Assembly (NCBI GenBank): GCA_021613535.1
Contig: CP075493.1
Span: 7,812,001-7,876,000, forward strand
Direction: 5' to 3'
Length of the DNA stretch: 64,000 nt
DNA from: Adineta vaga
Lineage: Eukaryota > Animalia > Rotifera
Below, one piece after another: positions 1 through 64,000 of this stretch (position 1 is its first letter; each line of letters begins with the position of its first letter). A program made the translations under genes and the position numbers. The notes beneath the pieces are model-generated. The model was not told the DNA's origin. It made no database searches and was given only the letters and a program-made list of their open reading frames with translations.

Positions 1-567
1 TGCATACATATACGACAAATAAGAAAATGGATCACCAGGATAACCTGGCCAAGGAAAGGCGATTTTTTGTCTTTTATCTTTCATTCGTCGATTTTGAAAC
101 CAAACCTATTAAACATATGAAATTATATGTATTACATGAAAATAAGCAACTATTTTTCTTACTTTAATTGTAGATTCTGCTAGTTGTAATTCTGCTGCAA
201 GTTCACAACGTCTTGGTCGACTAACATAATTTTCTCGAAGAAATTCTTTTTCAAGTCTTGCCAATTGTTCACGTGAAAATGCTGTTCGATATCGACGAAT
301 ATTATCATCATTAAGATTGGAAGAGGAATTATTATTATTATTGTTATTAGTATTATTATGAGAATGAGAATGATGATGATGTAGATTAACTAAACTATTC
401 GGCGTATTGTTTGAATCGTCTATAAAATTAAAATAAATGAATATATATATGTATATATTCATAGTAAAACTTTTCTCCTTACCATTATCATCAGAAAAGA
501 TCTCATCGTGAAACATTCTCGAACTACTTGCTAATAGATATGTCGATGGATTACTACTACCTAACAT
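1..567 (-). CDS. Evx: Even-skipped (Evx) homeobox transcription factor; runs off the window start. Exons 567-483, 419-163, 105-<1
   Basis: Spliced homeodomain [45 protein letters not shown]|[13 protein letters not shown], followed by an Evx-type [21 protein letters not shown] introns 482-420 and 162-106, the latter at the classic helix-3 position. Confidence 0.95.
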
Positions 568-3500
568 TATCAAATGAAAGATTCGATTATCAATAGCAGA
601 CAAAATCTTTTTCTCTTTTTCTTTTTTCTCTTCTTCGTTCTATCCATAATGATAGGAGAGAAAGAGAAAAAGCAATTCGATTGGTTTGTATCAATAGAGA
701 AAAAGAAAAATTAACAATAACTGGCCAAAGAAGAAGAAGAGAGAAAGAGAGCAAATAATTGCTAATATCATTAAATATAGAATGAACGTGAGGTGTGAAC
801 AATGAAAAGCATAATTAACAATTTACTTCTTCTTCTTCTTTTCGAAAAGCTTCGAACGAATGTAAACAGATAAGACTTTGCATGAACAATTACAGGATGA
901 GACAATTTATAAATACAAAAATAAAACTAAGTCGAACATAAATGTCGTTGATGATTCCCTTCTTCAATAGAAAGAAATATTCGATCCGATACGATTAATT
1001 GGTTGAATACAACCAAACTAATAACTACTCCGCCCTTTCAACAAACGTTTGTGTCTCTTTTCATAGAAACATCTCTATATATGTTCATAGACACGCGATG
1101 TTTAGTTGTACCCATTTTACATTTTCAAGGGTCAATAAATATACACACACACACATACACACATGCAAATGACCATCATCTCATGGCCGGCAGTCACAAA
1201 CATCGAATGTCGTTAATCAATGATAGATAATCACACGTTTTCACATGACCCTTTGCTTAACGAACGATTTAAACAAATCGTTTTTTTGTTGTCAATTTAA
1301 TATGCTTATTAAAGGTGTCAATTGATTAAATAAATCTTTATGTTTGTAGAAAGAACATTTCTCTAACATTATAAATTGCTCATTAGAGAAATCTATAAAT
1401 ATTGTCTTTCTACTAGTTCTGCTGTTTTATTTTTATGAGAGAAGGAAAGATATTGCACGATGTGATAACAGAGTTTGAAGTTTCTCGATTAGTGTCTATT
1501 ATTAGAGAACATGTTATTGTCAATTGATGCCGACGAACAGGTCTCATCTAACAGATCGACCATCTGTCTGAGACTCTCATAATAGTACCTTTTTTCTCTT
1601 AAATATTGAGATGTACTATTTATAAGACACCACTATGAAAAAAGGTCAAGTTAGAAAATGAGAAACTTACCATTGTTGAAAAAAGAAAATTCGTCACTAT
1701 CTTGATGATGTTTTTGTTTGAAAATACCCATACTACTTCTTATGTTCAGTAAAATGATGATTTTATGATTTAAAATGAATAACGTATGTGTTTTTATGCG
1801 ATGAAATGTATTTTTCTTCTCTTTACATTCTTAATCTTCTGATTCGTTCTTATTTTCAAATGATATTCAACACCAATCACACTCATTGAGGTGCGATCTG
1901 TTTTTCTATGACTAGCAATAACCATTTTTCGCATGGCTAATTCTTATTTTCTCTGCCGCATGATTATAACTATCATAAAACTGTTTAATTGCTATAGATA
2001 AATTCATGAAGAAAGTCAAAGATCTTGAAAAATAATTAAATAATCTTGTGATGTCTTTTTGTGCAAATTAATCAAAATTATCGTGTTAAATATCATGTTT
2101 CTTTTTCTGCATCATTTCATATCCTTTTGAAATGATAATTTTTGAACATTTTCTAACATCTACATCTATAGATTCACATATGTACGTATTAAAATTCTCA
2201 AGAGTGATCAGAGAAATGAAAATAATAACAAAGAGAAAAGTTTGATGACGATTAACACGTTTTAGTCAAGAGTCGTTACACATTTCAATCAAAGTAGTTA
2301 CATTCGGGATGCAATGACATGTGTTATGTTGTGATTGCTTGATTACATCGAATTGAACAAAAACGAAAGATCAAAAAGAGAGGCATTCATGGTGACAAAC
2401 CTTGAAAAGAATATGATACCATCATTTTTATGAGTTGACTTACGTCACACGGTAAGAAAACGATGCTGACCTAGTTTCTTGGCAAGTATATACTTGTTCA
2501 TACGCATCCGTTAGATTAAAATAGTTGACAAATCTTTCTTTGATCAAATATATGATAGGGATCAAAACATCAACATGTCGTGTATACGATCAAACGAACG
2601 ACACAGATCATAAATCACTATGCTCATCTTCATTATCTAGAGAAAATGAAATTCACATATTAGTTTTTATTTCTTCTCTTGTCTTCTTTGGAATAGTGTG
2701 CCGCCCACGATAGACTAATAAGATAAGGGAAACGAAAGCGGCATTCGCACGATTCGCTTACCTGCAAATTAACAAAATCAAGTGTATTCTATATGAAGAA
2801 TGATGTGTAACCGTTTCGCTTGTATGAATAGATAAAGATGAATTACATATATATGTTCTACTGCCTTTCTTTAGATAAGTTAATTTGTAAAAATCAGTAT
2901 TAGAAAAGTTCATATTCATTCTTATATTAACAGATGATAACCTTTTGTATGAAATGAAATTTGATTTTGTGACATTATGTATATGATTACGAATTTAAAG
3001 AACATCTTTATTATAGACTATTGAAAGAACATAGAACTCTCCAAGTATCGTACTGAAGTATATGAAAAGTGACAAATCAATATCACTCTGATCTTAGTCA
3101 CATTGTTGTATGATGAACTGAAATTTGAAAAAAAATGTTTTTTTTCCTATATCAACAGATACATTGTCTATTGCACAAATCGACAATACCAACTTTTTAA
3201 TCATTCAACGTGAATAAACTATCGATAATTTACTTATATTTTTCTCTATCATGAGTTCATTAAAAGACAAAATTTGAATATATTATCTGTAGAAATCGAC
3301 CAAATTCACAATAGATAATAAATGCAAAAAATTTTCTTTATATGTAATGAGACAACAGAAAGAAAGTTTTGTCATATGATACAATAAAACCTCTATTAAT
3401 GAACATCTCAAATAGATCTCCGTAAGTTGAGTACTTTTCAATTCTCTCCCTGTATATGAAACAAGAAGATTAGATAAATAGAGTATATAAAATAAAGCGC

Positions 3501-4057
3501 TAACAAGTCAATTCGTTGTAAGAGAGTTTCTTATATGTATGAAAGAGACAGATCAATGAAATGAGTGAAAGGGTTTTATAATAGAAAATAACGAGAACGT
3601 TCGATATTATACATTTACTAAGTGATAACTGAGATTATACATAATAATAATTTTTGATTCATTTTCTTGTCCAATTGGATAAATGCTTAATATTAATAGT
3701 TTAAAGATGAAAATGTTCTTATCAATTTATGAACAATCACGCTTTAGTTTATTTTAAAAAAGGTTTTTACTGAATGAATAATGCATCAGATATAAATAGT
3801 TTTAATGATGAATATGAAATTCATTATCTCTTTCTTCATAAGTTGCTCGTATTGAGAGATCAGGTTTTCATTGAAAAGTAGATTCAAATTTAAGATTGAA
3901 TATTTTGTCTGCTGATAGAACTACAATGAAAAACGAATTTTATTTTTGTTCTTCTCTGTTCGATTACCATTTTGGAAAAAAATGAATTGTAGATCATATT
4001 TTTTGTTCTATAGGAAGAAATGTTTTATTGTATAGCGTTATAGCTCTATATAGATCA

Positions 4058-4077
4058 ACTGACATCTAGCGCCATCT
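4058..4077. promoter_or_regulatory. CTCF-like / YY1-like motif (ACTGACATCTAGCGCCATCT) about 240 nt upstream of the BRD7/9 ATG
   Basis: The reverse complement AGATGGCGCTAGATGTCAGT resembles the CTCF core (AGRKGGCRS) and the YY1 core (AAGATGGCG). Related motifs occur at 9993-10007, 42629-42643 and 60330-60344. Confidence 0.35.
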
Positions 4078-4311
4078 TAAATAATATTGCAAAAAATGTT
4101 TCTTCGAAAAATACCCTAACAAATCATAATTTTACAAAATCTTTCATTTAAAATTTTCACTTCACTCTAAATCAATTATAATCAATCTCTCAATCTTTTA
4201 ACTAGCAAACAAACAATATCAGCAGCCACACTTCCAATTATTGACCTAGTGATATCCTATTGGGAATCGATATAAAAAACAACAAAATAACACGTAGCTA
4301 ATATCTTTCCA

Positions 4312-6204
4312 ATGTTTTGCCGTGGTACTAAACGACCACGTTTTAGTTTTGGTGGTCATCCTGTTTTCGAACATGACGATTCATCGAATCATTCGGGTCT
4401 TGGTATGCCCGATTATGAAGAAGATTCTTCATCTCAACAACTTATTACAACAACAAATAATTCCGATCTAAATTTTCTCAACGGCCAATTCGGTCAAGAT
4501 CGACCACGACGTGCACCAAAATCACTGACAAAAGTTCATCAAGAAGATAATACAAATTTAAATGCATGTCTTGATCATCTTCTAAGAATTGTTTCACGAA
4601 AAGATAAAGAAGGTTTTTTTCAATATCCTGTTACTGATCAAGTAAATAATCTATCTAGATAAATACAAAATATTTTTATATTATTTGTTTAGCTTGCACC
4701 TGGCTATTCAACCATCATTGCCCGTCCAATGGATTTTTCTACAATGAAAAAGAAAATCAGTCAAGATGAATATTATAATATACTTGAATTTCGAGCAGAT
4801 TTTGAATTAATGTGTGAAAATGCCATGAAATACAATCGTCCTGAAACGATCTATTGGCAAGCTGCAAAGAAACTTCTCGCAACTGGAAGTAAATTAATGC
4901 ACAAAGATAAATTACTTAGTTTTCGTCGTAGTTTGGAATGTTTTTCACGTTTAACTGAACGTCAATTAGGTTTTCGTATTGATACTTTACCTCATACAAC
5001 AGACGAACAGATAAGTAGTTCAACTGAACAATTTGATTCATCTTCAACTGATCATGATCATCTTTCATCCATAAGCATAAGTCAAGCATGTTCACAACGA
5101 AAACCCAAATTGATATTGAAATTACCGAAATTTTGTGAGAAAATTCCAGCTGTAATACCTGATGAGGAAGATGAAGAAGAATTTTCTCCCGAAGATATTC
5201 TTCAACAAGCAAAACAAGCTGCTCTATGTGCACGAGAAAAATTAAATTTACGTCAAACGATATGTTCATATACATTAACATATCAACGTGTCAATAGTAA
5301 AACATCATTACGTTATGTTAATCAAGATGATTGTTCTCAACAGACTATTACACTTGGTGAATCAAATGCTTTATCATCTCATGAAAAAACATCTATTTCA
5401 TCAACATTACCAGTTGTTAATGGAACTGAAAAACAAAATTATTTAACATCAAAACATTTTCTAGAAAATGGACCATTCTCATCGAATGCATCACAATGTG
5501 ATTCAACATTTTCATCAATACCAAAAGAAGAATTGGATTTATTGATACATACGTATGGAAGTGAATTTTCAGCACAATATGCCGTATCATTGATGGATTA
5601 TGTTAAAGATGCAGGAGATCTAGCTTTAGCTTATGTTGATAGATTTTTATCGGTATTGACAAATGGTGAACATGATAATTTTATTATGAAGAAACGAGAA
5701 AAACAACCAAAAGTCGAAGAAACAGAAAATAAAACAGAAGAGACAGAAGCAGCTAATAATGGTAAGAAATTAACGAATGTCTGTATTAATTCAGTATCAG
5801 TAGCGAAGGTTATATTTAAATAATGATGATTGATGTCTTTTCCTGTAAATTTGTATGCCAGAGGACATAAGCAAAAGTCTTCAATAGAACAGTTACTTTT
5901 CAGTTACTCCTATCATCATTTCTTTGTATACTTAGTTCAATCAAGTGATTTAACAATAAATACTTCGTTGCATCAAATCAAACAAGAACCAACAACCGAT
6001 GAAAGTTCAACATTTGAAATGCAATATCATCAACCACATCAAGAATTACCAATGATTAAACAAGAGCAGCACCAGGAACAGACAAATGAATATGATCTCG
6101 CTGAAAAAATGCTTTTCAATATTAATGATATTCCACAAATATCTAATGGAACCGATCAACCAATCTCATCTGAAACTATCCATCATAATTGGCATGATAC
6201 ATAA
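4312..6204 (+). CDS. BRD7/BRD9: Bromodomain-containing protein 7/9 (BAF complex subunit). Exons 4312-4641, 4693-5761, 5936-6204
   Basis: Bromodomain RKDKEGFFQYPVTDQ|LAPGYSTIIARPMDFSTMKKKI...FELMCENAMKYNRPETIYWQAAKKLL, plus the BRD7/9-type segment GPFSSNASQCDSTFSSIPKEELDLLIHTYG. Confidence 0.92.
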
Positions 6205-6427
6205 CAATGATTCAAGATTTAATACTGTACAAACGAATTTCTATTTGTTTTCTTTTCTCTTATGTAAAGCTATCAAAAGTTAGGGACAATAAGTGATTCC
6301 TAAATGTAAATGAATCTATTTTTCAGATTGAATTCTATGACGTCAAATTCAATGAAGTGATTTTTGTTGTTTATTTTTAGATCCTTTCAGAGAACCTTTT
6401 AGTTTTTCATTCTTGTGCAATCGCAAA

Positions 6428-7162
6428 ATGTCGAAATCTGGTCAAACACTTCGAATTCCACCAGTAAGTTATTCAGTTGAACTAAATATTTTTCTTTACA
6501 ATTATCTTAATATAGATTCGTCCTATCCCTGAATTTGTTGGTGGAAATGAATGGGCTGTACCAGCTTTTAATCCAAAAGATTTTGGTGAACTTCAAAAAC
6601 AGATTATGACAAATTTAATCTATTATCAATCAAACTATGGAGCCGTTGCAGTAGTATTTCTTTTATTAGTCGCGTACGAGAAGTTTTCTTTGTTTCTTGT
6701 TTAAAATCTTTTGTATTTCGAATATTTAGCTTTTTTCGCCCAACAGCAATTATTTTTGGTCTTATTGTCGTTGCCGCTCTCCTTGCTGGTTTCGTTTATG
6801 CAACTCGTCAAAATATCAGCTTACCACCCTTTTTACACGATCGTCCGATTCTTATTCTTGCTATTCTCTTGATTAGTGCTTTTATGATTACGCGATTGTT
6901 CGGAACCGTTCTCGTTTTTCTCATTGGTATTGCTTTTCCATTAGCAGGTAATTAATTGCAAGCATTTTCTTTTTTATTCGATCTATTCTTTTTTTTAGGC
7001 ATCATTGCTCATGCAGTTGTTCGTAAGCCAACATTACAAAATAAAGCCGAAGATACTGCTGAAAATCTTTCATTACAATCAACACCCATGGGTCTTTTAC
7101 TTGGTTGGTTAGGTGCCAAAGCAGCTGCTAAGGAATCAACACCGACAATCAAACGCAAATAG
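6428..7162 (+). CDS. PRA1 family membrane protein (PRAF2/ARL6IP5-like), 4 exons
   Basis: Spliced product MSKSGQTLRIPP|IRPIPEF...IMTNLIYYQSNYGAVAVVFLL... carries the PRA1 NLxYYQxNY motif, hydrophobic hairpins, an HAVVRKPTLQNK segment and a C-terminal TPMGLLL. Confidence 0.85.
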
Positions 7163-7644
7163 ATATTTCAAGTCATGAAATGAACCAGTTCATTCGTTTT
7201 TCGTTATGCTCCTTTACTTTTTCTTAGTCATGTGGCCTTTTTTCGATATATTTGGTGATCTGTTCTTCTTCTTTTCTTTATGTGTGTGTTAGGGTGCATT
7301 CATTTATGGTGCTAGAAGGGTGCTTTTCGTGTGCAATTATTTTTCTCCTCCTCTCATATTCAGGCATTAACTGTAGACGTTTTATTTTCTCCGAAAGATC
7401 TTTTTGTGTGTTTAGAGAATTTTTCTTGTTAGAAATGTTTGTTTAACATGATAAAACAAAACAAGAAATATGATGAAATTGATAGTTTTGAGTGAATATG
7501 AAAAGTGACACTTACATTAGAACTGAATTGAGAAGAATGCGCGAAAAGAATGTTACTATAGTCAGTATTATTCCAGGAACATTTTATTTATAAATCTTAG
7601 TTGAAAAAATATCACACGAAAAACGCAAAATTACAATTATTTGT

Positions 7645-9595
7645 TTATAACCACCATTCAATAATATCATCCAAATCGTTACTCAATGGTCTGATTATAT
7701 CGTGAGCTGGTGGATAATAAATTGTCGGTCGAATTGGATAGTCTCTACCATGATCTCGAAAAGCCACTCGAATTTTATCTCGAGTTGTTATGGGTTGGGA
7801 CCAATTCGTTTCCGGTGTATCATCAGGTAGATTATGTCGAAGAAATGAAAGTTCAGGTTGAAAGAGAATATGACAAAACTTTTTCGCACCATGTGCATAA
7901 CGTGGATGAGTTTCTGGATAGTGTGGTGCGAATGTTGTAATAAAGAAAGTAATACGATCGAATTCAAATACCCAACCCTTCTGGCCAATACGTGAAGGTG
8001 TAACACTCATACAATGTCGTTTCGCTGGATCATGATCCGAAAGAAAACGAAGAATTTTCTTCAAGATTTGTCCGAAATCCTACCATAATCTACGAATAAG
8101 AACTTATTGATGAACAAATGTATTGCTTACTTCAAGAGTTTCTGTTAAATCATTATGTGGAATTTCAATAACATAACCATCGATTGATGTTTCTTTTACG
8201 AATGCACAGAAAAGAACGAAACTTGGTAATAATCTAAATGAGAATGTAAAATTATTTATTAGAATTAAAATGTCTTTTAATTGCTATTTTACCGTTCACA
8301 ATTATCGTCGATTGAGATGGTATCTAGCCAATGAGGTGCATTCCAACATTTTGCTCGTTTTGCGAATATACAATCGGATTTATTCTGAATTCGATGAAAT
8401 TCATGAAATAAAGATGATTGACTGGCATTGAGATGATGTTCGAATAGAATTTGTTTCGCATGACTAATCAGTAGATATATATATATATATTATTAGGAAT
8501 CAAATTTAGTACATACTCGACTACTGTTTTTGAAATTTCATGATCATTGGTCGTTAAATTAATTTTCTCTTTTGATGATTGTGATGATGAATTACGTTTT
8601 TCAAGAAGATAAAGTGCTCCTAAAATAAACTTTTTACTTTTAGATATCTTTTTTTAAGACTGAATATTTTGTTTTTTTATTAATATAATACAACTACATT
8701 CTCATATATCAGATAGAGATTTCAATTTTCTGTTTATTTTTTGCATCGCTTTGTTTTTGTTGCTGTAACTTCGATGGTTTTTTTAGTCACCATTGTTGTT
8801 GTTGTTGCTGCTTCTGTCGATGGAATAAAAGATGCTGATTTTTGACCAATAGGTGTTTCATATCGAATATTTCCATGAAGCTCTAATTTCTGTTGACAAT
8901 ATTCAATAATATCATCGGATATATATTCACAGATTAGATCGAAGGCATGTTCTTCATCTTCCACATGTTTTCTCAATCGATCAATTCGATCACGAAACCA
9001 TTGCATTAATTTTTCTTCGTTCAATTTAACAAGACATTTTTCTCGATCAATATCACAGATGCAAATAAGTTTATCGAGAATGAAATCATCATCCAATAGT
9101 AATTGTTTCAATGAATCATTTATCAATGTTGCTAATGATAGAAAATCTTTTCGAGCATCTGACCAAATTGAAGGTAAAAGAAGAAAGATTAAATTAATTG
9201 GAGTAACTATATACAACGATCCATCGGGTACGACATGTTGATCATTAATAAACCAACTTGAATGTGAACGAGTACATCGTGTAACTTCAAAAATTGTTTT
9301 TGATTGTTGATCAATAGCATAGGATTGAGTTTGTTTTGTACGAGGATGACTGAGTTGAATAAAATGTAATTGTTCATAGTTTACTGGTACAAGACGTTTA
9401 TCGACAATTAAAACACGATCAGGGATTATGGTAGATGAAGACATCTGAAAATGAGGAAATGAAAAACTTACCAAGAAGAAGAAGAGCAGCTAGTATTGAT
9501 TTGATATTTATATGAATGGCGAGAACAAGAAATAGAGCTAATGAAGTTAGTCGTAATCCTGCGACCACATTATCTGGTAATACAAGTTTGTACAT
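7645..9595 (-). CDS. YqcI/YcgG-like protein with an N-terminal membrane anchor, 311 aa. Exons 9595-9472, 8619-8517, 8463-8293, 8233-8131, 8079-7645
   Basis: Five exons join through canonical GT-AG sites into a stop-free 936-nt frame. Motifs DCIFAKRA, ILRFLSDHDP, GWVFEFDRITFFITTFAPHYPETHPRY and ILFQPELSF occur in the YqcI/YcgG order as I recall it. Exon 1 encodes a hydrophobic segment. The gene is well supported; the family call and exon 1 are less certain. Confidence 0.7.
8734..9444 (-). CDS. RNASEH2B: Ribonuclease H2 subunit B, intronless, nested in intron 1 of the YqcI/YcgG-like gene
   Basis: FIQLSHPRT...IFEV...SSWFIND.HVVPDGSLYIVTPINLIFLLLP...KLNEEKLMQWFRDRI...AFDLICEYI are RNase H2B/Ydr279 motifs. 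First ATG at 9444; AATAAA at 8681-8676. Confidence 0.88.
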   Translation of the reverse strand: MSSSTIIPDRVLIVDKRLVPVNYEQLHFIQLSHPRTKQTQSYAIDQQSKTIFEVTRCTRSHSSWFINDQHVVPDGSLYIVTPINLIFLLLPSIWSDARKDFLSLATLINDSLKQLLLDDDFILDKLICICDIDREKCLVKLNEEKLMQWFRDRIDRLRKHVEDEEHAFDLICEYISDDIIEYCQQKLELHGNIRYETPIGQKSASFIPSTEAATTTTMVTKKTIEVTATKTKRCKK

Positions 9596-10477
9596 ATCTG
9601 AAACGATTGTTTAAATCTCTGAATAGCCATTCATCTTAATCTCATGAAACTTGAAACTTTATTCTATGAGTGATTCACGTCAGCTATTAAACCAATAGAA
9701 ATACTTTCTTATAAACTAGCAAAATATCGTCTATACCACTATGCCATTCGAAAGTCTTAAAAATAACCCACAAATATATGTTTATCAATATAATATCAAA
9801 CAGCGATCATCATCTTTTTAGATTTGGATAAAAATACAATGAACATATTTTGCACAAGTACAGGTGGTATATTCTGGAACAATTTGGTAAAGAATTATTT
9901 CTCACTTTTCTCTTTCAAAATTATGATAATCTCAAACTGATTGATTGAGTATTGAATAAGATATAGAAATAATAAACTTGAAGTGTTGCAGGCCAATAGA
10001 TGTCACTTTATTCACTTCTAAAAACAACCGATATTTTTCGAGAGAGAAAAGGGAAGCAAAAAATAATTAAGAAGAACACTGATAGTCTTGATACATATCA
10101 AATTAAAACAAATATTTATATGAATATCTTTGAATAGTATATGATCGTGCTGTTTGCGTACGAAGAAGTAACAAAATGTTAATCATAAATTATTGAAGTT
10201 TTATTACCATACAGCCTTATAACCGAAAGAAACTCATTCTATACGATGCATACAGATATATATAATATGGTTAATACGAGCAATAAAACTACGTTATAGT
10301 CGATATTTTTGATCTTTGTTTACTTCCGAAAAATCACGTCAAAACTGTCATTCATTCGAACTCAGACGTTTTGAGTAGTTCGTGGTCTGATTAAGAAATG
10401 AATAATAGGTCATTCTTGAAGAACACATGGAATAAACCTGGATATGTAAATATAAACTTTTTTTTTTATTAATAATT

Positions 10478-11207
10478 ATGGGAGAAAAAGTGGGCGAAGC
10501 AATCGGTATAAATATACGCTGAGTATATTGCCATGGATCATCACTAATCGTACTAAAAGAAAGTGAAAAGAGAAACCCATACGTATATCAACAAATAGAA
10601 AGAATACTATTAATAGTTCAGATTGTACCACTCATTGCCGGTGTTATTTTAAGTATCACCTTTATATTCTACATTGTTAGTAACGCCGTACCAGAATGGT
10701 ATGTAATATCTTTTAAATTAAAATGAACGAAAACTAACAAATGCTTAATATTATTATTTTTCGTTCCGTAGAAGCAAACAATCTAATGAATCTGTTTCAC
10801 GAAAAATTGGTCTATGGCAATTTTGTTTTTCCATTTACGACGATTCCAATTGCGATTCTGTAGAATGTTCATCGAACAATGGTAATGCTGGTCTCTGTAG
10901 TAGAATAGTTGCTGGGCGAGCTTTCATGACATTGGCTTGTATTTTGTCTGGAATCTGTACCATATGTCTATTTATATGTGCAGTATTGGGTGAGAATGTC
11001 CATCGACTAGTACTTGTTGGAAGTGAAATTCTCGCGTTCGTTTGTGTGATCTTGGGCATCATCGGCGTTGGAGTTGGTGGTAGTATTTCGACACTGCTTA
11101 GCGGAAATGGAATTCAATACTCTTTTGGGGCAGCTGCAATTATAGGTGTTATTGCGATTATTATCAACTTAGCTGGTGCTATTCTGACATTATTCATCAA
11201 ACAATAA
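10478..11207 (+). CDS. Claudin/PMP22-like tetraspan protein, copy 1 (start exon 10478-10505 tentative)
   Basis: TM1 ending AVPEW, an intron, then GLWQFC...C...C...C and RAFMTLACILS: the claudin W-GLW-C-C signature with four hydrophobic segments. There is no in-frame ATG directly upstream of TM1, so the start is inferred through intron 10506-10616. Confidence 0.8.
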
Positions 11208-11925
11208 TGGAAACAAACATATTAGGTTTTTGTTTATCCAATTGTTTTACTTAATGTTTTATTTTTCTTGTGTTTACTATTACAAAGAGTTTTATATATT
11301 CTAGAATTGAATAAAATACATATAACACCCTTGTCTTCATCATTCGAATATGTACTACACTATAAGGAAGAAAGATATATGAAAAGTACAGAATCACATG
11401 ATCTCTATGAGTCATCGCCATTGAACATTTTTCTTCCCAAACATGCATGAAGAAAGAGATGTGTACGCGTAGAATGATGTGACAAGGTTGTTTCAATTGG
11501 TACATATATATATATATATGCATGCATTATTCTACTTTTGCAATCATTTTTCAGTGCTACTATTCTTTGATCTGAAATTTATATCGTAAGTACATGGTTC
11601 ATTATTACTTCATTTTACTGTGAAACTCGAAAAGATGTCAGTGTTGTCTTTGTAGTCATGTAGACACTAAACTAAAGAGTTCAATTATCTATTGTATCTC
11701 ATCAAGATTTTGGTGAGATAGATTAGTGTTGAACTTATTGCAGACTCTTTGTAACATATGAAACTCTCTCCTTTCGATCGAAAACATAAATATCTCACAA
11801 AATATACTATGAGTTTGTTTCTTCACATGAATATTGGAAGACGAAATGTCACAAGTTTTATTTGGATAAAAACATGTTATATCTTATAGGACTATTACGC
11901 ATCTCTACAAACAAATAAATAAAAC

Positions 11926-12517
11926 ATGCCGTCAAAAATTCAAATCATATCCATCATTGCTGGTATGATCTTTGGTATTACTTTTACACTCTACACTGTT
12001 AGCAATGCCGTGCCAGAATGGTATGTACTTAATTTCAAAGTGAAATAATCAAAATAACAATACTTTCTTTTTAATTTGCAGGACCAAAATATCTATTGAA
12101 GATGGTACTGAAAGATCTGGCCTATGGCGAGCTTGTACTACTTATCCTTATAGAAGTGAATGCCATGCTTTAGCATGTCCAGCACACAGGGATGATGCCG
12201 GTTTTTGCAAGAGGATCATTGCTGGTCGAGCTTTCATGACATTAGCTTGTATTATATCTGGTGTAATTACTATATGCTTCCTTATAAGTGCAGCTATTAG
12301 CGATCGTTATAATCGATTATTACTTGTGCCAGCCAAGATTTTAGGTTTTGTGTGTTTGATCATGGGAATCATTGGTGTGGGAGTTGGTGGTAGTATTTCA
12401 CAACTACTTAGGCAAAGTGGAAACGAATTTACTTTTGGTGTAGGTGCAATTGTAGGTGTTGTTGCAATTATTATCAATTTTTTTGGTGCTATCATAGTCC
12501 TATTCGCTAAAGAATAA
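11926..12517 (+). CDS. Claudin/PMP22-like tetraspan protein, copy 2 (tandem paralog)
   Basis: MPSKIQIISIIAG...SNAVPEW|TKIS...GLWRAC...C...C...CKRIIAGRAFMTLAC. Same intron position as copy 1 and a shared GIIGVGVGGSIS segment. Confidence 0.85.
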
Positions 12518-12827
12518 ATGAATCGTCTTTTTTTCGAATATCTTCTGTTCTATAGCGTGTAATATATCCTTTCTATTATTTTGTTTACGAATAATATACG
12601 TAAAGATAATTTTGACAACTATTTTCGCGATATTTCGTAGAAGTTTTGCAATTACAATGTGTAAGAGAACGCCTTATTTTAAGTCAATACTGTTTTCTTT
12701 CTTCCGTATCTCATCTCCAAGATAATTTACGCAATAATTCTTTCGTAATAATGCTTGAAATCATCTATAAAATGCTGTTCAGTTACAAAGATATAGTATA
12801 TTTATTGTGAATGGCTTATCAACAACG

Positions 12828-13736
12828 ATGCCATGGAAGCCAGTATATAAGAGCAAGAAAGAATGCAAAAATGAACGTACATTAGTTCTTCTTTTGGGTG
12901 GTTCGATTTATGATGATGGTATTGGTGTACAGATTACTAATCGACGTCGTCGTGGAGACGACCGTTTTCGTACTAAACAAGATGTTCATTTAGAAGAACA
13001 CCTTTGGCAACGAGATTTTCGAGCTATAACAGAATATTTTGAGCGAGAACATGCTACTGTTTGGCGTTCTGTACCAACACGTCTTCACAGTGATCGAAAT
13101 GAAGCATTGGAATTGATTAATGCTTTTTTTCAACTTGATGGTGATGATCATAATAGAAGAGAACGACGAACATTTGTTCTCTATTGGGCCGGTCATGGTC
13201 TACATAATTCAGGAGATTGGGGATTTTCAATTGGTGGTGAAATAACTTGTCAAGATATAATCAATGCTTGGCGTTCACGTTCAGTTGCTGATAACTATAA
13301 TGATATGTCTTCATTAACAATTATAGCTGATACTTGCTATTCAGGTGGATGGATAGAAGAACTCCGAAGAGAGAATATTCCTCGACTTGCTTATCAAGCT
13401 GCTAGTCGAGCTGATGAACCTGCCTATGTTGTTGATGATGGTAATATTCCAAGAAGTTTACTAATGCGTAAATTTATTATTGAACAAAACCATCCCATAG
13501 GATGGTATACATGGACATGTCGAGATCAACATCCGATGCATTTTTGTGAATATTCAGAAACAGAAAATGGTGAAGATTTAAGTGCTGGACAACGACGTGC
13601 ATTGGTTCATGGTGGACCATACTATTTCTTTACTGTTGATCGTCATTGGACATCAAATGGTAAGATGACAACGAAAGAACGTAGAGTGCAACTCAGTAAA
13701 CTATCAGAATATGGAACATTTATTGATGATCATTGA
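12828..13736 (+). CDS. Intronless caspase-fold (clan CD, metacaspase/orthocaspase-like) cysteine protease
   Basis: FVLYWAGHG (His codon 13194) and LTIIADTCYSGGW (Cys codon 13335) give a His-Gly...D-x-C-x-S-G dyad, each after a hydrophobic strand, followed by AASRADEPAY. The first in-frame ATG is at 12828. Confidence 0.75.
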   Translation: MPWKPVYKSKKECKNERTLVLLLGGSIYDDGIGVQITNRRRRGDDRFRTKQDVHLEEHLWQRDFRAITEYFEREHATVWRSVPTRLHSDRNEALELINAFFQLDGDDHNRRERRTFVLYWAGHGLHNSGDWGFSIGGEITCQDIINAWRSRSVADNYNDMSSLTIIADTCYSGGWIEELRRENIPRLAYQAASRADEPAYVVDDGNIPRSLLMRKFIIEQNHPIGWYTWTCRDQHPMHFCEYSETENGEDLSAGQRRALVHGGPYYFFTVDRHWTSNGKMTTKERRVQLSKLSEYGTFIDDH

Positions 13737-13862
13737 AATTTGATCTAATAGAAAACTATCGTTTGCTTTTTGTAATCTGAGTTTAAATAAAATCTTATCA
13801 ATTAATCTGTATTTTTTTTTATCTTTTTTCTTCTATTACCGTAAAGACTATAAGGAATACGT

Positions 13863-15753
13863 ATGGATTCATTCAAGGTAACGACGATGAGAGTGAAACC
13901 TTATTTAATTTTCTATTTTTACTTTTTATTTACTTTTACCGATGGAAAATCAGTGAAAAGTAAAGGAACAAAAGCGACTGCAAAGACACCCGCTAAAGCA
14001 CCAAAAGTTAAAACAAATTCTGATGCATTGAAATTTCTTGATAAATTCGGTTATAACAAATGTGGCGGACATGGAAGTGGAAAAGTAGCAGGATCCGATG
14101 AAGGACCGCTATGTCAATCAAGTTTTCAAACAATGATCGAACATTTTCAAACTATTTTTCGTTTACCTGTCACTGGTAAACTTGATGAAGCAACAGTAAC
14201 TCTAATGAATAAACCTCGATGTAGTTTGGGTGATTATCCAATGGCATATTCTGCATTTCGACCCTGGTGATTTTTACAATTTAAATTGAAAGAATTGTAT
14301 ATTTTTGAATCTTTTTTTTCTAGGCCCAATACAACATTAAAATGGAAATTAAATGGAGAAATACCAAAGTTTGGTACAGATAAAACTCGTTTACATATTC
14401 AAGAAGCATTCGACGATTGGGCACGTTATGCTCCTTTAAAATTTCGTGAAGCAGCTGGTGATGAAAAACCAAATTTTTTTATTAGTTTCGAAACTGGTGA
14501 ACATAAAGATGGCTATCCTTTTGATGGTGCTGGTGGTACACTTGCACATGCATTCTTTCCAACGGATGGAAAAGTTCATTTCGATTCTACAGAAGAATGG
14601 ACAGATAAGTAAGTGATAATAATCTATTTATAGATTAACACACATAGTTTGTGGTGAATAAATAACCTATAGATATGATGGATTTGGTTACAACTTTCGT
14701 TTGGTTGCTTCACATGAAATCGGTCATGCACTTGGTTTAGCACATTCACATGATCCAAAATCATTAATGTATCCATTTTATCAATTGATTCAACCAACAG
14801 ATTTACTTCCAAAAGATGTATTTGAAAGCCCTATATAAAGAATTTTAATCACCGATATATTTCGATTTATTCTAGGATCGAGATGGAATTCGAGCATTAT
14901 ATGGAACAAGTGAAACGAATAAACCAACGACTTTTGCTTCTACAAAACCTACAACAACAACCACCAAAAAAACAACAACTACGAAAAAAACAACAACAAA
15001 AAAAGGTACAATAACTAAAAAAACAACAAAAACTACTACAACGAAAAAGCCACCAATAACACAACCAACAGCATTAGCACATGACCGGTGTGCGCGGTAT
15101 CTTGATGTAGTCTTCGGTGGTGGTCCAGACAAATGGGTATATACACTTGATTATGATCTTGTTTGGCGTTATCATCCAGATTTTCATCTTTGGGATACAA
15201 AAGGTTTACCTATTACGGATGTTTTTCCTGGTGCTGAACCACATATGATGGCAGGAATTTTATCACCTGTCTCAAAAAAAATATATCTATTCAAAGGTTA
15301 TCGTGTTTGGCGATTCACATCACCAACATCACTTGATGCAGGCTTTCCTAAACGTCTTTTTGGTACAGGTACACCGTATGTATCTCTAAATGCATAGTAC
15401 TCTTTTTTTCTTGAATGATTGAATGTTTTTGTAATAGATATAACCCGATTGCTGCTCTTTATGAACGCGGTCATATCTGGCTGTTAAAAGGTGGCCTTCT
15501 GTTTAAATTTGATGAAGATGATCTTCGTTTTGAATTTCGCAGACCACCAAAACGTGTCGATGAACAATTTCCAGGTGTTCCAAGAGACGTTCGAGCCGCA
15601 TTTACACACGATGGAAAACATTATTTTTTTACTGAACCTGATCGTAATGTTTATGTTTTTGATATAAAGACTCGACGTGTTGAAGCTGGTTATCCAAAAC
15701 CGATGATGACAGGATGGTTTGCTTGTAATGGTCAACAAGGAAGAGGTCGCTAA
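13863..15753 (+). CDS. Matrix metalloproteinase (signal, prodomain, catalytic domain, Thr/Lys hinge, hemopexin), 5 exons
   Basis: LPVTGKLD...MNKPRC cysteine switch, [28 protein letters not shown], zinc motif [12 protein letters not shown], Met-turn SLMYPFY, and hemopexin repeats ending [13 protein letters not shown]. Confidence 0.95.
14935..15070 (+). repeat. Low-complexity Thr/Lys coding repeat (MMP hinge)
   Basis: Imperfect ACA/AAA repeats encoding [21 protein letters not shown]. Confidence 0.7.
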
Positions 15754-16226
15754 TTGTTCAACTTAGTTTATAGCTTATTTCATTAATCTTCTCTTTATTC
15801 TAATTGAATGAAATAAAATCTGAAAAAAAATTCATAAGAAAATCACTCGAAATCTTTTTTTCTTCTTTGATATTAACAACGGTTGCTATGAACTGAAGTA
15901 ACGATGATGTCGTTAAGCACTTAGTGAAATAAGTAGAAAATGATGAATATCAACATATGGAATTTGAAGAGTTCTACTACTAATCAAGCTGTAAGAAAAG
16001 ATAAGAGTTCAGATTGTCTCGATTTAGTTTTTGAATATATAGATTGAAGGTTATATATACATACATATTAGATAAATTATTCTTTTTCCTTGTTTACAGA
16101 ATAAATAAAACGGAACAAGTTTGAAGAAAGAGAAAAAGAATAACATTCATGGCATTGTGTCGTTAAACATCATCAGTTAAAAGACGAAAGACAATTTTTC
16201 AATTTCTTCCATTTTAATTCTCTTCA

Positions 16227-19200
16227 ATGGCTTTAACATCATCACTTCATACGATGACAAAAAGTTCCAGTTCTTCCTCATCCAATCCATATATCTTACC
16301 GAAACATGATCTAACTATGGCTGATAGTCAATTAATTGATATACTCCTTCATGGACAAAATAATGAGAATAAATTTCAAATTGTTAATCATTGGTGTAAC
16401 AATAATCGACGAAATCGTCTAGGAAATATTCTTGATGCTTCTCAAAGATACGAAGTTTTAATCGCTCTTATAACTACACTTCAACAAACGACAAATACTG
16501 AATATCAATATAATTGCTTAACACTTCTTTCCGAACTTCAAACAACTATTCATCATTATGATCAACGAACTTATCTTCCAGGTAATGATAAAACGAGAGT
16601 ATGATAAATTTCACTACTAGTTTGTTTGTTTTCAGTTCTTATACAATGTTTTTCTTCGACTTCACAAAATATTCAATCATTAACATCACAATTATTAGTG
16701 AAACAATTTCATACAACAGATGATACTCAAACATTTCTACATATTTATATAAAAGACGGTTTAAAATCTCCAAATATTCGAATATGTATTAAATCTATCG
16801 AAACAATAAATGATCTATTTACAAAAACGCATCAACATGAAAATCTTTCATCAATATTCGAATTACTTCTTCAATGTTTACAAGATAATCTTTTTCGTTC
16901 AAATTATAATACAATACTCATACGAACTATTCAACATATTAAACGAATATCAACTCCGGAATCATTTAATACATATCTTGAATCTTATTCACCATCATTA
17001 AGACGACTCTATTATACATATGTACCTCAACAAATAGACAATGAATTAGAAGATGACGAAGCAACACCGAGAGCAACCGTGCAACTATCTCAGCTCAATG
17101 ATTTGATCTATTCTCAAACAGGTAAGATAATCTTTTTGATTAACCTTTAATCGATTGCTTTTCATTGAAAAAAACTGATTTAAGCAGTCCAATAAATGTT
17201 TACTTTAATCGAACGTAAACTTTAAGTATTATTATTTGAATAAAGAAAAAATTTGCATGGTCATTGAAGTATGTAACTCAACAAGGAAAAAAAAGGAAAA
17301 TTTTGCAAAAAATGTTGATATAAGTCTTTGAAAAAATACATTGATGTTTTGTCTACAATTAATCGAACGGCAATTCGATATGTTTTTTGTTGTATCGAAA
17401 GATCCATAGTGACCGTACTCGATGACAATGACGAAAAATTGTGCTAAATTTTTTTTTGCACTGAAATCAAGTGAAGCGTAGTGTTTTGTCGATGATATTT
17501 TGACGGTTTTAATTCTTAATTGATTTTTCGACTTACAGGCATGTCAATAGAAAATTTTCATCGTTCCTATAGTCATGTACAAAAACGTGAGTTAAAAAAT
17601 CACAATTTTGCATTAACTTGATTTTTTTATAAATTTCTTCAATAAACACAAATATTCTGAATGAAAAATATCTCATATTATAGTTGTAATAATTCAAACG
17701 TTTAGCAAACGTTGTTTATTGACTTTGAGAAATATAATGCGAATTGAAATAATGTTATAGCTTACAATGTCAATCATATGGAAGAGAATAGAACACGCGT
17801 TTTCTTAATCGGATAGGATTATATTAAAACATCTCAGACAGATTTATTCCTCTTGTCTTCTTCTTCTTCTTATAGAAACGAATGGTTATCGTTCGAATAG
17901 TCATCCTTATTCAAATAATATCTTTGCTACTCAACGATCAATTCTTTCTTCTCAATCCGAATCTTCTGAAATGCATTCTTTAATTGAAACAATGCGTGCA
18001 AAATGGATGACATCCAATGAAACCAATCGTTTAAGTTATCTCGATCGTCTAATTGTTCTATCTGATAAATCTTTTCAAATCTTTCGTTCTCAACATCCTC
18101 CATCGTCGACATTTGATCCACAATTTCATCAATCATTACAAACACTTTTATCACCTATACTTGAAATTCTATCTTATATAACATCAACAAATATTGAACT
18201 GTCAATTAAAATCAAACTTGTCCTCTCGACATCTTTAGCTTGGATTGTTAAACATGGTCAAGGGAATTTTTGTAAGAAAAATTATAAATCAATATGTACA
18301 GTATTTAAAAATATTCTTCTCAATGGACAATCTAATAATCGACAATTAGCCGTATGTTATTGTTTTTCTTTCTTATCTATCAGAAATTTAATTTTCTTTC
18401 TTTTCTTTTCCATAGAAATTTAGTGTTAGCCTCATACTTTTACTTGGCAATTTCGTTCATCCTCAAATTATTCTCAATGAATTAATCGATGAGCAATTTC
18501 AATACTATAGTTATCGTATACAATTAGAACTTCTTGCAATTGTTACAGCAACATTAATCAAACATCGACAACATCATTATGATAGTATATCAAATGTTTA
18601 TAAACATTTACTTCCAATGTTAGTATCAAATCGACGAGAATTACGACATGGTGCGATGGAATGTTTTACAGTTATATGTACGTATTTTAACGCATATAAA
18701 CCATTAACATCAACAATGATTGAAACAAATCAATCGATTAAATTAGTTTTATCATTAATTGATAAATTATCATATGATGCTTCAAATGCTTTACGTTTTC
18801 GTTTACAGCGTAATCTATTTCCATCATTAACCGACGAAGGAAATATTACACCGGGCTTAGTTTGTGACTCAACAACAATGAATGATCCGGATGCAAAATT
18901 TATTGCACTTGCTAATAGCAGCAATACAGCGAGAACACCACATTCAGCAAGTAGTCATGATAGTTCACCAATGAAAATGTCACCAACGAATAGCAAATTA
19001 CTTCAATTAGCAATGCCATTCGCTGCCAAGAAAGCAAATACACAAGAAACGGTAAAATTGATTGAATAAATAGATTCAAGACCTCCTACACCTTCAGTTT
19101 GCTTATCATTCTTTACTTGATCAGAGAAATTCTTTATTACATCTATTCACAAGTTCTTTTCGACATTTTATCTTGTGCTCTACAATTATGTCTTATCTTA

Positions 19201-22200
19201 TGTGCAAAAGATCATATGTCAATATTCAAACTTTTCTTTTCTTTTTAATTATTCATTCTTCTTTTACTTCTAACGAATGTCTAGAAATCAGCTGTTGAAC
19301 CACTGAAAACATATGCTAAGGAAATAATATCATTATTATCGAAAGATGTTTGAGTAATTAAAAACTCTTTTTATTCTCTTCGATCTTTGAGAAAAAATGC
19401 ATTCAGTCTACTCTTTAATTCACAATGACAAATGTTCGTATGTGAATCAATCAAAGTAACTAGAACTTTCATTTCTCATTCGAATCAAAAGAAATTTAAT
19501 TTGACAACTCCAGCCTTTTCTATTTCATTTGCGGAAATAATATTCTAAAAATCATGCGTACGATAGGAATGAATTTGTGCATCATCATGTAGTTAAGTCA
19601 AGCTGTAAATACACAGGTTATCATTGTTTTAGTATGTGTGCATGCACTTAAAAGATTTTTATAAGTTTTCTGCATTTATTCAACGAACAGATGAAAAAAG
19701 AAAAAAAACATTGTTACTCAGAATTATACACACGCCTACTATGGACATAACAGATGAAATTTAATATTCTTCTTCTTCCTTTCTTTCTTTCGCGATCGTA
19801 TTGTTTTGTGGTTGCATTTTGAATCAATCGTAAATGACGTATGTTTTCTTGATGAAGCCGATATTTATACTTCAAAAGACATTTAAATTTTTTTTAATAA
19901 GATCGAAAGGAATCCTCTTGCATTCATTTCTTTCGAGGACTCTTTTTTTTTATTTTTATGATGAATAATAAATCTGATTATGAATAAGAAGTTTATCGAT
20001 ATTCAAATTTTCTTTCGTTTATTCCGACAATAATAATGTAGATAGAAATTAATTTTTGTCTTTGTTCATTTTGTTTCTAAATTATACATATCATTGAGTA
20101 TTTCTTTCGGCTAAATCTTTTACTAATATTATCTAAAACGTAACTGATAATCTTTCAAAGAGCTACCTATCAACTTATAGTTTACGCATAGTGATCTGTC
20201 ACATATCTACGCATTAGTTGTTTAAGCATTTTACTGACAGGTTTTTTTCATCTTATTTCTTTTTTGACAGATCATGCGTAGTCGTGAAATACCTCCATTG
20301 AAGCCACCTACTGTTGAATATGATTCTCATCGGTATACCAACAATAACAATCATCATTATGAAACTTCAATTAATCGTAAGTAAATTGTTCTGATAAATT
20401 TTAATCATGGATGTTATTTTGGTTTGATGTGTTTTTATTTTCTTCCTCACATTGTGCATCATCAGGTCAGCAATTAAATAAACGATTGAATTTATCATCG
20501 AAATATCAACCGAATATTGGTAGTGTAGAAATAAGTAGAAAATCAAAGTTTCTTCATCTTGTAGACGAACTAACCGAGTGTACTTTAATAATTCTTTTAA
20601 TGAAAACATTCTTTCTTAAAGCATATAAACAAATATCTGAATACTTATGTCTCTTTTTATTGATTCTTTTTCCCTTTTCTCTCTGTCTTCTTGACAATAA
20701 CAAAGTTTATTGAAAGAGAAAAAAGAATTATTTTTCTTTTGATGAAATCAATAGACTTCTTTCTTTGATTAACTTTTCTTTACTTACGATTATTTCAACG
20801 AGTAAAAGATAAATTTTTCTGTAAATAGTACTCCTAGCTATCGTTCAATGACATATACAAACAAAGTAATAAAGGATGATTGGATCGAAAAGAATTGTTT
20901 CTCTTTCAATCACTTCATAATTGTTTTATAAAATATCTTTTTTTCTCTTATAATATATAGAGAGTCCGCATAATAATACCACTTTACCAGTTCGTCCAGT
21001 AATACCACGTCGTCTATCTGGTGGTCGAATGCCAACTTCACATACTCTTCTTGTTACTTCACAAATGCATAATCATTACGAACAAAAATATCCAACACGT
21101 AATTTCGATTCCGATATTGATCATGATGAAGGTATTGATAGTGCAATTGGATCACGTTCATTATCAATAAATACTGTTGATGAAAATTCACCGGAAGTAA
21201 AAGAAAAACAAATGAGTTATTTTGTAACAATCAAGTCATTTGATTATCTATTTAGAATAATCATTCTCAATCGAAAAAACCTGTTCGATCAGTTCACAGT
21301 AGTTCAACACGACGAAAAGTAACTCGCCTATTTAGTACTAATAGTGATCTCGAATCACCATCAGTACATACATTAACACCAGCAACTAGTAATGAAAGTG
21401 GCGTCTATTCACCATCTGTCCGTGAAACTAATCATGATAATAATAGTGCAACAAGGTAAATTCGAATAAAAATGAAACGATAATTTCATTATTCGTGTAT
21501 TCATATAGATCATTGAGTAAAGATCAATTATTTTCGACAAAACCACGTCTTGCTCGTTCTGGTTCGAAAACTATCATTGAAAAACCCCAAGGATCATCTA
21601 CGACAAATCCATCGACAGGACAAAACTCTGACTATCATTATTCGCCTGAGAAATCAATACATCGAGGAAATAATCGATATGTTGAAGTTGTTGGACGAGG
21701 TTATGCAGATGAGAAAACTTCTACGAGAAGATTATCGAATGATAGTATGGAAGATAAACAACAACCATTTGGAAATAAATCTCGAGCAAAAATTATCAAA
21801 GGTAAAGTTTAGCATATTGTTGATTCTCTGCATATATAAGTATAGAAGTGTCGTTAAACATGAGGAAGAATTTCTTTATATGGAGTCAAAAGAACTATCG
21901 TTTATAAATGACTCATTCAATATTTACATCCGACAGAGAATTGATACATAGAAGTGATTTTTCTGTACTTAAGATATCCATCTTCTAATTTTTATTCCAA
22001 CAACATAATAAATGATCAATCTTTGAAAAACTATTTACTTCTCTTTCATACATTACATTTTTCATAGAATATTCTTCAAAAGAACAAGGAAGAAAATGTC
22101 CCTAATAAATAATTGAACAAAACGGAACTGAGTTTAAAACTGTCTTATTCTATTTACGAAGTCATGCATACAGTTCATTTTAGTAGAAGATCAGTCATAA

Positions 22201-25145
22201 ATAGTTCATTCCAGCAAGATATATATTTCATCGACATATGATATTTCATTTGTCGTTTGTACTTTCTTTTAAAAACTCGTGTTTCCGGAAGAAAAATATA
22301 TTTTGTCCACAGGTTCTGTCGTAAACAATTCAACAAATGCAAACATGAATATAGAAGATGGATCTAATGGTGATGACAATCACGATATTGGAATTTTTGG
22401 AAAAGGTAAATAAATACTGTTGAAAATAAAGAATTTTCTTTATTTACTTTCTTGGATTATTCTAGCGGTACATATTCCATTACGTATGAAGACTGACACA
22501 GATATTCTTCGAGTACAAAGAAATAATCTAATGAATCATCATTTAAATGAACAAAGTGATAATATCGATATAATGTCCGATGAATTTGATAGTGATTCAA
22601 AAGAGAATGAAAATGTAAGTTGAATTTGTCTATTTTTTGTTTTCAAATTAACTTTGTGATAAACTGTTTGTTGAATAGATGACTGAAATGGGACATTCTC
22701 TTTCTGCATCATTTCGTTTACGTGTTCAACAAAAAACTCAAGAAAAAATCGAACAAAAAGCTCTTCGTCGACAAGCACGTGAAAAACGTTCGCAAGAAGA
22801 TCAAATCAATGGTAATGATGACAATGATATACCTATGTCATCCAATTCTACTAGTCGATATTCATCTCAACCTGATATAACAGCTATTTCCAATGACTTA
22901 CCTGTCACAACTCGACGTCCAATTGATTCCAATATCGTGTCTGTGTTACCGAACTTTCCATCTCAACAACGTTCACGTACTTTGAAAAATTCGTAAGAAA
23001 TGAATACATTTTCCCAATATATGATCATTGTTGTTCTGATTTTAGTATGGCTCGTTCTCAAACATTTAACAATCGACGTGATATTCCCATGACTGAACAA
23101 CGTTTTACTTTTAATCGTCCATTATCAGAAGATCGATCTGCCGATCAAATCAAAAATCCAACGACTGCTTATCGAGAAGCAATGGATTCTGTAGCAAATG
23201 ATGATTGGGAACAAAAATGTTCTGGTCTTAATTTACTTCAACATCTTATCGCACAATATCCCGATACGGTAACACAAAATTTACATCAAGTAGTTTTAGT
23301 TCTGATCCAGGAAGTAAAGATTTCTGACTGATATTGATTTCGAAATAATCGTCGATTCCTTTCTTTTAAGGTGAAAAATCTTCGATCACAAGTTGCTCGT
23401 TTTGCCTTATCAACATTTTGTGATATGTTTAAATATTTGAAACGTAATATGGACATTGAACTTGATCTAACTGTTAAAGCCTTAATACAAAAATGTGCGG
23501 AAAGTAATGAATTTTTTCGATTAGATACAGAAAAATGCCTTCAAACAATGGTGGATAATGTTTCACTTCAAAAAGCATTACAAGCCTTAATAGCCGGTGG
23601 AGCAACGTAAGTTGTTCTCTCTCTATATATATTCAAATGATAATGATGGAATTTCGATTGTAGTCATCGTAATCCAGCTGTAAGAAAAGCATCAGCTAAA
23701 TACATCTATCATGTTTGTGAAAAATTGGGTCCGACCAAAATTTTAAGTGGTACACGAGATATTACTGAACGTGTCTTACAAGTGGGTGCTACATTTGCAG
23801 CTGATGGACCGCCAGAGATCAGGTAAGAGAATTGAAATACATTATCAATGAGATTTGAATTGAATTTTCTAGATGGTATGGTAAGAAAATCTACCATATG
23901 TTGATGGCTTTTGATACATTGGATGCAATGATGAAACAATATCTAACAGCAACTGTTTATACCCATATGTGTGAAATTCTTGATAGTATTCGAGTTAAAG
24001 TAAAATTATTTGACATCTAAAGTTGTTGTTTTAATTAATATTTCAATTTAATAGGGAGGAGTTGGTGAAACACCAAGTGAATCAGCAAGAAATAATACTC
24101 GACGTGCCTTATCAAATGATAAACTAAATTCGAATCCGTAAATAAATTTGTATTTAAAAAATCTTTCATTAATTTCCAAGAAATTATTTTAGAAGTTTTA
24201 CCAGTCAATTATCTGTAACACGCAAAATTAATACAGCTGATCAAGCTGAACAAGTTCGTGAATTAACTAAACAAATGCGTAGTTCAGATTTCCGTGAACG
24301 TTTAAGTGGTATTGAAGAATTTCAAAAATTATGTGAACTTGAAACTGAAATAGCAATTCAATCTCTTGTACAAATTTTCGATGGTTTCAATGAATGTTTA
24401 GCGGATATGAATTCTAAAGTTGTACTCAAAGCATTGAATACAATGCATCAACTTGTACCAATATTAGGTGATGCTTTAGCCAGTGTTATCAATTCGACTT
24501 TACCAATTATTGCACAAAGTATTGCTTCAAAAAATCGTGATATATCACAATGTGCATCGGATATTATTGATACTGCGATTGAATATATTGGTAAATGAAT
24601 GAAAATAAATGATAATTGTCATTTTTTATAAATATATTATAGATTGTGGAGTGTTAATACAACCATTATGTACATTGTGTCAAAATAGCAATCTTCGTGT
24701 TCGTCCAGAAATTATATTAAAATTAGCTGGTAAGTAAAATGATTTTTGTTGGAATCGAGTGAATATACGAGTAGAATTCGTGGATAAAATTACATCAGCA
24801 TCCTGTAGTCTCAGATCAATTCGAAATAATATTCAATAGAAAATCTCTTCTTTCACTTTAGCTCTTGTACCTCAACTATGTCAACGCAAACCGAAACAAG
24901 TTGAAATTCATCTATTACCTACTTATTGGAAACTTCTATCACTCCTTCGTGGTCAAAACTCTACAACTATCACGTCATCAACTGGTGGTTCTAATAATTT
25001 AAATTCTTCGGTACATGTTATAACAACAGCTCTGTATACTGAACTTGGTTCTACATTAATTGAGCGAGCAAGTTCAAGTTCATCAGTAGCACCAAAATAT
25101 CTTCAATTACTTCGTGAACTTTGTAGTAGTATTGATGCTGTGTGA
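16227..25145 (+). CDS. TOGARAM1: TOG array regulator of axonemal microtubules (crescerin/FAM179B), multi-exon
   Basis: N-terminal HEAT/TOG-like exons (LVSNRRELRHGAMECF), a long Ser-rich linker, TOG3 (NDDWEQKCSGL...LIQE|VKNLRSQVARFALSTFCDMF, SHRNPAVRK, DGPPEIRWYG) and TOG4 (SSDFRERLSGI...LADMNSKVVLKAL). Confidence 0.88.
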
Positions 25146-25496
25146 TTTGTTTTACCAAACTTCTTTTCAGTTGTGATTTACACCTACAAAAATGCCTAGA
25201 ATTTCTTTCTTTCTCTCTCTCTTATTCACTTCTGATGTGTGTTGATATATATATATATATTAAAATACAGCTTAAGCAATCATTCTATTTTCTCTCTCTC
25301 TCTTCTTTTCATTTAAAGAAAGAAACAACCGTGACATATGTTTACTCGTATAAAAGAATTTCATTTAAATACCTAAACTCTTCTTTATTCTCTGTGATGA
25401 TTGTTATTCATTTCTTTTTTTTTCTGTTCTTCCATGCACGTTCCTACTCTATGTTTTGTATAAAAAAAAATATATCGAAGAAGATTATCTCAAGAG

Positions 25497-25934
25497 TTAT
25501 GCTTTAATACAAATGCAGTCAAATAATGATAAAATTGGATCGTTTGGATGAGATTTAATCGATGTTAGATCGATTTTTACGAAGAATAGAATTCGAAACG
25601 TTTCTTGACTAGTTTCATATATTTCTGGATCAAGTTTATTGTCACATCCGAAAGGAATTATTGATGTCAATGTTTCATATGGTTGTTTTGTCAGAGAATT
25701 AATGATAATATGATTGTATAAATCTTTATGAATTTGTGAGCATTGTTCTTTAAGACGATCTAATAATGAAGGTAATCCGTTGAGCTGTTCAATTTTTCCA
25801 AAATTAAATATACAAAATTTTCCCTTTATAAGCGAATATTGTAAAGTAGGAAGAAGATTTCTTGTTAAATGGAAGTTTTGAAAGAATTTCTTTTGGCTGA
25901 ACTTCTTGTAATTGCAAGTCTTGAGATGAATCAA
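25497..25934 (-). CDS. Orphan ORF without an in-frame ATG; possible frameshifted or degenerate gene
   Basis: A 145-codon open frame with protein-like composition. An ATG frame just upstream (MTNIDSSQDLQLQEVQPKEILSKLP) overlaps it out of frame. Confidence 0.35.
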   Translation of the reverse strand: MIHLKTCNYKKFSQKKFFQNFHLTRNLLPTLQYSLIKGKFCIFNFGKIEQLNGLPSLLDRLKEQCSQIHKDLYNHIIINSLTKQPYETLTSIIPFGCDNKLDPEIYETSQETFRILFFVKIDLTSIKSHPNDPILSLFDCICIKA

Positions 25935-26777
25935 TATTCGTCATTGTTAAATAATGTGCTGTGAATGTTTAGTAGATTCAATTAAAACAAATGTCGCAAA
26001 TACGTGGCCGAATGATTCTTTACTAAAAGAGAAAGTAGAACAAACATAATGGCACAAAAGCACTTTATTTTTGTTTGTTATGCCTTTCGAAAAGGTTATC
26101 AATCATTAAATTGAAGAAAATCTAATTTTAAGTGAATTATATTGTAATCGAGATTATATGGATGAAGCGATTCATCATACTTTTTAAAAGTCTATGATTG
26201 GTTATATTTCATCATTGAAAAATAATTTCGAAATCACAATAAATAACAAAGATTTATTTGAAAACGTTTACATATATTTCGTGAGAATGATATGATAAAA
26301 AAGAAACGAAGAATTTGCCTATAATAATAATGTTGACAAAAAAACATCCGATTTGCATCTGAATTATTCCGGAACTATTGAAGAATAAATAGAAATAGAA
26401 AAGTGATATTTACGAAAAAGTACTCAATCATAGTTCAAATTACTACTAGAATAGATGGAATGATTGTAATATAGTATATCAATCGACAAAGTTATACATT
26501 TGAATATTATTTTCTTTGCATGTTTCTATCGGATTGTATCGAATTCACCGATAAATTCTCTACGAAGCGTATATTGAACTTATAATCCTTTCGTACGTTC
26601 TGATTACTATAATTTAATACATTTCTAAACATACTAAAATATAATAATGAAGTTAATTTCAGTATTTTTCGTAAAAGAAACAAAACTTTGTAACCATAAG
26701 GTTATTAAGTATAAAAGTTTATACTTGATAGAGTATCATCGTGCTAGAAGAAAAGAAATCTTAATTCGAGAGAAGAT

Positions 26778-27434
26778 TTATTTCAATTTCATTAATGCAT
26801 CCGTATATAAATCAAATAGGCAATGAATCGAACTGGAACGTTTTGCAATTGTTATTGCTGTTTCATTTAATTTATTTTCAATATTTACATTAATAAATGG
26901 ATGCATAAGAAGAAGTTGAATTATTTCTCGATGATTTTTTTGTGATGCTGCTAAATGCAATGCTGTTTGTCCACCATTTGTTTGACTATTAATATCAATA
27001 CCATTTTGTAATAATAATGAGGCTATTTCATAATTATTCCAAAATGATGCACAGTGTAATGGAGTCCATTTATCATCGGTAACTGCATGAATATCTGCAC
27101 CTGATTCGAGTAAATATTCACAGATCTTTAAATGATTACCACTAGCAGAACGATGTAATGCTGTATAACCATCGGAATCTTTTGCCTCAAGTAATGATCG
27201 ATCACGAGTAATATATTGTTGTACACGTGCAAGATCACCTTTCTCAACAGCTGTCAATAAACCTTTGATTGGATCACGACGAATATCTTTTTTTGACCAA
27301 TGTTGAATATCATTGTCATCCTTTTCCCAATAACTTTGCCATTTAGATGGTTCACCATTTTTCTTTTCGATAATTTCATCATATACAACAGTACTTAATT
27401 TATTTATATATTCTAATCGTTCATCATCATCCAT
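26778..27434 (-). CDS. ANKRD49: Ankyrin repeat protein, ANKRD49-like
   Basis: Ankyrin repeats DSDGYTALHRSA, DKWTPLHCASFWNN and NSQTNGGQTALHLAA match the ANKRD49 repeat pattern; acidic N-terminus. Confidence 0.8.
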   Translation of the reverse strand: MDDDERLEYINKLSTVVYDEIIEKKNGEPSKWQSYWEKDDNDIQHWSKKDIRRDPIKGLLTAVEKGDLARVQQYITRDRSLLEAKDSDGYTALHRSASGNHLKICEYLLESGADIHAVTDDKWTPLHCASFWNNYEIASLLLQNGIDINSQTNGGQTALHLAASQKNHREIIQLLLMHPFINVNIENKLNETAITIAKRSSSIHCLFDLYTDALMKLK

Positions 27435-28130
27435 ACCTGAAATAAATGCAGATTTTTTTTTCTAAAAACAACCTTTGTCAGTCATTATGAAAGCAACTTT
27501 TCAAAGAAATATCAATAGGACCTCGAATTATTCTGTCATTATTCTGTTATTTCAGATGATTAAATACAAATTCACATCTCTCATTTTTCTCACTTTTCAG
27601 TCTAATATTTTTCAAAACAAATGTATCAATTTATACCTTCCATTTCTTTTTGTAATTTATCTTCCACATCCTGCTGTTGTTGATCATTAGACATCTTGAA
27701 ATATGCAAATAAATAGAAATAAAGGCGCGTAGTAAATAATACATATTAGATTTATTTTTCAATAACTTAGAAACATTCTTTCTTCTCTTCTCTTGTATAT
27801 GTATATAAGAATGAACAATTACAATAAACAACAACATTTAATTGCCAATGAATGAGAACATCGAATATGTTTATCAAAAAAACGAAAGAAAGAAAACAAA
27901 CAAAAAGCAGATTTTGTTTTTTTTACAATAATCAATAAGCAAGAAAATCACGAGATGAGTTTAAAATACCATAGGTGCTAAATATCCACCGGCAAAGAAA
28001 AAAAAAAGAAAACATGACAACGGACGGTTTCTTTCCTTTTTCAGAAAACATTCAGATAGAAATCTTGACGATACACATCTGACACAAAGAAAAAAAGGGA
28101 TCAATAGAAATCAGAAGTTTTCCATTGCAA

Positions 28131-28709
28131 TTATAAGATAAGACATCTTTCACAGCACCCAAGTGATGTTGAATTTGGACTAGTAGTGTCTGATCGATGT
28201 GGAGATATTGCACGTTGTGAGTGTTCGCCTGTTCGATCTTGATGTGTGTCATGTTTATGTTTACGTTTTTGATCGCCATTTGTCGGTTCAGGAAGATTTT
28301 CACGTGGAACAAGATGCATCACAGTTGTTTTGCCTTGTTGAAGACGAAGAGCTCCTAATGTGACATTTCCATGAAGAAATCGTCCTTGATAAATTAATCT
28401 TAAGACTTCAAAACGATCAACTCGTTGTTCATTACACCAATCTAAGAATGATTATGAGAAGGAAAAAAACAACAACTATTGAAAAGAAGAATTCTTTTTT
28501 TTACCTGCAGGCCAATTTTCAAATATATGTTTTGCTACATCAGATGCGGTTGTTGTTGGTCGAAATTGAAATTCAGCTGTTTTACCACTAACAAGAATCA
28601 ATTTGAGATTAATCTAAATAAAACAAAACAAAAGACATAGCTTTATAATGCGAAGATCATTTTCAGATTTCTTTCTTACGATATCGGACGGTGAGGATTT
28701 TGATCCCAT
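28131..28709 (-). CDS. UBL3: Ubiquitin-like protein 3 (membrane-anchored Ub fold), 3 exons
   Basis: MGSKSSPSDI|INLKLILVSGKTAEFQF...IFENWP..LRLIYQGRFLHGNVTLGAL...TTVMHLVPRENLPEP, ending in a CaaX (CLIL). Confidence 0.95.
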
Positions 28710-29019
28710 TGATGGTAGAAAAAGATCATCACGTCTGATGAAACATTTTTTGAATAAATGATGGGAAATAAACAATAAACATCATAGGATATGAATGAAT
28801 ATTTAGTGATGTCACTACTATCGATGTAATCAACAAAATTCAAATAGTTTTCTTATCGATAAAATATTGTTTTTGTGTTGATTTAAATAAAATTTATTTG
28901 AAAAAGAAATTTAATAAATAATTACTATTGATGTAAAAAATAGACCAATCAGAAAAAAAGAATTTTGAATTGCTTGCTTAATTTAAAGCATTGGATTTAG
29001 TTATTACTCTTGTTCCATT

Positions 29020-31711
29020 ATGAAATTAACACAGAAAACAATTTTTCAATGTTTTGATAAATCTCAAAGACAATTACCAATTCTTATAAATGAAGAAGGA
29101 GAAGAAGAAGATGGTATGAATAAAAAATCGGATAAAAAAGACGACCGTCTCATTTGTTTTTTGAAACTTAGTGAATTGCGTAGGCAATTCTTGTAAAGAC
29201 AGAATTTTCTAGATATTATTTTCAATAGAAAGTATTCATCACTTGATTATCTTCTAACATAGTATATCAAAAACAAAACTCAAGTTTTTCTTTTCCGTTA
29301 GATATAGTTGAATGCGATCTTGAAACACAATCATCGACTGAACAATTAGAAAGTGAACCACGTCAACCCGATTTTCTTGAACCGATCCATGTACGTCAAG
29401 AAGGTAATAAATCATCACAAGATGCAATCATTCCCCTATTCAATCAATGGAAAGTAACAGAATCGGACGATGATCTACGATGTGGTCATCTTGGAGATTT
29501 CTATCGTATCTGTCCTTCGAAGAATCATAATGAAATCGTTTCTCAAAAAGTTCAAGTATTTCATTCGACTTGTACAACTTCTCTCGGATAATTTCTTACT
29601 TATAAATTTAAGTTGAAACATATCACATCGCATGAACGTCAAATGGAATTATTTCAACAATATACAAATGATGAACTAAGTTCCTATGCTCAATCTACAA
29701 TAGATTGGCCAACTATGTTTCAACAATTACAAGACTATCGAAAGAAAGCAATCGAACAAAGTAAATCATTCCGTTTCTTTTTTAGTTTCGTAAAACATGT
29801 TTTCTTTCTATAGATCAATACGAACAGTTGTCTTGGACGGAAATATATCGACCACGACATATGAAAACTTATCTTGGTAGTCATACAAAACAAATTCGAC
29901 GTTTAAATGAATGGTTTACTTATTGGACAAAGAAATTACATAATGAAAAACCAAAGAAAACGACACGAAAAGGACGAAAACGCGGTAGAGATTTTGATGA
30001 TAATTCTGATGAAGATTTTATTGATGAATCTAGTATGTGAAAATAACGATTACAACTGCTGGTAGTTTAGTATTATTATTTAGATATGATATATTACAAT
30101 CGATGTCAATTGAAACAAGAACATCCACAAATAATTTTTATTCATGGTGCTGGAACAACATCACTTGTACATGCTCTTGCAGAAGAGCATAGTTTCAAAG
30201 TATTTCTTTTTTATAGAGCAATGAATAGTTTACCATAAAATTCCTCAAAGGTAACAGAAATCAATGGATCACAATCTCGTGCACGTGCACCGTTACTAAA
30301 ACAATTAGAACAAGTTACCAGTCATCATTATTTATCATTAAAACGTTGTGTATCAGATACAATTCTATCATCAGGTAAGACAATGATTTAATCTAAATTT
30401 TTTATTGTTAGTTGTTTTTTTGTTTTATATAACTAGAAGATAAATTGAAAACTAACGTATCTTTACCAGTGAAGAAAAAAGCGAAGAATGAACGTGGTAC
30501 AATTATGTCATTTTTTAATAACAAGAAGACAGATCAAAAGGATGAACAGAAAGACAAGACTTCTCGTCATCGATCAGATTCCACGAAAAAAGTCAATACA
30601 ATTACAACAAGACGAAATACAAAACAAGAACAAGAGAAACCAATGCTACCTGCCGATTCTTCTCTGCATTCATCAGTGCATGTTGAAAAAGCTTCTCTCA
30701 TTCTTTTTGATGAGGTTTGTTATTCAAATAAAAACTATTTCGTAGATTATTTTAGTATTTTAATAGATTGAAACACTAACAGTAGATGATAATTTTTGGT
30801 CATGCTTAAAGAAACTACTTGAAACAGCAAAAAAACCTATTATATTAACATCAAATAGTCGAAGTAATCCTAAAGATGTAATCTTTAATCTCTCGAAAAT
30901 AGTCGACTATGAAATGATTCATCTCGAACCAAACGAACCGGTTTATTTGTTTTTTCTTTATATATATATATTGATAATTCATCTTTTCCCTTCTACATAG
31001 GAACTTGTTTATTGTTTTCTTCGACTTATACTCTTGGTTGAAATGCTCGAAGTACCTTCACTTGATGATCTCATAATTCTCTTTCAATCTTGTTTCTGTG
31101 ATTTACGTCGAAGTCTATTAACATTACAATTTCTTACACAATCAACAAGTATCTCCTGTACAGATTCAGTCTCTATCGAACGTACTCATAATAAACCAAA
31201 ATTGCAATCTTCACGTCTATTCAATACAATGCATTACTCTTATCTTGCAGAACAATGGGATGAATCAATACTAAAAACACTATTTGATGATCTTACACAA
31301 AAATATACTTCTGAATACGAACAATCTCATCTTTTATTAGAAAATCGTACTAAAAACGATTCGAAAAGGTAAAATGAAAGTTAAGCTCTATAAATGACGA
31401 TTTGTTTTTCATCATTTAGAATCGAATTGTATGATACATTGAAAATGTTCATGCAAGAACAAGACATAGAAAGTCTTATCAATCAATCAGCTTTTTATCT
31501 AGATTATCGACCATATATTCGACAAATGTGTCAAAATGAACAATCACGAGCAGCCGAATCCACTTCCACTCGACGGTAAGTTTATCTATGCAAAATACTT
31601 GATTCATATCCGAAGTTTCTTTCTTCTTCTAGTCTTCGACATTGTCTCGGTTTTCGTGGTTGTTCATTACAATGGTCTGATTTTGCAATCCTATCGAATG
31701 GTCTTGATTAA
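29020..31711 (+). CDS. ATAD5: ATAD5/Elg1 (PCNA unloader, RFC1-like AAA+), compact multi-exon gene
   Basis: WTEIYRP, LNEWF, ALAEEHSFK|VTEINGSQSR...LEQVTSHH, SLILFDE|IE, FWSCLKKLLETAKKPIILTSN, CDLRRSLLTLQF and LDYRPYIRQMC. PIP-like QKTIFQCF at the N-terminus. Confidence 0.88.
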
Positions 31712-31910
31712 TTCTACTATCTTTTTCTTTTACAACATTTATTATCAGTGTGTGCATTTTGTTCTTTAATACGAGATTATACATATATATATATATATTT
31801 TTGTCTTTAAAATAATAACAGTGTCAGATATATATTGTTTGATACACTTTGTAAACAAAATATAAAACTCTCTCTCTCTTTCTTTCTTTTTCTAGATTAT
31901 TTATTAAATC

Positions 31911-33337
31911 ATGGCATTTTTTGCCGGTAAGTTGAATCTGTTTGATGTATTGAGAAAACAACAATGAATATTTTGTAGGAGCTGCCAAAGATCAGATGCG
32001 TGCTGATCAATTAGTGAAACGACGTCAACAAGAACATGAACAAATGGAAATTAAAAAGAAGAAGATTGAAGAAGAAAATCGTATGCAAGCTATTGAAGAA
32101 AAATTCAAAGCACATTATGATGCTGTTGAACAGATGCTGAAAACAGATACTGTTGGTTTGATTTCATTAGATGAAATGAAGAAAAAACAAGAAGAGATTA
32201 TTCATGCACGAGAACAACAACTAGCGAGAGAAAAAGAAGCTAAACTTGGGGATTCATCGAAAAATAAACAAAATTTAGGCAAAAATGCAGGTTCACATCA
32301 ACGGCCAAATAAATTATCGTTTGCAGATGAATGGGACGAGGAAGAAGAAGAGCAAGATAATGAACCAGTGATTAAAAAACAAAAACAAGAACAACCAGTA
32401 AAAAACGAAGAAGTATGTATTGACAATTCCAAGTCAAAATTCGATCTATTCTCTAGTTCTTAAAACAATACATGCTTATTTTTAGCCCATAACAACAGAT
32501 GAACATTCCGAATCAAACGATGTTCCAAAAAATGAAGATGCTGATAGCAATGATAGCATATTAGAATCAGATCTAACAATTGCTGAACTTGATCAATTAG
32601 TTGCTGCAACAAAAAAGAAACGTCTCGGCAAAAATCCAGGTAAAATCAAAGATAAATATTCATCGAAAGATTAGATTGAAATTTTCTTTATCTTTGTAGA
32701 TGTTGATACAAGTTTTTTACCAGATAAAGATCGTGAAGAAGAAGAACGAATTTTACGTGAAAATCTTCGTCAAGAATGGGTTGAAAAACAACAAAAATTA
32801 AAAAATGAAGAAGTTGATCTTGTTTTCAGTTATTGGGATGGTTCAGGACATCGTCGTTCGATTCGAATAAAAAAACGAATGACAATACAAATGTTTCTTT
32901 CCAAAGCATTAGAAATTCTTCGAAAAGAAAATATGTTTAATGAATTAAAATCAGTTTCCGTGGATCAATTGATATTCGTTAAAGATGATGTTATTCTTCC
33001 ACATCATTATTCATTCTATGATTTTATTGTTACACGTGCTCGTGGTCGAACAGGTCTTCTATTTACGTTTACAGAATCACTTAAACTAAATACAATTATC
33101 GAAGTACCAGCATCAGCAACGACAACAACAGATATCAATGCAACTGATTCACCATCATCATCGTCAGCAAACGATGGTCAAGTTGGAGGATCATCAGCAC
33201 ATGCTGGAAAAATATGTTTACGTTCATGGTATGAACGAAATAAACATATTTTCCCTTCATGTCGTTGGGAACCATTTGATCCAGAAAAACGTTGGAATGC
33301 ACATGAACCTGTTAAAAATCGTTTTTGTATGAAATAA
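31911..33337 (+). CDS. FAM50: FAM50/XAP5 spliceosome-associated protein
   Basis: [32 protein letters not shown]|[44 protein letters not shown] and [20 protein letters not shown]. Confidence 0.96.
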
Positions 33338-33461
33338 TATTCAACATTTTCTGTTCTGTATAAATAACTGGACTTTATTTTCGTGTTAATATAAAGATCA
33401 ACAATGATGTCAAATTATACTAATTTTCTTTTTTTTTCTTTCGTTTATTTTATTTGTCTTG

Positions 33462-34752
33462 ATGCATATCGATCTTCTTTGTCTTCTGATTCTATTGGGT
33501 TATTATTCAACAATGAGTACTGCAAATACAACAACGACAACAAATCCTATCGTTGTTAATACATGGCCATTTGTAAATGCAACAAGAAATGCTTTTATTA
33601 AATTGATGAGTCCAGGTTCATCATGTCTCGATGCAGTTGAAGTCGGTTGTCGAACATGTGAAGATGAACAATGTGACGGAAGTGTAGGATGGGGAAATCA
33701 TCCAGCTGAAGATGGAGAAACAACATTGGATGCATTAATTATGGATGGACGTACAATCAGTGCTGGTGCTGTTGCTAAGTACATACAAATTTTTAAGTAG
33801 AATATCTCTATTATGGATATTATGAGAGATCTAATGAATTGGTTGATAGAATGAGTTCTTGCATCCAATACATGGATGATTGAAAAGATATCGAGAATAA
33901 ACATGAACTCTAGCATATCTTTCTAATCTTTAGATAGTTCGGAAAAAAAACAGATTTTTTAATTCTAGTTTACATCGTATTAAAAATGCAGTTGGTGTTG
34001 CCCGTGCTGTTCTAGAATATTCGTCTCATTCATTATTAGTAGGTGAAAGTGCAACAAAATTTGCAATTGAAATGGGATTTAAAGAAGAAGATCTTCATAG
34101 TAATATATCGATTGATATTTGGAATAAATGGAAAAAAGGAAACTGTCAACCTAATTTTCGACGTAATGTACGACCAGATCCAACAAGTAGTTGTGGACCC
34201 TATAAACCTCGATTAAACAATGGTAATCTTCTTATTTTATATATGTAGAATAGTATATTGTACACAAGTTTCTTTATAGATGACAATAAACAATCATCTC
34301 ATGGTCAATTACCAACTCGTGAACATGATACAATTGGTATGATTGCTTTAGATTCCAATGGTAATATGGCAGCTGGTACTTCAACAAACGGTCTTCAATA
34401 TAAAATTCCAGGTCGTGTTGCTGATTCAGCTGTCATTGGAAGTGGTGCTTATGTTGATAATGAAATTGGCGGAGCTTGTGCAACAGGTGACGGTGATGTT
34501 ATGCAACGTTTTGTACCTTCTTATCATGCCATACAATTAATGCGACAAGGTACATCACCTGATGAAGCTTGTTTAGATGCTGTAAGACGTATTGCCAAAT
34601 ATTATCCTAATTATACAGGTGCTGTACTAGCACTTCATAAAGATGGACGATATGGTGCTGCTTGTCATGGTATGGAAAACTTTCCGTATTCTGTCATGCA
34701 ACAAGGTTGGACAGATCCAAAAATCTTTCAAATTCCTTGTTATAAACCATAA
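33462..34752 (+). CDS. AGA: Aspartylglucosaminidase (glycosylasparaginase), 3 exons
   Basis: Signal peptide, [42 protein letters not shown], autocleavage site HDTIGM, GTSTNG and GRVADS. Confidence 0.96.
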
Positions 34753-34853
34753 ATGATTGTTTTCTACTAGTTTTTCTTTTTGTTTTCTAATTATCAACAT
34801 AAACCGTAATTTATTTTCTAACATTCCTGATTGATTCCAGATTTATAAAATAA

Positions 34854-36326
34854 ATGAATATCATTCAACATTCTTTAAAACTATGTAATCAATGTTATAT
34901 GAAATTTTCTGTTCGTTATATAAATATAAATATTATCAATGCAAAAAAGAAACCAGTACCAACAGTTAGTTTTGTTGGTGAACGTTCTTATCTTTATCCA
35001 TCTGTGTATTGTTGGGGATATATTGGTACAGGAGCATTAGGTGTTTTTGATTTTGTTAATAAACAACCTGATCCAAAACGTCTAGATACGAAACAACAAA
35101 CTCAACTTCGTCGTTCAATTCCATATCGACATCCATTTTCATATGAACATCGAATTAAAATTAGTCGTGTTGCATGTGGAAATGGTTTTACATTATTTTC
35201 ATCAAATACATTAAAATATGATAAATTATGGGCGTGTGGATTAAATACAGATAGTCAATTGACATATATCAAAGATCGAAATCATCCGAAAGGTTTTGGT
35301 GATTATATTATTGTACCAAAAATTATTCATCTACCAATGAAACATCCTCGATCGACAAGAATTATTCAAATAGCAGCTGGAAGAGCACATTCTGTTGTAT
35401 TAACTGATAATTCAGGTTAGATCAATGAATCAATCAACAATTTTTCCTAATGAAAATGATTCTATTTTGTAGGTCTCTTCTCCTTTGGTAATAATGCATT
35501 TGGTCAATGTGCTCGTCAGATAGTACCTGATGAAATCTATAAAAATAGTATGTTAATTCATTCGTTTAATATTGATTTAAATGATACGAATAATAAAATA
35601 ATTGATATTGTTTGTGGACAAGATCATACATTATTTCTTACAGAAAAAGGTCATGTCTATTCTTGTGGTTTAAATACAGATGGACAATTAGGTGTTGGTC
35701 ATTATGATTGTGTAACAAGACCAGAACGAGTTCGTGGTGATATTGAAAATGAATGTATTGTTCAAATCGCATCTAAAGGTGATTGTGTATTAGCTTTGAA
35801 TAAATCTGGTGATGTATTTGGTTGGGGTAATAATGAATATCGTCAATTAGGTATTATGAATGATCCTATTGATTCACCAGCATCATTACAATGTGCTCAT
35901 CCACGTCATCTTCGTTTTCGAAATAGTACATCATTAACAAATATTAAATGTATTGCTGCTGGTGGTTCATTATGTTCAGCTGTTGATCGTCAAGGTCAAT
36001 TGTATATGTGGGGCTTTGGTTTACTTGGTTTTGGTCCTAAGCATACAACGATCGATATTCCTCAAACAATGCCAATGGAATTATTTGGCAAAAATGAATT
36101 TAGTCAAGATGTTAAAATCGATCATGTTTCTTGTGGTTTACTTAGTACAGCAGCAATAACAACAGATGGTGAATTATTTATGTGGGGTAAAAATCGTTAT
36201 GGAGCATTAGGTGTCGAATTTGATGAAGATGCACCTATGCCTATGCGTGTCTTTGTGCCTGCACGTGTTCATTCTATTGCACTTGGACCTGACCATACAT
36301 TTGCTTTATGTAAAGGATATGTATAA
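34854..36326 (+). CDS. RCC1L: RCC1-like mitochondrial protein (WBSCR16), 2 exons
   Basis: RCC1 repeats VYCWGYIGTGALG, ACGNGFT, GLNTDSQL, AAGRAHS, FSFGNNAFGQCAR, CGQDHTLFL, FGWGNNEYRQL and WGFGLLGFGP. Confidence 0.9.
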
Positions 36327-37564
36327 GTATAAATAAACTATAATTTTTCAAAGAAATTTATGTGAAATATGTTACCGATTGCATTCATACAAAATCTATC
36401 CGTTTGTTGTAAAGTGGTAAAAGAATTTAAGACGTTCTAATGGAACATCTTTAACTTCCGCGCAGTTAAAGCGCTTTTATAATGACTTTGGAAAAGTATT
36501 ATGCAAGATTTATACAAAAGTAATTACTTAATTATAAAACTATATTTTCACATTTTTTCTTATAATAAATTTTAAAATGATTCACTTGCTCTATTTAACT
36601 AGCATCAAATTTCTATGTAATTGTTTTCTTTCCCAATGTGTTAGATCGGTGCACCAAACTTTATGAACTTAACACATACAAAGATAGCACATAGGTCATT
36701 TCGATATTTTTCATAAAGTAAAATATGATATATAGTGATTTTCATTATTGATTAACTACGTCATTTTATGGTGCATAATAAAGATTCTTTTATTAATTGA
36801 TCAAATTGCATTCTATTCATATAAATGAAAAACAATATCGCATAAATAATTCTCATTTTCTTAGCACGTTTCATCCTAATATAGAATATGAAGCAGTAAA
36901 ATTATATCGGAAGATGAACTCATTCTCAACGGTTCGGTTGATTGTTCTTCCCGGTAATCCTTCGTAGGCGTTTAGAATAGCAATTATTCGTAAAATTAAT
37001 ATTAGTATTTAAGTAGACACCCCAGAAAACTTTTTATTTTGCTCGTAAAAATAAATATTCAAGATCATATGTGTTAACTTATTATCTTAATATATATTTT
37101 ATCATTCTACTCATGTTGTTTCCAATATAAATTTGATAAAGACTATTAAAAAAACATGAGAATTTATTGTGATGTTCACTTTCTTTTCAAACAGTCCGAT
37201 AGCATGTTAACTATTTCAATGAAAACTTTTTCTCAATCATGAATAGCAATGACAGTATAACTATAAAAGAATAAGAAAGGTTCGATTCTTCTGGTATTAT
37301 ATATCATGATCATAATATTGTTAGAAGCTTTTCTCCTTCATCAACACTTCTTCTCATTAGTTCTTTTTTTTGTCGCATTCTTCTTTTTTTCACACTTGTT
37401 CTACCCACATCTGAACTGTGAAAAGAAGAAGAAAAAAAATCATGATATTAATTCTCACGTACTTCTTTTTCTTTATGCATCGTATAAAATGTCTGAGCTC
37501 GTCTCTTTTCATCATCTTCTTCATCTTTTTTAGATATTGAATTGTGTCTCTCGACTGAACATAA

Positions 37565-38003
37565 ATGACCTCGTTACTAATTCATATTCGTTGTCTTTTA
37601 TTATTCTTTATCCTCATACAATCTGTTTCACTTTATGAAATCTATGCATATGAACAACAAGTAAGTCAATTAAATATGAATTTCTTGTTCGTTTTTTTTT
37701 TAATTTATTTATTTTCATATTTAGCAACCAGTTTCGTCTTTCAAGGATGAACTCATTCCATCATTACAATATCAAAATATGGAAGATGAAGATACAATGA
37801 ATCAAAACAATAATGATAATTCAGAACTTTGGCAAATAAAATCGAAACGTTCAACAATTCCACAACGTCGTAACAATCGACCACATTGGAATCCTTTAAT
37901 AGCCGCGTATAAACGTTGTGGTGAATTAGTTTCACGTCCCGAACGCGAATCATGTTTCAAAGAAGCCGTACAAATGCTCTTTGTATATAAACTAAGAAAA
38001 TAA
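37565..38003 (+). CDS. Secreted neuropeptide/peptide-hormone-like precursor, 124 aa. Exons 37565-37660, 37725-38003
   Basis: Hydrophobic signal peptide, canonical phase-0 intron (GTAAGT...TTTAG), acidic spacer, dibasic sites (KSKR, RR, YKR) and a C-terminal peptide with two Cys. Confidence 0.7.
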
Positions 38004-39652
38004 AAAAAGGGAAATAATATCAAATTCTTATTAAGAACAACAACATAACTAGGAGATCATTCGTGTATATTTGCGCATTACTATCGTCCAACAAATAACT
38101 TAATCATCAAGAGAAAAATAATGAATCGAAAATAATTTACATTTTTTGTCATATTCTGTTATTTCTCATTGTTGTAATGTTCCGTCAAATAAAGAAAACG
38201 ACATATGAGTAGAGAACATCAATACGAACATCAGTATCATGACTTTTCTTTCAATTACGAGATATCATTACATCTTATCAGTTAAATACAGAATTCCGTA
38301 GACAATGACGTCATTCTTTCACATCAAGTTGCTTCTTTTTATAATATCTTTTTAATTAAAAATCTAAAAACTGACCTTCTAAATTGATCCTCATAATTCT
38401 CTACTAAATATATTAATTCTATAAAAAAATAATTTTCATTCACACTAATTATTTATTTAATGATCAAACGATAACCGAAATGATGAACTGGTGCCACAAG
38501 AAAAAAGTAGATGATAAATTAATCAACACTATGAAAACCTATCGATAATTTATGGTCTCATATTCCGACATGCAAGAAATTTCTTAGAAAAGTGTGATAA
38601 TATTGAATGAATCAACACTTATTCAAAGAAAACAATTGAAGAGTTTGACACTTGTGAGAAAATAGAATATTCACATGAAAACACCTACTTGTTAACATAT
38701 TTTTATATAGCTCGAAACAACCAGAAAAAGGATGGACTTAAATATAAATATCAAAAGTTATTCAAGTAGAATTATTAAGACATTTTGTAAGATATAGTAA
38801 AAAAAAAGGTTATAATCTTGTGAAATATAGTCTTTGTAAATCACATAGATTGTTCTAAGAAAGAAAAGTTTGATTCTATTACAGAAAAAGCATATCACCC
38901 ACCAATATCAAGACCTATTTTTTTGAAAGTAGTTTATGTCATCAGGGAAAAAATCATAAAATTTTTGTTCTTTATTTTAACAATTATACACCAGAAATCC
39001 TGCTCATTATTCTTCATATGAATCTTTTAAGATGATTACTAATTATTCTAGTCGAAAGAAATATTTGCACTGTTGTATGAAATATCAAAGAAGTGTATTT
39101 TCATATGAAATTAAATAATGAAACGGAAATTATCTTTCTTCTCTGACGTAAAATGTTAGGTCATACGCTACCCATGTAGTAATGTCATCAAAGTATAGTC
39201 TTATTTTAATCGTATAATGAACGAAATAACTGAATTGCATATAAATCTTTTATACTTTTAACGATTCTTTGTCGATTGAATTATTCCGTTGTAAATAATT
39301 TTCTAAATTGATGAGATAAATAAAGTTAAGTAATAAATCGAACTATCTCTATCTAGACTGAAATATATTTGTCTATTTCAATGTATAAATAATGAAAATA
39401 TATGATATTTTTTTTACCGATTCACTTGGCAGTATTAGTGCCAATCATAGACTTCTAAGTGAATTTTCTTGATTTCTCTAACATAGATAGGTTTTCGATT
39501 GAATCTTCTATCTACTCTAGATATATTTTGACTATTCTCAGAAAATAATATATATATATATATCTATATAATTGTTAGATTGATTGATCTATTGAATATG
39601 AAATTCAAACATCTAACAAAAAGATCAATGAAAGCAGAAGAAGAATAAATAA

Positions 39653-40253
39653 CTAGGAAAATTCGTAAGCTTGTGGTTTATGTGCACCAGCACATGCTTG
39701 CAATAAATCAATAATAGTGTCTTCGGATATTTCTTCGAGAGTATTGGCATAGATTTGTATATGATACCCATGAAAAAATCGTTCAAAATCAGATCGTTGT
39801 GTTGAAGCACGTGCAGCACGTAATGTTGGCTAATGAAAGAGAAAAGTAAAAATATTCAATCATTCATAAATAATAAGATGTAACAGTATTCTTACTACAT
39901 TAGCTCCAACATAATTAATGTATACAAATTTAGCACGATGACTTCCATATTCATCAACTGCTCGAACTCGAACAACACCCACATAAATTTGATTATCATG
40001 AAGTTTACGTTTCATTTCACTCAATCCACCTGAACCTTTACCACGAAGTACAATTTCACCTTTATCACCATATGCCAATAAAATCCTAAAGAAACAAAAA
40101 AAAAGAGTACACGTTGTTTTGTCTATGTAAATAATTAGTAAATTTCTAATAGATCTTTTACCAATTTGTATTTGATGTATCATTTCTAACATCTTGCCAA
40201 GCTTCTTGAAAATCTTCACCACTTAAATCAACAGAACGTTTCAATGCGGCCAT
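39653..40253 (-). CDS. Coactosin-like ADF-H actin-binding protein, 3 exons
   Basis: EAWQDVRNDTSNTNW|ILLAY...GKGSGGLSEMKRKL...RAKFVYINYVGANV|PTLRAAR is an ADF-H/coactosin pattern; the protein ends AGAHKPQAYEFS. Confidence 0.85.
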
Positions 40254-40867
40254 TAAAAAGTCGATTCAGTACAAAACATGTGCTAGTAAAACAATATCAA
40301 TGTCGGTCGGTTGTTTAGTTCGATAGATGAATCATCTAAGATATGGCAAGCAATAGCTGTAAAAGTAGAATAATCTGGTATGCATCCTGTTACGTCCAAA
40401 ATAGATAACCTTTTTTTTCCTTATTTGGCATGGGATCGTTGTTGGACAGATAGAAGGAAAGCAAAAAGAAGAGAAGGAAGAAGCAAGTCATATCAACAGA
40501 TTCTGATTGATATTATTATTGTTGTTGTTGATGATGATGATGAAGTGTGTCATATTTTACAGCTTGCTTTATGATGATCGTTACTATGTTGAATAGTAGA
40601 GTTTATTGAAGATAATTATACGAAAAATAAAATTTATTGTTGATAATATCAAATATACATCAATCATATTTTATGCTCTATGACTTCACTGTACAAAAGT
40701 TTATGATAAACAACTTGCAACGATATCAAGAATATTCGATATTTAATACTTTCTTCTCGAGTTTATTTACATAAATATATGAGCAAATGCTAAAAAGAGA
40801 ATCAATAGAGAGTCCTTTCTTTTTGTATGTTAAATATTTTGTAATTATTCAGTTGATATCTGGTATT

Positions 40868-42493
40868 TTACTCATTGGGATAACGCGCTTGAAATTTTGC
40901 ATAACCAGGTTTTGAGAATAGACATTTCAAATGAATAAATTGTGGATCATCTTCATCAACAATCATGGTGTCAATTGAACATACATTTTCAGTAACAAGT
41001 ACTTGATAAAGTTGTCCTCCTTGTAATACACGATATTCACATGTTATACGATTACTAGCAATCATAAGTCTTTCTTGTATTGTATCAATAAGTTGATTCA
41101 AACCTTGGCCAGTTTTACATGAAACCTTTAGTTCATTATCAATTTCTGAATTCGATTTTTCTTGAGAAGAATCTTCTAATAGATCAGATTTATTAAAAAC
41201 TGTTATCATTGATTGAATTTTTGATGGATGAACATTAAGTTCATTTAATGTTTGCATGACAGTTTTTCGTTGTACAACATTATCCGGATGACTAATATCA
41301 CAAACATGAATTAATATATGAGCATCGACAGCATCGTTCAATGTTGCACGAAAAGCTTCAATTAATGTTGTCGGAATATCAGCTATATGAGTAGAAAGTT
41401 TTTCATTAGTCGATCTAATACATCAATACTTTTTTTTACCAATAAAACCAACTGTATCAACATAGAGAACATTTAAAGCATTTGGAAGGATTCCAGCATG
41501 TGTTGTTACATCTATGTGAAAAATCAAATTTTTATAACGATATAGTTTTTTTTTTAATGATTGATATATTACCTAATGTAGCGAATAGTTGATCTTTTGG
41601 TTGCAATGAAGCATCTTTTGTTAGCGCTTTAATCAATGATGTTTTACCAGCATTTGTATATCCAACAACTGCAACAGTAGGAATATCGATGGATGAACGA
41701 CGTCGTTTCAATAATTTTCGATGTTCTTCAAGTTTCATGACTTCAGCACGAAGATTTCGTTCGCGATCCTTTATAATTATGAAAAAGTATATTTTTTTTC
41801 TACGTATGTGTTAACATTACTTACTTTGAATAATTCACCATCATTTCTACGATATCGTAACAATGGAATTTCAGCAAGAGCAACTTGTAATTTAGCAGCA
41901 CCACTTTGGGCATGATTTTTGAAGATCTATTATTGAAAACTTCTATGTAAATCAAGTATAGTTAAAAGCAAAAGATTTCCTACTTGAAGTACAATTGAAT
42001 ATCGATCATAGACAGGTACACGAAATTTTTCTGTCAATCCATCAATTTGACCTAATGAAAGACGATCAATTGAGAGAAATACGGCTGTAGCTTGACATTG
42101 ACGAACTTCATTTGTTATTTTCTCGATGTTACCCTTGCCATATAGATATCGTTGTGAACCACCAGATTTTAATGTATAAATTCCATGACCAACAACACGC
42201 CATTTATTTAGAGTATGAATTAATGAGATTGATTCTGATAATTGTAAATCAGCAGTCGTAGATTGACGACCGCGTGCTTTAAATTTCATGGAAGGTTGGA
42301 TAATATAAACACGATGACCAGCTGATCGAATATGTAGTAATGCAGATGACATAGAAGTAAATTCATGATCATCGAGAAGACTTTGAAGATGACGATCGAC
42401 AAATTCTTTAGTGTACAAACGGGTAGAACGAGAAAATAAACGGACAGAAGATTTGATGTTGGATAGATGAGTAAAGATTTGCTTAAATAACAT
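40868..42493 (-). CDS. GTPBP6: HflX-family mitochondrial GTPase
   Basis: PVYDRYSIVLQ|IFKNHA..AKLQVALAEIP, G1 VAVVGYTNAGKTSLI, LFATLD, DTVGFI, HVCDISHPD and G4 NKSD. Confidence 0.93.
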
Positions 42494-42986
42494 TCTTTTT
42501 GTTTTTTAATCTAAAATATTCATTCTTCAATTATAAGTGTATTGTAATCGATCGATTATCAGAATTTTGCAAAATAATTGGTTTGTTTTGTAACCATAAA
42601 TGAAATTCATTTCGAAATAGTTTCAAAACCTTAAGGTGTCGCCATTCAACATGATTTCGTTCTCATTCTTCCAGCTCGTAGCTAAGCAGTCAATATATAA
42701 AGAAATATTTCCGATTATTGAGTTTGGTCTTCTGATAACTCTCGATATCTCAAGATGTAATATTTAGATGTTTATTAAAGCAATTTATTTGTCTTCAAAA
42801 ACACAAAGCAAAAAAATCAGTAAGCGTTCACTACAAAAATAATGATTTTAATCAAAACCTATAAAGCATTTCATCTAAGCGATTACTGTTGAATAATGCA
42901 TTCATAAAAATTATTAAAAAAAAAACATAGCACAATATCTTCGAATGTATGTCAATCACAGAATGTCACACAATTTTTGTTCATAG

Positions 42987-45900
42987 TCACACATGAGTTT
43001 CGAGCATTTGTGGATGCCAAGAATTGGCATGATAAACCTAAGAGAATGTATAAATTCTAGTAAATAATACATTCGATATCATTAAATAACCTACCGAATG
43101 GAATGCATCTATGGTAATATTTCGTCGAGATTTTGAACGTGAATTTTTAATATCTTCTTGTAAACAACTGATTTCAAATGATAATTGTTGTTCACGTAAT
43201 GTGGGAAAATAAATTTGATCGTAACGACAGTAACATTTAGACCATAGTACAATATTGAATAGACGCCAATCAACATGTAAATCATGGATAAATTGTTGTG
43301 GATACTCGATATTATCATAATCAAACTGTTCGGAATCTGATGATGATGAGTTTTGACGGATATATTCTGGCGGTTTAGGTTTTTCTAGACGATAAACAAC
43401 GCGAACTGGTGATTGTCCAGAAGATGATATACTTCTTGTATGTTGAAGAGAAGAAGCCGATCTTGGAGGAATAATTATTGATGCATGATTTTTCAAGAGA
43501 CGTGAAGTATCAGGATAAAGATATAAGGAAAAATCAAATGCAGATAGAATTAAATTATTTTTAGGATAATTTTGGATGGCTTCGAGACGTTCAAAAACAG
43601 AATTAAAAGCAAATGTATGTTGATAACCATAGCAAGCACTACGAAGAGTTCAAGAAGAAAATATTCTGTGAATTCGAATGCAAATGGATTTTGATTCATC
43701 AATTGATATACACAATCGAGAAAGAGAAGAAATACTGGCGCCTAAAATAAAATAGTTCGATCGATTCTTTATGGCGAAAAAAAAGAGGAATGGAAAAACG
43801 AACTTCTTCTGCCACGGAACCATGAACATCAGTTAGAACTTGACCAAAACGTTCTCGAAATGGATGACCACGAATGATCCATTCACGGACAATCAATTCA
43901 CAGAAACCTTTAATTGTCCGACATTTTGGTCGAAGAAATATTTGAATTAATGATGACATTAAACAACTATTGTCCGTATCACTCCCTATTAAAATAAAAT
44001 AACATATAAATATGAAGAAAATCTATCTCTTTCGGCTGCTCGATTTCATACCTGCTAATTCAATGTGTTTATAATTCAATAATTTAGCTAGAGAAGCAGC
44101 ACCATGCAATGTTTTTGAAACATATTTCAACCATTTACATGTATTAAGTTTCGTTAACCATTTATCATCATCATCAACTACAAAGTAAAGCGAATCAATG
44201 TTAAACTATAATCATATAGATCTGTCTGTATCTACCACAAGATATAGTACATATTTCAATGAGTTTTTCGTAAGTAGCTTGTAAACGTTTTAGATTGCAC
44301 GGAAATTTTGCTAAATTATATCGATGAAATGTTTTGTCAGAGACATAATGACATGAATAAGTCAAACTCGAATCAGTTCCATTACGACGTAAACTAGAAT
44401 TGATAAATATTTCAAATCAAGAACAACAACAATACGGATTAATTTATCAACCAACACCAATACAAAAATGCACATGGCATACATCTAATCTAACTAAAAT
44501 TACCGGATATACAAGTGTGTCTCACCAAATATGAAGTAATTTTAATGATATAATTAAATATTCATCTGCGGGCAGAATAAGAAGAATACTGATTATGTCA
44601 TGATTCACTTACGAATCTCCGGCAATTGTAATTTCGCCTATGCCTGGCACAGTGATCAGCATATACTGTATCTGTCCTCTATTGTGTTGTTGATGATGGT
44701 CAATTTCAATTTCAGATGTGTGCGTCCAGTGCCAAATCTTTATAGAATACAGAAATTAATAAAGTAATTCGAATACACCAATGAAACCTACTAATTCATC
44801 AAAATTGTCTTTCCCATTTGTAGATGTGAAACGAACATAAGGTCCTTCACTATCGTCACGAAAGAAAAAGAACTAAGTAGATAAAATTGAAAAGATATAT
44901 CAATTACATACGCTCGTGCAACATATGATTTATCAAATTTTGTCTGATTAACAATCCATTGTTTTTCATTCGCATCGTATAATTCATCATTCCAATCTTG
45001 ATAAGTCATATAAGCTTTTATACGTTCATCATTGCTCAAACAAAAATCTACATAATATGACGAATGTATTATCAAACGAGAGAAATATTCAAAAAATTGT
45101 TACCAGAAATTTCATCATCCTTAGATCGACCATTAGATGAAGATATCAATAATGATAATGCAGTTGCACGTTGAGATCGAGAATTTAAATTATTCATTGG
45201 AGGTTTTTGTATATGATGAAAAAAATATAATTGTTCTTTCTTTTGACAATGACATTGCACTTTCAATGTATTGATGTACTATAAAATAAGATAATCAAAA
45301 CGAAATGTATATTATTCTGTATAGAAACTATACTGTTTCCATTTTTGATGTTGATGTTTGTTGTTGTATTTCCTAAGGAATTTGATTTTGTCACTGAACA
45401 TTTGGAAAATGTTATATTTCGAAAATCCTTTACGATGTAAATAGAAAATAAATTCATTGATGAGGAGAAAGAAAATATAGATATACTCGAGTAATGATTG
45501 TAAATGTTCGAGTTTCTGATTGGATTTGATTTTCATTTAGAAATGATCTAAATCCTGATCGAGAATCAACCGCTATAAGAAAAAATAGATACATCTTCGA
45601 GAAGAATCTAAAAGTTTTGATATATATACTCACGTGCAACATTAATTTTATATATAGATGTCAATGGAATGTCATATTCGCCAATATATCGATTTCCAGA
45701 ATAAATCTAAACAAATTAAATGAAACGTAACATTAGAGCTTAAATATATTGTACTCTTCTGATTTTCTCGATTTATCAACAATTAATTCTTAACATAGAT
45801 AATGCGAAATTCGATTTCTTGAAAAGTTAATTTTCTAAATCCAGCAACTATTTTACAAAGTTGTGTGTGAGATGAATCTCTCGTATGAAAAATAAACTTT

Positions 45901-46323
45901 TTCAATTTCATTCAAAGTTGAATAATAAAAATCAATCAGAAAATATCAGTTAACTTATTCTTACAAGATTATTATTTCCTATATCATTGTCTGGTGCAAA
46001 TATCAGTCGAAATATTGTCATATACAATGTTCCATTTAATCGTTCACAACCATTTTCAATATATTCTACATTTCGTACATGTATCTGTAATGGAGTTTCT
46101 TCTAAATGAAAGAAAAGATCAATTCCTATTTTTAACAATGTATTGAATCATACGCACGTGGTAATATTTTTCGCACAATTTTTCCTATCTCCGGTGAAAT
46201 ACTTGGAATAGAATCGATTTGGGTTGATAACTCGTTATCATAATCATTCGAATAGAATCGAGATGATTCCTGTCGACCGACACTAATCGATCGAGTGTGT
46301 GTATTATTTCGATGAAATGACAT
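42987..46323 (-). CDS. Myotubularin-related pseudophosphatase (MTMR10/11/12-like), multi-exon
   Basis: GRAM-like N-terminus (GTLYMTIFRLIF), WLKYVSKTL, catalytic-loop position ELAGSDTDNSC without CX5R, CRTIKGFCELIVREWIIRGHPF, PVFLLFLDCVYQLMNQNPFAFEFTE, and a 3-PAP-like LWSKCYCRY. Confidence 0.85.
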
Positions 46324-47637
46324 GTGAATTGGTTATTATCATTCTGTCATTTTTTGAACGAAATTACCGAATCATTGTTTGATGAAGGAATATTGGTTCG
46401 TATACTCACCAATAGAAACCAATGTGGATTGTTCTGTTCGTTATGAATTAATCGTTTATAATAATATATAACAGCTTACTTCGTGCAATTTTAATTTCAA
46501 AATTATTATACCAAATAAAATCATTATTTATCTTTATTTTCACGAAAGTTAATTGTCTTCATATTTGCATAGTTGTTCATCAGTACAAAAGTCACATTAA
46601 AAATCCAAGTCTATCCTGGCTTTCAAGATCTAGGCAGTCAATGTTGTTCAGATTTCAACTATTTCACGAAGAAGTTTATATGCTGGTCTACAGAGTCATG
46701 AAATCAATAAAAACACCCATCGATTTTCTTTTTGAAGAACATTTTCTTTTCTCCATTTTACAAAAGACCGCCTCTTTTTTTTGCACGCTTGTCGCGTCCT
46801 AAGCTGGCACGGACCATGGAGACCGGACATATAAGTTCTAGAAGAAACATTTATTTGGTCGAAAATGGATATTGTAAAAGCTTTCACTTCGTCATCTGTG
46901 AAAAATCGTATGAATACTTGCATATTCCTTTGTCAGACATTTATATATGGCTGCTGTCTCTGAAATTTGATCGTAAACGACCGTGCCCAAAGATACATGA
47001 TTGGCGTTATCGTATTGGTCTACTTCGGATGCTTATATAGCCGAACAAATCTTCTTTTTGCTTTCACATACACATATCGATCTCGAAAAACATATAAAAT
47101 CAATTACATATATCACGTGATAAACACTATATCTTTCTTTTAGGTATAGCTGGCTCTTTATTCCTCGATTGTTTATCGTCTCATGTAAAAGAATGTTAGA
47201 AATTTGATTTTCATCGATTTTTTATGATGATAAATCGACTAAGATAGTTTAATTTCCAGCTGGTTTTCATAAGATTTTTATTCAGATATTATCTTCCAAA
47301 TTTTCATCTGACTTCACTAATTGATCGCAATCAGAAAATCGATCAAAATATATTTCTATTTTACTAATCAGTGTGCTCAGAGATTGTATTATTCATATGA
47401 CCAATTTGCAATCTATAGCATCTTTAAGTATATGTGTACATTTATTTGTATTTTGTAGTTCGAATTGTGAGTTATTGCCATCTATCGCGCGAGAGTTATT
47501 TAACATTTGTTTGAATGTAAGTCTATCCAATGAAAAGACGAACTGCATGAGTGATGGAATGTAAATGAATGAAAGCGATATAAATAGTTAACGCAACACC
47601 ACTACTGTTTATTCATTTCGATTTGCACTTGCATACA

Positions 47638-50600
47638 ATGTCGATCTCACCCCCACCATTTAGCCCACCGCGATCTGGATCAAATGAAGAAGATAACAAC
47701 GATTACCTAAACAATCCTATTGCTGTTGATGATGACGATGACGAATACATTGATTCACCGCGAACATTAATTTCGTCATTTGATCTCTATAAAAATGCCA
47801 TTGATCGTTTACGTTCATCAGTCTCATGTCAATCGATAGAACAACAACAAAAATCATTAGATCATTTTAAACCATTATCAACACGATCGAATGCTTGGCT
47901 ATATATGCGTATACATGATGATCTATTTAGTATACTATTGGAATACTTATTGATTGAGAATTTATCTATACAATCAACAGTTCTAAGTATTTTTGCAAAT
48001 ATTGGATGCGAACAAGCATCACATGAACAGGTAGATTATTTTGAACTAAAGTTTATAGAAACTTATGTAATTGTTTGTTCATTACATATTATGCAAAAAC
48101 TTGACTAAAGCTCCTGAACAATGCGTGTTTTTTTCGTATTATTAGATCTTCGAAACGAATCTAATCGATATTGTTTGTGGAAAAGTAATTGATATTAATC
48201 AAATCGATATAACTAATCGATGTTTTCGATTGTTAGGCAATATTTGTACTGCAGAAGATGCTGCACGAAAGATGGTTGAAGCTGGTATGTGATAGGTTTC
48301 TTCTCAATTATCATCCTTTATCAATATTCTAGATTTGGCACGATCTATGGGAAATGTTTTACGAAATTGTACAGATGCAGCATGTTTACATTCGACAATT
48401 CGTTGTTCCAGGTAAAAATTGATATTCATCCTTGTAAATAAATGAAGAGAAAAAACAATTGTTGTTTTATTATCTAGAAAATTAAGTATATATGCTTTTT
48501 GTCGTGATCGAATGTTGGATTCCATGTGTTTATTATCTATATGTAAACAATTATTTGCTGAAAAAGTCGCTTTAAGAAAAGAAGCAATGAAAGCTGTATT
48601 AGAATGGGATATAGAAAGTTCAGATAGAAGTCGTTCTCAAGTAAATTAAACAAATTCTAGATTCTTTGAAATGGACTATATGAAATTTTTTATTTTAGTT
48701 ACGTGAAGGTGATATCTTTCGTTTTTTAATCACTACTATTGAAGCAAAATCAGATAAAGAATATCGTCATATAGCATTTCGTCTTTTGAATAATCTATTG
48801 CGTCATAGTGATATGCGTACAGAATTTGGTTCACGTCAAGGTTTAGATTTCTTATTGAATTTAATTACCAATCAACACTATCATTCAACATATGAACATT
48901 TGAAATTTATTGGTTTATTTTGTGTTTGTTGTCAAGAAGCAAATAATCGTCGTTTAATTAAGGACGATATTAACAAATTACAATTATTTTTCAATTATCT
49001 AGAAAAATATCAGTATCGATCGAATTTTTTGGATTTATTATTGACAGCTATTGGACAATTTATATATGATGATCAATCATTAAATATTTTTGTTAAACAA
49101 ATGCAATTTATTGAACGCATGTGTGATTTATTAGAATCAGTTATTATAATAAAATATGATAATAACGAGAAAAAATTGAGTGGAAATGACGAAAAAGATT
49201 CAAGAAAAAGAAAACGAGTTAAAACAGAACATACGGTAAGACTGTTGGGAGATAACTAATTTTTTAAAGAGATCTTTGAGAATATGTTTAGTAGTGCGAT
49301 CTTGCTTTTATTGTAAAATTCAAACTGAACTTTAATTAAAAGATATTTTTCTCTTTACAGACTGATGGTCAACAACAACGTGTTTCTGTAGTGATCGATT
49401 TCAATGAAAGTTTATTTACTGAATTCGTTGAAAATACTCATTTGGATGAAGAACGTCCAACAATATCATCAGTACATATACCTTCAACAAATACCAATAT
49501 AGAAATTCGTCGTCGTACAGAAGCATTGATCTTTACTTTATTGTCTAAACTTTCTTATGAAACAACTGAAAAAACTCTTCGTCGTTCTTTATACAATCGT
49601 CGTCTTGTTTCCTTACTTCTTCGATATATTTCACTATGTGATGAACCAAATCCACGTGCTGTACGTATACTTTCTCGTTTAACAAAAATGAACGATTGTA
49701 CAGAACATTTACTTGATCTTGGTTTACCATATATGATATCTTCAACTTTCTATCAAGATGTTTTATCAAAAGAATACAATGAAAAAGTAAATATGGATGA
49801 TCAATATCTATTGGATATTCTTCTCAATGATAATCGAGCATTCTTTCAACGTTTATCATGGACAAATGAACAGAATCGTTTGAAGATTATTGAACATAAT
49901 TTACTAAAAAATATCGAACATTGTGTCAATACACCATATGCTATTAATGAAGTTGTACGACGATTAAGCGATACGAATATTGATGAGAAATCTCATATAA
50001 TATGTACTGTTGTCGCTACATTGAAGTAAGATAATAATGCGTGAGAAATTTTTATAAAAATCATTGTATTTCTGTTTCAGAGAACCCCATTTGAAATCGA
50101 TTCTATTTGATAAAAGCTCAGGTTTTGATTATCTAATCACTCAATCCAATGAACTTGCGTGTTTTTGGGCAATGCGCATATTTGTTGGTCGATGTCTATC
50201 ATCACATGAAAGAAATTATATGAATGAGTTGTAAGTTGTATTTATTTTTTTTCTTGTAGTTTAAATGACGAATCTTTCATGCTTATATAAGGCGCAAATA
50301 AGTGCAACTCGATATAGTCTCTCTCGTTAGCTGCAAGGGTGGAATATCATATTTTCCTACAAACATTAATCATTATATTCATTCCTTCGAAATAAATTGC
50401 AATGTTCTTTCCTCAATAAATTACAAAATCATTCTCAAACATGTCCAGTAAAACAAAGAAAAACTATTGAATTAAATATCAATAACAAACAATTAGTAAC
50501 TGTGAATGTACATCTCTTATGTTTACATTCCGATTATTTCAAAACTTTATTCAATGGTCCTTTTTTTGAACGTCAGCAATCGATTATTCCAATTCATTTA

Positions 50601-50936
50601 CCTGAAATAATTCCAATTGAATCATTTGTACATTTACTCAATGTATTGGAAAACAATGATGAAATTATTCAATTAAATCGTATCGAAGATTTATTTCATC
50701 TATGTGATAAATATCTTTTCGATTATTTACCATATCGACTTGTTCATTATGTGTTGGAAGAATTTCTTCAGGGACGAACAACTAAAATTGTTGATATTGC
50801 ATCCAAACCAAATTTAATCTCATGTCTTATTCGAGCTTTTTTCTCTCATTTATTAAGCAATAATACAAATTTTTCTCTGGAAATATATTCCACATTGAAT
50901 TACAACTTATCCGGACGAATTTTGGACATTTATTAA
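47638..50936 (+). CDS. ARMC5: Armadillo repeat + C-terminal BTB protein (ARMC5-like); the junction to the BTB exon is unresolved
   Basis: ARM-like segments (LSIFANIG, CRLLGNIC, CVCCQEANNR, PNPRAVRILSRL) followed by a BTB domain (VNVHLLCLHSDYFKTLFNGPFFERQQSII...LCDKYLF). Confidence 0.78.
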
Positions 50937-51899
50937 ATCGACTTTACAACATAAGTGTTGGTTTCACGATGAATATTCACCTTTCTTATCGTGATCTGTG
51001 TACTATTGATTTGTATTATATTCTGTAGAGTGAAATAAGAATCAGAACGATTGTTTTCTTTTTAATGATGTTAATAAATTTATTGAAAACTTATAAGCGA
51101 GAATAGAATCGTAGTTCTTGTTCTCTTCTCAAGATTAGCAATAGTATACTCATGATGACGATGAGAATCTTTTATTTCATGAGAAATAAATCAATCGAAA
51201 CTGTTTATTCGAATAATAACAAGAAATCTTTTATCAGCTGCTGTTCATTTTCTCTTTCTTTGAAGTAATGATAAAAAAACACATGCACATCCGTTATCTA
51301 TATGAACGTGTTGAAACAATCTTGATAAAAATTTATGTTTGTTTCTTGAATAGTTCGATGCTGATAGTTTCAATATGCATGTATACTTCGAAATGTTAAT
51401 TGGACACATTGCAATCTACTGGATTTCTTATATAAAAGTTTATCATAGGTAAATATTTCTGTATTTTCTTACAAAAGAAAGAATTTATTTGGAAAAGTTC
51501 TTTTTTTACCCAACAATAGAACTGAATTCTTCATCTTAAATCTAAGCATTGTTTCCTCAAGGTTAAGATGATTGTTAAATACATATACAGAAAAAAAATA
51601 ATAATTTATTTATTCTTCCTTCGTTAACAAAGAGCAACTTGTCCAAAGGAAAAATTACATTTTGTCACTAATTGAATAGTTTTCCAGAAGAGATCATCAG
51701 TAATCAAAAGAATTTCCTGTGAAAGAAAAAAAATAACCATGTATAGATTTTGAATCAGTTCGAAAAATAACAATGTAAATTATCATGGAAGATTTATAAT
51801 TGTATGATATGATTTGATTTCTTATTATTGATTTAAGTGAAAGAAATTCTCGATTATTCTTCGAATGATGATGATGATGATGAGAATAATGATCAAATT

Positions 51900-53439
51900 C
51901 TGGTAAAGCCCCACCCATATTGATGCATTCCCGCCTTGAGGCAATCAAGGAAAAAGAGAGGGAGAGAGAAAAGTATGTTCGTGCAACACTGGCTTCATCG
52001 CATCATATTTGATCGGCTATCCATCTATTTAACTATCTCTCTAGTGAGAGAGAGAGAAATGAGTATTGCATGCTTGTGCGTGCCAATTAGTGCGTCGATC
52101 TGTAAACAACATCGAATGTCTTTCTCTTTCTCATTCTATATATCACATACAGTTAAACCCATCGGCGCCGGTATGGATGCACAGAAGATAAGAGATCAAG
52201 TGCCTACATGTGTTTGCCTGTTTCGCTTTTTTGCTCACGACATATACATTGGCCAATTGCCTAGAGGAAATCTTAGAAAAGTAGAAAGTCTATCATTATA
52301 TAAATTGATCAGATAGTTTATCTTTTCAAGACATAAGATAGAACAACAGTATAAATTGTTAGTGTTGAATCTGGTCGTTTTTATCTTTTCTTTTTTCTTT
52401 TATAAACAAATAGCGATGATTGCTTGCTAATCATACTTTTCTACACTCATGACAGACAATATCAACGAAAGTTTGAATTAGAAAAGAAACATAGCATTAA
52501 ATTTTGTTAATTATAACAATATATTTAAGTTGTTCATTTTCTTTTCTTACTTATTTAAAACAAAATTGTCTTGACTAACATGCAATATATTCTTCTTCCT
52601 TTTTTCATTTATTTATATTGTTCTTTGAGAAAAAAAACAAATGCTTCGTTGCATAATTTCTTTTCTTAAATTATTAAACCATTTGTCTTCCGGCAAAAAT
52701 GTGTTGTGTACTCCTCACATATATACATACATCTCAATAAGCAGTCATAGAAGTCAAATAAAAAATAGAGAAACTACTAACGTACATTTCTTTTTCTATT
52801 CACTCCTATCCGTTTTCCTTTTTTTCTACATGACAGCAATTAGTAACATCTTTCAAACTAAGTAATAATTGTTAATGGCTTTTCCATCTTGGCTTTTTTT
52901 TCTTTTTTCCCTCTCTCTCTCTCTTGACATCTAGTTACAGAAGATCCACCTTGAATAGATGAGATAAAACATAAGATAAGCCGATCGTAGTCACACAAGG
53001 GACATATACATTTTATAGGCCGGATATAGCCATAGCAATCTTCTCTTGATTCTCGTTTTTTTTTCTTGAATGCATATGTTTGTCAATCAAATCCCTCTGG
53101 TCAAAAAGAAAGAAAAAGAAGAAAAAAAATGAGAGAAGAAAGATTGAGAGAGAGAGAGGGTCATCTATTTTGATGAAAGTATGTCTGGATGTGCGTGTAC
53201 ACATTCCTTACTCATGCACATTCTTACTAGAAAAGATTGCATCATTGCCATATTATTATCAATATATAAATTGAGAATCTCAGCTAGGTACATATATACC
53301 TGAACCCTGGATAGATTGACGTATATTATTAGTCATCAATTACTCTCCATTCTTTTCTCTGCTACGTTCTACTTTTTTCAATTTATGTGGCGTTTAATGT
53401 GTGCATATATGTGCGTGTATACTTTAGGTAAATTTACTT

Positions 53440-53470
<31 letters not shown>

Positions 53471-55650
53471 TTGTGCTATTTACTACCAACATCGCCATCA
53501 AGACGCTGATACTTGTCAGAGCTTGTTTTGATCGTGAACGTTATATTCTTTCGTTCGATCCGACATCCATCACATTGTTTTGTGAGGTATTAAGAATATG
53601 TCAAGAATAGAAAGGTAACACGAGCATGCCTTTCTCTCTCTCTCTTTCTCGTTCTAATATGATGCCTCGTTTGCAATGAACCAATTCAATGATAAGTCTA
53701 GAATGAAACTAATACGACAAGAGTATTACCATTAAGCGAGAACATTAGTACACTGTTGGTGATCACCGGTTGATCGTTAACTCTCTCTCTCTCTCTTTAC
53801 TCGATTGCCCATTCAATTTCCCATTACGAGTCGTTCATCGCATTCTTTCATCGATTTAAAGTAGGTCGAACTAGTCCCTCTCTTCTTTGTACTTCTTCTA
53901 TTGAAATGTGAGTCATTATACTACATACTCATAAGCTAAGCTTTGAAAGTATATTTGAATGGAGATAAAGACATATAGGTATATATATATATATAAGTTA
54001 TCTTTCATTTTTTGACAATATAAACTGCTTTTCGTTCTTTTTTCTATGTACATTGCTTTCGTACGTATAATGCATTGGCAGAAGACCAAGCGTACATGTA
54101 TGTGTATGTTTAATCGTTTATCTTGTCTCTCTCTCTCTTTTCACATCTAGTATACAAATTGTTATACATAAAGTGATACGTGACGTAAAAGATACTGTTG
54201 TATGATCAAAGAAAAGGTTTGAAAAACGGATCGTTTATTCGTTTTTGGCTTAGTGCCAGTAAACAGTAACATATGTGTTGAATACAATCGTTTTTCCGAA
54301 CTATTATTAGTTGGAGATGATGTGCGTATGTGCGTGCGCATCTGATTTGTTTCCATTCTATTTTTCCCCTTTTCTATAGTAGTATTGCCTACTGATTTGT
54401 ATGTATGTATGTATGTATGTGTGTCTGTGTCTCTTCTTCTTTTTCTTCTTCTTCTCATTTATCATCTGAGCACACAGGAAATGTGCGAAAAAAGATTAAA
54501 TGAAAAAGAAAAAAGCGCACGAGAAAGAAAGAGAAACAGAGAGAAAAAAGAAGGAGAAAGCGAATTCTTTAGTAAGTAGTAACAGCAACAGCAGCAGCGC
54601 GATGCCACTTTTGACGTGTCTCTAGACACTCATACATACATACATATATATATGTATATACAGTTATTATTAAGGCGGCGTGCACATATCAGAGCTACTC
54701 ATCTTGTCAAACTAGCCGTGAATGTATATGTTGTACACCAGATGTGACTATTGTTTTTTATCAATGAGCTATCTACTCTCTCTCTCTCTCAATATATATT
54801 TGATCAAATCTTATATTCCAATGTTTGTTCGTATTTCTTTTTTTTTGCTATACTTAATAACTCTCATTCTCTCTTTCCCTCCCTATCGTGTACTTGGCGT
54901 TTTATATTATTAGAAATTGGTTTGCTCTCTCATTCGCTTGCTCGATTGTAGTAGTGTGCATGCATTTGCGTTGTTTTCAAGCATATAAAGGCGTGCCGCA
55001 ATGGTAATAGTGGCAGCGGTAACGATTACTACTACAACGAATGAATATATAAATAGAATGAGAAAGAAAGAAAGAAAGAAGGAGAGGGAGAGAGAAGGTA
55101 AAGAAATGGTAGCTTGTGTTCTGAATAGTAAAGTTGTCAAATTGATTTCGTAGTTGCACACATGCGTATACATATATAGAGTTCTCTTCTTTCAATCATC
55201 AGTGTATACCTCTATAGAGAACACAAGGTGTTAAATATATCTTCTGTTTTTTTTAAATTTATTTTAATATACATATATAAACACCTTCTTGTTCGATTAC
55301 TTCTTATCTTTAACCTTTTTCTTTTGGCGATATAAGTATGTTTATTTTTATTAAGTACGTAAAAAAAGAAATATATGTATATATACATGAAATTATAGTA
55401 TAAGATCACGTTGAATTGCGCGCCCCCTCTCGTTATGATTATTCTTCTTCGTCATCATATTCCCGTTTACTACTACTGCCTGCCGACCGGCGACAATATG
55501 TCGTCGTTCGTCTTCATTGTCCAATCAAGCCAGTTCTGACTCATCCCTATTCCTTTTTTCTCTCTCCTTGTTATTATTATTATTATTATTGATGTTGTTT
55601 TTATTGTTGACGATATTTTTTCATTTGTTTTTAGATAATATTTGAAAAAT
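51900..55650. repeat. Non-coding region rich in short microsatellites ((GA/CT)n, (AT)n, (ATGT)n, (TTA)n) upstream of FRAT
   Basis: Many short runs, e.g. near 52045, 52910, 53145, 53440, 53630, 53780, 54125, 54400, 54775 and 55570. The ORFs here are low-complexity by-products. Confidence 0.65.
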
Positions 55651-55738
55651 GTTCATCAATGATTGATTATCATTTTCGTTTCGTACTGCTTGGCAGTTCT
55701 TAGTTGATGATTCTTGTCTATATCTTATCTTATTATCA

Positions 55739-56594
55739 ATGTATTCTATCGATCGTACATCTCCAATTCCAATTGAAAGTCATTCATTAATGTCGAATGA
55801 AACTGAACCTGAAATAGAATCATCCACGCCTGAATTAAATTTACTATTGGTAAATAGCTATATTTTTAAAATATCATGATGCTTATATTTGACATATATT
55901 CCAGGATAAATTAACAGAAATACTTCGATTTCGTTCGGGTTGTCGTCGACATCTTGGTCATCATCATCATCATCATCATCAGCAACAAGAACAAACGCAA
56001 CCAAATTCTTCAACAACAACAGCAACAACAAATTTAAAACGTTTACAATCTGGCAGTATTGAACCATTACATACCAATACATCCGATGTTTCATTAACAG
56101 GTGCATGGAAATCATCAAATATTCATCATAAATCATCTACTTCAAAACGTTCATTAAATCATCATCATTTGAATTGTCCAAATAATGATAAAAAACGTCG
56201 TTTACCAAGTTTATTACAACGATTAATTGATGAAGGTAATTTAATCAAAGAGGCAGTACGACGTCTAAAAACTCAACGTTTTTCACATTCATACAAACAA
56301 CAACAGCAAACAAATATTGCTAATACACCATCAACACCAACGACGAAATCTTCTTCACATACACTTCCGAATGTAGCCTTATCTTCAGCAAGTATTAATA
56401 TTCCTCAACAATTAAGTGATCCACCGACACAGACAACATCTTCACCAAGTCGTGGAATATCTTGGTTCTTATCATCAAGTGTTTTTGGTGCAACAAATCA
56501 CAGTAGTAGTGGAAGTGGTTCACCACTCCGTAATTGTTGTTCATCAAGTACACATGACCGAACACCGATGGAAATTGGTACCCATGAAGGATGA
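55739..56594 (+). CDS. FRAT: FRAT/GBP GSK-3-binding protein. Exons 55739-55849, 55905-56594
   Basis: GSK3-binding motif LLQRLIDEGNLIKEAVRRL (vertebrate LLQQLVLSGNLIKEAVRRL). An N-terminal box LNLLL|DKLTEILRF resembles the FRAT VDRLVAQIGETLQL box. A 55-nt phase-0 GT-AG intron joins the exons in frame. Confidence 0.88.
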
Positions 56595-58364
56595 AACTAT
56601 AGACTATTATTCAAGCGTTTTTTATGTAAAAAGCAATATTTGTTTGTTTTCACGTTATTGATACTTCCCTTGATTGACTTTTACTCCATATACTCCTGTG
56701 TCAAGTCCCGCTGAGCAAAATTCTTCTCACCGGTTTTTCTTTTCATTATTACTCTATATCTCGTTGTCTCTCTATTCATCATCAATTATAATACATGTAT
56801 ATGTATACATTCCTGTTTTGTTCTATTTGTTGTAAATAACATGGCATACTTCTTCGTCATGTTCTTCTTTTCTTTTTTATTTCAACTGTTATTACTGTAC
56901 GTCTAACAGTATATCAGTGTATTATTATCATCTTGTATTATTCGACCATATATACACAGAAATGAACAACCCGGTTGTTTTTATCACTGCATATTACTAT
57001 GAAGAGTTAGTTGCATACACGCGCTTTTGTTCACCTTGTGTCTCAGGTATCATATTCATTTTCATTTTCTTTGGCTTGCTTACGTGTTTGTTGTTGTTGT
57101 TGCTGCTGATGTACCTTTTTGCTCTATTTTGCCTTGTTCTCTATCTTTCGTTTTTTTTTAGTACTCCTTTATCTCTCGTTCTTTCTTTCTTTCTTTATTC
57201 TCTTTTTGCTTCCACGCGCGTGCAAATGCATTACTTTTTTTGCACCGTGTGCAACTAAATATAAACATGAACTGCATATTAAACGAGTTTCAAGTAAATT
57301 GATTCTGAGAAAGAACAAAACATAAAACGATTGCATGCAATGATATTTTTGAAAAAACCTTCAAAATAAAAGATCGAAAAATACAATGAAAGGAAAATTA
57401 TCTTATTCATTATTCTCTTAAAAGAAGAAACCGACGATGCGACATATGGGATAAAAATAAATATTCTTATCGATGAATTGAAGTACGTAGATATTCAATG
57501 ATAATATAATCGAGAAAGAGAAGAGATTTTCTTGAACTTCATTAGTGGACCAAAAATAATCTGATGAAGAAATCTATCCGTCCGGAAATGAATATTTTAC
57601 AGTTGTCTATCAAGGAAAAAGTATTTCCCTTGTGTATTTCAGAAAAGAAAAAAATATGAATTGTTGTGCTGTTTATTGAATTTTTCTATTAAAAACTATA
57701 ATAAATTCATATTCAATATTTGTTTATATCAAGATCTACTTAAAACTTTTATTGATTAAAAGGAGAGGAGAAAACGAATAATTGAAGATTTTTCGTTTCA
57801 TTTTTACTTCAATTACTGATCATATTGTGTTGCAAAATAGAGAAAACGTTATCTTGAATATGTTGAGTGTGTCTTTCAGTCAAAGTCAAATAGTAAAGAG
57901 TGTTTTATAAATGATCTTCAAACATTCACCAGTTTCACTTATGTACACAACGATAAAAATATTCATTGTGTATATTTATCATCTGGTAACCAAGGACATA
58001 CGTAGTTTTCCAAACAATTACTAGAAATCATTAGTTTAAAAAGAATAAAAAGATCAACAGAGAGATCATTTGTCAAGTTTGTGAATTCATGAAATATAAC
58101 AGTTTAATTTAAAATTTGTTAGAATCATTCTTGTAGATGATTTATATTTCATAATAAAATGGTAATCAACATTCTTTTACAAAACATGTTTTATTTAAAC
58201 TATGAAAAGTATGTTGCTGAATTTATAGAGATTGAATAGAAGGGGATGACAAATGAAAATAGACTGAATGAATGTATTTTGAATTAACAGAACTATTCTA
58301 GAAAGATGCTTCGAATAAAGTTATCTATATAACCGATGTTGAAGAACTGAAGTTTGAGAAAAAC

Positions 58365-60207
58365 TTAAATTGGTAATTCAAATTGAACAGCTATTGAAGC
58401 AGATCGAGCCAAACTAACAATCTGAGCAAGTTTAACAACCTTGCAAGGAAAAAATATAATATTAATCAATGATAGAAATCTCTTCTTACTAATCGAGCAC
58501 CATCATCTAAATCATCACAAGGAAGAATTTTAAATTGACTTGTAGCAATAATTGCTTTGGCATCATCAACTCGTGTTCCTAAGGAATATTTAATATGAAT
58601 AAATAATATTAAAAAGTCATTTACCTTGTAATCGAACAACAATTGGTATGGTTAATTTAAGTTCTTTGGCAGCTGCAACGATGCCTTGTGCAATAACATC
58701 ACATCGCATAATGCCTCCAAAAATATTCACAAACACAGCTTGAACCTAATGGAATAGAACAAAATCATTAGACTGATACATTCATAAAACGTTTCTTTTT
58801 CTTCTCGAGACATACGCGTGGATCAGCAGTGATTAATTCAAAGGCATCTTTCACTTGAGCAGCCGAAGCACCACCACCAACATCAAGAAAATTAGCTGGA
58901 TTACCTCCATGTAATTTAATGATATCCATAGTTGCCATAGCTAAACCAGCACCATTAACAAGACATCCAATTTCACCATCGAGACCAATATAATTCAAAT
59001 TTGATTCTTCAGCTTTAACATCACGCCAATCTTTCTGCGTATTATCTTTTTGATTAAAAACAGCATGTTGTCGATATTCTGAATTATCATCCACGTTAAT
59101 CTTACAATCCATACCTATGAACATGAAACTGTTCATACATAAGAAAATATAAAATCTTTCTACGAACAATAGATTTTTCCATCTGCACCTTCTGTTAATG
59201 GATTGATTTCTAAGAGAATAATATCTTTTTCAATAAAGAGCTTGTATAATTTCATCATTGTGTCCGCTGCCTTGAAAAAGAATTGAGTAATATAAGAATA
59301 TGGTAAAAACAGAGAGAGAAAACAAAAGAGAATCAACAAACTTCTTGAAGAGCTTCATTACGAAATCCAAGCCTTTCGGCGATATTCAATGCATCGTTGA
59401 GTTCAAGACCTGTATGAATATCAATCGGATGATGGATGATCGCGTCTGGATGTTCCACCGCTATCTCTTCAATATGACTTCCGCCTTGAGTAGAAGTAAT
59501 AATGACTGGTCCATCAAAACGTCGTTCTAATGCCACTAAAATATGAGTACAGATTTGAATTAAATTCGAAATAAAATTCAATACTTACAAGCAAAATAAT
59601 ATTCTCGTCGTGTAAATAATTTTTCACACAAAATCAATTTATTAACAGGTTTTCCTTCACGACCTGTTTGTTTAGTATATAAACGATGACCTAACATTTT
59701 CGATGCGACTTGTTTTGCTTCATCGGGTCTAGAAAATATAAGTATGCATTCTGATTCAATTTGAAATAGAAAAAAATAAATGATAGTTACGAATAAGTCA
59801 TTTTCACACCACCTTTAAGTCCTGTATCGAATGTACCTTTACCTCGACCACCAGCAAGAATTTGTGCTTTGATAACAAGATCATTGCCAAGTTCTTAGAA
59901 ATGTGATTTAAATGAAAATAAATATATTTGTTCGACAATCATTGTTCAAACCTTGACTACTAGCAATATGATAGACTTGATCAGGAGTTTCAGCTACACG
60001 ATATTTAGGAACACGAATACCAGCTTCTTCCAATAAACCCATCGAAACATATTCATGAAGTAATAAATAGAAACGTTTCTGTGTTATTGATATAGATTTA
60101 ATTGATGCAGGTGCCAGCTAAATATCGATTCAAAATATAGACACGTTGTTTATATTCTTCGAAAAGTTATTATTTACTTTGAATAAAGAATTGCGAATAA
60201 AAGCCAT
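58365..60207 (-). CDS. SUCLA2: Succinyl-CoA ligase beta subunit, ADP-forming, multi-exon
   Basis: [57 protein letters not shown], and the SUCLA2-type [16 protein letters not shown] and [13 protein letters not shown]. Confidence 0.96.
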
Positions 60208-60854
60208 TTCTTTGATCCACAATTAAATCAAATTTATAAAAGATCAAATGGCACTCAAAATATTCTACTACTATCACTACTCATATGTTTGATGTTCGAT
60301 TCGCTTATGGTATTATCAATTGAGTTTATACAACAGAGGTCGCTCAACGACTACTAAGATCAATTCCATGTATATAGTGAGAAAAGATTTTTGTTTTAAA
60401 ATGCAATTTTAAGACAATCGCAGTTCATTCTAACACCTTACATCGTCCAATCAGATATTCTTAAGCTTCATCTGTTATCTTTTGGCCTGATGTATACCCA
60501 TTTTCAGCTGTCACTCGAGGAATGAAAAACCACAAGATGATCAAGTGGAAAAAAATCAATGTTTCATTTCTATTTTTCTTTCTTCTTTCGATTACCCTGC
60601 ATTTTTTCTCTGATTGTGCGTCAACTGTCTGCTTGTATTTCCTCCTTGATTTTTCATACTCATCTGGTGCGTCTTTCAATACTACACATAAACAAAACTG
60701 AGTACCAATAGCTAATGTACGCTATGTAATCGATAAGAAATAATCATTTTTGATCAGAGAGGAAAATACGAAAGAATTCTTTTCGTGTTTTTGGATGGTC
60801 AGTAGAAGATTAATTATTGATCATAAAATCCAATGTCTGATATTCGTTTCAATT

Positions 60855-62492
60855 ATGTCTAATTCAATACGATCCGATTCTTATTCTGAATCTGTCAAAC
60901 GAGGTATTCATCCTCTAACAACATCACCAATCATACCACAACGACGATCAGCAACAACAGGAAATGTTAATCGAACATCTGCTTATTTTCCATCGATGTC
61001 TAATCTATCTTCAAATTCCAGATCTGCTACAATATCAGCTAGTAAAAACATTTCTTCATTAATTTTCTCATTAAAATTAATCTCAATGAGAATTTTTTTT
61101 TAGTTGTTACTCCAGCATCTAGTCATCAACGTCTTCCAAATCTACGACATACCATGGAAATACATTCGAAAAAATCAATTAATATTCCAAAAGTAAAACC
61201 ACCACGTGAAGTTGCACTTCGTGTTAAATTTATTCGTCTTGGAGAAGTAAGTATTTGTCTTTTCTTTCGACATCTATTGATTAATTTATCGTAAAAAAAC
61301 TCATAGGTCAATACATTACATGAAAAATTTTATGCTGAAGTTGTTATTGAAGCACGATGGTTATATGATCCTGAAGCAGCATCTTGGAATCCAAATCTTT
61401 ACGTTAAAAATGCACTCGGTGATATAAAACAAGAAGTTGCAAATGAATTTGTCAATCATTTAGATGAACCTGTAACTCTCATAATAAAGATAATGGTGTT
61501 GTTTACGTATGGGAAATACGAAAAGTTGTTGGAACATTCTGGGAAAAATTAGAATTGAATAGTTTTCCAGCTGATGTTCAACAATTATCATTACAAATTG
61601 TTACAAGATGTCCAATTGAAGAATGTGTCCTCGTTGAAAATCGTTTTCAACCATCGATGGTTAATCGTGAAGCTTTTCTTGGTAATTTAAATTCGTTTTT
61701 TCATCAATACATATATGTATATATATATATCAATGATTTTGTAGCACAACAAGAATGGTTTCTCTACGAACATATTGAAACACGTTCAACGATAACAACT
61801 GAAGATTTTAGTTTTCGACCGATTCGTCAATCAACTTTTCTTGGTAAATTTACTAAATATCATTCAATATCGAGTATGTGCTTTATTTTGATTTTAGTAA
61901 CATGTTGTGTTGCACGTCGACCAGGATATTTCTATTGGAATGTTTATCTACTTATTTTCTTGATTACACTCATTGCTTTGACTGTTTATGGTGTTGCTCC
62001 TGAACATCCACAAAGTCGTCTTCAGATTACTTGTTCGTTTTCACAAACATCTTTTCCAGTAAATCTATTTACTCACTTCCTTTAGGTACACTTCTACTCA
62101 CATCGATCATGTTTCGTTGGTCGGTATCTCGTCTCCTTCCACCAGTATCCTATTTAACATTATTAGATAAATATACATTAATATCTTTAGTTTTTATTTC
62201 ACTTAATTCTATATGGCATTCAATAATTGGTTTTCTTATTCGACATACGGCCATATCAAAAATGATTGATTATTATGTTCTCAGTTTATTTACAGCATTT
62301 TTTCTTATTTATCATTTTCTAATGGCATTATTTTTATTTCAAGCATTACGTAGTCGACAAGTTATGCTTGAAAGTGACCGTCAATATGCATCGAAATTAG
62401 CTGGCATGTTTGAAACATTCGTACAAGGACATCATGCTGTACAACGTTTTCAAGAAAGACTAAATTCTAGTCGTACATCTCTATTTGTTTAG
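60855..62492 (+). CDS. Cys-less pentameric ligand-gated ion channel subunit; apparent frameshift near 61470
   Basis: LGE|VNTLHEKFYAEV.IEARW, WNPNLYVKN, GTFWEKLELNSFPADVQ (Pro-loop, no Cys pair), QQEW, RRPGYFYWN M1, M2 RLQITCTLLLTS, LPPVSYLTLLDKY M3, and a very short M3-M4 link. Confidence 0.88.
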
Positions 62493-62574
62493 CAGATCTA
62501 TTTTTTATTTTACACGAAAAAGAAAAGAAAAATACATACACACACACACATATATATATATCTATTATCTGGAT

Positions 62575-64000
62575 TTATTTTCGTTTATATATACATATCA
62601 GATTATTACTTGTAGTTAAACACAGATAAGTTTCATTGAGACTAGATGAAAGAAGACTAGGTGCTTGAGATGTTTTTGCTTGTGGCCAATTGATTTCATA
62701 ACGTTTATTTTCAAACGATGCTTTCTTTGTTTTCTTATTAATTGAATTCATACGAATTTGATGATAAAAAAATGATCCATGATCACTACCAAGAATACAT
62801 TCGAATGATGTATTACTCTTATCATTTTCATTCGTTGTTAAACATACAGCCATTTTCGTTGCAATTTGTCGATAAGGATTTGAAAGTGAAAGAGTCATAT
62901 GTAATTGTTGACTAGGAGGAAGAGATTGTTCAAGATCAAAGCAACATATTTGATCAAGACCAAGAATATTCATTGCTATTAAACGTGTTTGACCATTGAT
63001 TAAACGAATGGATTCAATATGTTCACCAACTGTACACATAGATTTCGGAAATGTTAATCGAATTGGAGTTTGTTCATGAATAACAAATAGACCGGAAGTT
63101 GTTCCAACTAAGAGAAGATTATTCTCTCTTGTTAATGGATAACATAATAGATCCGTTATACTAAGAATTGAATCATCAGCATTATCAAAGTAATAGACAT
63201 GTGTTGATGAAACTTTATGAGTTAATACAGTTGATTCGATGTAATCGAATTGAGCTGCTGGTTTACTTTGTTTACGAATATATGAGAGAAATCGATCGAG
63301 ATACGATTGAATATTCAATAAACGAACAGTATGAAATGAACCAATAATTAATGTAGATGAATTATTCGAATGCCATGTTAAACAACTAATTGATGAAGAC
63401 TAAATTTAAATAAAACAGTCAGGTAAAGATATATATATATCGAATGACTTTCGTCCTGTATCTCTTTTTCATTTCTATAAAAAGTTTCCATCAAAAGTTA
63501 CTTACAGGTAGTTCAATATGTCCAAACATAATTTTATATTTATGCGATATAAGATAGATATGTCCATTGGTTGCTCCGACAGCTAATATTTTATGATTTT
63601 CTTTTCCATCATTGACTTCAATCCAACATAAACATGAAAAATATTCTGTCGAATTGGTTCCATTCTTATCTTTTAATTTTCTTCCTGTTGTTGGCATTGC
63701 CGTTGAACGTAATGCTGATACTTCATAGAGATGAGTCACTTCACATGTATCACAATCAATAAAACACACTTTTTGTCCTCCACAAGTTGCTAAGATATGT
63801 TGTGTTGTATTCGGTTCGAATAATCCCATTCGAACAGCTATAGTTGTTAAATCATTTTCCGTTGTTTGATGACAACGAAGAAATTTTATCGGTTCAAAAT
63901 TTGTTTTAATATCCATCATATCATTGAATTCAGCAGTTAAATGTGTTCTTAAACTTTTCTTTGGTTGTTGTAATTTTGGTGCTGATATACAAAGTTCATC
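62575..64000 (-). CDS. LRWD1: LRWD1/ORCA-like WD40 protein; 5' part lies beyond the window end
   Basis: FEPIKFLRCH...FEP...LATCGGQKVCFIDC.TCEVTHLY...EYFSCLCW...ILAVG matches the start of the LRWD1 WD40 region. Downstream exons are divergent beta-propeller-like sequence. Confidence 0.72.

What the first reader, a model, noticed from the sequence alone, without database searches (positions are those of the whole stretch)
8620..9610. RNASEH2B nested on the same strand inside intron 1 of another gene, each ATG preceded by TTTCAG: candidate alternative cis/trans-splicing switch
Seen: host exon 1 (9595-9472) ends at a strong G|GTAAGT donor and joins exon 2 (8619) in frame. The 852-nt intron between them holds the complete intronless RNASEH2B ORF (9444-8734) and its AATAAA (8681-8676). 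The RNASEH2B ATG directly follows TTTTCAG only 27 nt after the donor. That is far below the 50-65 nt intron size here, and both splicing at it and read-through hit a stop, so there is no fusion protein and no room for an intronic promoter. The host ATG also follows TTTCAG (+2 nt). Known: rotifers use spliced-leader trans-splicing. Inference: one promoter gives two mutually exclusive mRNAs, either cis-splicing that removes RNASEH2B, or SL addition (or an upstream UTR exon) at 9444 with intronic polyadenylation.
Basis: partly seen in the sequence, partly recalled or inferred. Interest (0 to 1): 0.8.

Follow-up and report, generated by a model that had tools for sequence, protein, structure and literature searches.

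The report
RNASEH2B nested in rotifer host intron
In bdelloid rotifers the only RNase H2 subunit B gene lies, intronless and on the same strand, inside the old first intron of a membrane-anchored YqcI/YcgG-like gene; RNA-derived contigs from a sister species show both genes on one transcript, but how the RNASEH2B mRNA gets its 5' end is still untested.

Summary

The layout e1, short spacer, RNASEH2B, poly(A) signal, e2-e5 recurs in nine other bdelloid loci, including Didymodactylos.

Exon 1 belongs to the host gene:
- It is under purifying selection (pN/pS 0.13-0.40).
- With exon 2 it matches the continuous N-terminus of mollusc and brachiopod orthologues.
- Lingula has intron 1 at the same codon and phase.
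- A sister bdelloid has a 309-residue product, P0203, that joins e1 to e2-e5 at the predicted junction.

A second RNA-derived contig, L011, from that species carries the RNASEH2B ORF. There a donor 16 nt after the stop is spliced to the e2 acceptor, removing AATAAA. So transcription runs through RNASEH2B into the host exons, and a third isoform exists.

Spliced-leader addition at 9444 is plausible. The genome holds 42 SL RNA gene copies, and a branch-like motif plus TTTCAG is conserved 25-46 nt after the e1 donor.

This scan has noted other same-strand nests elsewhere in this genome.

The parts
9598..9603 (-). TTTCAG acceptor-like hexamer, 2 nt before the host ATG
   Evidence: TTTCAG(A)(T/G) directly before the e1 ATG in 6 of 9 distinct bdelloid loci (7 of 10 counting L007, same sequence as L006); the other three have an AG acceptor-like site 2-23 nt upstream.
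9472..9595 (-). Host exon 1: ATG plus 41 codons plus 1 nt, a hydrophobic N-terminal anchor, phase-1 donor G|GTAAGT
   Evidence: pN/pS 0.13-0.40; variable columns by codon position 24/5/31. Homologous to the N-terminus of mollusc and brachiopod orthologues. Identical e1 joined to e2 in P0203.
8620..9471 (-). Host intron 1 (852 nt), phase 1, containing the whole RNASEH2B gene
   Evidence: Same codon and phase as intron 1 of Lingula and Brachionus, which hold no RNASEH2B.
9445..9471 (-). 27-nt spacer: donor GTAAGT, branch-like CTCAT (9455-9451), TTTTCAG (9451-9445)
   Evidence: Spacer is 25-46 nt in 8 loci, and CT(A/C)A(T/C) plus TTTCAG directly precedes the RNASEH2B ATG in the seven loci aligned (L013 ends ...TTTTCAAGAG; D. 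carnosus has TTCAG 13 nt before the ATG).
8734..9444 (-). Intronless RNASEH2B ORF (236 aa plus stop)
   Evidence: Pfam PF17745 E 1.2e-12, PF09468 E 0.011. Only copy in the 100.8-Mb assembly. 28 bdelloid relatives at 58-80% identity.
8676..8681 (-). AATAAA poly(A) signal of RNASEH2B, 56 nt before the exon 2 acceptor
   Evidence: the distance from signal to e2 acceptor is 45-56 nt in 8 loci. In the sister species the 69-nt piece holding it is spliced out in contig L011.
8517..8619 (-). Host exon 2 (103 nt, phase 1 in, phase 2 out); acceptor AG at 8621-8620
   Evidence: Length is 97, 100 or 103 nt in all loci. No in-frame ATG. An in-frame stop lies 7-25 codons upstream if unspliced. The orthologous acceptor is used in L011 and P0203.
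8293..8463 (-). Host exon 3 (171 nt), start of the YqcI/YcgG-like domain (CIFAKRA motif)
8131..8233 (-). Host exon 4 (103 nt)
7645..8079 (-). Host exon 5 (435 nt including the stop); CDS total 936 nt, 311 aa
   Evidence: Pfam PF08892 E 6.9e-5 on this exon alone. 79-87% identical in bdelloid loci L004-L009 (72% in D. carnosus L012).

Best explanation
An intronless RNASEH2B gene, the only one in the genome, occupies almost all of the old phase-1 first intron of a membrane-anchored YqcI/YcgG-like gene, on the same strand.

Shown:
- Exon 1 is a translated part of the host gene.
- Exon 1 is spliced to exon 2 across RNASEH2B.
- Transcription passes the RNASEH2B poly(A) signal into the host exons.
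- Read-through RNA can be spliced from a weak donor in the RNASEH2B 3'UTR to the exon 2 acceptor.

Inferred:
- Both genes are read from one primary transcript that starts upstream of exon 1.
- If the exon 1 donor waits for exon 2, RNASEH2B is discarded with the intron and the host mRNA results.
- If the acceptor at the RNASEH2B ATG is used instead, the product is RNASEH2B mRNA. That acceptor is only 25-46 nt from the exon 1 donor, too close for cis-splicing, so it most likely receives the spliced leader. The RNA then ends at the intronic poly(A) site, or, after read-through, runs on into host exons 2-5 as 3'UTR.
- The closeness of donor and acceptor may make the two choices sterically exclusive.
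For: Anatomy and its conservation in ten bdelloid loci.

Exon 1 is coding: pN/pS 0.13-0.40. Exon 2 indels come only in multiples of 3, and there is no other in-frame ATG.

The e1+e2 N-terminus is homologous to mollusc and brachiopod orthologues. The Lingula intron is at the same codon and phase.

P0203 equals L013 e1, a Gly junction codon, and L011 e2-e5, all at 100%.

L011 and L013 are identical except for a 69-nt GT..AG piece holding AATAAA. Introns 2-4 and the PRA1 intron are also absent from L011, so it is RNA-derived.

The rotifer SL sequence is given in PMC3795323. It is followed by GT at 42 sites in this genome, against 0 for the control pattern.

A branch-like motif plus TTTCAG sits directly before the RNASEH2B ATG in the seven loci aligned (L013 ends TTTTCAAGAG).
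Against:
- The junction evidence comes from one sister species.
- No SL-bearing RNASEH2B sequence was found. The one pattern scan gave only a chance bacterial hit, and no cluster member shows an SL-encoded extension.
- In D. carnosus the spacer is 122 nt, with the acceptor 109 nt from the donor. Cis-splicing of exon 1 to RNASEH2B is sterically possible there.
- In L009 exon 1 is broken by an 89-nt insertion.
- A separate start site inside or just before exon 1 is not excluded.
Confidence: 0.6

Rival explanations
1. Ordinary nesting with separate promoters. RNASEH2B has its own transcription start inside or just upstream of host exon 1, with or without SL addition. The two mRNAs are made independently, and the host polymerase merely runs through.
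For: Nothing here maps a start site. Scan notes on other same-strand nests in this genome reached mixed conclusions about shared promoters (unchecked notes). The acceptor before the RNASEH2B ATG would work equally well on a short outron.
Against: Only 151 nt separate the two ATGs, and 124 of them are constrained coding sequence. The spacer of 25-46 nt holds little beyond splice signals. L011 shows RNASEH2B and host exons on one RNA, though that fits either start site.
Confidence: 0.22
2. RNASEH2B is translated from an mRNA that keeps exon 1 as its 5' leader, either unspliced or (in D. carnosus) cis-spliced. Exon 1 then acts as an overlapping upstream ORF, and RNASEH2B is reached by leaky scanning or reinitiation.
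For: The e1 ORF runs into the RNASEH2B start in every locus. In D. carnosus a spliced e1-RNASEH2B RNA would end the upstream ORF at a TGA that overlaps the RNASEH2B ATG.
Against: A 49-58-codon upstream ORF (49 codons if exon 1 were cis-spliced to 9444, 58 if the spacer is kept) that overlaps the main ATG normally blocks translation of an essential housekeeping gene. The conserved branch-like motif plus TTTCAG directly at the ATG has no role in this model. Spacers of 25-38 nt are about half the local intron size of 51-59 nt.
Confidence: 0.1
3. The host gene starts downstream of RNASEH2B, at an ATG inside exon 2 (about 8546) with the weak donor CA|GTAGTC. The upstream 41-codon ORF is unrelated.
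For: In A. vaga alone this alternative frame would join exon 3 in frame (read).
Against: In L010 and L003 the same alternative frame cannot join exon 3. Exon 1 is conserved as protein, is homologous to orthologue N-termini, and is joined to e2 in P0203.
Confidence: 0.03

Closest known systems
C. elegans unc-60 locus (UNC-60A/B; Kuroyanagi 2013, PMC3875643)
   Same: One transcription unit. A first exon carries the start codon, and its donor must be kept until a distant acceptor is transcribed. A complete upstream coding unit with its own poly(A) site lies about 90 nt before that acceptor (here 45-56 nt from signal to acceptor). The choice is made at the first acceptor.
   Different: In unc-60 both products are cis-spliced to exon 1 and share its ATG, and they are paralogues. 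Here the nested ORF cannot use exon 1: it is out of frame with stops, and the spacer is 25-46 nt. The two proteins are unrelated.
Cholinergic gene locus (unc-17/VAChT inside the first intron of cha-1/ChAT)
   Same: A same-strand gene in the host's first intron, processed alternatively from a common precursor.
   Different: There the shared exon is untranslated and is cis-spliced to both genes, and the two products act in one pathway. Here exon 1 is coding and host-specific, and RNase H2B has no known link to a YcgG-like protein.
Spliced-leader-resolved operons of nematodes, tunicates and chaetognaths
   Same: Very short distances between processing signals. Polyadenylation of the upstream unit lies close to the next 3' splice site. 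SL RNA genes are present. There is evidence of a polycistronic RNA.
   Different: The 'upstream cistron' here is only exon 1 of a gene whose remaining exons lie after the nested gene, so the two mRNAs exclude each other on any one precursor. Operons and polycistronic mRNAs had not been reported for rotifers as of Wenzel et al. 2021 (PMC7986045).
Host/nested gene pairs of Drosophila and mammals
   Same: A complete gene inside a host intron.
   Different: Those nested genes usually have their own promoters in long introns. From my own knowledge, not checked in the papers, they are more often on the opposite strand. Here the nested gene fills the intron, with 25-46 nt and 83-115 nt of flank.

Membership tests
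RNase H2 subunit B (RNASEH2B / Ydr279p) | N-terminal triple-barrel domain (PF17745) | tested here: met
   E 1.2e-12, 48.3 bits against a cut-off of 25.2.
RNase H2 subunit B (RNASEH2B / Ydr279p) | Winged-helix domain (PF09468) | tested here: inconclusive
   E 0.011, 16.7 bits, below the cut-off of 25.2. The domain is precomputed for several bdelloid orthologues.
RNase H2 subunit B (RNASEH2B / Ydr279p) | Assembles with subunits A and C; C-terminal PCNA-binding motif | not tested
   No structure prediction or motif test was done.
YqcI/YcgG family (PF08892), host gene | Match to the family profile | tested here: inconclusive
   Exon 5 alone gives E 6.9e-5, 23.2 bits, below the cut-off of 27. PF08892 is precomputed for the natural spliced orthologue P0030 and for animal orthologues. 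The joined A. vaga protein was not searched, under the operators' rule.
Same-strand host/nested gene pair | Nested gene lies wholly inside one host intron, and the flanking host exons are joined in mRNA | tested here: met
   Coordinates. The e1-e2 junction is seen in P0203 of a sister species. It was not seen directly in A. vaga.
Same-strand host/nested gene pair | Nested gene yields its own mature mRNA | not testable with these tools
Only the 3' part of RNASEH2B was seen in RNA-derived contig L011.
SL-resolved operon | Polycistronic precursor | tested here: inconclusive
   L011 carries the RNASEH2B ORF plus host exons 2-5 on one RNA-derived contig. Its 5' end is unknown.
SL-resolved operon | Spliced leader added at the internal cistron's acceptor | not testable with these tools
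   The pattern scan of metagenome contigs gave one chance bacterial hit. There were no reads.
SL-resolved operon | SL RNA genes in the genome | tested here: met
   42 sites of SL followed by GT, against 0 for the control pattern. SL sequence from PMC3795323.
Shared-first-exon loci (unc-60 / cholinergic type) | Both mRNAs are cis-spliced to the common first exon and use it productively | tested here: not met
   Exon 1 joined to 9444 is out of frame and stops after eight further codons. The spacer is 25-46 nt in 8 loci, against local introns of 51-59 nt.

The most novel reading that the evidence does not exclude
Bdelloid rotifers may use same-strand intron nesting plus spliced-leader trans-splicing as their form of operon. 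Here the exon 1 donor and the nested gene's acceptor are held 25-46 nt apart, so U1 and U2-type complexes could not both sit there. Each precursor would then commit to either the host mRNA or RNASEH2B mRNA. The poly(A) site, held 45-56 nt before the exon 2 acceptor, would act as a second competing pair. On this reading the locus is a hard-wired ratio-setting device, and one of many such nests in the genome.
Probability: 0.3. Interest if true: 0.72.

Novelty: new variant of a known kind. Interest (0 to 1): 0.55.

Why it matters
Operons and polycistronic mRNAs had not been reported for rotifers, although they trans-splice (PMC7986045). This locus shows an essential housekeeping gene embedded in another gene's transcription unit. 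The arrangement is conserved across all sampled bdelloids and absent in Brachionus and Lingula. Evidence from RNA-derived contigs supports both the skipping splice and a read-through isoform.

It offers a compact, testable system of about 2 kb for asking how a genome with 50-60-nt introns handles an 852-nt intron. It can also test how donor, acceptor and poly(A) signals placed within tens of nucleotides compete.

It also corrects public annotations. The R. magnacalcarata and D. carnosus models fuse the two genes. The Brachionus model misses the real first exon. Rotaria sp. Silwood2 has no host gene model at all.

Tried and rejected

2. Homeologue comparison. Neither gene has a second copy in the assembly.

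3. Word search with exon 1 of P0008. It found only itself and is uninformative.

4. Alternative host start inside exon 2 (ATG about 8546, donor CA|GTAGTC). Rejected, because the frame does not carry over in L010 and L003.

5. Exon 1 spliced or read through into RNASEH2B as a fusion. Rejected, because it is out of frame with early stops.

6. SL supplying an ATG to exon 2. Rejected, because the rotifer SL has no ATG.

7. Recent bacterial origin of the host gene. Rejected, because orthologues with the same N-terminal anchor exist in molluscs, brachiopods, a hemichordate and Brachionus.

8. Scan for SL joined to the RNASEH2B start in metagenome contigs. It gave one chance hit in a bacterial contig.

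9. SL-encoded N-terminal extensions among RNASEH2B cluster members. None found.

10. A long-range stem bridging the ends of intron 1. The only candidate is an AT-rich 11-mer, I8. Read by eye against the spacer and exon 2 sequences, the spacer arm is not kept in other loci.

11. A canonical intron to explain the 89-nt interruption of exon 1 in L009. None restores the conserved peptide.

12. The joined A. vaga host protein was not built or searched, under the operators' rule. Exons were searched apart, and the natural orthologue P0203 was used instead.
Full report
**1. What is in the sequence**

The window is G000:C1:7812001-7876000 of a 100.8-Mb assembly in six contigs. That matches the published chromosome-level Adineta vaga genome; the match is from my own knowledge, and scan notes also name A. 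vaga.

- TTTCAG at 9603-9598, two bases, then ATG at 9595.
- A 124-nt open exon (9595-9472) ending G|GTAAGT.
- A 27-nt spacer ending TTTTCAG.
- A 236-codon intronless ORF (9444-8734).
- AATAAA at 8681-8676.
- AG at 8621-8620, then an open frame in phase 1 from 8619.

The ORF is RNase H2 subunit B (PF17745, E 1.2e-12). It is the only copy in the assembly.

The downstream exons are 8619-8517, 8463-8293, 8233-8131 and 8079-7645. With exon 1 they give a 936-nt CDS. Its last exon matches YqcI/YcgG (PF08892, E 6.9e-5). Intron 1 is 852 nt; introns 2-4 are 53, 59 and 51 nt.

**2. Exon 1 belongs to the host gene**

Nine further bdelloid loci all carry exon 1, a short spacer, RNASEH2B, a poly(A) signal and exon 2 onward, in the same order and strand. 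The exceptions at the 3' end are Rotaria sp. Silwood2 (L003), where exons 3-5 were not found within the locus after an insertion in intron 2; L006, which ends inside exon 3; L010, which ends within exon 3; and L013, which ends within exon 2. They come from metagenome contigs, Logan contigs, and the NCBI assemblies of Rotaria sp. Silwood2 and Didymodactylos carnosus.

- Exon 1 is always 124 nt with a phase-1 G|GT(A/G)AG donor. Pairwise pN/pS is 0.13-0.40. Variable columns fall 24/5/31 on codon positions 1/2/3.
- Exon 2 is 97, 100 or 103 nt. It never has an in-frame ATG. If left unspliced it is preceded by an in-frame stop within 7-25 codons. Its constraint is weaker (pN/pS 0.42-0.78), as expected for a linker.
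- An alternative start inside exon 2 that would work in A. vaga fails in L010 and L003.

**3. The host gene is an old animal gene**

It is not a recent foreign gene. Orthologues of 284-326 residues occur in bivalves, gastropods, Lingula and Brachionus calyciflorus; a 387-residue hit in a hemichordate (Glandiceps) and other animal hits up to 387 residues lie outside that range.

Their continuous N-termini align with exon 1 plus exon 2. For example ...LALLGSIYFL... in a bivalve aligns with ...LLLLG|ALYLL... here.

In Lingula, exon 1 ends ...ALL plus G|GTACGT and exon 2 resumes in phase 1 at the aligned codon. So intron 1 is at the same position and phase. It is 273 nt there and holds no gene.

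In Brachionus the true exon 1 lies at L014:2697-2835. It is followed by a roughly 1.1-kb intron with no RNASEH2B match (tblastn, E < 0.01) and no ORF longer than 52 aa.

The nesting is therefore bdelloid-specific, and it predates the split from Didymodactylos. An intronless RNASEH2B that fills an old intron suggests a retrogene. That is an inference and was not tested.

**4. Evidence from RNA-derived contigs, from a sister species**

L013 is a genomic metagenome contig with e1, a 46-nt spacer, RNASEH2B, 85 nt, then e2.

*Isoform joining e1 to e2.* P0203 is a 309-residue product called on a 3,227-nt Logan contig. Residues 1-41 equal L013 exon 1. Residue 42 is the Gly expected from the G|GT junction codon. 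Residues 43-309 equal exons 2-5 of L011. All are 100% identical. Such an ORF cannot exist on the genomic DNA of L013, so exon 1 is spliced to exon 2 over RNASEH2B.

*Read-through isoform.* L011 (Logan run SRR5248415) lacks host introns 2-4 and the intron of the convergent PRA1 gene, so it derives from RNA. It is 343/343 and 84/84 identical to L013 on either side of one missing 69-nt piece. That piece starts GTCTCT 16 nt after the RNASEH2B stop, ends TCTAG at the exon 2 acceptor, and contains AATAAA.

Three things follow:
- Polymerase reads through the RNASEH2B poly(A) signal into the host exons on the same RNA.
- The predicted exon 2 acceptor is used.

It cannot express the host protein, because a TAG stop intervenes and there is no ATG. 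It is best read as RNASEH2B mRNA with a long alternative 3'UTR, or as a by-product; such an RNA would be expected to be an NMD target (from general knowledge of NMD, not tested here).

P0211 and P0212, from another species, also start at codon 3 of exon 2. This suggests a stop upstream of exon 2 rather than exon 1.

**5. How the RNASEH2B mRNA gets its 5' end**

This was not shown. The case for a real 3' splice site at 9445/9444 is comparative:
- In the seven loci aligned a CT(A/C)A(T/C) branch-like motif and TTTCAG directly abut the ATG; L013 ends ...TTTTCAAGAG before its ATG, and in D. carnosus the acceptor TTCAG lies 13 nt before the ATG.
- The rest of the spacer varies in sequence and in length: 25, 27, 34, 34, 35, 36, 38 and 46 nt.
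- These lengths are about half the local intron size. The exon 1 donor therefore cannot plausibly pair with this acceptor, and such a splice would in any case be out of frame.
- An acceptor without a usable donor is the classic substrate for trans-splicing. This rests on established nematode work, recalled from my own knowledge.
- The rotifer SL (PMC3795323), followed by GT, occurs 42 times in this genome against 0 for the reversed control.

Against, or open:
- D. carnosus has 109 nt between donor and acceptor, so cis-splicing is possible there.
- One scan for SL joined to the RNASEH2B start found only a chance bacterial match.
- No cluster member carries an SL-encoded extension.
- A start site within exon 1 cannot be excluded.

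**6. Other regularities**

The distance from AATAAA to the exon 2 acceptor is 45-56 nt in eight loci, while the distance from stop to signal varies from 23 to 59 nt. Cleavage and use of the exon 2 acceptor therefore also sit close together. This resembles unc-60, where the exon 5A poly(A) site is about 90 nt before exon 2B.

**7. Comparison with what is known**

The closest analogues are C. elegans unc-60 and the cholinergic locus unc-17/cha-1, and SL-resolved operons.

This locus fails the defining feature of the shared-first-exon loci, because exon 1 cannot serve RNASEH2B. It differs from an operon because the 'first cistron' is only exon 1 of a gene that resumes after the nested gene.

Rotifer operons and polycistronic mRNAs had not been reported as of 2021.

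Notes of this scan list at least seven other same-strand nested genes in this genome and two operon-like clusters, one note claiming SL addition to the nested gene. These are unchecked notes. They suggest this locus is one instance of a recurrent bdelloid pattern rather than a singular device.

**8. Limits**

- The junction evidence comes from one sister species.
Exons were searched apart, and natural proteins were used for whole-length comparisons.

**Verdict**

The nested architecture and the exon 1-exon 2 splice are well supported, and co-transcription is supported. The trans-splicing step and any regulated switch remain inferences.

Noticed in passing
L003:4905-8000 (Rotaria sp. Silwood2, CAJNVN010000041.1): Directly after host exon 2 and a long T run, G+C-richer DNA unlike the AT-rich surroundings interrupts intron 2. 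Exons 3-5 were not found within the locus, and the NCBI annotation has no host gene model there. It is possibly a transposon insertion; no transposon or reverse-transcriptase family scan was run (a weak opposite-strand tblastn hit at 6364-6555 was to the RNASEH2B query, E 0.82, and means nothing).
   Followed up: partly
L009:3754-3966: Host exon 1 is interrupted by an 89-nt insertion. It shifts the frame, and no GT-AG, GC-AG or AT-AC removal restores the conserved peptide. Exons 2-5 look intact. The contig has only 2x coverage, so this may be an allele, a recent insertion or an assembly error.
   Followed up: partly
P0029 (R. magnacalcarata), P0031/L012 (D. carnosus), P0184/L014 (B. calyciflorus): Public gene models here look wrong. 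Two fuse RNASEH2B to host exons; the R. magnacalcarata model uses G|GTCAAA in the conserved IGQK codons, which is in phase with exon 2. The Brachionus model uses a tiny false first exon instead of the real one at L014:2697-2835. RNA-derived L011 reads straight through the IGQK site.
   Followed up: partly
window 6531-7162 (+): A PRA1-family gene converges on the host gene. In the sister species one RNA-derived contig (L011) runs from the host 3' end into PRA1 on the opposite strand, so the 3' ends probably overlap.
   Followed up: partly
G000:C1:2551158-2551338, C5:9884354-9925971 and others: Many of the 42 SL RNA gene copies sit in head-to-head pairs about 132 nt apart (start-to-start about 157 nt), and they cluster on contigs C2, C5 and C6.
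   Followed up: no
window 9600-12828: In A. vaga, host exon 1 is about 3.2 kb from the upstream divergent neighbour (a 301-aa protein gene at 12828-13736, +). In L004 the gap is about 440 nt. The extra DNA holds short ORFs, for example 10926-11207, and was not analysed.
   Followed up: no
window 8690-8705 and orthologous loci: A conserved block GAATGTAG(A/T)TGT lies just upstream of the RNASEH2B AATAAA in most loci. It could be a UGUA-type polyadenylation enhancer, or the weak donor used for the read-through isoform. The sister species L013 lacks it and uses GTCTCT.
   Followed up: no
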